A stretch of 63,772 nucleotides of DNA, counting the filler, from Reticulomyxa filosa (lineage: Eukaryota > Protista > Foraminifera): the NCBI GenBank assembly GCA_000512085.1. It is 20 parts of 20 records of this genome, joined end to end, with 100 filler letters (N's around TTAATTAATTAA, not from the genome) between each part and the next. Parts side by side here need not be neighbours in the genome. Positions count along the whole stretch, not along the records: positions 12,209 to 15,293 come from ASPP01014436.1; 19 more parts are not named here. One strand, 5' to 3'. The position numbers were made by a program, and so were the translations under genes. The notes under the pieces are model-generated. The model saw only the letters and a program-made list of their open reading frames with translations, was not told the origin of the DNA and searched no databases. Positions 1 through 63,772 of the stretch are shown here, one piece after another. Every line of letters starts with the position of its first letter. Position 1 is the first letter of the stretch.

Positions 1-140
1 ATGATGATGATAATATGAATGGTCTGTCAAGCACTTATAAAAGTGATTAGAGACTCTTGCATTGAAAAAACGTTTACTATTTTCATCATTTGACAAAATA
101 GTTATTGTACAAATGGCCTCACCCATAGCAAATACGAACA

Positions 141-259
141 CAAACACAAAGAATTAAGGTTATCATACTATCGAAGCGCAAACGAAACTGGATCATACAA
201 AGACAAACGCAAACACAAAGAATTGAAGTCATCATAATCTCGAAGCGCAAATGAAACTG
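141..259 (+). repeat. Two-copy ~50-bp direct repeat, about 69-bp period
   Basis: caaacacaaagaatt...tcgaagcgcaaa(c/t)gaaactg occurs at ~141 and ~210. Confidence 0.85.
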
Positions 260-504
260 TCTTTGTTATTGTTTTTGTGTTGATGTTGTCACCTTTTTCT
301 GTACAATATATACATATATATATACTATACTTGTCAATATATCTGGTCTGATTTCATTAGCGCTTCGAGATTATGACATCTTCGGTTCTTTGTCTTTGTT
401 TGGCCCAGTGACATTAACATTGGTGACAAAGACGACGACAACAATGACAAAGGTAGTGACATTGACATTGGTGGCAAAGACAATGACAATACGAGCATGA
501 TGGA

Positions 505-627
505 GAATACAAAAACGAAGAAGGATATGAACACGAGGACGAATACAAAAATGAAGATAGATATGAACACGTTGACAAATACAAAAACGAAGAAGGATAT
601 GAGCAAGTGGATAAATACAAAAACGAA
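505..627 (+). repeat. 36-bp tandem repeat, about 3.5 copies
   Basis: (g/a)aatacaaaaacgaagaaggatatgaacacg.. units; one frame reads EYKNEEGYEHED/EYKNEDRYEHVD/KYKNEEGYEQVD. Confidence 0.85.
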
Positions 628-684
628 TAAAGAAGTCAGGTATGTATTGTAAAAAAAAGATTATATATTTAAGTGTTTTTGAGT

Positions 685-1165
685 GTTGAGTTATGCGTGA
701 TACTTGAGTTACTTGTGGCACTTGAGTTACTTGTGGCACTTGAGTTATGTGTGACACTTTAGTTACGCGTGACACTTGAGTTACTTGTGGCACTTGAGTT
801 ACTTGTTGCACTTGAATTATGTGTGACACTTTAGTTATGCGTGGCACTTGAGTTACTTGTGACACTTGAGTTACTTGTGGCACTTGAGTTATGTGTGACA
901 ATTTAGTTACGCGTGGAACTTGAGTTACTTGTGGCACTTTAGTTATGTGTGACATTTGAGTTGTGTGGACTTGAGTTATGTGTGACACTTGAGTTATATT
1001 TGACACTTGAGTTACGTGTAACAATTGAGTTACGTGTGGCACTTGAGTTATTTATGACACTTGAGTTACTCGTGACACTTGAGTTGTGTGGACTTGAGTT
1101 ATGTTTGGCACTTGAGTTATGTTTGGCACTTGAGTTGTGTGGCACTTATTAGAGTTATGTGTGAC
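685..1165. repeat. Minisatellite with an 18-bp unit built from 9-bp subunits
   Basis: About 26 degenerate copies of cacttgagtta(cttgtgg/tgtgtga). Confidence 0.95.
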
Positions 1166-1184
1166 GCGTGTAGTTTAATCTCAT

Positions 1185-1313
1185 AGGTCTTTTAGCTCTT
1201 TATGTCTTTCGGCTCATTGGTGTCTTTTTAGCTTATTTGTGTCTTTTCAGCTCATTACTGTCTTTCAGCTCATTGGTGTCTTTTCAGCTCATTTTGGTGT
1301 CTTTTTAGCTCAT
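1185..1313. repeat. ~19-bp tandem repeat
   Basis: 6-7 copies of gtcttttcagctcattggt variants. Confidence 0.85.
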
Positions 1314-2033
1314 ACTATTTTACACTTATTTATTTAATACATACTATGCATACATATGTTTGCGTAAAAATTATTATACTAAATACATACAGTGTGCGAA
1401 AAGGGATTATATCTTGCAATTCGATTGATTAAATTATACCAGTCATAATGTCCAAATCGTCTGCCATTCCGTTTACCAAAAAGAAAGGTTATCTTTATTG
1501 TTGCTTGACAGTATTGGCACACATAGTAATATACAAAACCAGATTAAATAAAGCAATACGTTGTACGTATAATGCACATACACCCCAATGCAACAAAAAA
1601 AGGAGGTATTAGGTTGACACTTTGGGACTGTTGTGTGGGATGAAAAGACTTGGAGGAACACGTGAACGACGAAGCTCCAGCGATGCTGACACTGGCGATA
1701 ATCCATAATAGCGGCGAGGTGTTGGCCAAAGGTAACGAGGGGAACAATGGATGTGACAATGGAAACAGGAGCGACACAGTGACGGGCACCGCAAGTGGGA
1801 GTGACACAGGCACAGGCATAGGCACGGGTAGTAGCAAGGGCAGTGGTCAGAACCATGAGAAAGTAAGTAAACATGATGACACGACAGCACACGATCCTAA
1901 ACTCACACAACCCAGTCTTGTCAATACGTCGGGCAGTGACCTCATCAAAGTCGAATATCCATCACTCTCCTTTGGGAGCAATGGCAGGTGTCAGTGACAG
2001 AAGACCTATCACCGTCGTGGAGCCTGTTGGCAT

Positions 2034-2133
2034 NNNNNNNNNNNNNNNNNNNNNNNNNNNNNNNNNNNNNNNNNNNNTTAATTAATTAANNNNNNNNNNN
2101 NNNNNNNNNNNNNNNNNNNNNNNNNNNNNNNNN
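2034..2133. other. Artificial contig-joining spacer (first of 19)
   Basis: Identical 44N-TTAATTAATTAA-44N blocks (stops in all six frames) start at 2034, 7300, 9130, 12109, 15294, 20626, 22672, 24602, 26680, 29900, 34981, 36726, 42143, 44333, 47508, 48744, 54000, 58135 and 59620. Confidence 0.99.
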
Positions 2134-2312
2134 CCCCTTTTTTTTTTTTTTTTTATTTATTTTTATTATTATTTCTCTTTTCGTTTAATGTATTTGTTTG
2201 AGGGGAGAATCACAAACACAAACGCACACATACGCGTGCATGCATGCATATTGATATCGATTTGATTATGACATTGTTGTTGGCTATTGTATAAACATCC
2301 GTCTTGTCTTAG

Positions 2313-5300
2313 CGAGAAACAATAATCGTGGACTTGGACAGCGACAGAGTACACATCCCCGAGTCAGTGAAGTTAATCGAATTGCCTGCCAACTTGGAAA
2401 AACAATTGAAAACGGAACTCATCACGGAGGCCCATGTCAATGTGGTGGAGAGATACAAACCATCCGTTTTGCAAAACCTGGATGCTGCTTTTACTGTGCA
2501 AGATATTATGGTACACTACTATCACCACATATGAAACAATCTTAACACTTGCACATTTTGTTTTTACACATCATTCACATATATGTATATATATGTACAT
2601 ATATGTGTATATGTGTATATATAAATGTATATATATGTATATGAATATTTATATTTATATTTATATTTACATTTGTATGTGCACATATATGTTTATGTTT
2701 TTTGTCTGGTGTGTGTATGAATACAAACAATTCCCAAAAAAAAAAAAAAAAAACAATGTTGTAAATGGGCTTGAATGTAACTAGAAAGACGACCAACAAG
2801 TGCAATTTAATGCGTTTGCCTGTCGTGTGTCATTTTGGAATTTTTTTGTGTGCGGCGTGGGCATAGATTATCGGAAACATTTGCTGCATCCCAGCAACAT
2901 TGCACAAGTGCAGGGCATTAACGACTTGATCCGAATTGACGACTTCTTAAAGTCGCGCGCAAAGGCACATCGCAAGTTTTGGCACGCATTTGTACAAACG
3001 CAGGCCTTTGAAAAGTTCATCGAAGATATTTTGTTCGAAAACTCTTTGCCCGATGCCCGCAAATATCAAATCCAATGGTTTCATAAGTTTTGTTTTGTTT
3101 TTTTTCCGATTCTATTCTTACTTACATACATATATATATGTACATATATATGTATATGTATATGTATATCCTCTTTTTTAAGTGTTTGTTATTACATAAC
3201 AAAATTAGATGTTACTATCACGTGACTAACAATGCACAAGCTGCAAACAATTCAGTTTTGTCAGACAAAATTTAAAAAAAAAATAATATATATATATATA
3301 TGTACATATATGTATATGTATATATATATGTGCACATATTAAACTTTTTTATGAAATGAAAAGAGCAAGGGTTTGTTTTGCAACGGCCCAAAAATACGGG
3401 ACTATAATGACAGACACAGAGAAGATCAAGTGTGACTGGCAGCGAGTTTCATCAATGGTGTGTGAAGCAGCAAATGCACATCTTCCCGAAGTACATGGTC
3501 CCTCCCGTCAACACACTGAATATTCCCAAAGATTTTAGTTTTGAGCCGTCGGGCGTGTTTCCAATGTTCAATCCTGATCTATTCATTGAGCCTGTCGTCA
3601 AAGATGAGAAGCAAAAGGCGCCTCGAAAGCAAACGAAAGAACAAATCGAAGTTTCTGAGGAGGTGTGTGTTTCATATGAACTGCTTTTTTTTTTTTTTTT
3701 TTTTTACCTGCATGCATGTATGTGTGTGTCCCCCCTTCTCAGACATATACATATACATATACACATATATGTATGTGTAATATGTAATATGATAAATAGC
3801 AAAACCGGCCCCAGAAAGCGTGCCACAAACATACAGCTCCAAGTTTAAGTCGACGGAAGAGCGAGTAAAATATGACTTGGTACAAATTTACGGATGTTGG
3901 TTCACAATCCGCGTGGCTTCGTTGGACTTTGCTTCGGAAGCAGACTTTACTCCAAAATTTGCAGAAAAAACGTCGAAGGCGATATTGAAACTATTATACG
4001 ACATGAACGACACCACAAACAGTTTCGATGTCCCATTAAAGCCGGACGAATTGATTTTCAAGTCTTGTCTCATCATGTGTGGCAAACTGAAACGTGTCAA
4101 TGTTAAGTGAAACAAAATTCGAAGAGAAAGAGGGATTGAGTCACTAAAAAAAAAAAAATCATAAAATAAATAAATAAATATTTATTTATTTATTTATTAT
4201 TGTAATCTATTATCAATTGCATTATTCATGTTGTGTGTTGGGCAACAGGAAGCCAAACAGTTATTCAAAGACTTGAAAGAGCAAGGCATTCAACCCTCTC
4301 CAGCGACATATGGCGCCTACACGAACGCAATGGCAAGCAGCGGAACAGCGAATATATTTTTGGAGTTGCCAAGTGGGTCTGGACGTGTGTATGGAGGAGC
4401 ATCGTCAGCCCGCACCTCCCTGCAGGTGCGCAACAGAGCCTTGACTCAGCCCACGAAGCACGAGAAGCAAGCCTCGCGTAGTCGCTCGTTGGTTTTGATC
4501 AACACCGACAACAAGCCGGTTATCACTCGAAGCTCGTTCACGACCATCAATGAAACACAAGAAATCACATTTTTGAATGGCTCCAAAAAAGTTGAGTTTT
4601 GCCTCCAAATTTTTTTTTTTTTTTTGTTTGTTCAAAAAAAAAAAAAAAAAACAAAATTACAATAAAAAAAGGTTTGTTTTGGTTTGTGATCTTTTTATTA
4701 TACACATATATGTACATATATATATATATATATGTATACGTATATATATATGTGTACATATACAGACAGAACCTGAAAAAGTATCACCCGCGCTGTTACC
4801 CATGCCCAAGGTGTCCAGTCGTGGGAAGATAAGCGAGGACGATGATGACGACATCAAAGAGGACAATGAACAGGATCCACAACTCCAGCTGCAGCTGACC
4901 AAACGAAGCGAGACGAACGACATAGTGGAAGTGGAAGAAGAAAAGACTCATGCCAACAAGTTGCCACGCATCGGCTCCGCGCCGAGGGTGTTTGCAAGAA
5001 AGAGTGACAAGTTGCGACTGTCCAAAACGCCCATCGAAGATGTGAAAGAGATGGACGAAACAAAGGAACAAATGGCAACGATCATCGATTACAACACGTT
5101 GCAAATGGACACGCGACAGCAATGCAAATGTGGGCATGTGATATCCGACGCAGAAGTGATGGCCAGTTGGCCTGAGGACTTTATCTCCACCAATATCGAA
5201 TGCAAGGTGTGCAAATTGAATTCGTTGATCCCCAAAATCCATATCAAATGCTTCGCCACTGAAATGGCCTTGCACAAGGCGTCCTATCAACAAAAAACTC

Positions 5301-5635
5301 TCGATTTTTATGTCACGTATCTGTCGCCGTCGTATTTACGGCGGTCCATTGAAACAATTACCACCAAATATCGTCAGTGCTTGGAGGATTGCGAAAGCTT
5401 TCGTAAACATCGTCCCGACGAATATTGGAATCTTTTGTGGTATTTTAGCCAACGCAATCTGGACATTACCTGGCTTTTGGAAAATTTTGAAACCAAACTC
5501 CGAATTGATCAGATACTCGATCCGCAATTTACGCAATTTCCAGAAAATAATGAAGTCTGTGCAACATTTTCTTTTATGCAAATATTTTAGGGGTGGGTGT
5601 TTGCTTGTATTCACTATTGTACTATTGTTTATTGC

Positions 5636-5668
<33 letters not shown>

Positions 5669-6152
5669 CGTTATTGAATGTAGGAACTTCAGAAACAAAT
5701 GGATGTTATAATCAAATATCTCAAAGCTAAGGAATTGAAACCTGCAGCTGTGCAGTGGCTGAAGAACAGAGAAAGCACACCGACAAAAGAAAGAGGCCAC
5801 TCCGTATGGAATGTTCCGCTTCATGATGCGTTCTACAATTTAGGCGCTCCTTTGTTATATACTAAATATGAAGATTACATCAACGAACTCAAAAAAGCCT
5901 GCACCAACATTCAATCAGTTGCGTTTTTGTTATTTGTTGTAGAAATTTTGTACGTCTCTTTTAGTATTGGCAATATACATGTACATATATATTATATGTG
6001 TATATTTTGTCTTTGTTGACAAGGTTATTGGAGACTGTCCCCCGGAAAAGGATGCCATTAAATATGAGATAATGTTTAAGCATATGCGGCTAAATTACCC
6101 AAGGCTACAACAGTACAGAAATCTCATCACTTCACAACCAGCCCCAAATTAG
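2313..6152 (+). CDS. DENND4: DENND4/CRAG-like Rab GEF (DENN/dDENN, PPR, Cys-containing C-terminal domain); multi-exon, 5' partial, exon boundaries approximate
   Basis: IIVDLDSDRV (DENN end); DDFLKSR..KFWHAFVQTQAFEKFIED (dDENN); KPDELIFKSCLIMCG and EAKQLFKDLKEQGIQPSPATYGAY (PPR); CKCG..DAEVMASW..CKVC..YLSPSYLRR..YWNLLWYF (DENND4-type C-terminus); microsatellite-filled introns. Confidence 0.8.
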
Positions 6153-7399
6153 TACGATAACCTTTGGCTTTTTCCCTTTCGGTTTTATTTTTTCGCTTTT
6201 TTTGTGTAAATTCGTCAGATAATGCTGTGAAAATCGCAATAGGCTTGTAGAAATGTGGTCTAAGTTTGGATGTTTAAAAAAACTTAAAACATAACAATCT
6301 GCGTTTTTTTACTTTTGTCATGAAACAGCAGTAAAAGCTGATGCAATCAAAAATTCGTGGCATCTACTCAATTCTTCAAATGCTTTTGAGAAGTATAATA
6401 AAATGTGATATTCTCTTTTCTTTATGGATAATATCTGACTTAAAATAACGAGAAGCGTAATAAGAAAGATGCTGAAAAAAAAAAGCATTGTTAAAACGTC
6501 CTGACAAAAAAAAAAGATATATATGCTTATCCAACCAATATCTCACAGGTCGACGACCCCTCTCAATTAGGAGGGCATTGCGGTTAGTGGATGAAGGCCA
6601 GCAATTAAACAATACTCTTAATTTTGTAACTACCCTTTTGATGTAGTTACAAACCCTATTATGGTCCTGGTCCCTTACCTTTACAAAATTTCATTTAGCA
6701 TACTTTTTTTTTAGAAAATTCTACATGAAGAGAATTTTTGCTTATATTTATGTATACGAGTAGTGATATTATGCCAAGAGATGTGTTATCTTTTTTGTGT
6801 CTATTTTGTGTGTAATTGCGTCAACAGATCTTTTTATCGTGAATGTTATTACAGATGCTTGGATATGATGGTTGTGATACGAAATTTTGCAGAAAATAGT
6901 TCCAAGTTCATTACAACGTCGATCCACAAAAACATTTTTTGGGCGAACACAAGATTGAGAGATTAGATATTTCCAACAAAAAGAAATTTTTTTGACACTA
7001 ATTTTTGAACAAAGTCCAAAATGAAGAAAAAAATAAAAGATCGGCCAGGCTTCTTGTTATTATGCTTTACAAACCATCTTCTAATAACTGACCTTGCGGC
7101 AGTTGCAACATATGTACTGCAAAAAGCATAAATCAAAAAGTTTTTTTATTAAAAAAAATTAGTTTTGAGTAATGCTTATCTTCTCATTTTTCTCTTTCCA
7201 CAAAACTGACAACCAATACTGTTTCTTTCACATGTTTAGTGTTTTCTTTAGAAGCACCATAACAAGTAACCTATTTACCACAAATGCCGATTTTTTTTTN
7301 NNNNNNNNNNNNNNNNNNNNNNNNNNNNNNNNNNNNNNNNNNNTTAATTAATTAANNNNNNNNNNNNNNNNNNNNNNNNNNNNNNNNNNNNNNNNNNNN

Positions 7400-8150
7400 T
7401 TCATTGAATACCTATGTACATTCCTTGTTCTTTCATATTTGCTATTTATTCCTCCAAATAAAAAAATAAAATCGTAAAGATATACCAAATGAATAAATAG
7501 TGAAATCATTCAAAATAAAACAAATTGGTAATTTTTCATACTGAAATATTCATATTTTATTAATAATCCTGTGTTTCGACAAAACAATATGAAATGATTC
7601 GTTACTGTTTTCATTATTCATTATAAATGACACAAAACAATGATATTTAATTCCAAATCTATGGTCTTCTTTTGGTATAATGTTATTTTTGATTTCGTTA
7701 TCTTCAAATCAATAACTTCAATGTTTTTTGGATAATGTGTAATGAACAATAAATCATTATTCAATCCATATATTCTTAGTAAATCATCTTCTAATTTTCC
7801 AATATTAGTGTCTTTATTATATCTTATCCAAGTGTTAAAAGATTGAGAAATATAATCATGTTCAGATTTGGAATCATGTTGATCATCACTTATTTCCCAT
7901 ACATTTTTATATTTTATTGAAAATATTTGTTTCATTTGACTTGGATATTGTCCTCCAAAGGATAATAAATCAATTTCATTGGAATTGGTTTGTGGATGAA
8001 GCAATTATATAACACAATGTCCATTCAATTGGATACAGTCATTAGTTTCATAGCCTCCACAAACAAGAAGTTCATCCTTGAATAAAATGCATTGTGAACT
8101 TGTGAATGGCTTATGTAATTCAGGTAAACTTTGAAAGATGTTGTTGATTT
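7400..8150 (-). pseudogene. Degenerate Kelch-like beta-propeller family gene
   Basis: FQSLPEL..SQCILFKDELLVCGG..GHCVI*..LLSFGGQ; stops and frameshifts; same family as 58235-58740. Confidence 0.7.
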
Positions 8151-8415
8151 GAATAGACATGTTAGATACTTTTTTTTTTTGAGACGACTAAAACACAAGA
8201 ACAAGAATGTTTTAAATATCAAATCTTGTTTCATTAGATGAATGATTTTCTATTACCAAAAAATGTTTATTTGCTTTTTTTTTTTTTTTGACTATTAAAC
8301 AAAAGAATAAGGCCAAATTATCAAAATCTCATGTTTAACAAGTATTTACTCAAAGGGTTTTTTTTGTAAAGATTAAAGTTCACATTTTGTTCAATCCCAA
8401 GCAGAAAATAAAAAA

Positions 8416-9129
8416 ATGTCACTCATAATAAGTGAAGAAGAAAAAATTCAAGTCATTGTACGACATTGGATTCGGGTATTGCAAATCAAGTTTGGATGGA
8501 TTCATGATTTTGACAAACTAGTTTTCAATTACGTTACGTTTTATTTTTTTTTTCTTTTATTTAATTCAAATAAAAATAAACATATTTTTTTTTTTTATAG
8601 GCAACCATTCATTTTATATTTGATACATTTCGCTCATCATCCAAATTAATCAACACATTCACTGCAGATACTAACTATGTGTATAGTATTGATCATTTAA
8701 TATTTAATAATTGTCAATTGATTTGTTCTGGATCCTTTGATGCTACAGTTCGTGTATGGGATATTTACAACAATAAACAAATTATGTCAATCAAAGGACA
8801 TTCAAGTCATGTATTTTGTGTGAAATTTTCATCATATTATTATCATAATCATCAAAATGTCATTTGTTCTTCATCAAATGACAAAACTATTCGTTTTTGG
8901 GATTTCAACAGTAATAAGCAATTAAAGATATTTAATGGACACAAAGAATATGTCAAGCAAATTGAATTCTCATCATTTAATGGTGGTAGATATTTGTGTT
9001 CTGGATCTGGTGACAAAACCATTCGTTTATGGGATGTTGAAACATCAAAATCATTACATGTTTTTAATGGACATAAAAAACCTGTTTGGTGTGTTGATAT
9101 TTCACCATTACAAAGCAGTAACAAAAATG
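8416..9129 (+). CDS. WD40-repeat protein of a lineage-expanded family, 3' partial, one intron (~8533-8600)
   Basis: GH..CSGSFDATVRVWD, SSSNDKTIRFWD, NGGRYLCSGSGDKTIRLWDVET repeats; N-terminal HWIRVLQIKFGWIHDFDKLV cap. Confidence 0.9.
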
Positions 9130-9229
9130 NNNNNNNNNNNNNNNNNNNNNNNNNNNNNNNNNNNNNNNNNNNNTTAATTAATTAANNNNNNNNNNNNNNN
9201 NNNNNNNNNNNNNNNNNNNNNNNNNNNNN

Positions 9230-9441
9230 GCTGAAGTTATGAGTTTCGAAAGAAGTCTATTATCCTTATCTATTGGATCGTTTTCATTACTATCCGCTTT
9301 ATCGCCAAGTGCATCCTCTCTAATCAACTCATCTTTAAGACTGCCAAGCCAGCTTCTGCTACATTCATAGTTATTTTCGGTAAAATAAAAGTACTTCCCA
9401 GCATTCCCTGAACTCGTTATGTTCCGTAATGTCGCAACCAT
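9230..9441 (-). CDS. MobF (TraI/TrwC-type) conjugative relaxase N-terminus, truncated by contig end (bacterial)
   Basis: MVATLRNITSSGNAGKYFYFTENNYE..SWLG..IDKD resembles the F TraI N-terminus (SAGSAGNYY..DNYY..W.G..VDKD); GGAG 5 nt upstream of the ATG. Confidence 0.6.
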
Positions 9442-9459
9442 TCCAACTCCATCTTAAAC

Positions 9460-9612
9460 TTAATGCACTGTCGTCCGGCCTTGCTTCTTGTATATTCCTT
9501 CAAGGAATCGCCTGACTTGAATATCATCAGGATCTAGCCTAAGTACCATTCAAAACTCTTCTTCTGCCAATGCTGGGTTCCCTTGTTCGTAATATTGCGT
9601 AGTTTTCTTCAT
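9460..9612 (-). pseudogene. TPR-motif gene remnant with an in-frame TGA (bacterial)
   Basis: MKKTTQYYEQGNPALAEEEF*MVLRLDPDDIQVRRFLEGIYKKQGR fits the TPR consensus; absent from the ORF track. Confidence 0.65.
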
Positions 9613-9621
9613 ATCACTTCT

Positions 9622-10524
9622 CTATACTTTTAATTTATTGAGTTCTTCTATAGATAGTCCGGTTATTTTAGAAATATCCTGAAGATCAAAACTCTTTTTT
9701 TCTAACATGCTTTTGGCTATTTGCCATCTTGCTTCTTTTAATCCTTCTTCCTTGCCTTCTTTTAATCCTTTAGCTTCGCCTTCTTTTAATCCTTCTTCTC
9801 TGGCATTTTGTAAATTATCTTGTAGCGTCATCTCCTCAGCCTCAGCTAGCAATCGTGCCCTTATGTAAGCATCGTACTCTCCTTCACTCCAGTTAAATCT
9901 CTCAAGCCTGTCATATGCCTTAAGCACAAATGGATCTTTTACGCTTACAGGTGGCTCTCCTGATCCTTGTGAATTAGCCAAAAAATATAACCAGTAATCT
10001 TCTATACTTTTAAGTTCATTCTCTTTCTTCTTAAATTTCTCAAGCTCTATAAATACATAAGATAACGCAAATAAATGTTGCTTGTTTGTCATTTCTTCTT
10101 TCGTCTTGTGATAACTGATATACCCCACATCAGAAGGAAGAATCTTCTCCTTGCTTATCGCTATAAGTATTACAGGTAATAATCCCTTATGCATTCCCCC
10201 TCTTGATAACTGTGATACGTAAGTATGAGATGCATAAAACTGCACTCTTTCCAAAAAGTGCAATTGCTTTCTGTTTTGCATCTCAATTACGAACCAGTTA
10301 CCTTCCTGATCCCTGCACTTCAAATCAAATATACTCCTTTTCCCCTGCCCTAAATCCGGGATTTCTTCTGTTGGAATAAATTCTATTTCCTCTATTATAC
10401 TTCCCCATGATTCTCCTAGGATACTATTTAAAAAGTCTTTCATGATTCCCTTATCTGAAAAAACCTTTTTAAATGCCAGGTCATTTGTTGCATCCAGATA
10501 TCTGCTCATCTCTTTCCTATTCAA
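9622..10524 (-). CDS. rpn: Rpn family PD-(D/E)XK nuclease / putative transposase (bacterial); likely start at MSRYLD (10509)
   Basis: YLDATNDLAFKKVF, SIFDLKC..FVIEMQ..FLERVQFY, YVFIELEKF, C-terminal EG-repeat plus IAKSML..ISKITGLS helix-turn-helix; intronless. Confidence 0.93.
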   Translation of the reverse strand: MNRKEMSRYLDATNDLAFKKVFSDKGIMKDFLNSILGESWGSIIEEIEFIPTEEIPDLGQGKRSIFDLKCRDQEGNWFVIEMQNRKQLHFLERVQFYASHTYVSQLSRGGMHKGLLPVILIAISKEKILPSDVGYISYHKTKEEMTNKQHLFALSYVFIELEKFKKKENELKSIEDYWLYFLANSQGSGEPPVSVKDPFVLKAYDRLERFNWSEGEYDAYIRARLLAEAEEMTLQDNLQNAREEGLKEGEAKGLKEGKEEGLKEARWQIAKSMLEKKSFDLQDISKITGLSIEELNKLKV

Positions 10525-10601
10525 TCTAATTTTATGTTTTTATATGTTAACATATCTGCCACAAATTAATAGCAGGTAATACGAACTACCAGCTCCACCG
10601 C

Positions 10602-10949
10602 CAGGGCAATCGGATGAACATAGGCTAAAAATTGCTTAGGATTTGAGCCATATAAAGATCGCTCCAACCAGAGGTAACCCGCTTAATAGCCAAGCTTTTC
10701 TTAGCTTGATCTTTCTTTAAAATATTTAAAGCTATTCGTCTGACTATAGCATAATTTTCAGCCCCATGGTTTTTTCTTAACCTTGATTGATCCTCATTAA
10801 AGGTAACGTCAAGAACCCAATGCAATGTATTCTCCACTTGCCAGTGAGACCGAATGGCGTTGCCTATTTGCTTAGCATCTGCTTTTAGAGAGCTGATATA
10901 ATAACGTACTTCTGTAGTAGATTTGTCTTTTATTCATCCGATTGCCCTG
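10602..10949 (-). mobile_element. Internally deleted ISAs1-family element (348 bp) with perfect 17-bp terminal inverted repeats
   Basis: CAGGGCAATCGGATGAA at 10602-10618 and its reverse complement at 10933-10949; interior encodes EVRYYISSL..IRSHWQVENTLHWVLDVTFNEDQSR, the ISAs1 transposase C-terminus (stop at 10625). Confidence 0.88.
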
Positions 10950-11255
10950 ATTGTAGAGTATTGATAAGTATTTTTTGCTTGCGTTAGTTTTAATTACTTA
11001 CTATATGTTTTAATTACTTCTATACAGCAAAATGATTTATAAGAGCTTGAAGTTTGACAAATAAGCTTATCAGGAAGGTATAAATAGGCTAGTTTGTAGA
11101 TAAATGAAGTTTTGTAACAAGCTATCTGCAATAGGCAAATCCGATTCATGCACCAAAGCCCTTGCGAACCACTATAGATGCCATGTTTGCAGCAGGAATG
11201 AAGGGATGAGAGCTTCATTATTTAGAAATTCTAATAACATTTATAATAAAAATTT

Positions 11256-12108
11256 ATGACAGATATTTTTAAGATAATAGATTCAGGTGATTGGGAAAAT
11301 ATTAGGCTTGCTGTCAAAAAATATGGAATAAAAAATGTAATTAAATATTTTACTTTTCCTGAGAGGTCACATGATTTACTTAAGTTGATTCAAGAATATG
11401 AATTTGATGTTGAAGATGAAGTAATACATGGCAATACAATATTGCATTTGTTAATAGAACATTCCACCAAGTTTAATTATATTACTGTTTTACCTAGTAC
11501 TAAAGAAGAACATTTTAAAGTTATTGAAGAAATCATAAAACGCACTCCGAACATAAACAAACAAAATAATAATGGGGCAACTTGCCTACATATTGCGAAT
11601 ATCGTTCAAGATAGGGATGTTGTAGAATTGCTTGAAAGAAATGGCGCTAGGGGTGATATTAAAGATATTTTAGGTAATATTGCTTATGACCCTTGGCCTC
11701 AATTGCAGTGGCAAAGATCAGGGGAAGAGTTTCAAAAAAATATTGAAAATACTAAAATGCAGAAGAAGAAAGTTACAACAAATGCAACTAAGCCTTACTT
11801 AGAAATATCTCCATTATTTAAGAACGGGTTAATATCTCTTATTAAAGCAAAAAAATTAATCAAAGAAGCAGAAACAAATTACGGCTTAAATCTAGATAAT
11901 TTTTATGATAAGGGCGCAAATAAAAATTTTAATGCAGAGAAAAAATTATTATTTGATGAAGTAAAACCACTTTTCTGGCTAGCTAAGTATTTATCCAAAA
12001 TTGGCATTAAGGTTAAGAAAATAGATTTTTGTTCTCAAGATCAAAAATTAGGTCATGATGGAAGACTACAATTAAGTGATAATACTATAATTACGATCCA
12101 GCTAACCA
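11256..12108 (+). CDS. Ankyrin-repeat protein (bacterial, effector-like), 3' partial
   Basis: HGNTILHLL and NINKQNNNGATCLHIA..VVELLERNGA..IKDILGNIA ankyrin motifs; intronless. Confidence 0.85.
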
Positions 12109-12208
12109 NNNNNNNNNNNNNNNNNNNNNNNNNNNNNNNNNNNNNNNNNNNNTTAATTAATTAANNNNNNNNNNNNNNNNNNNNNNNNNNNNNNNNNNNN
12201 NNNNNNNN

Positions 12209-12656
12209 ATATGTTTTAGGCGTTCAGTTTTCTTTGCAACCTACTGTATGATCCAGAACAAATGAGCTGACAATCATTAAATGTTGAATAATCAATACTA
12301 TACACAGTCGTTATATGTCCAGTGAATGTATTGATTAATTTGGATGATGAGCGAAATGTCTCAAATATGAAGATAGTCGATATCTATGTTAAATAAACAT
12401 TTGAATATTTTGGTTATTATTTAAAAAAAGAAAAAATATATGAACTAACATAATTGACAACAAGTTTGTCAAACTCATGAACCCATCCTAATTTAATTTT
12501 CAATATTCGAACCCAATGTTGTATGATTACTTCTTCAGACTGTTTGAATCACAAATTAAATACAATTAACAAAACAATAAAAAACAACAAACTTTCTGAA
12601 AGCTCGTAATAAAGCTTACCAACAGTAGTTGTGTTCTCATTACTAAGAGTTGTCAT
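12209..12656 (-). CDS. 5' fragment of a WD40-family gene (paralog of 8416-9129), spliced, possibly degenerate
   Basis: EEVIIQHWVRILKIKLGWVHEFDKLVVNY; SSSKLINTFTGH..ICSGS. Confidence 0.75.
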
Positions 12657-13019
12657 TTTTTTTTTTTTTGCTTAAGATTGTTTTTGATGTAAAATGGAAG
12701 ATATTGAACTTTTTTTTCCTCAAGGGTAAGAAAAAAGAAAAAAAATTGGACGCAATTGAATAAAAGAACTCATCAGTTACGTTTCTTTGAAACATAAATA
12801 TAATTTTGATAATACAATTAGTTGAATTAGAACACTTTAATTTGATTGAAGAAGTTTTCTAATGAGAAACTGGAATTATTTAAATAAAAATATTATATCC
12901 AGTTTTTCATTAAAATTATTCTCAAATCGTGTCAAAAATAAATAAATGAGATATAAAAAAAAACAAGGAATATTTGATAAAAAAATCCTATTTCTTTTTA
13001 AGAACAGAAAATTGAAAAT

Positions 13020-13310
13020 TATCTTCAAAAAAACCTTTATGTGAGGTTTTTCGTAGAATATTCTTTTAGGAAAAAAAAACATAGTTGGTAAATGCACTCT
13101 TTGGAAAAATTTTTAAAAATTTCTATTTATTAAGTCTGCAATATACCTAGCTTCTTTTACACGTTTTGACTTGACAAAGAAAAGTAAGAAACAGCAGGGC
13201 ATTTTCTTTACTGAATTACATTTTAAAGGAAACGCGCTCCTGAGAGGCTGGGAATTATGAAAATTTTTGTTCCTCCTTTTGTATTTTTGGAAATGAGTTT
13301 TAAACTATTG
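13020..13310 (+). repeat. Dispersed non-coding repeat; second copy at ~42320-42720
   Basis: Shared blocks ttcttttacacgtttt(g/a)act and ctttactgaatta(c/t)attttaaa in the same order. Confidence 0.7.
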
Positions 13311-14522
13311 ATGAGAATTGTTTGAAATGAATTTTCAAAAAAAATAATAATTGTACGTTCTTGTGCATTCAAATTGCACGATTTCTATAATTTTGAGTAA
13401 ACTAGAAATTAAAATAAAAAAATTCTTGTTAACTTCAAAAAAAGTTGTTTGCAAGAATTTTTTTTAGGGAGAAACAAAACCTTGTTTGCTAGTAAAGAAG
13501 CAAAAATAATAAGAAATTAGAACAAATCTTTCATTTTCTTTCATATCTCTTTGTATAGTTTCAGAGATTTGTTAATTGTTTGCAATGGCAAAAAGAATAA
13601 TTTTTCCTATAGAAAAAAAAAATATTCATGTGTATAAATAATGGATTTTAATATTTTAAAAAATAAAATAATTGTTTCTCATTACAAAGTTTATATTCAT
13701 TAAATAAAAGAAATTCATTTCATTTTTTATTTTATGATAGAATGAAAAGAAAAAAAGTAAATCAGTATTTTTATTTACATTCTTAATCACCGTGTTGATT
13801 CTTCACTTTCAAATTGACCGCGATGATAAAAATTGTATTAAACAAGCTGTTGAGACAGAAATTATACAGTTGTAGAGAGATGCAAGAAAGAGAGCTCATC
13901 TAACGAAAACGTACAAGAAATTTGAGGATAAAAAAGAATGTTTTATTTTATGAGTTGAGTTATTACAACTCTGGAGTCAGTTATGACTCATGTATCACTA
14001 CACAGCTGTGATGTTTTATTTCAAATTCAAATATTATCCTTCTCGATGGGTCTTCAATAATTTACAATTTAAGAAACATGAGACAAAGAATTGATGACCT
14101 GACAATGAAACACATCAGTGTTAAAATAAAATCGAATCTATTTTTTATCAATTTCTTTGAAATCTTTAATAAGTTTTGGAAATTTTGGACTTATAAAATC
14201 GATAAAAATGTACTCGTTCTGTTGAATTTTATATAATTCAATAGATAATTTTCAATTTTGGCGTCAATTCTCCAAATGCAATATATTGTATAGCATTACC
14301 CATTGCAAATTGTATTTCTTCATAAATATACGTTTACTTAAATATCATTCCATGTACATATATAAAGAATAAGATTATAATCATGATTGATTTCTTTATC
14401 CATGCACATCACCGAGAGTCGCCCTCCGTTTGTTTTTATAATAATAATAATAAAAAAGGGGGGTGCGACTAGGCATATTGTGTTGTGTTATTGTACGAAG
14501 TAACTCCCTAGCTAATTTCTAG

Positions 14523-15293
14523 ATGGGCAATACACCAAGCGATCATGAAAGGAAGTATAAAGATTATTTTGTGTCTGGAGACCGAATAGGTTCGGGTACG
14601 TTTGCAACGGTGAAGCGCAGTACAAGAAAAGCAGATAAAAAGGAATTTGCAGTGAAGATAATAGATAAAAGACATTTAACAGGAAGAGAATTAGTAGGAT
14701 TAAAAGATGAGATAAATATATTGAAATCAATGGATCATCCATATGTAATAAAGATGGCAGATGTATTTGACGATGGTCGTAGAGTGAAGATGATATTAGA
14801 ATTATGTGAAGGAGGCGATTTATTTGATCAAATATTAAAATCGCCAAATCGAAGATTTGAAGAGAAAAAAGCAGCACGTATAACAGCGATAATAGGAAAA
14901 TGTTTACAATATTTGCATGAGCATTTTGTAGTGCATAGAGATTTAAAACCAGAAAATATATTATTTACAAAAAGTGGGACACTTAAAGTAACCGACTTTG
15001 GATTAGCACATTTTTTAAAATTACCGCCAGATTTTCATGTTATGCATACATGTTGTGGTACACCACATTATGTAGCACCAGAAGTGTTAGGCAATAACGA
15101 ATATGGTGTGCAAATTGATTTTTGGTCTTTAGGCGTTATTTTATATATTATGTTATCTGGCTATCAACCTTTCAATTCACATTCTATTCATGCTATGTAT
15201 GGTATGATCATAAGAGGACAATATCGCTTTCCTTCTCCTCATTGGGATCATGTCTCTGAACAAGCTAAAGATTGTGTTCGAAATTTAATGTGT
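14523..15293 (+). CDS. CAMK-group Ser/Thr protein kinase, 3' partial, intronless in this portion
   Basis: IGSGTFATV, FAVKII, HRDLKPEN, DFG, CGTPHYVAPE, DFWSLGVILYIMLSGYQPF; N-terminal MGN may be a myristoylation site. Confidence 0.96.
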
Positions 15294-15393
15294 NNNNNNN
15301 NNNNNNNNNNNNNNNNNNNNNNNNNNNNNNNNNNNNNTTAATTAATTAANNNNNNNNNNNNNNNNNNNNNNNNNNNNNNNNNNNNNNNNNNNN

Positions 15394-15972
15394 ATATATA
15401 TTAGCTATCTTTATAACCATCTCCAAAAATGTGTTGAAACTACTGCTCGAGATAGTATTCGTCTCATTGAAAATTTACATCACTTTGATGTAAAACGTGC
15501 TGATCGCACTACATCTGCTCATGGACTTGAAGCCCGTGTCCCTTTTTTGGATAAAACTTTTGTTCGGCAATATTTACGTATTCATCCTTCTTTACGTACT
15601 CCTCATTATAAGGGAATTGAAAAATATCTTGTTCGAAAGGCTTTTCAGGGTTTCTTACCTGATTCAGTTTTATGGAGAACCAAAGAGGCTTTTAGTGATG
15701 GCATTTCGAGTACTTCCAAACCTTGGCATTTATTGCTTCAACAACATATTGATACTATCATTGATGACTCTACTTTTTCTCGACTTCGCTCCACTTACTC
15801 CAATCCTCCCATTAGTAAAGAAGCTCTTTATTATCGTCAAATCTATGATCGCTTCTTTGCGCCTCATGATCTTACTCCTTATTATTGGCTTCCCCAATGG
15901 TCGGCCAGCACTGATCCTTCTGCTCGGACTTTGTCGCATTATCATCAACTCGTCAAAGACTCCACTTCCTAA
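15394..15972 (+). CDS. ASNS: Asparagine synthetase (glutamine-hydrolysing), C-terminal part
   Basis: HFDVKRADRTTSAHGLEARVPFLD, IEKYLVRKAF..LPDSVLWRTKEAFSDGIS, KEALYYR, DPSARTL. Confidence 0.93.
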   Translation: MYISYLYNHLQKCVETTARDSIRLIENLHHFDVKRADRTTSAHGLEARVPFLDKTFVRQYLRIHPSLRTPHYKGIEKYLVRKAFQGFLPDSVLWRTKEAFSDGISSTSKPWHLLLQQHIDTIIDDSTFSRLRSTYSNPPISKEALYYRQIYDRFFAPHDLTPYYWLPQWSASTDPSARTLSHYHQLVKDSTS

Positions 15973-16508
15973 ACTCTTTTTTTTTTTTTATCTTTTCCTC
16001 TTTTTATATTTTTTTTGCATTCTTGCATTACATCACATTTCAATTCATTATAGTTCATCACTTAGTACAATTGACCATATCTCATTTCATTCCATTTATT
16101 ATATTTCCACTCTTTTTTTTTCACTCCAATTTTGCACTTTCGTAAAAAAACTGCCCACATTAAGAAATTGTTTGTTTATACCAAATCAGAAAGAAAAAGA
16201 AAAAGAGTGAACAATTTTGTTCCATCTTATTGAAGAAAAGTTACTATTTAACAATTTAGAGACCACCGTCGTGCAATAGTAAACCAAGTGAAATTGACAG
16301 TAAAAAGTGACTCGATCCAAGTCACAGCTTTGATAATGGACTCTATTTATTTAAACTTGTCATGTTTTGTTATAATTTAGGTATTACACGATTTTAAGCA
16401 AACTTAAATGAAATTTACAGCACATTTCTGAAGATGATCACGTTGAATGAGCCCCTCAAAGGGGTATTGTTTAGTGTAGCTAAAAAATAAAAATAAAGAT
16501 TAAAAACA

Positions 16509-17072
16509 ATGGATAACGAACTGTTGTTGAATGGAAAAAGATTGCATGATGATAATTCCGACGAAAATGAAGACATTGTGCCTTCAATGGTATTGAGCGT
16601 AGGCAGTCAACTAAAAGCGCCAACAAATAATATAAATTCTTTCAGCGAAGGAGGATTTCTAACAGATAGTATCCGAGAGAACATGAATGAAATTGATCTA
16701 AAAAGAGAGATTTTGGCTGGTTTTGAAAAGCATCATGAAGTGTTTATCAAAGGTGCGACAATGAAACCCTCAATAACAAATCCAAATGATATAGATGAAA
16801 ACGATACAATGGACGAAAGTGACATCCAATCAAGTATCAAATTTAATCTTTTGACCAATTCATTAATGTCTGCTAAATCAGAGAAATCCTCAGTCACCCC
16901 AAGTGTATTTTTACAACCTGCAAAAACTGATAATCAGCTCACTTCGCCCAGACCAAGCATTTCGCGGAGTTCAAGAAATCGTAATAAAATGATGTGTTTG
17001 TGTGTGGTAGTGTTTGCAATTGCTGTAATTATAATTATTCTCTTGACTCTCAACGATCACAAAGATATGTAA
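16509..17072 (+). CDS. Hypothetical tail-anchored membrane protein
   Basis: 187-aa ORF with a hydrophilic body and a basic patch before one C-terminal hydrophobic helix (MMCLCVVVFAIAVIIIILLTL). Confidence 0.65.
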   Translation: MDNELLLNGKRLHDDNSDENEDIVPSMVLSVGSQLKAPTNNINSFSEGGFLTDSIRENMNEIDLKREILAGFEKHHEVFIKGATMKPSITNPNDIDENDTMDESDIQSSIKFNLLTNSLMSAKSEKSSVTPSVFLQPAKTDNQLTSPRPSISRSSRNRNKMMCLCVVVFAIAVIIIILLTLNDHKDM

Positions 17073-17758
17073 TCATCCCAGGGTTGCATTGTTCATTAAG
17101 CCTCTGCCAAAAAGTGACATTATTAAGTGTTCTTCATTCGCCACTTTTTTGTACAATCAATCTAATTCAATCGAAACTTTATTCGTGAGTAGTTTTTTAC
17201 TCAATTTTATTTTTACTTGTTCTTCTTTTTTTTTGTCAGTTGACCTTCGACAGCAGACCAAATTTATACATAGTCATTTATATTTATTAAAAAAAAAAAC
17301 TCTTCACATTTTTTTCCCGCAAAGGGCGTGCAAAAAAAAAATGGAAAACAATTCCTCGAATTTCCCCAAATGGCCGATAAGTTAAATAAAAAGCTTTTAT
17401 CGGATTGTGTGCCGTTGATTTTAGTATTATTCTTGACTGTCTAAGAAGTGGCTTCAAATGATTACATTAAATTATTAAATTGGTGGACTGTAGCTCGATA
17501 TCTGGAGAATATATAGTTTTGTAATTTTGCTTTGTCTGTGTAGCAGAATTGTCATGAAAACTTTTAAAAAGCAGAATAATGTTTGAAAAAATATATAAAA
17601 TAATACAACAGCATTTACCAAAAAAAAATAACACACTTGAGAGAAGAAATATATATGGCCTGATAGTCTTGCAACATTAATTTTTGTTGTTTTGGTCGTA
17701 GTTTAAAGAAACGTCTTTGCTTAAAAAAAAAATCCTCTTTGGATTGTGATTAAAAAGC

Positions 17759-18863
17759 ATGCCAGCAACGCATAAACCAGTGGTGAGTAAGGATACTCCT
17801 GCTCCAATAATGGATCCTCAAAATGAGGGAAAGACAGGGTATGGTCCATTGAAGGACGAACCATTAACTACTATGTATGGTTTTGACGTGAAAGAAGCTA
17901 ATACTTTCACCGAAAGCACACCACAATTAGCAAGAAATTCTTGGTACAATTATCAATTAAAAGGCTGTCTTCCGCCCCCAATTAGTAATTCGCAACAAAA
18001 CCTGCGAATGTGGCAAGACTTGGAAATTGAGCGATTGCTTGATCATACCCCTACTCACGAAGTACACCCTCAGTTTAGCTTTCCTTTTTTTTTCGGAACA
18101 TAAAAACCTTGGAGAAAGAAATAAAAAAAAAGAATAAGAAACATATGAACCAAAGTCAAAAAAATAAGTAATAAATAAATAAAATGAAATATAATATGGC
18201 AGAAAATTGCCAGATTATCACTTTTGGCCAATGATCCAAAACGAAAATTCGCCGAAACCAAAAGTAATCACCCCAGTAATGGCAGAATACCATGGTGATC
18301 AATCTCATTTGCCACGATTTTCAAAATTGGGCATACCAAAAACGCCTCCACAAGAACAGGACTTTTATCTGCCATTGAAACCAAATGGCAGATTTGATTG
18401 GAGACGAAACATCGCAGCGAATGGTTACACTGCATCCCTGTTCAGTCGTTTAGGCTGGGAAAAACGATATTTAGTTAATGTTGGTGCCAGTGAACAACCT
18501 CCATTACTTTCAGGGTTCAAAATCATGAGCAACTTCCCTATCCATTTTAGACAAGCTGAATTGCCATGGACACAACGAATTACACGTGCTTTCAGTGCGT
18601 CTCATTTGGACAGAACTTTTATCTTCATCACTTTATATTGTGCCTTGTTGTTATCGGCAAGTGCTAGTGGCGCTCATTGTTATGTTCTTTTCTCTTCTTC
18701 TTTTTCCTCTTTTTTTCTGTTAATGTATGCCACTAAAGTGTGCTGTGCCTTGTCACTCGATATCACAGACCGAAATCTCAACTGGAACAACGAGTCTTGG
18801 AACTACGATATAAAATTCATGCACTATCAAAGAAACAAAGGTGGATTTCATGGTGTGGTTTAA
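17759..18863 (+). CDS. Hypothetical spliced protein with a C-terminal hydrophobic helix (introns roughly 18062-18200 and 18680-18768)
   Basis: Consecutive coding-like ORFs separated by GT..AG low-complexity segments; no family recognised. Confidence 0.6.
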
Positions 18864-19447
18864 TTGCAATATAGGGAAAAAGAAAATTGGATGGTTTTTT
18901 TTTTAAGTAACTCAACTCAAAAAATAGTTGGTTTTTTGTTCCATCAGTTTGATTTGTTTCTTCCCTATTTTTGCTACTTCAGTCAGAAAATGACTGGCAA
19001 ATGAACTTTTTGAATTTAAAATCAATGATTCGTCATCATTTTTTAAAATTCTTCACAAATCATCAATAAAAGTAACAAAACATATCACAGAGTATTTGAA
19101 CTGATGAACACACCAAAAAAAACCTTGGAAAAAATACAAAATTAACATAAAAATAAAAACCAATTTAACAAGAGTTTTCCATTGCTGAAAAACTAAGAAA
19201 AGTAATGTTCTTTTAAGATGACTTTTAGTGAGTCAAATTGATATGGCAGAAAACGTTAGCATAAAAGTAATTTAAAAAAAAAGCTACACACATTATCTAC
19301 CAACAATTTGTGTTAGAAATTCACAAAATTAAAAGGACAAAACTAATAAAAATGACAAAAGCAGTGGTGAGTGGAGAAAAAAAAAAAAATTTGAAACGGT
19401 TACAAAGAAGAACCAGTTTAAAAATACTCCCCCAATTTTGGCTAGCC

Positions 19448-20581
19448 TCATATTTCTTGGCCATGAGAAAGTGGCACAGACCTCTGATTTGGTGGAATTA
19501 TTTCGCTGTTGGTTTGTTGCGAGTTTTCGCGAAGAGTTTCTGCAAGTGCATCGTCCATAATTTCATCTTCATTTTTGTTATATCGTGTCAAGACATCTCT
19601 GTAATGATCAATGGATAGACGTTTGGGTTGTGGTTTTGGAAGAAAAGGATCTGGTCCTGACCTGGAAAAAGGTGCATATAAGCCGTCATGTTCTTCGCCT
19701 TCTTCCTCGTCATTTTCGCCAATGCGATCGTCATTATTGTTCGGATGAATTTTTTTTTTGACGTCATTTTGACAAGCAACGCCTTCGAGAGAAGCGATTC
19801 TCTTGTTCAAGCGAGAGCGTAATTTGTGGCGTTCACCAAGTTTGTTTTGAAGAATGTTATGATGGCGATTGAGCGCAGTGGTAGCAGACTGTGGTTTGAT
19901 GGGGAACTGCGCGTGCATTTCTTCGTCCTCACTGTCGCTATTTACCAAATGGACAGATTTGGCAGTCCGGTCAGCTCCTTTGACAGGACTTTCCAGCGCA
20001 TTCATTTTTGGAAGGAAAGCGCTGCCAGCGCTCAAAGGTTTTGCTTCCCACAAAGGCGAAAATGAAGATAAGGATTGTGAAGGTTGGGAAAATGAAGAGT
20101 TTTTAAGAAAGCATGCGTTCTATTTTTTATTTTTTTTGTTTTTATTTTTTTTTATTTCTTTAAAAAAATTTTAAAAAATTCCTTCTCCCTCTTTGCTCTT
20201 TTGTAATTTTTTAATAATTCAAAACAAAAAAAAAATTGAGTGACAGAGTTAATGATTTGACTGGAGTGAGTTTATGGTGGATCCTTTGGACAGTTGATGA
20301 AAAGTAACCTGGTAAGTCGTTGTTGTGGATGATAAAATGTCTTTTCGTAACTGCTGTAATCGACCAGTGATGGTGTCAATCTTCGACTGGCATTGCAAAG
20401 ACTCATGCGTCAGCTCTTGGCAGCCGGCTCCGCCGTGCGCCGCCCCATTGCTTTGCTGCGACATCACCACGATTTTGATATCTTGCACGCGCTTCGAAAG
20501 CAGCCACGAATTCAAGTCCGCGTGGACTTCGATCAATCGCTCATTTTTGGACAGTGATTCTGTAAGTACGCCTACGCTCTA
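19448..20581 (-). CDS. Hypothetical protein, 3' exons, 5' partial
   Basis: ORFs 20249-20536 and 19448-20053 with coding-like composition separated by an A-rich intron-like block. Confidence 0.55.
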
Positions 20582-20725
20582 GTTCAAAATACACATTGTG
20601 AGGGAACACACACACACACACACACNNNNNNNNNNNNNNNNNNNNNNNNNNNNNNNNNNNNNNNNNNNNTTAATTAATTAANNNNNNNNNNNNNNNNNNN
20701 NNNNNNNNNNNNNNNNNNNNNNNNN

Positions 20726-22640
20726 TGTTGTTGTTGTTGTTGTTGCAGTGATAACTTTGCTTCTTCCTTGTTCAACTCATTGGTTGCATCGGGTTCGCTC
20801 ATGTCAGCCGACATAAGCGTCTCGTGTCGCTTTGGAGACATCACGTGCTCGTTGATGGCACTGGACAGAGGCGATTGTGTGTGGAGCGTGATTTCCGTCA
20901 TCGAGCCGAGCGTTTTGAAGTGATCACGACTTTGCAGATAGCGATTTAAAGAGTGCGATTGAGGTAGTTTGGAAATTGGCGGATGAGTCACTATTATCAA
21001 TGGCTGTTCGTCCAGCTCTTCCGTTTCTATCTCTGTCTTTGTTGCGTCCATTTTATTTTCGTCGTTTTGTTGCTCTTGTTCGGGACCAAGGTCACTCTGA
21101 CTTTGATCTGGATTGGCGTTGCCATCAGAGACCGATGGATTCGCGTCCTTTTCACCAATCACGTCGCTCAAATCAGTTGAAATGTTTTGTAGACTGGAAT
21201 TGTCCCACGATATCGATGACAATATCGAGTCTGTTCCTGTGTTTTATTTCATTGATAAGTTATTTTACTATTGTTGTTATTTTCTCCTTCCCTTCTCTTT
21301 CCTCCCCTCAAAAAAAAAAACTTGAACTGGAGGAAGTCATGGACTCGTGAATCGGGGTCAACGGCGATTGCCAAGCTGAGCGAGAGGAGGAGGAGGAGGA
21401 GGAGGAGGCATCAACACGGCCTGCGAGCGTGCCCATTGTTTGGTGTTGGTCTGAGACTCGACCTCTTTGCGCTCGACAACGAGTTGTGTTCTCACGTCTT
21501 CGTAATGAGCCATCGCTTCGTCGATCCTTTGCTTCTTGTCTTTGTCCTGCTGTTTCAAACTGACGCCATTGACGCTGAGTCTGATTTTCTTGTGATCGTA
21601 GTCTTGAGTAGGTGCCAGAGAAGTGCGGGAGACCAATGTCCCCGACTCGACAACATCAGCGGCGCTCTCGCACGCGACCAGGCCGTCTGTCAAAGGACGA
21701 GAGGCCTTGCCGGACGCGGGTTTGGTCCCGTGCACGGGGACATCTCCGATAATAATGATACTTCCAGTCTGTTCGTGACATGGGGACATGTCTTTATCGG
21801 CGAGGTCAGAAGCATGAAGATCGCTTGTATCCACTGGCGATGGTGCATTATGCACGCGTCCTGCGGTCGACCCTGGGAAGTGCGTATTGCTAGTGCGATG
21901 AACCAGGTATTGCGTCGGACCCATTGCCGACGCCGACGCCGACGCCGACGCCAATGCCAACGATGACGTTTTGCTGGTGTGATTTTGGCTCGTATGACGA
22001 CTGTGATGCGGATCGTCAGCGTCCCAGTATTTATCTGTCACGATAAAGTCACTCGACAGATCGCTGGGCGTAAAGTTACGCATATGACAGTCTGGAGATT
22101 TGGCCGTCAGTCCGTGTTCGCTCGAAATCGACGGAAATTTCCTTTGCTCCGACGCGACGAGCAAGCTTGGCTGATGTCGCGCGCGTTTCGTTTCTGTGTG
22201 ATCTGCACTTTCTAACTCACGCGTCCGCTCATTGCTCATTGTACTGCACGCACTATCGCTACTTGCTCTGTCTTTCAATGTCGGCGGCGACGGTACCATC
22301 GGTCGGTCGCCAGAGTTGCTTTTGCTCACGCCTTCTTCCATTGCACTGGGCTCTCTCTTCGCTTGATCGAAATGACGGGTCTTCAATTGCTGTGGACCTT
22401 TTCGGTTCATTTCGTGACCATTCATGCTGCTGTTGTTGCTATGGCTGCTGCTCCCGTTGCTGCTGTTCCGCTTGCCACTCAGGGCCAATGCACTATTGTC
22501 CGGCTTCTTGCTATCGTTCTCGTTCGCGACATAACTCATGTGGCTTTGGCTACCACGGTCGTGTTCCGTCTGGCTTACGTCGTACTCCAAGTCTTCCGCC
22601 TCGCTGTTACGACGCAATGCTGGCCGCTTTTTTTTTTTTC
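20726..22640 (-). CDS. Internal exons of a large low-complexity Ser/Pro/Gln-rich protein
   Basis: 419-aa and 182-aa ORFs with poly-Pro, (SA)n and poly-Gln tracts. Confidence 0.6.
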
Positions 22641-22859
22641 CAATCGAAATTTCAAAAAAAAAAAAAAAAAANNNNNNNNNNNNNNNNNNNNNNNNNNNNN
22701 NNNNNNNNNNNNNNNTTAATTAATTAANNNNNNNNNNNNNNNNNNNNNNNNNNNNNNNNNNNNNNNNNNNNGACATACCAGTGGCCATATTTCAAACAAA
22801 AGGTAAACACTTTTTTCAATTATCTTTTGTCTATTTCTTTGTTGTTCAACGTATAAATA

Positions 22860-23820
22860 ATAATTTATGTGCGTTTGTTCAAAATAGGCTGGCTGTGATG
22901 AAAAAAAAAAAACAATCGAAAAATCCAACCTGTCTCCGAAAGGAGAAAAAAATGTTTGTTTTTTTTTTGTTTTTTTTAAACATATATTCATTTTATGTGT
23001 GTTTTGATATAGGAATTACTGTCCAAACATTGTATTTGTATTCAATTCTATGTACACACAAATTTGGGGTTGAACTCTACCCTGCCTCACAAATTAGGAA
23101 TAAAGGTTTGTTTATGTTTGTATAAATATATTTTTCTTTTGTTATAAAATGTTGTTTTGTGTGGCAAAATAGGAATTCCCCCGCACAACAATATTTTTAT
23201 TTGTTTATTTATATTTTTATTTGCACAAAAAGTTTGTGAGTGTCTTTTTATAGGAAAATTGGAGCTCGAGATCCTGTTAACATGTTATGTTTGTTTTTTG
23301 TTCAATCTTTAAAAAATTATAAAATAATTTTGTATGTGTTTGTACAGGCAAATCAGTCCAAAAAAGTGTATGTTATTCTTTAAAATAGTTTTATTTGAAA
23401 AAATTGAATGTTAAGGGGGAAGTGAAAAAATTGAATGAAAAGGGGGAAGTGAAAAAAAAGATTATAATAAAAAAAAAGTGATAATAATGAAGAAAAAAAA
23501 TTGACAAGAAAAAAAAAGGTAACAAGAAAAAAAAAAGGTAACAAGAAAAAAAAAAGGTGACAAGAAAAAGAAAAATAAAGAAAAAAAAGTGACAATTATA
23601 TTATTGGTAGAAAAAAATAATTAGAAAAAAAAAGAATAAGAAAAGAAAATGAGAAATAAAAAATAAAAAATAAAAAAAACGTGACAATTGTTATATATTT
23701 TGTGAGAAAAAGAAAATAAGAAAGAAAAAAATAAATATTTTTTAAATATTTTATTGGAAGTTAAAGTTAAGTAAATAATTTTTTTAATATGTGTTCTTAA
23801 AAAAACAAATATAAACATAA
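22860..23820 (+). repeat. Copy 1 (most diverged) of a hairpin-containing dispersed element plus A-rich tract
   Basis: Colinear blocks tctccgaaaggaga, gtccaaa, tttggggttgaa, aataggaattccccc and aattggagct match copies at 35810-36725 (-) and 61440-62250 (+). Confidence 0.7.
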
Positions 23821-37522: not shown

Positions 37523-39121
37523 ATGTGGTGGACCCGACTGTGGGTAGCAAAGGGACGAATAGGAGACTGGACGAAAGGGAGCACACTGCAGCCGAAGCAG
37601 CAAATAAGAAGACAAACAAAGATATCAACAAAAAGACAGACGGAATTGCGCAACCTCGAGCAACGACAGTACCTGAAAAGATTGAGGGGACAAACGAGTT
37701 CACTGATGCGAGCAGAAGACAGAGGAGCAGAGAAGGAAGCGATACGACTGCAAACAAAGCAGCTGCAAATAGCACAAAATGAGCAGAACATCAATGCCGT
37801 AATACATTGCATAAACAAAGTGGAAGACCAAAATATAGAAATGGACATTGTGTTTTGCAATACAGCATTGGATATATTTGCCAATAGTGACAATTATAGT
37901 TTGGCAAACAAGTATTTTGAAAAGTGGTTTCAGCAAAACAATAATAATAATAATAATAATAAATTAATTCCGAGTGACGTGACATTAAACATAATGATAA
38001 AGTCATGTAAGTACAGAGGTTTAATAAAAGAAGCGATGAAATATTTTTGTCGCCTCAAAGAAAAGAGCGCGATAGCGTACACAAACATTTTGACCGTGTG
38101 TGCCAAGGCATTGGACTGGGAGCAAGCGGAGGACATATTTTACAACGATGTGATGAAACGTCTGCGCGACAATAATGCAATCGTCGTATTGGACGACACG
38201 TTAATAGGATCAATGCTGAACGTATACTCAAAGTGTCGACAAATGGAAAAAGTTGGAAATTTCTTGCACGAGGTGTCACAGCTCCTGGCCAAAATGGGAC
38301 GTCGTTTCCGACTGAATGAAGTCCATTGTGTGAACATCATGTCCGGATACTTGTCGATCAACCAGCCAGAGTCTGCTCTCCAATTTTATTCCATCATCAT
38401 CAATTCCGATATTGGCATTCACACTCGACGATATCATCTGCTCCTCGAAATGAAGTGCGTTGCACATTTGCAGGCTTTATCGCACTTGACAAATCTTGGT
38501 CTTCACTCTAAGAGTGATGTCGATCATTATCGTCAATTCCTCGCCACATTTATACATGATTTGTATCCGTCATCATCATCATCATCATCGTCGTCGGAGA
38601 GACATCCCATTTCTGTGACTGATATGAATCGATTGATTCGATTGTTCATTTATCGACGCAACCGAATGTGGGGTCCTGACATCATTGCTGATATCCAAAC
38701 TCTACTGTTTGCGAGTCCTTCTTCTCATCATTTCAATATATCACAGGACTATCATATTCGCTCTTATCGCTTCCATTTGATCGACTTCCATGGAATGTCC
38801 ACAGAGGTCGCCATTCTCGTCCTGCGATTTGTTATGGCATTTCACAGACGTCTTCTTCTTCGATCCATTGTCCACGAACGCATCTCCGTGGTTTGTGGCA
38901 AAGGCGTACATTCGTCTTCTACCATCAATGCTGGATCTAACGTTGCTAAACAAGCCATCACTCTTCAGAACGAACTAATGTCGTGGCAGGTGCCCATTCG
39001 ACTTTATCGACATCCTGATGATCCTGCCTTGTTCTTTTTCGATTCACATGACCTCGATTTGTTCTTTAAAACATTCCCACCATTGCGTATCGATTTTTGT
39101 CCTCAACTTATTCCTAGTTGA
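37523..39121 (+). CDS. PPR-SMR protein
   Basis: PPR motifs (DIVFCNTALDIFA, SDVTLNIMIKSC, SAIAYTNILTVCA, LIGSMLNVYSKC) and C-terminal SMR motifs LIDFHGMS..A and ISVVCGKGVHS. Confidence 0.85.
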   Translation: MWWTRLWVAKGRIGDWTKGSTLQPKQQIRRQTKISTKRQTELRNLEQRQYLKRLRGQTSSLMRAEDRGAEKEAIRLQTKQLQIAQNEQNINAVIHCINKVEDQNIEMDIVFCNTALDIFANSDNYSLANKYFEKWFQQNNNNNNNNKLIPSDVTLNIMIKSCKYRGLIKEAMKYFCRLKEKSAIAYTNILTVCAKALDWEQAEDIFYNDVMKRLRDNNAIVVLDDTLIGSMLNVYSKCRQMEKVGNFLHEVSQLLAKMGRRFRLNEVHCVNIMSGYLSINQPESALQFYSIIINSDIGIHTRRYHLLLEMKCVAHLQALSHLTNLGLHSKSDVDHYRQFLATFIHDLYPSSSSSSSSSERHPISVTDMNRLIRLFIYRRNRMWGPDIIADIQTLLFASPSSHHFNISQDYHIRSYRFHLIDFHGMSTEVAILVLRFVMAFHRRLLLRSIVHERISVVCGKGVHSSSTINAGSNVAKQAITLQNELMSWQVPIRLYRHPDDPALFFFDSHDLDLFFKTFPPLRIDFCPQLIPS

Positions 39122-39303
39122 TTATTTTTTTAAAACACACTAAAAGTTTATTATCTTTTTTCACTAGCTAAGATCAATTCACCAAATATCATTAAATACT
39201 CAATACTTTGAAGCTGTTAAAATAATCATACATTTTTGCACTTTTCGTACTGATAACCCTTGCATTTGTCATTTTTTTATTTATTAGAAATTCTAATGAA
39301 AGG

Positions 39304-41058
39304 ATGAGATCATTTTCGTATATACAGCAATATGTGGAGGGTTTGATAAATGGTGCACAAACGATGAAGGATGTGCTGAAATTGTTGAGTGAATTGTTTG
39401 AGCTGAAAGAGCTAAAAGAGGTCTTGACTGAAAAAATGAGCAAGATGAACGAGCAATTGGAAAAGGGAAGAACAGTCGAAAATGAACACGAGTACTTATC
39501 ATTGAAAGAGAAGATCTGCAACACATACTTGCGCATAGCATCAATGGACGAAGTTCTCCCAGCAAATGTGCATTTGCACATATTTTCCTTTCTGGAGACC
39601 AGTTCTTTGGCCTGGCTGCCTGTGCTTTCTCGCTCTTTCCGTCAATTATTTATTTCTAACCCTTTCGTGTACAAATCAGTTTCCCACGACCAAACAGCAT
39701 CATTTTTATTTCTATTATTATTATTATTATTATTTGTTCATTTATTTATTTATTTATTTTTTATCAATACAAAATCAAATGGAGCATGTACGCACATGTG
39801 CACAAACGCATGTACGCATGTGCGTTGTGTTTGTGATGGACGTCAAATGGAAAGTTCGCATTGAAAATAACGGAGCCGACACCCGAGCAGTACCTGTTAT
39901 CAGAGTACAAAGAAAAGGTGAAGTTATTAGTGGACAGCAAGCAGAAAGAAGTCATTGTGGAAATAGTGGAGCGAGCGCAAGCGAAGCAATATCAAACAGC
40001 GGATATGTTTTTGAGCGATCAATACATGTCAATGGAGCAATTTCCCTGGCATCGTCTGCAGAAATGGACGTTGTGCACGAGTCGTCACTCGTGGACGTAT
40101 CCGACACGAGTGGTGCAGACAAAGCCGCAGCTGCTGTACCGATCACACTTTGATCCGAGTAGCAACGAGCAATGGAGACATGCAGTGTCATTTTGGAAAT
40201 GGTACACAATCAACAAAAATGGTGACAATGATGATAACAATAACAATAACAATAACAATAATAATGACAATGACAAGTCCTTGAAGGGGCTGATATCGAA
40301 CCTCGACCCGCGACAACGACGTTATCCCATTAACGCTTTTTCGCAAATCACATCACAAATACAAGTGGATCCCATGTTGAGCGAAGACGTGACAAAGCTG
40401 TTGGACAATTTGGAGGGACGCATGTTGGTCGGTAGAAACCACGGCTTTGTGGACTACACGCGTGTGTTGTCATCGCAGCAGCTTCGAGACATTATGGAAA
40501 CGACAGATCACAGTCATTATTTGTACCAGGCCAAGTTCCTCGCCCACGCCATCGCCGAGCTGAAACATGAAAACAGCGCATTCGAACACAATCTCAGTCT
40601 CGCGTTATTACCCGTTAAGTTGTCCAAGTATGTCGAGTCCTCCGATCCTCCCATTGACACGCCTATATTTTGTATCACCACCGACAGACAAGAGAAGGCC
40701 AAGCCTTCCATTTCTTGGAACATTAGTTTATTTTATATTTTTTTTTTCATTATCTAAAAGGAAAAACGAGAGGGTCCATTTATTGTTATTATTTTATATT
40801 TTTTTATTTTTTTTTTAAAAAGAGACAAAAAAAGAAGCCGAGAAAGATAATCAAATCAAAAAGACATTAGAACGAGTAGCACAGATGTGTGGCAACGGCG
40901 TGGATCTGCACAAACTGATGGACGTGGAATGCACTCCGAAAATGGCCGCATCCAAACGGGTCCAATGTTTGTACGACCATGTCCTTTGTATACGTGAGTC
41001 GATGGAAAGAGCAATGACCGAAGCCAGTTGCCAGTGTGACCATAACACCACCAATAGC
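39304..41058 (+). CDS. F-box-containing protein, multi-exon
   Basis: Coiled coil followed by MDEVLPANVHLHIFSFLETSSLAWLPVLSRSFRQL (F-box consensus). Confidence 0.65.
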
Positions 41059-41124
<66 letters not shown>

Positions 41125-41125
<1 letters not shown>

Positions 41126-41489
41126 TAAACACAGATGTTTGGGAAAAATATTTCAATGGCGATAGCGTTGCGAAATATGTATTGAGAAGAGTTGGTGCTA
41201 ACAAGTATCAATTCTTACATAAGTCATGTCAGGAATATTATGCCGCGCAAAAAATCATTATGGATATCATCATTTCATGGAAACAGTCGACATGTGATCA
41301 CATTGGGATTTCCAAGCAAGCATTATTTGAAACACAAATTCAACATTTGAGTATTAATCGCAAGTTATTGAATGACGAACCTACCATCATCCATTTCATT
41401 GCACAGCGAATTCACGATCCAAATGCCAACAATATCGCATTTGCGAATTTGAAATCGCTATTGTTTCGCATTATCGAAATGTCAAAGAC

Positions 41490-41520
<31 letters not shown>

Positions 41521-42142
41521 CGCAATGTATGCATTGCAGCGGCCAATGCCGTCACCATTCTCAATGCGGCAAATGTCAATCTTCATTATCGAGATTGGAG
41601 CCATGTCCAAATTCCGCATGCCAATTTAAAGTATGCCTTTCTCGAAGGGACCAGTTTCAAGAATGCCAATTTGGATTATGTCAATGTCACTCAGGCATAT
41701 TTGAACAAGTGCAACTTTGCCAATGCCTCGGTTAATGGGATATACTTTGGAGAGTATGCGTATTTGAAAGGACATTCCGACAAAGTCAACACTGCTCGAT
41801 TTTCGCCAGATGGCTCCAAAGTGGTATCTTGTTCCAATGACGACACCATCTGCATATGGGACCTATCCTCAGCCAAGCAGCTGCATGTATTGAAGGGACA
41901 TTGCAGTGCAGTGAATATGGCTCTGTTTTCACCACATGGCAGACACATTGTGTCGTGCTCACTTGACAAGACCATTCGAATATGGGATGTGTCATCTGGG
42001 GAGCAGCTCCAGATTTTGGAAGGACATTCTGGTAATGTCAACGGGGTACATGTTTCACCAGATGGCTCCAAAGTCGTATCTTGCTCATACGACAAAACAA
42101 TTCGCATTTGGGATGTGCAATCACAACGACAACAACGACAAC
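41125..42142 (+). CDS. C-terminal half of a NACHT-pentapeptide-WD40 (NWD/HET-E-like) protein, in frame with the upstream ORF
   Basis: YQFLHKSCQEYYAAQ winged-helix motif, AAANAVTIL, pentapeptide repeats (ANLKY AFLEG TSFKN ANLDY), three GH..WD repeats. Confidence 0.88.
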
Positions 42143-42829
42143 NNNNNNNNNNNNNNNNNNNNNNNNNNNNNNNNNNNNNNNNNNNNTTAATTAATTAANN
42201 NNNNNNNNNNNNNNNNNNNNNNNNNNNNNNNNNNNNNNNNNNCAAAGTGTACTATCCAAAAGTATAAACTACAAAAATAAAACCAGCCTCAAACTCTTTC
42301 GTCTCGTTGTAATTATGTACTTTACCTAAAAACAGGCTATGTAGAGCTTTTTTAATGAAAGAGAAAAATGCTATTGGCTTTTGCGAGCGATTTAAAAAAA
42401 ATTTCTACATTTAAATATCTAAACAAAACCTTTTTTTACATACTTTAGATACCTGTTGCGAATATAAACAAATCAAAAATTTATTTCTTTTACACGTTTT
42501 AACTGGTGTAAAAAAAAAAAAAGAAAGAAAGAATGGACAAAAAATGAAGCAAAACATTCACTTTACTGAATTATATTTTAAAAGACAAAAAGTCTTTGAC
42601 ATGAATGTTTTTCAAATTATGACGCAGATGATTACGAAGAGTAAAAAATGCACGAGTTTTTTTTTTCAACTAGTGTTGTTATCTCCCTTTTATGTTTTTG
42701 AGAATTATTGGGACAAAGTTAGAAAATGTGACAATTAATTAAATTAGAATTGCAATTTACAGTAGTAAACTGCATCAAATTCGTATTCAACTTGTAATTA
42801 AGATAGAAAATTGCTTTTAATCAAGAAAA

Positions 42830-43600
42830 AAAATTTAGTTGATTTAAGCTGAATGGATGAAATTGAATCATATTTACCAATATTATTATTTGATTGTGCT
42901 ACAGCATTAAGTATTAGTAATAATATGTATTATGTACATATTCTTGGAGGTAAAGATAATAAAGGTATTGTTATGACAAAGCATACAAAGATGAAATTAA
43001 AATGATAGTAATATCGAAAAACAAATTGAAAAATATTGGGTATATGTACTAAAAAGGAAATGAATAATATTAAATGATAACATAATTATCGATGGAAATG
43101 TATATGCAGTTGATTGTGATATTAAATTACAAGGAAATATACAAATTACAATACAATTTTTTATTGCAAAGAATACTATAATTGATCAACAAAAACTAAG
43201 ACAATCAATTATACCTAGTCAATGGGATATGGAAATACACTATGATATTCCAGTGAAATTACAAATCTTGTAGACAAACAACAGCAATATTTACAAGAAA
43301 ATCTGTTTGGAGATGTATTATTTCATCACAATAACATTTACAGCTTTGTATTATCACATTGATGTTGCCATGACATATGAAAATTTAGCATTCAATTATA
43401 GAGAAAAACAATATTATTCTAATGTAATTGAATGTTATAAAAATGCATTAGAAATAAGAAAAAGACTATTTAAAAATATGGACATTGAAATTTAGAATGC
43501 ATTTTTCAAATATAGGAGATATACAATAAATTGTTAGGAGAATGAGACGAAAAGACATTAACCTCAAAAAGAAAAAGTGAAAACTTTGAGTGATTATTAA
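42830..43600 (+). pseudogene. Degenerate Kelch/TPR family remnant
   Basis: HILGGKDN fragment and HIDVAMTYENLAFNY..IECYKNALEIRK TPR motif among stops and frameshifts. Confidence 0.55.
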
Positions 43601-43700
43601 TTCATTTTTTAAGTAAGGAACTACACAAAGTGATGCAAATAATCTTACTTTAAGAAAAAATCAGCACAAACATAGTTCATTTATTTTATCATATTTTAAA

Positions 43701-44230
43701 TCATCCTCCCATCTCCCTGACCTTTGTTTTTGCTTTTATTGTTTCTGCGTGTGACTCTCCCAATATCTTACTGCAAATTTTATATGCTTCTTTATAACAT
43801 TTCAAAGCTGTTTTCATTTCTTTTTTGTTTTCGAATGATATTCCCAAATTCCAATTGGAAGTACCAACTGATTTATCTGTGTCTCCAAATAGTTCCTTCC
43901 TTATCTGCAATGCTTTTTCATAATATTCAATTGCTTTGTCATATTGCTTATTATTGCGATAGAAATTTCCTAAATTATGATACGACCAGGCAACATCTGA
44001 ATGATTTATTCCAAAAAAGCTCAATCTTATCTTCAATGCTTTTTCATAATGTTCAATTGCTTTGTCAGATTGTCTACTCTCGCGATAGGAATCTCCTAAA
44101 TCATTGTATAAGTTAGCAACATCCTGCGATGACTTGGCATCATCTAATCTTATTTTCAGTGCTTTTTCATAGTATTCAATAGCTTTGTCATATAGTTTAT
44201 TATCATAACAAAAATTTCCTAAACAAGTAT
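43701..44230 (-). CDS. TPR-repeat protein (kinesin-light-chain-type long repeats), 3' part
   Basis: YDKAIEYYEKALKIR, HSDVAWSYHNLG, VGTSNWNLG..HAET repeats. Confidence 0.88.
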
Positions 44231-45392
44231 AACAAATTTCCTAAACAAGTATACCAAAGAACAGGAATTGCATTATATAATAGAAAAATGATAGCCGAAA
44301 CTAAAGGTGTATACCAATGAATAGGAATTGCANNNNNNNNNNNNNNNNNNNNNNNNNNNNNNNNNNNNNNNNNNNNTTAATTAATTAANNNNNNNNNNNN
44401 NNNNNNNNNNNNNNNNNNNNNNNNNNNNNNNNCGGGCTACAACAACATTCACATTATTGAAATGGGTGTATTGGATTTTATCTCTTGTTATTGCTTATAT
44501 TCCACTTATTTAATATATTTTTTTTTTTTGTCAAAAATCAAAAGATTTTGACACAGTCAAGTTTTGAGTTTTTTGCCTGATTTTCAACAAACAAGTAAAT
44601 TCAAACAAATTAAAGAGAAATGAAAAAAAGTACAAATATATAACAAAACGACTAATTCAGCTTAAACAAATTTTATCAAAAATTTTAAAGTATCTCAATT
44701 ATTAAAAGATTTGTTAAAAAGTCATTTCAAATTTTCATTCTGTTTTAATAATAATGATATTGCTTGAATGATAATAATTGCTACAATGTCGCTTGTAATG
44801 CTGTAATTTCATCTTTCAATTCTCTTATTTCATCATATTTATCTTTATTTTAACTATTGTGGGTTTTCTGCTGCTGAAAGAGGTGCGCAAACTGTAATAC
44901 GAAAGGTTTTCGCTCTTTTGAGTAATTTAAACAAAAGAGTAATAAATTAATAAAAGAGAAAACAAATAACAAGATTCAACAAGTGAAAGAGGAAAGACAA
45001 GTCGTGAAAGTGAGTAGTGTGTTGCCAAAATAAAGGGTTCTAAAGTTTACTTGGATTGCGAGAATTGCTTATTACGACATCATGAGTACTACAATATTAT
45101 TTCTATTTTCATTTTTCTTAGTTTATTCATCTTTTATTTTTTGGTTGAGTCAGAATATCTTTTTTATTATTGAACATAATGTAGCTATATTTATATACTG
45201 ATTCTTTCGAACTTCGAATTTCCTTTGTTTTCCCATCGTTTGAATGTGTCACAGAATTCATTTTGAAATTTTGGTTTTATATTTTTTTTAAGACAAAGCA
45301 CAAGTTTTTTTGATAGTAGTATAGAACAGGGGGAGTTGAAAGAATTTCACAAAAAAAAACTATTTCATCAATTATTCCAAAGTTCATTATCA

Positions 45393-46502
45393 ATGTCGAG
45401 TTTTGATCATCTAATCAAAATACTTGTGATTGGTGACTCAGGTGCATACTCTTTCGTTGTTTTTTTTATTTAGTCATATTTCGATTCAGGGGAAATCGCA
45501 CAAGGGAAGTGTTTGGGGGGGGGAAAAAAAAAGGTGTTGGGAAGACCTGCCTTCTGTTGAGATTCGCAGAACAGACATTCCAAACCAGTTTCATCTCCAC
45601 CATTGGGTGTGTGTGTACATTTTCAAAGCCAAACAAACAAATAAAAAAATCAGTAAGATAGAGGCGCAAGAAGAGACGAGGGAAGGGAATGTTACGAAAA
45701 GAATAGAAAAGGAGAGAAAAAAAAGCAATTCCAAAACACAAAAGGATAGATTTCAAAATGAAAACAGTGGACATTGATGGAAAGACAGTAAAGTTACAAA
45801 TATGGGACACCGCCGGACAAGATCGGTTTCGCGCAGTAACGACAGCATATTATCGAGGAGCAATGGGAATAGTATTAGTTTATGATATCACAGAACAGCA
45901 ATCATTTCAGAATGTTGGAAATTGGATCGAAAATATCCACGAGCATGCTTCAGATGACATTCCTATCGTTTTAGTTGGAAATAAATGCGACAAGATTGAA
46001 GAACGAGTTACACAAAAATACAAATATAAATATAAACATATACATAAACATATACATATACACATATATGCAAAGATTGCATATGATATTAATATCAAAT
46101 AGTAATGTTATAAAACAAATGAAAAATAATAAAAAATAAAATCAAAGGTAGTGTCGAAAGAAGATGGCAAGAAAATGGCAGATCAGTATTTAATGAGGTT
46201 TTATGAGACTAGTGCCAAAACTGACATCAATGTCAAAGACATGTTCATCAACTTAGCTAGGGACATCCTCATTCGGAACCAAATCAAAGTTTTGACTGAT
46301 TGTTATTGTTACCTTTTTTTTTTTTTTTATTTGTGCTGTTGTGTTTTGAACTATGCTTTAATAATACGTTTATTTAATTGCTGGTGCTTGCATCCTATAG
46401 GAGGAATTACATAAACAAGCCAAAGAAAAGGGCACTAAGATTAAAGACACTCCGGCCAAATTGGAAATGGCCAATGCCAAAAAAAAGTGTAATTGTTCGT
46501 GA
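45393..46502 (+). CDS. RAB8: Rab8/Sec4-like GTPase, five exons
   Basis: Spliced product [62 protein letters not shown]. Confidence 0.9.
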
Positions 46503-46901
46503 CATAGAACTAGATCCTCTTACCTACCCCCCATTTTTTTTTTTGTGTTTTTTAAGTTTTCCAATTTTTTGTGTTGTGTTGCGTTATATGTTTCACCATT
46601 AAATCATTTAACCGCATTGAAACACCATCCCATTATGCTCAACACCCTACATCCTTTGTTCAATACGGTAGACATCAGATGTGTGTTTCGTTTACTATAG
46701 GTAATTTTCCAAATATAACAGATCCTTGCCATGAAGCTTTTTTTTCTTTGGTCACAAAACAAAACTTTATTTTTGTTTCGAAACAATATATCCTCCTCAA
46801 CGACAACCAGTTGTGTGTTTCCCCCTTTTTTTTATTTTTAAATCCCCCATGGGAGGTTGAATTCAATTCGTATAAAAAAAACAAAAAAAAAAAGTGTAAC
46901 A

Positions 46902-47476
46902 ATGCGAAAACTAGCGGCATCAAAATCGAAGACAAAACATTGGCCCCAATATTTTCCAACCTTGCGTCTCTCACGATTAGACCAACAAAATTTCCAGGAC
47001 TTTCGGTCGTCGCGTCCACAAAAGGTGATACAAACGACGAAGAGCAGTGAGCCGGAAGAGCAAATAGCGTATATTCCGTTGAACGTTCCAGTAATGAAGC
47101 CGCAGATATCTCTAGCGGCACGCACTCGTTGTCAAATCGACAGTGTATGGCAGGAGAACTACAACACGAGGAGATATCGCATAGCATTGCCGAAACCGGA
47201 CTTACCACTCGGTATCCTAACCAGTTCGGCGGTGAATTTTCACGGCTTTGTGGGCCAAAAGAAGTCTCAAATAACGGAGTCGTATTTCCCAGTGAGCGAC
47301 TCGGGATTGCTTGGTGCGGCCGAGTTTGTCATCAAATTGTATCCAAATGACCTGATGAGCGAATATTTGTTCGGCTTACGAGCCCATGATTTCGTTAACA
47401 TTTCCGGGCCTGTTCCACACTTGTCTGTCCCTGAGGCTTTCGCTGGGAAGTCGCACATTGTTATGATTTGCGGAGG
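46902..47476 (+). CDS. NADH-cytochrome b5 reductase-like protein (FAD-binding domain), 3' partial
   Basis: NTRRYRIALP..LG, FVIKLYP..MSEYL..ISGP, HIVMICGG. Confidence 0.75.
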
Positions 47477-47607
47477 TTTCTCCCTTTTTTTTTTTTTTTT
47501 TTTTTTGNNNNNNNNNNNNNNNNNNNNNNNNNNNNNNNNNNNNNNNNNNNNTTAATTAATTAANNNNNNNNNNNNNNNNNNNNNNNNNNNNNNNNNNNNN
47601 NNNNNNN

Positions 47608-48662
47608 ATAATGCAATACTGGAGTCACCAAATACATTCCAGATTTCCAATTAAATAATTTGGGATCACAATCATTACGAGTTTGAGAATTTGCTGACTG
47701 CATCTTTATTTGAATAGCCAACAAAAGTTTTAAAGCTCCAGATTGCCTTTTTTAGTCGCAAAATACGGGCTGAGAAAGCAGAACTTCTTTTACGAACATG
47801 TTCTAGGTCTGAATACAGCATTTATCGATTATGTCTACTAAGGGAATATATTCAACCCCGTAACAACCTCACTGAAAAATGAGGGCTAACCTTTGCTCAT
47901 TAACGATTGTCGGTGAACAATCTTCAAGATCACTTCAAGTAACTTAGAACACAAATATTTCGATATCTCAAACTAGTCGGAAAAAGTCAAGAGTCTTTTA
48001 TCGAGCGTAGTGCAAACAATATAGAGAAAAGAAGAACGAATGAACAAGCTTCGCAAATGCAATTGCAAATTGCTATGCAATCTGAAGTGGAGAGATCACT
48101 TTTGACAAAGTAATATCAGTGCTTAAGTTCCTTGGCTTGAAAAACAAGAATCAGCTTGCCAAAAGTGTTATTACTCACAATTTATGTCTATTTTTCTGTG
48201 AAGAAAAGAACAAGAAGTATTCAACACTTGAACAAGACTGTATTATTGAGGAATGTTCCAGTTCGGAAGAGTCCCAATCACGTTTAATATTTTTTTTTAG
48301 CTGAGCTCTAATACTGAACAAATTCTCTGGTTAAAGCAGTTGAATTATGGACCAAACGCGTTGATGCACTTCCATTTATTCGACCAAATGGATACTTCAT
48401 CCAGACTTTGTTCCACAGTGTTACGTCACATTGGATATGTTGTTGGTAAAATTAAAAAAAAGTCATTCATCATCGATACAAACTTTTGAAAAAAAAGTTA
48501 TATTTTGAAGGAAGACAAGCAGTATCTGAAAAAGTTCGAAGTCAATCTTCGATTAACAATGATTTTCGTCGCGAAAACAGAAACAAAGACAAAGATACAA
48601 AGAAAATACTTTCAAACTATTGGAAATCTGGAATGTATTTGGTGACTCCAGTATTGCATTAT
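47608..48662. mobile_element. ~1.05-kb element bounded by a perfect 44-bp inverted repeat (non-autonomous DNA transposon-like)
   Basis: 47608-47651 is the exact reverse complement of 48619-48662; interior has no long ORF. Confidence 0.7.
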
Positions 48663-49345
48663 TGCAACAACGGCAATCAACCATGGATATTGATGGCACG
48701 CAAACAGAGCAAAGAAAAGGAAACTGCCGGAAATGATGAATCCNNNNNNNNNNNNNNNNNNNNNNNNNNNNNNNNNNNNNNNNNNNNTTAATTAATTAAN
48801 NNNNNNNNNNNNNNNNNNNNNNNNNNNNNNNNNNNNNNNNNNNAATTCCAATAAGATAAAACAGAAACGAAAGAAAGACAATAACAAAAATAAAAAAACA
48901 AACAATGACGAAAGCCATTCTAGTTAAACAAAGTTCGTCTTTTTACTCTCTTGTCCAAGCAAAAGCTTTACATTTCAATGAAAGATTGAAAAAAATGTTC
49001 GCTGATCAAAACTGCATGGCCCTTTTTTTTTCTCCTTCTCCCTCTCCTCCCCTTTTCAGGCTGCTCCAACTTTAATAATGAGATAACAAAACAAACAGAA
49101 GCAAAACAAAAAACAAAAATGAAAACAATAGCAAAACAAGAAATAATAAGTGGAAATTCGACCAGGACTGATTGGAAATGTTTCCAGTTTTAATTCGAAT
49201 GTGGTGGTTCATCACACCAGTGATAGTTTGAATTTTTGAGTTAATCCATCATTGTTTGTGAGTATATTATTTCTATTATTATTATATATTTAATATTTAT
49301 TTATTGTAATTGCACTGTATTTTGCTTTTTGTTGTTTTGCTGGTT

Positions 49346-51421
49346 TTATTTGTTGGTTTGGTTGCTTGCTTGTTTTAAGCCAAAACCCATGTTCGTGTTG
49401 TTTATCTTCAGAATTGTACACTTTCTTTCTGTAAAATGTTTGTTGAGATTCTTTTTGTCATCGGAATCAGTTTTTTGAATCCAATGATATTTTTTGCGGT
49501 GGGTTTTTTTTAGCCGTTTGTCGTGATTTTCGTCATTGTCATTGTTGTTATTACTATGATTGTGGTTGTGGTTATTGTTCATGTAGTCTTTATTGTCATC
49601 ATTTGCAGGGCTATTGCTATTATTGGTATTCGTATTTAATATTATTAACGTTAATATTTGCATTTGCATTTGTGTTTGTGTTTGTGTAGTGGTTGTAATT
49701 ATTGTTGTCAGTCACATTGTTTAATTTGGTTGGATCCGTTTTCAAGTTGCTGTCTTTCTTGGAAATGGTAATTCCTTGCATGCCAATTGTAATTCCTGCA
49801 TTCAATCCTATTTGGTTTCTCCGCGCCGATTTTAGCCCAGGGTTGTCGCACTCGCCCATCCCTGATCCAATGTCCATTCTCCCGCTCATGCCTTGTCCCA
49901 TTCCCATGTCCATGGTATATGTTTGCGGTATGTGGAACCGATTCCGTTTATTGTTTGCGGATGCACCGGCTGAATTACTGACCAGTAAATCGCATTACCA
50001 TTGCTGCTATTGTGATTCTGCTCATTCAAATGGATCGTGGACTTCTTCACTTGTGCTCGCGTTGGAGTTTGCTCATTCTCTGTTTGTTGCTCCCAATGGA
50101 TTGGAAATACCAAACTTTATCTTTTTTTTTTTTTTAAAAAAGGATAAAGTGTTTTAATTTTATTTTCAATGTTTTTAGTTTTACTTACATAAACAAATAA
50201 ATATAAATATAAACACAATATAAATAAATACATATACACGTGTGTATACATATATATAAACGTAAACAACTAACTAACTGCTTTCAAAGTTTTCAAGGTC
50301 CAATTGTATGTTGGTGTTTTTGAAACAGCCTTTGGAATAAACCGAGTAAGTACTGATAATCTGATCTATGTTCAAATCTCAACTCCCGACAGTACTTTAG
50401 GTATTGAGAGCATTCTTGTGGCAAGTCCTCGCACAACTCTTGAACCGACGTTTTTTGTTTCATCGTCGCAATTTGAGAATATTTTTATTTGCTTTTCGCC
50501 TAAGTGCAATACATTTTTTAAAAAAAATTATTACTAAAAAAAAAAAAAAAGATTGATCAGTTCATTTACTTAAACAAACAAACAAAATATAAATATTACA
50601 ATAAACACACTTTAAGTCCTTGCCAAGGCAGCTTGCCTTGCTTGATGAAATATAATAACACATAACTCAACGTTTTCAAGTCGACTCTGCAGGCTTGTCC
50701 GTGTCCTAAGTGCGTATTAACACCCGCATACCGTGCCGTTCCGGTGAGTGATTTCCCCTTCACGAACGGGAAATGTTTACCTGTCTTTGGAACGATACAT
50801 TGTTTTGCTAGCTCAAAATCGATCACGTAAACCTTTTCTAATTATTTGAATATGCATACATATACATATATACAAATAATATTTTTTTAGCAACATTTAT
50901 CACAACCACAAGTTGCAGGTGTACATGTACATTTCCCCCTTTTTTTCTTTTCCCTTCAACTGACAATGTTTTAAGTATACGGTTTTTTTTTTAAAAAAGA
51001 AACCAAGAGAAAGAGGAGAATGGAACGAGGGAAGCAGGAAAAAAATGCTTGATGAGTGTTTTTTTTAGTCACACATAAAAGTGTTGGGGTATTTCTCTCT
51101 TTTTATAAACAAACAGTTCGTAGCGAAAAACGTCGATCACAGTAGTTGAAAAGATCTTCTAAACTTGGGCCTAACATCTCCATCACTAACGCGTTGAATT
51201 CTCCTTCTTGTCCGAACCATTTTACTGCTGGCACTCCTTGACTTCCTTTCAAAATTTTGTAAGTCTTATGCTCGTATTGCAGTTCGGGAAGTTGTGTTCG
51301 CCTTTTCCAACTTCACTGCTCCTGTTGTCACATGCTCGCTTTCATGAATCACTCCAAAACTTCCACTTTCCCATCCAATATATATATATTGTCCGTGGGC
51401 GACCCGGATTTCAAATGCCAT
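49346..51421 (-). pseudogene. Casein kinase 1 pseudogene with introns retained
   Basis: [51 protein letters not shown]; frameshifts, and DFG changed to DFE. Confidence 0.85.
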
Positions 51422-51559
51422 ATGATCGCAAAAAAAAGGGACAAGTGCACTTTGAGGTTTTCCACTGTCAATAAACACGTCATGACGTTATCGAAAGTAC
51501 TTACCGGTGCATTTTTTTGTAAACTAAAAGTTTTGCACAGCACAATTTAAAAATGCAAA

Positions 51560-53800
51560 CTGACTCGCGCGTCTGGACAAATCGTCCATTTTCGACGATG
51601 TGGATAGTTGAGTTCAAAGGCTTTTGTCAAATCTTGCGATTGGCCTAATTCGATTTCGGAGCGCAGTTTTTCCTCGAAGATGTAATATAGGCTGCTATAT
51701 GATTAATGATTTCGATAATTTCGACGATTTCGGAACGCTTTATAAAATACCTGCCTTTTGCCCTGTAAGCAAGAAATTCTGAAATGATTGGTATCTCAAT
51801 GGACACAATAGCAATGTACTTTACCTTGCTGGTCCGTCCTCTCGTATCAACAGCACATGATCGTCGATCTTCAGATGTTTCAGCGATTCTTGTTTTGGTG
51901 TTTGCTCAAGTTTTACTTCACGTTGACCAGTTTGATTGGAGCTGCTTCTACTTTTGATCAATGTGACAACCCCTTTCTTCACTCAAATGCAACAAAACGT
52001 GATCTCCTTCTTCTTCTTCTTCTTCTTCTTTGAACAATGACTCTGCCTCGGACTTGAATGACAGCACTTGCAACACTGACTGTCGTTGAGTGAACAAGCC
52101 CCTTCCCATTTTGGTTTGAAATCGAGTCTGTCCATGGAATGTTCTGTCGTTGGCATTGGAATCACACGTGTTCAACTCCACTCTAATGAGGGGGAGTCAC
52201 TTGAGCCGTTGCCTGTCTCCATGCCAATATATTTGACAACGCTGGCGCCTCCTTCTGCCAACAGGATGTGGTCTCTGACGCTCAAGTGGACGTCGTGCTT
52301 GACGCTATGGCGTGGCCAGCTTGAATGAGCCACAAATTCGCGATTCGACTGCATATCGCCGCATACAAGCTAAGTTCGGATAATTGCAGGAACACTTTGT
52401 CAATACATCCTGCATTCACATTTCTTTTCTCTTCTTTTCAAAACAAAACAAAATCTTTTCAGTGCTTATGCCTTTGTCCTCCAAATCTTCCATCACCACC
52501 ATTTACAATAGGCTCAAATGGCTCCAATTCAACAATTGGCATATCTAATACAATATGGAAATATAAATATATTTATATATGTATATATATTCTTTTTGGA
52601 TATATAGTGGTAAAGTAGCTGTTGTCATTGTGATTTTTCATATTGAATTCGTCCAATTCAATGCCTAACCAACTGTCTTTCCCAATAGATTTGATCACAC
52701 CTGCAAAAAGTCAACAGATTGTTTTTTTAAGCTGTTAAAAAATTGATATACAATTCAATAAATTAAAAAGTGGAAAAAAAGGGATCACAATATGACATAT
52801 GCATGTGTTTATGTACATTATGTGTACATTATTTATACTTATGTTTACATAACATGTAAATATATTTTAAAAAACACCATTTCTATTATTATTCAATTCG
52901 ACTCGATTACCGACGACATAGTCACGAGTACTTAAGTAGTATGCATCATTGTAGTAATCTCTTTTACAATCTTGCACTTGCCAGATCATCGACGGCTGGT
53001 TCATATCATTGTTATCTAAAGTGGGATAGCTTTTTGCGATTTGGTCCAATGTAGCTTTGTTCACGAATTCATTTGAAAAGATATGCGAAGGGACCGGTTC
53101 GTGGTGTCTCCTTGTTACACTTTTGTCTTCATTCTGCTCGTCCAGCTGCACAAAATTTTCAAAATCCGTTGACATTGTCATCGGCCCTTTCGACAGTTTC
53201 AAAATACCTCTCGCTTGGAGTATGATGTAGTTTTGACGCACACTCAACCGTCGCTGTAGCGTATCCGTCACTGATCGGATTCCTTTTTTCGTCAAATTTA
53301 CTTTGGAGGGTCTTGATTCAAAAACAACTGCAAATTTTGTCGGAGTTCATTAAATTGACTTCTCTTCACGATTGGGGATTCTATGAGAGAATCTTTTTTT
53401 ATTTTATTTTTTTAATGATAGGTCAGAGTTTTTAAAAATAAATAAATTATATTTGCTAATCCGATTCCTCTCCCACTCATACAACGTTCAGAAGTTATAA
53501 TGCTTGTTCCAATAGTAGTAAGTTGAAGATTTACATGTTTTGATAATGAATCGTCGTGTTGATTGTATTGTACACCTACCTGTGATTTTTTATCTATTTT
53601 CTTGTGTTTGATATAAAACATTCTCCCATTGATGATAATTCCGAAAAAGAGGGACTTCTTTCTTTTTCGGCAATTGTTTTAGTTTTACAGAGAAGTGCAT
53701 TGGAGACGGAATCCTCAAAAGCGAGCTTCATGTTGTATATTTTTGGCTTGCTAGGCTGTTTGAAGAGAGAAGAATCAAACCACATTTGTAATGTTCAAGA
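51560..53800 (-). pseudogene. Degenerate multi-CAP-Gly-domain gene
   Basis: VVGNRVEL..G|VIKSIG..WLGIELDE; VRDHILL..VVKYIG..ELN..NDRTFHGQTRF..GRGLF; frameshifts. Confidence 0.7.
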
Positions 53801-53999
53801 GAACTTTTTCTAAAAAGGGAAAACTTTTTCTCTGAAAGAGAAAAATCATTAATCAAAAAAAATAATCATCTATTCAAAAAAAAAAAATTTGTTAATGTTC
53901 AATTATCTGCTTTTGGAATCAAATGTAGAATCACAAATGAAATAATATACAAAAATTTTAACAATTCTTTTTTTCCAATTTATTTTGTCAAAATATTCC
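53640..53999 (+). repeat. Dispersed repeat homologous to 60895-61230
   Basis: Colinear shared blocks, e.g. catgttgtata, tgtttgaaga, aatcaaatgtagaa, aaatgaaataatatacaaaaatt, ttttgtcaaaatattc. Confidence 0.88.
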
Positions 54000-54099
54000 N
54001 NNNNNNNNNNNNNNNNNNNNNNNNNNNNNNNNNNNNNNNNNNNTTAATTAATTAANNNNNNNNNNNNNNNNNNNNNNNNNNNNNNNNNNNNNNNNNNNN

Positions 54100-55945
54100 C
54101 CAAATCACTTCTTCCTTTGTTCCAAACAATCCAACTGGATGAATTTTCAAATGTTTTAAATCATCCATGTTAATTTTGGAGGCACTTTCAGTAGATATAA
54201 TCGGTTTGCCTCCAATGAAATTCACAAACTTTTCCAAATGGTCCGAATTTAGCACTGGTTTAAATGCCAACACACTGTCTTGAACCTCGGATATAAACTG
54301 TTGCAACGTGAATACGATGAACTGATCATCGTAAAATCCACTTGCATGCTTGTAAGTTCGACCTCGCTTTTGTTCATCAGCAAACATAAGCAAATCCACT
54401 TTCACTGTCCGTAACATTTGTTCAAATGGATTAGCAAAGGTGTCATTGATTTGGTTCTCATCGGCATTGTTTTTGTTTTCAATCACCATTGTTAATGTCT
54501 GTTCGACCAAATATAACTTTTTTTGCACCAATGTCACTGCGGCTGTGTCCACACTGCCGCAAATATCAAATATTTGCTTTTGTTCCTCTTCTTTTGTTTC
54601 TTCATCTTTTCCGGCCATCTCTTTCACTTCGAATCCGCACAACCCAAGGAAGATGCGCTCGATCTCAAATTCCTCTGAACTGTGATTCCATACATACACA
54701 CATGCAAAGTACATCAAATCAAAAGACCGATTTCATTAAAGATTGCTGACATTTAGAGTCATCTCAACAAGAATTATATTTTTTTATTGCAATTGCAAAA
54801 AAAAAAGAAATAAAACGGAGTTGGTTTTCGCTACGTACCCTTGTGCCTTCATGTCTCCCAGAGTGCCTTTTAATTTCTGAAAGTACTCCTCAAATTTACC
54901 GCTGCCTAAATTTTCTAAAGTATTTTCAAATCTTGGACGGTAGTGCTTTCGATGGCTTTCTTGAATCTTGGACAAACGAATACCAATATCTTTCAATGTA
55001 GTTTCTACTTTCAACTCTAATTTTTCTACTTGCAACTCCTCTTCCGATATAGTCACATTGATGCTACTTGTTTCTTTTTCTTCATTCGTGATAGCACTTT
55101 CAATATCCATCGTTACATCGACCTTGATTTCTGCTTCCATTTCCTTCATTTCTTTTTCTTTTTCTTCTTTTTTGTCTTCACTTTTTTCTTGCAACTCTCG
55201 CACTGCAGTTTGGAAAGCACGAGCAAAGTCGAGCTTTGGCGAACACTTTTTGCACAAATCTTCCAATTCGGAGTCGCTTTTTGATACGAGTTCACGGTTA
55301 CTTTTTATGCCATGTTTCATTAACTCTTGACTAAAGTTTCCAAAACCGTTGTTTTGACACCATTGCTATATTACATAGGATTTTTTTAAAAAACAGTAGC
55401 TCCGAAATTTGTGGAAAGAAAATCAAACAGTTGCAATGATGGGTAACTTCAAATCCAATTTTTTGTTGCTGCTCTAAAATCAAAGTTTTAAATTTGCGCA
55501 AATGTCCTGTTTTCATTCCAGCTGCTTTACCAATATTATCCAATTCATTTTCTGTTTTGCTTAAAAACATTTTTGGATTAGTATAACCTGCTTTGATCAG
55601 TGCATCTTTAAACTGGACAATATTACAATCTTCGCAGAATTTCTTTTACAACAACAAATATTCAGAAGACTGTTACAAAAATCGAGTCATAGAAGCAAAA
55701 AAATACATTTAAAACTTGAAATAAAATACTAAACTTGCATATCATCCACAGCGAGTACATTAATTGCAAAAACAAGATTTGAATTTATCTTTTTCTTCAT
55801 TGGATAGAAGCAGTATTTTGCAGATTTCATCAAAATCTGCCTTTAAACCCTCCTTGTCGGTAATTCCTTCTTCAATAATCGCCTGGACATATTTTTCAAA
55901 GCCATTTTGTTTTAACCAGTCTGCAAAACCGCTTCCTGTTGCCAT
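54100..55945 (-). CDS. Large protein with three N-terminal SAM-like domains, multi-exon, 3' partial
   Basis: FADWLKQNGFEKYVQAIIEEGI; ALIKAGY..ELDNIG..GMKTGHLRKF; LMKHGI..SDSELEDLC..ARAFQTAV. Confidence 0.7.
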
Positions 55946-56389
55946 GGTTGCAGTACAACGTTTAACTGAAGCTTCTTGACCCAACTTCAAGCTGACTCTC
56001 TCAAAGGTACCACGTTTTGTCGAAACTTAAAATCTCTTTTCGAATTATTTCAACAAAGTAACATGTATATCCAACAATAATTTTATTTTTTTCTAATAAT
56101 TCTTTAAAAATGAACCCAAAAATGTATTATTCAGTTTTATTTTTACTATTCAAAAGAAATGGCAGTGATTGCTTGAGAAATCGCAACAAAATATCGACCG
56201 CTTGTAAAAGGGGCAATATTGATGGTATCATACAAAACAAATTACAAATTATTGTGTCAAGAAAAAAAAAATAAATTGAAATAACTTCAATCAGAATTGT
56301 TGATTGTTTAGATTAACTTATTTGTTGCAATAGTTTTGAGCCGCAAGTTTGGAGGCTCACCGAGTTTGACGGAGAAGGAAAAAATTGAA

Positions 56390-56575
56390 AACTGAACTTG
56401 CATTAGAGAGGAGCATCTGTGTTGTGAGACAGCGTTTTGGATGGTCCTTTTTCTGTCAGTTAATGACAACATAGTACAAATTTCACCAAGATCCATCTTT
56501 AAACTCTCCAGTCTTTTATTCCTCTGTTTTGAGCAATTGTCTGCATAGTCCTTAAAGCCTTTTGTACAGACAAAA
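56390..56575 (-). pseudogene. Decayed duplicate of the first SAM exon
   Basis: GLKMDLGEICTMLSL-like segment resembles GLKADFDEICKILLL; frameshifted. Confidence 0.5.
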
Positions 56576-58234
56576 TCAAAGAGTGGCTATTCGTAATGTG
56601 TGAGATTTTTCTAAGTAAAATCAGTCGTTGCTTTTTCGAGACTTAATCCGTCAATATATTTTGTTTGTATGAAAATCACTCTGATACCGAGAAGGATATT
56701 CGTGTACCAATATTTAATATGCCAAATGCTTTCAGATAAAAATCAAACATTTGTTTTAAGCCATCCAAAAGAGTCAAACAACAAACTCAAGAAATACTTA
56801 CATTTTTTGATTTGTTTGAGGGTCTTAAGGGAACAAAAAAAGGAACGAATGAACCAACACAAACTCAAGCAAAAGAAAAAACAAAAAGTTTTTGCAGCGT
56901 TGAAGGCAGTTGCAAATGGCACACTTGGCTTGAGAGCTGCCAATCAATCTCTTGTAATCTGTGTGCTGCTTGTGTCACATAATTCGTTTTTTTAATATTT
57001 TTGGCAATGCAAACTATTTTTTTTTTATAATTTGGTTGTATTTTCAAGTCTAACATGTTATCGCTAAATTTCTAAGGCAAACGCAACTTGTAGCTATATG
57101 CACTGTTATTGTTAGGTTGACAGTTCAAGTGAGGAAAAGTCATCCCCTTTTGCAAACATAGGCAAACTGAATACTAGATACCACTCTGATAATGGAGTTA
57201 TTACAACATTAATCAACAAAGTCAATATTTTTATTTATCAAAAAAGTTCTCAAACGTGCACACATGAGTACTATATTATTTTTTTGTTTGATTTAATTGC
57301 TTCATTCCACACGACTTTTTTGATTGGCTCGAAACGTCATCAATCTTTCTTCATTCAATGCCTTTTTATATATCGATACTCAATCCTAAAGTATGTCTGT
57401 TAGCAAAGTGAGATACGAGACTGTAGATTTAACAATAAATAAAAATGCCGCTGCTGTCAAGACCAGTTTGAAGCTCAAATTTAAGAGGTCGCCAGGGTCG
57501 ATGACATGATCTATGCTAAATGACGATAATGCCAACATTTCAATGCACGACATTATGAAAAACACAAGTTCCACATGGTGGTTCCAATCGACGCTGTATC
57601 TTCAATCTAACAATATTCAATTTGACCAGTTGTTTATGTCTTATGTTCCAGCTTTTTTTCCCTCCACCTTCATCTTCGTATCAATCTCATTTCAATTGTG
57701 CCATCCTTGATTTAGTTCAACTCCCCGACGAGAAAGGCATATTTGCCATTGGCAACGAGAGGGAGGGGTAAAAGTACGATTCGAGTAACAAAAGGGCAAT
57801 GCAGCTCACGAAACTAAGGAAAAAAAACAACTAAACCTGAGGATAATCATCGGATAAGTGTAGATCCGCGTTATTCCGTCGTTGACGAATGGGATATGGA
57901 AGTTGCTAGTATTGAATTGTATCAAACTAACGCTGGGAGCAATCGCAGTTCTACAACTGCGAAAATGGTTTCTACGTAATTCGGGGATCATTACTACATC
58001 CAAGTCTTGTCATTTCATATACGCCCACACCCCCACACACCAACATACAGATATAACAACATATACTTGTGTATGCATGTATATGTATACATACGTATAA
58101 GTACAAGGAATTGCTTTAGAGAGGAAACCACAAGNNNNNNNNNNNNNNNNNNNNNNNNNNNNNNNNNNNNNNNNNNNNTTAATTAATTAANNNNNNNNNN
58201 NNNNNNNNNNNNNNNNNNNNNNNNNNNNNNNNNN

Positions 58235-58740
58235 TTTTTTATCTTACTGTATTTAAATCAAACACACTAATATTATTTGAATAAGTGATAAATAATAAAT
58301 GATTGTTGCTTCCACCACCACTGCACGCGCCCCTTGATAATAATTCTAATCTCTTCCAATGACAATTGTGCGATTGTGATTGTCTGTGAAAGGAATCCAT
58401 TCATTGTAATTGTCGAATTCATTTGAGTTGCTTGATATATTATCCCAAACGCTTACATATTTCATCACTAATGTATGGCCCTTTGTATATACAGATCCAA
58501 AAGATAACAAAGTGATTTGATTACTGTCTTTGTTTTTATCTACCAGTTTCACTACACAGTGTCCTTCTAATTTAATATGAATTGGATACTTACAGACAAA
58601 CTTGTATTCATTTTTGATGGTATGATAAGAATAACAAGCACTTTCAGATCTACCTCCACAAATGAGGATTTCATGTTTATGTAACATACATTGAGATTGA
58701 GAAAGTGGAATGCGCAACTTCTTCAAATTTTGAAAGGCTT
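58235..58740 (-). pseudogene. Kelch-like family gene fragment with an in-frame stop
   Basis: SQCMLHKHEILICGG..CYSYHTIKNEYK..GHCVVKL..LLSFG..IGRD*NYQGARAV. Confidence 0.75.
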
Positions 58741-58826
58741 GGTTGTTAATGTTGAGGAACTATGAAGTAGTTTAGATTTTTTAAAGGATGAGAATAGATA
58801 AAGTAATCTTTCACTCCAAAAACTTC

Positions 58827-59087
58827 ACTTCATGAAGATGATCAATTTTCTCTATGAAAAACAACATTTAATCAATTTTAAAAAAATCTTCGAACCGTGT
58901 AGTTTTTAATATCATTTTGATTTTTTATTTTATTTTTCGAAATTTTTGAAAAAATTTAGGAAGATAAAATAAAAAATCAAAACTATATTTAAAAACTACA
59001 TTGATCGCAGACATTTTTTAAAATGAAAAAAATTTTGATTAAATGTTGTTTTTTCATATATATAGAAATCGATCATCTTCATAAAGT
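58827..59087. repeat. ~260-bp imperfect palindrome (foldback / MITE-like)
   Basis: Arms acttcatgaagatgatc..aacaacatttaatcaa..tgtagttttt..ttttgattttttattttat are mirrored around ~58948. Confidence 0.88.
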
Positions 59088-59252
59088 ACCGTTTCATGTG
59101 TCAACTTTCTTTTTTATTCTGCTGTATTTCTTGCATATTATCCAATCAAAAAAGGTGTGAAAATAAATGAAAAACGCAGTAAAAGGTGAATTAAACATTA
59201 CAGCGTTTGTGAAAAGAGAGGGGGAAAATGAACAGATATTGACAAGTAAAAA

Positions 59253-59600
59253 TCAATCAGATAAGAATTGCCACCAACACTTTTTGCTTTCAAATCTTTT
59301 CAAAAAGATCATTAGCTCTTCATTATGAAGAAAAGTTAACACGTAGAATTTGTCTTGATAAATCCCTCCATGGCCGGAAACGCGCAGTATTTTTTTCATG
59401 CGCAAGAAGTAAAAGTGTTGATTGATAAGCGCCGGGTATTTTTCATCCCGGTTTTGTGGAATGAAAGCATCACTAGAATTCATGTGACAAGCAAACAATC
59501 GATACCCATGTCGAAACACATGCACCAAATCTTTTTTCAGCACGCTTAAGTTGAGCAAAGGAGACACCGTTAAATTAATGACCGCACTGGAGCCAATATC
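59253..59600 (-). CDS. Last exon of an unidentified gene
   Basis: 104-aa open frame with coding-like composition; no family recognised. Confidence 0.4.
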   Translation of the reverse strand, partial: DIGSSAVINLTVSPLLNLSVLKKDLVHVFRHGYRLFACHMNSSDAFIPQNRDEKYPALINQHFYFLRMKKILRVSGHGGIYQDKFYVLTFLHNEELMIFLKRFESKKCWWQFLSD

Positions 59601-59719
59601 TTTTTTTTTTTTTTTTTTTNNNNNNNNNNNNNNNNNNNNNNNNNNNNNNNNNNNNNNNNNNNNTTAATTAATTAANNNNNNNNNNNNNNNNNNNNNNNNN
59701 NNNNNNNNNNNNNNNNNNN

Positions 59720-60721
59720 AAATAACAGCAACAAGCATATATAATTGTGGATGAAACGAAGAAATTGATAAAAATGAACAATTTGACATTACAAGAGTTG
59801 ACCCATCAGAGTCTTTCTTGTATGAATTTGCAATCTTTTAAAAAAATGCAACAAGAGAATTTCACATTTGAATTAGCTGATATGAAGGACAATATTATCA
59901 ATTCAGATGAAGCAGTTCAACAGTCATTTGCCATGGACGAACCTTCATTTAAAATACTTTGGAAATTAATAGTAAATGGAAAATACAAGACAATCAAGAA
60001 CGCAGTAGTTGTGATGATTACAATTAGTGAATATATTGATAACACAAAATGGCCTAATATTCCAAATCTGAAAAAAAAGAATGCTAGAAATTACCAACAA
60101 ATATTTAGAGAAGAATTAAATTATCAATTTATGAGTAATAAACATCCAAAAATGCAAAAACGTTCTGTGCAATCGTTTTTGGCCAAATTTGCCGCAAAGT
60201 ATAAACTTCATGATAGTAGTCACGAATACGATGGATTGATAATAATTATTTGCGGACACGGAGAGAATGGAAATATGTTAGTGGCGAGTGATGGAAAATC
60301 TTTATCAATTGACGAAATTTATGAATCACTTGGTTGTGATATATTGGAATCTTTCAAAGGCCTTCCAAAAATATTTATCATAGATTTACATCGTGGTGAA
60401 AACACTTCAGCTATCAATACAACAACAATGAGAGGAAAGACAGAAGAAAAGAAAGATATGAAGTTGCATGGAGATAATTATAATGAATTTCTGTTCATTT
60501 GGTTAACTACACAAAGATATGAAATTGCAGATTTTTCATTGTTGAGTAAGTGCATGAAAAGTGTCATTATATCTAAATACAAAAGTGGATATCCATTTAA
60601 ACAAATGTTGGATGATGTTCGGCAAGAGATTCGAAAAAGTAAAAATGGTGAATGGTATTGTATGGAGACACAAGACACTGCCTCATATGATATGGTTTTT
60701 GCTTCCAGAAAAAAATCATAA
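59720..60721 (+). CDS. Caspase-like (peptidase C14) protein with the catalytic Cys replaced by His; 5' partial
   Basis: NAVVVMITISEY, YDGLIIIICGHG, LVASDG, GLPKIFIIDLHRG in place of D/Q-A-C-R-G. Confidence 0.85.
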
Positions 60722-61439
60722 CTTTTTCTTTTGCATGAAGGATGCCTTCTCTGAAATATTTGTATTATCAAAATAAAAATAGTGAAAATAATTTAACCTG
60801 AATATTGTTAATCAGGAGGACCACAGTAGACAAACGTATTTTTTAGGCCGCGATGACAGCATCTTTTTTTTGAATGATGTTGGGTTTACACTGGCTCTAT
60901 TCTTTCTTTTTCAGCAGCTGTTACATTTTTGCAGAGGAATACATTGGTAAAGGAGCTCTCCATGTTGTATACGTTTGGCTTGTTAGATTGTTTGAAGATA
61001 GAAGAGCCAAAACTACCTTTGTAATGTCTAAGAGAACTTTTTAAAACTTTTTCTCTGGAAGGGAAAAGTCATTACTCAAGAAAAAGTAAGGATTCGCTCC
61101 AAAAAAATAATTTTAATTTCAATTATCTATAATTAATCCTTTTTTTGAAATCAAATGTAGAACCAAAAATGAAATAATATACAAAAATTGTAACAATTAT
61201 TTTTTTCAAGTGTTTTGTCAAAATATTCAAAAAAATTACAAATTTAAATCTTTTTTAATAAATATATATGAGTTGTGCGTTTACGTCTTGCTTAAGAAAA
61301 AGGTCTTTTTTTTTTCTTTGGTTGTTTCTTCTAGTACCAGTCCTAATTCGGGTGATATTTGCACTCTTCAAACAACACTGGTACTTCTTTTTTTCTTTTT
61401 TTAATTAATTTCGCAACTTAAATGACTGTTTTGTTTTTT

Positions 61440-62250
61440 TTTTAAACAGACTGCGCATTTTGATAAAAAATGATTGTTTTTTTATTTGGATGCTTTGCAT
61501 CTGTCAGTAAAAGAAAATAATAATTGAATATGGGGTAAGGCCCCCCGTCTCCGCAAGGAGTAATAAAGGTTTGTTGTGTATATATATATATATTTTTTGA
61601 TATAATTAACTTTGTGTTTTTGAATAACAGCCTCAACCCGTCCAAAAAAAAGTATGTTCACGTCCTCATCATATACAAAGAAAAACTTTGGGGTTGAAGC
61701 CAATCCGCATTCCAAAAAAAATAAAAGAGTTTGTAATTTTTTTTATTTATATGTTGTTTTTTTTTAAAATGTTGTATGATTGTAAATAGGCATGCCCCCA
61801 TAAAAAAAAATTCTATGTACAATCTCTACGTTAAAAAAAAGAAAAAAAATATGTCATTGTAATTGGTGCTTTAGCTCCATTGCAAAAGTGTGTTTTTTTG
61901 GTTTTTTCTTTAAAAATGAAAAAATTATTCAATTTGTGAATTTGTTCATATGAAACAAGAACAATGAACGATTGTAAAGTTTTTTGTTTGTTTTTTATTT
62001 TTGTTTGAGATTATATGGATATGGGAAAAAAGGGGGAAATGTGGAAAGGGAGAAAATTGAGGGAAAACTTTGTTTAAGAAAAATGAAAAAAAAAAAGAAT
62101 GACAAAATAGAAAAAAAAAGATCAAAAAAATGTAAGAAAAGAAAAAGAGAAAGAAAAAAAAATGGAAAAAAGGTTAATTGAAAAAAAATTGAAAAAAAAA
62201 GATTATAAGGAGGAAAAAAAAAAGAGTAAAAATGAAAAAAAAAAATGTGG
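61440..62250 (+). repeat. Copy 3 of the hairpin-containing dispersed element plus A-rich tract
   Basis: gatgctttgcatc, tggggtaaggccccccgtctccgcaaggag, gcctcaaccc..gggttgaagc, taggcatgccccca, aattggtgctttagctcc. Confidence 0.9.
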
Positions 62251-62259
62251 AAATGCGCA

Positions 62260-63772
62260 TAAGCGCACTGTGCAAAGAAAAAGATGTCGTTCTCGACAAA
62301 GAGACGACATTGTCAATATTTTATTTATTGAGCGGTCAGCTTGGCGACCGTGAAACATTTAGTGTTTGTTGGACCAGTTTGGTCATTGACGAGTGGGATC
62401 CAAACGAGCACAAGGCAACTGATGCTGGAAATTGGTGATCGTGTGAGAACAGCACGTTACAAGATAGGAGTTGTTCGTTTCATTGGACCATTGGACTTTT
62501 CAAGATGTGTGTTGATTTTAGTTAAGCTGGATCGATGGAGCATCATGCAACCGACTGCAGTGTCAATGGCACTCTTATTTTGATTTTATGTGTGGACGTG
62601 GTTATTTCGATTGTATCCGATATCGTCAACACAAGAAACCGCATAGCCAGATTACAAAGCTTACTTCCAAAACGACTATCTTCAAAATTCGTGTCATTCG
62701 TTTCATTTGAACCACCGAGGCAACTGGCACTGATGAAATTACTATTTGGTTTTGTGTTATTTCTGTTTGTAAGAATAAACAACAAATAAATAAATAAATA
62801 TGTATATTTGTTATTATTATTTATAATTAATTTGTTTTTGTTTTTGTGGGATGTAAATGCAAAAGATTGATGTATAGGCGAAACAGTGTTGTTTGAGGTA
62901 TCATATGCTGTGGGCATTTTGCACACAGAAAGGCAATCTCAAATACAGTGTTCCGCAAAAAAGAGCAGCATGACGAACTTCAATGACCTAATGGTAAAGA
63001 CGATTGAGTACGTATAAGAAAAACAACGATGAAGGCGATTGTATAACAATAATAAAAAGAAATAGAAGAAATACTTGTGATTGAATGAAGAAAAAGTGGC
63101 CCATTATTTGACTGGGAAATCCATCAGATTCTGTCCACGGACGATTGACCCGGATGCATATTTGAACACGACGGCGCGATTGGAACCATTTGTTTCTTAG
63201 GAAAAGCTGATTCCAAAGGTCAAATTGCCGTCGTCATTGAGTTGGACGAGTTGTAGACATCTTCAAATAATTGAATTGAAAGAATTCATATCCATTCACA
63301 TTGCCAAGACGATCCGAATGCTTTGAGTGGGTTTTGCTGCTTGGACTTGGGTCAATACGACGGAGTCCAGTCCCGCTTCCAGTTCGTCCAAACTTGCAAA
63401 GTCGGCGAAAAAGTAAAAATGATTCATTGCAAAATGAAGTGAGATCAAGTTCATTGGATTTAGCAAGCGCGATGAAATGATCATTTTGGGATTGCCTAAT
63501 GGAGAAAGGGGGCACATGACGAAGAAAGGGGCACATGACGGAGAAAGGGGCACATAACGGAAAATTCCAAGTCGTGTGAGTTACCAACGGTGACCGTGAT
63601 AGGGTCGACACAAGAGGCAAAGACTTCAAAGTTGGCGGTCGTGTTCGTAAAGGTGTTGTGAAATGGGTTGGCAGACTGACTTTAGTCGCGGCGAGAAACG
63701 GGACCCGAACTCGATAATTGATTGATCGATGATTATGATGGAAGAAATATTCCAAGTTCACAACAACAACAA
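62260..63772 (+). pseudogene. Degenerate multi-CAP-Gly-domain gene
   Basis: LEIGDRVRT..GVVRFIGPLDF..VKLD; FKVGGRVRKGVVKWVG; multiple stops and frameshifts. Confidence 0.7.
63501..63560 (+). repeat. ~19-bp tandem repeat, 3 copies
   Basis: g(g/a)agaaaggggcacat(g/a)ac units. Confidence 0.85.

Follow-up and report, generated by a model that had tools for sequence, protein, structure and literature searches.

Purine-to-pyrimidine polarity of silent sites along exons and genes of the foraminiferan Reticulomyxa filosa

Genes and contigs of the window

The window is a 63,772-nucleotide stretch of Reticulomyxa filosa DNA in which 20 short contigs are joined end to end by 19 artificial N-linkers. We annotated 17 genes by hand, all exons of which translate without internal stops, while a bacterial contig, a frameshifted casein kinase 1 (CK1) copy, CAP-Gly and kelch-like pieces, short ORFs, and contigs with no evident coding sequence were left out. 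The features discussed here are as follows.

2313..6152, plus strand: last nine exons of a DENN-family gene; paralog P0244 aligns collinearly to exons 1, 2, 4, 5, 6, and 7 and leaves exons 3, 8, and 9 unmatched
14523..15089, plus strand: purine-ending zone of a CaMK-like kinase; A or G at 63/76 silent sites
15090..15293, plus strand: pyrimidine-ending zone of the same kinase; A or G at 5/29; the contig end cuts the gene
15294..15393, no strand: artificial N-linker between the unrelated kinase and ASNS contigs
15406..15972, plus strand: last exon of asparagine synthetase (ASNS); pyrimidine-ending all along
16509-17072, plus strand: single-exon gene of unknown family; same purine-to-pyrimidine polarity
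17759-18863, plus strand: gene of unknown family with inferred introns; same polarity
20728..22626, minus strand: two inferred exons; purine 3/22 before and 10/13 after intron 21362-21237
30030..31225, minus strand: two exons (31225-30830, 30626-30030) that adjoin in homolog P0245; purine flips from 18/33 to 8/33 and from 32/51 to 10/52
37523..38281, plus strand: purine zone of an intronless PPR(-SMR) gene; 78/97 purine
38282..39121, plus strand: pyrimidine zone of the PPR gene; 55/154 purine
37929-37960, 38570-38600, and 21384-21408: coding microsatellites that follow the sense-strand skew
39304..40724, plus strand: exons 1 and 2 of an F-box/WD40 gene (39304-39678, 39855-40724); purine to pyrimidine in each, with an inferred intron between them
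40726..40834, plus strand: intron left out of a public-run contig; the true acceptor could be about 13 nt upstream
45393..46502, plus strand: Rab8-like gene with five exons and four introns; motifs run on across exons
46902..47477, plus strand: first exon of an FAD-binding oxidoreductase; purine 36/49 to 21/49

The reading frame of the kinase begins at 14523, and the purine fraction at its fourfold sites by quarter is 0.78, 0.79, 0.78, and 0.18, with isoleucine written as ATA 12 times and then mainly as ATT. The change from purine-ending to pyrimidine-ending codons described in the initial annotation is thereby confirmed; codon 190 (about 15090) gives the best split, and a step describes the data better than a linear trend does. 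The further claim that synonymous sites carry the signal is borne out by permuting codons inside their boxes (p = 5e-5). The gene is incomplete, ending at about 77% of a protein of about 335 aa, and its closest named relatives are R. filosa proteins with 98% and 94% identity. Members of the kinase family differ at the site that follows SGYQPFNS, where an intron may have been gained or lost. A chimeric kinase was rejected since the protein aligns without a break to homologs across codon 190.

The PPR gene has the same polarity, as had been claimed, its purine fraction, taken by sixths, dropping from 0.91 to 0.33 (p = 5e-5); PPR alone was matched, and the SMR domain was not among its Pfam matches. 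Coding microsatellites match the local skew of the sense strand, (AAT)n occurring in a purine zone and (TCA)n and (CCT)n in pyrimidine zones. The ASNS exon is as strongly T/C-ending as had been noted, with purine at 14/96 fourfold and isoleucine sites and no internal slope (rho -0.03). Two different contigs, artificially joined, carry the kinase and ASNS.

Three other parts of the window may be described. The bacterial contig inside this eukaryotic assembly (9230-12108), possibly from a symbiont or a contaminant, holds a PD-(D/E)XK transposase-family gene and an ankyrin protein. The CK1-like copy at 49346-51400 (minus strand) has frameshifts and stops and is either a pseudogene or the product of read errors; its exon starts are still purine-rich by eye. 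The related elements at 35081-36725 (minus strand) and 61500-63772 (plus strand), in which long purine tracts are followed by degenerate coding pieces labelled CAP-Gly-like by eye, probably form a repeated family.

Polarity of exons and introns

The purine-to-pyrimidine polarity of silent sites is real and strong, and exceeds what chance or cherry-picking would give. When the four genes picked in the initial annotation were omitted, 18 of the 20 exons with both ends present and at least 24 sites were more purine-rich 5' than 3' (Wilcoxon p = 2e-4), and the positional trend thus extends to genes that had not been picked. Across 32 exons with both ends (1737 fourfold sites), the purine fraction by exon fifth is 0.62, 0.64, 0.56, 0.44, and 0.33, a profile almost unchanged after removal of the four picked genes, and the slope is negative in 26 of the 30 exons that have 20 or more sites. 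In the DENN gene, all 7 exons of at least 20 sites slope in this direction, none of them individually significant. Sites within one exon are not independent, and the trustworthy figures are those at exon level and those with cluster-robust errors. Internal exons (19 exons, 972 sites) give 0.63, 0.71, 0.61, 0.42, and 0.29 by fifth, and the difference between start (0.63) and end (0.29) rules out a symmetric purine enrichment at both ends. Last exons, five in number with two giving most of the sites, are pyrimidine-rich all along, already at their starts (30/84 purine versus 196/298). In exons shorter than 260 nt, no slope is evident (rho -0.10, p = 0.21), and five ORFs (484 sites) are flat: caspase-like, WD40, TPR, SAM, which has introns, and WD40 exon 3. 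These flat ORFs, which may belong to expanded families, were omitted from the twofold-site and landmark-model tests and from parts of the exon and intron tests after their flatness had been seen. An annotation-free sawtooth test gave a modest signal, positive in 16/19 contigs at 60 nt and in 10/19 at 150-200 nt.

The signal is one of purine versus pyrimidine only, in which A/T and G/C flip jointly: GC skew moves from +0.19 to -0.36 and AT skew from +0.29 to -0.34, with the same direction of shift in all eight fourfold boxes. Isoleucine ATA drops from 36/78 to 12/107, and the serine ratio AGY:TCN goes from 77:66 to 37:118. At codon positions 1 and 2 the shift is about 0.075, with Lys and Glu enriched 5' and His, Ile, and Phe enriched 3'. 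Twofold sites are trendless (A:G 196:130 versus 152:82; T:C 210:141 versus 226:159), and this lack of transition asymmetry leaves the label "mutational" that the initial annotation had attached to the pattern unproven. The strand asymmetry that it proposed does hold, in a roughly mirror-symmetric form, as complementing the 3' composition yields one that is indistinguishable from the 5' composition (p = 0.71). Skew decays about 200 nt beyond the stop codon. Gene-free DNA is nearly flat (SD 0.05-0.07 upstream of the kinase and in a gene-free contig; 0.05 over 2.2 kb on the 5' side of the kinase versus 0.23 in the PPR gene), and no mirror skew beside the jumps was found in these two non-genic stretches.

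The gaps between exons are regarded as introns rather than gene borders because of collinearity with the DENN paralog, contiguity in P0245 at 30030-31225, the public-run contig at 40726, and the continuity of the Rab8 motifs. Purine use is higher after introns (142/239) than before them (95/256), with 16 rises, 4 falls, and 2 ties among 22 introns, and the 14 better-supported introns give 54/148 before and 92/157 after (p = 1.5e-4); at intron 40726-40834, the counts are 1/14 upstream and 8/12 downstream. The Rab8-like gene has the polarity attributed to it, but not as a single trend along the gene, since the polarity largely restarts at introns; of its introns, 2-3 are purine-rich, intron 4 is T-rich, and intron 1 flips from pyrimidine to purine. 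Introns themselves run opposite to exons, with a purine skew that goes from -0.22 to +0.17 and a 3' half richer in purine in 18/22. R. filosa protein models that seemingly read into introns are F-rich after donors and K-rich before acceptors, which implies the same T-then-A order in introns at other loci. Five public R. filosa proteins (P0015, P0024, P0035, P0044, and P0244) seem to hold translated introns, an annotation artefact.

A logistic model of 2018 silent sites in 13 genes, with gene-clustered errors, gave effects of +1.87 for the ATG, +1.04 for the acceptor (z = 5.0), -1.54 for the donor (z = -4.1), and -1.30 for the stop codon, all with |z| > 4. The log-likelihood was -1306.9 with gene ends only and -1253.5 with all four landmarks, and the best decay lengths, chosen on the same data, were about 800 (ATG), 400 (acceptor), 200 (donor), and 800 nt (stop). 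An earlier outcome, in which gene position made no further contribution (chi2 2.3), came from mostly partial genes and is superseded by this model. The unit of polarity includes the exon, and gene ends act too. As such, the phasing to gene units proposed in the initial annotation stands for the long-range effects of start and stop, and it is incomplete in that acceptors and donors add effects of their own and introns reverse the skew.

The same data bear on translational selection, that is, a shift along the message from codons read by U34 or C34 to codons read by I34 or G34. The purine/pyrimidine split at fourfold sites and the unchanged twofold sites match isoacceptor classes. The skew is nevertheless present in introns and 3' flanks, and its reset at introns is invisible to ribosomes. 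Translational selection is thus largely refuted for the window by the intron data and is a highly improbable cause overall, although it could contribute in the ciliate-like genes described below.

Hairpins were rejected as an explanation because folding of 10 exons gave no consistent excess over synonymous shuffles (z -2.2 to +1.8), while intron folding (z below -2 in 9/22) follows TA and TATG repeats and not polarity. Introns with self-complementary (TA)n or (TATG)n repeats fold strongly at 2579-2698, 3123-3169, 3286-3339, 4699-4762, and 30654-30697.

Control kinases and ciliate-like loci

As controls, 80 metagenome kinases, many with truncated frames, were taken from a scan of about 1/64 of the collection. 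Their mean rho is -0.01 (SD 0.15, n = 80), against -0.40 for the window kinase, and 2/80 are as strong (L005, -0.57; L066, -0.52). These two cluster with kinases of Paramecium and Blepharisma; both are written in the standard code, on AT-rich multi-gene contigs in which neighbouring genes flip too; none of the 32 control loci placed in the tree falls inside the foraminiferan clade. In six AT-rich ciliate-like loci, four of them selected because their kinase flipped, 15/37 ORFs have a purine-to-pyrimidine slope with p < 0.01 and one has the opposite slope; without the four selected kinases, 11/33 have it. The strength of the flip increases with the GC content of the coding sequence (rho -0.56, 37 ORFs), and the intergenic halves have no clear rise (14/25). 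Three AT-rich, standard-code contigs carry an A-to-T silent flip in conserved genes.

L066:4333-19146, L005:865-5234, and L047:1460-15739: ciliate-like contigs with CaMK, PP1-like, and dehydrogenase-like genes

The gene-scale flip is therefore not specific to foraminifera. A trend no stronger than in other AT-rich protists would have told against the initial annotation, and this is partly the case, as a ciliate-like protist is equally strong. Gene-sized molecules are not required either, because the flip occurs in ciliate-like multi-gene contigs. Such molecules, or origins between genes, had been suggested in the initial annotation as the source of a replication skew phased to the ends; the roughly 800-nt extent of the ATG and stop effects would fit this, as would the sign, which agrees with the subtelomeric purine skew described in the covered part of the Nyctotherus study (PMC2633312). 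In the window, however, the skew resets at introns, several genes share a contig, gene-free flanks are nearly flat, and none of six telomere patterns was found, which is weak evidence given the short contigs. Moreover, two single-gene contigs with telomere-like repeats at both ends have a weak flip or none (L033, +0.08; L058, -0.19), against -0.52 for the L066 kinase inside a 79-kb contig. We consider this origin very unlikely.

The switch codon is nearly equal in the window kinase (190) and the L066 kinase (192, L066:10526), just past the APE motif. This may be chance, because the L005 kinase switches at codon 124. For kinase homologs of the foraminiferan clade, an amino-acid proxy gave an N-minus-C purine score of 0.027, against 0.074 for the others, opposite to expectation, in sequences that are not independent.

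Possible causes and known systems

The explanation that we prefer, with a probability of about 0.45, is that weak selection acting on nascent RNA and elongating Pol II keeps purine after starts and pyrimidine before ends. From an exon start (start codon or acceptor), silent sites and introns of the sense strand would be kept purine-rich for some hundreds of bases, and a pyrimidine-rich stretch would precede an exon end (donor or stop codon). It is possible that purine-rich RNA stabilises early elongation and provides SR-type enhancers after the cap or the 3' splice site, and that U/C-rich RNA slows the polymerase and helps mark the upcoming 5' splice site or poly(A) site. Composition may thereby act as an exon-defining gradient, with an intronless gene behaving as a single long exon; intronless genes such as the PPR gene flip as well. 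T-tracts pause and terminate yeast Pol II, according to the covered part of one report (PMC7615648).

Selection on the nascent transcript is favoured because of the phasing to splice sites, the near-confinement to transcribed DNA, the lack of transition asymmetry, and the ciliate case. Ciliate inheritance passes through a vegetatively silent micronucleus, so transcription-coupled mutation should be limited there. Several points count against it: the small set of 17 genes, the flat ORFs, the pyrimidine-rich starts of last exons, the slopeless exons below 260 nt, and a reach of 200-800 nt that exceeds exon-end enhancer zones of about 70 nt, with no binding motif identified. So does the match between the 5' composition and the complement of the 3' composition, which a DNA-level process predicts.

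Two processes at the DNA level account better for the mirror symmetry than selection on nascent RNA does. The first, and the main alternative, is strand-asymmetric mutation or repair phased to AT-rich, nucleosome-poor gaps (promoters, introns, and terminators). It might arise, for instance, from cryptic bidirectional transcription, repair synthesis, or break resection that begins in those gaps. Besides the symmetry, this explanation is consistent with the joint shift of three codon positions and introns, and the step-like switch in the kinase fits the meeting of two opposed processes. Damage to single-stranded DNA is known to leave chiefly C>T and A>G changes. The twofold sites without transition asymmetry, the nearly flat non-genic side of promoters, and the presence of the effect in ciliate-like genes all count against gap-phased mutation, which we consider less likely than selection on the nascent transcript.

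The second is selection on the DNA duplex, in which oriented pyrimidine-then-purine tracts would steer remodellers, keeping introns and gene borders open and nucleosomes packed on exons. This is inherently symmetric, and introns do go from pyrimidine to purine in 18/22; in the covered parts of the respective papers, poly-dA:dT is an asymmetric nucleosome barrier (PMC4212969) and Dictyostelium gene ends are marked by oriented tracts (PMC3371697). On the other hand, the G/C flip is as strong as the A/T flip, and a T-run precedes an A-run only slightly more often than the reverse (36 versus 22; runs of at least 6, within 30 nt), which leaves selection on the duplex unlikely.

A further and more tentative idea is possible. 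In foraminifera and, convergently, in some ciliates, a diffuse purine-to-pyrimidine gradient over thousands of silent sites might mark exons, with cap and acceptor read as one "start" mark and donor and poly(A) site as one "end" mark. The gradient might replace the polypyrimidine tract, because introns here end purine-rich; introns without the standard pyrimidine-rich 3' end suggest a different exon recognition.

Silent-site choice depends on the place of a codon relative to splice sites and gene ends and swings from about 80% to 20% purine, a dependence that pooled codon-usage statistics conceal. The effect is large enough that polymorphism data or recoded reporters alone could tell mutation from selection behind intragenic strand skews, a question open for fungi, and gene prediction in the poorly annotated R. 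filosa genome could benefit. A foraminiferan codon-usage survey reports in its main text that 5' UTRs favour A/C and 3' UTRs T/G, with an "inconsistent" preference for A or T at silent sites (PMC11980380), which the positional flip may explain. That main text mentions neither "purine" nor "strand", and no positional analysis within ORFs was found in it; the supplementary skew figures may bear on novelty. In the literature searched, with subscription papers mostly outside it, the pattern is undescribed for foraminifera or ciliates, and the covered portions of PMC5786239, PMC1557398, PMC9612004, and PMC2374712 held nothing relevant.

Comparisons with other systems are drawn from the covered portions of the cited papers. 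In Ectocarpus, C is avoided at exon 5' ends and G declines toward 3' ends at fourfold sites, so that synonymous bias is tied to splice sites with the same sign as here; unlike the mostly symmetric trends of that alga, the polarity in R. filosa flips A/T, reaches hundreds of nucleotides, responds to start and stop, and is visible by eye in single genes (PMC3787667). Fungal genes have opposite GC skews at their 5' and 3' ends, the cause of which is open (McLean and Tirosh, PMC3315797). They share with R. filosa a gene-scale sign change in fourfold sites, flanks such as UTRs, and amino-acid use, but their order (C at the 5' end, G at the 3' end, flat AT skew) is opposite in sign to ours and AT flips here; the portion of text covered describes no intron reset (PMC3315797).

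Each strand of Nyctotherus nanochromosomes is likewise purine-rich at its own 5' end. The skew there peaks within the first ~130 nt, and its 3' pyrimidine part stays outside the coding region, whereas in R. filosa it extends all through the 3' coding sequence and recurs exon by exon (PMC2633312). Poly-T/poly-A demarcation in Dictyostelium, an AT-rich amoeba, is oriented, strand-symmetric, and placed at gene borders and nucleosome-free regions, but the tracts are non-coding homopolymers outside the transcript, and the word "intron" is absent from the portion covered (PMC3371697). The polarity of R. filosa resembles known gene-end and exon-end skews and is unusually strong, yet it fails the defining features of each.
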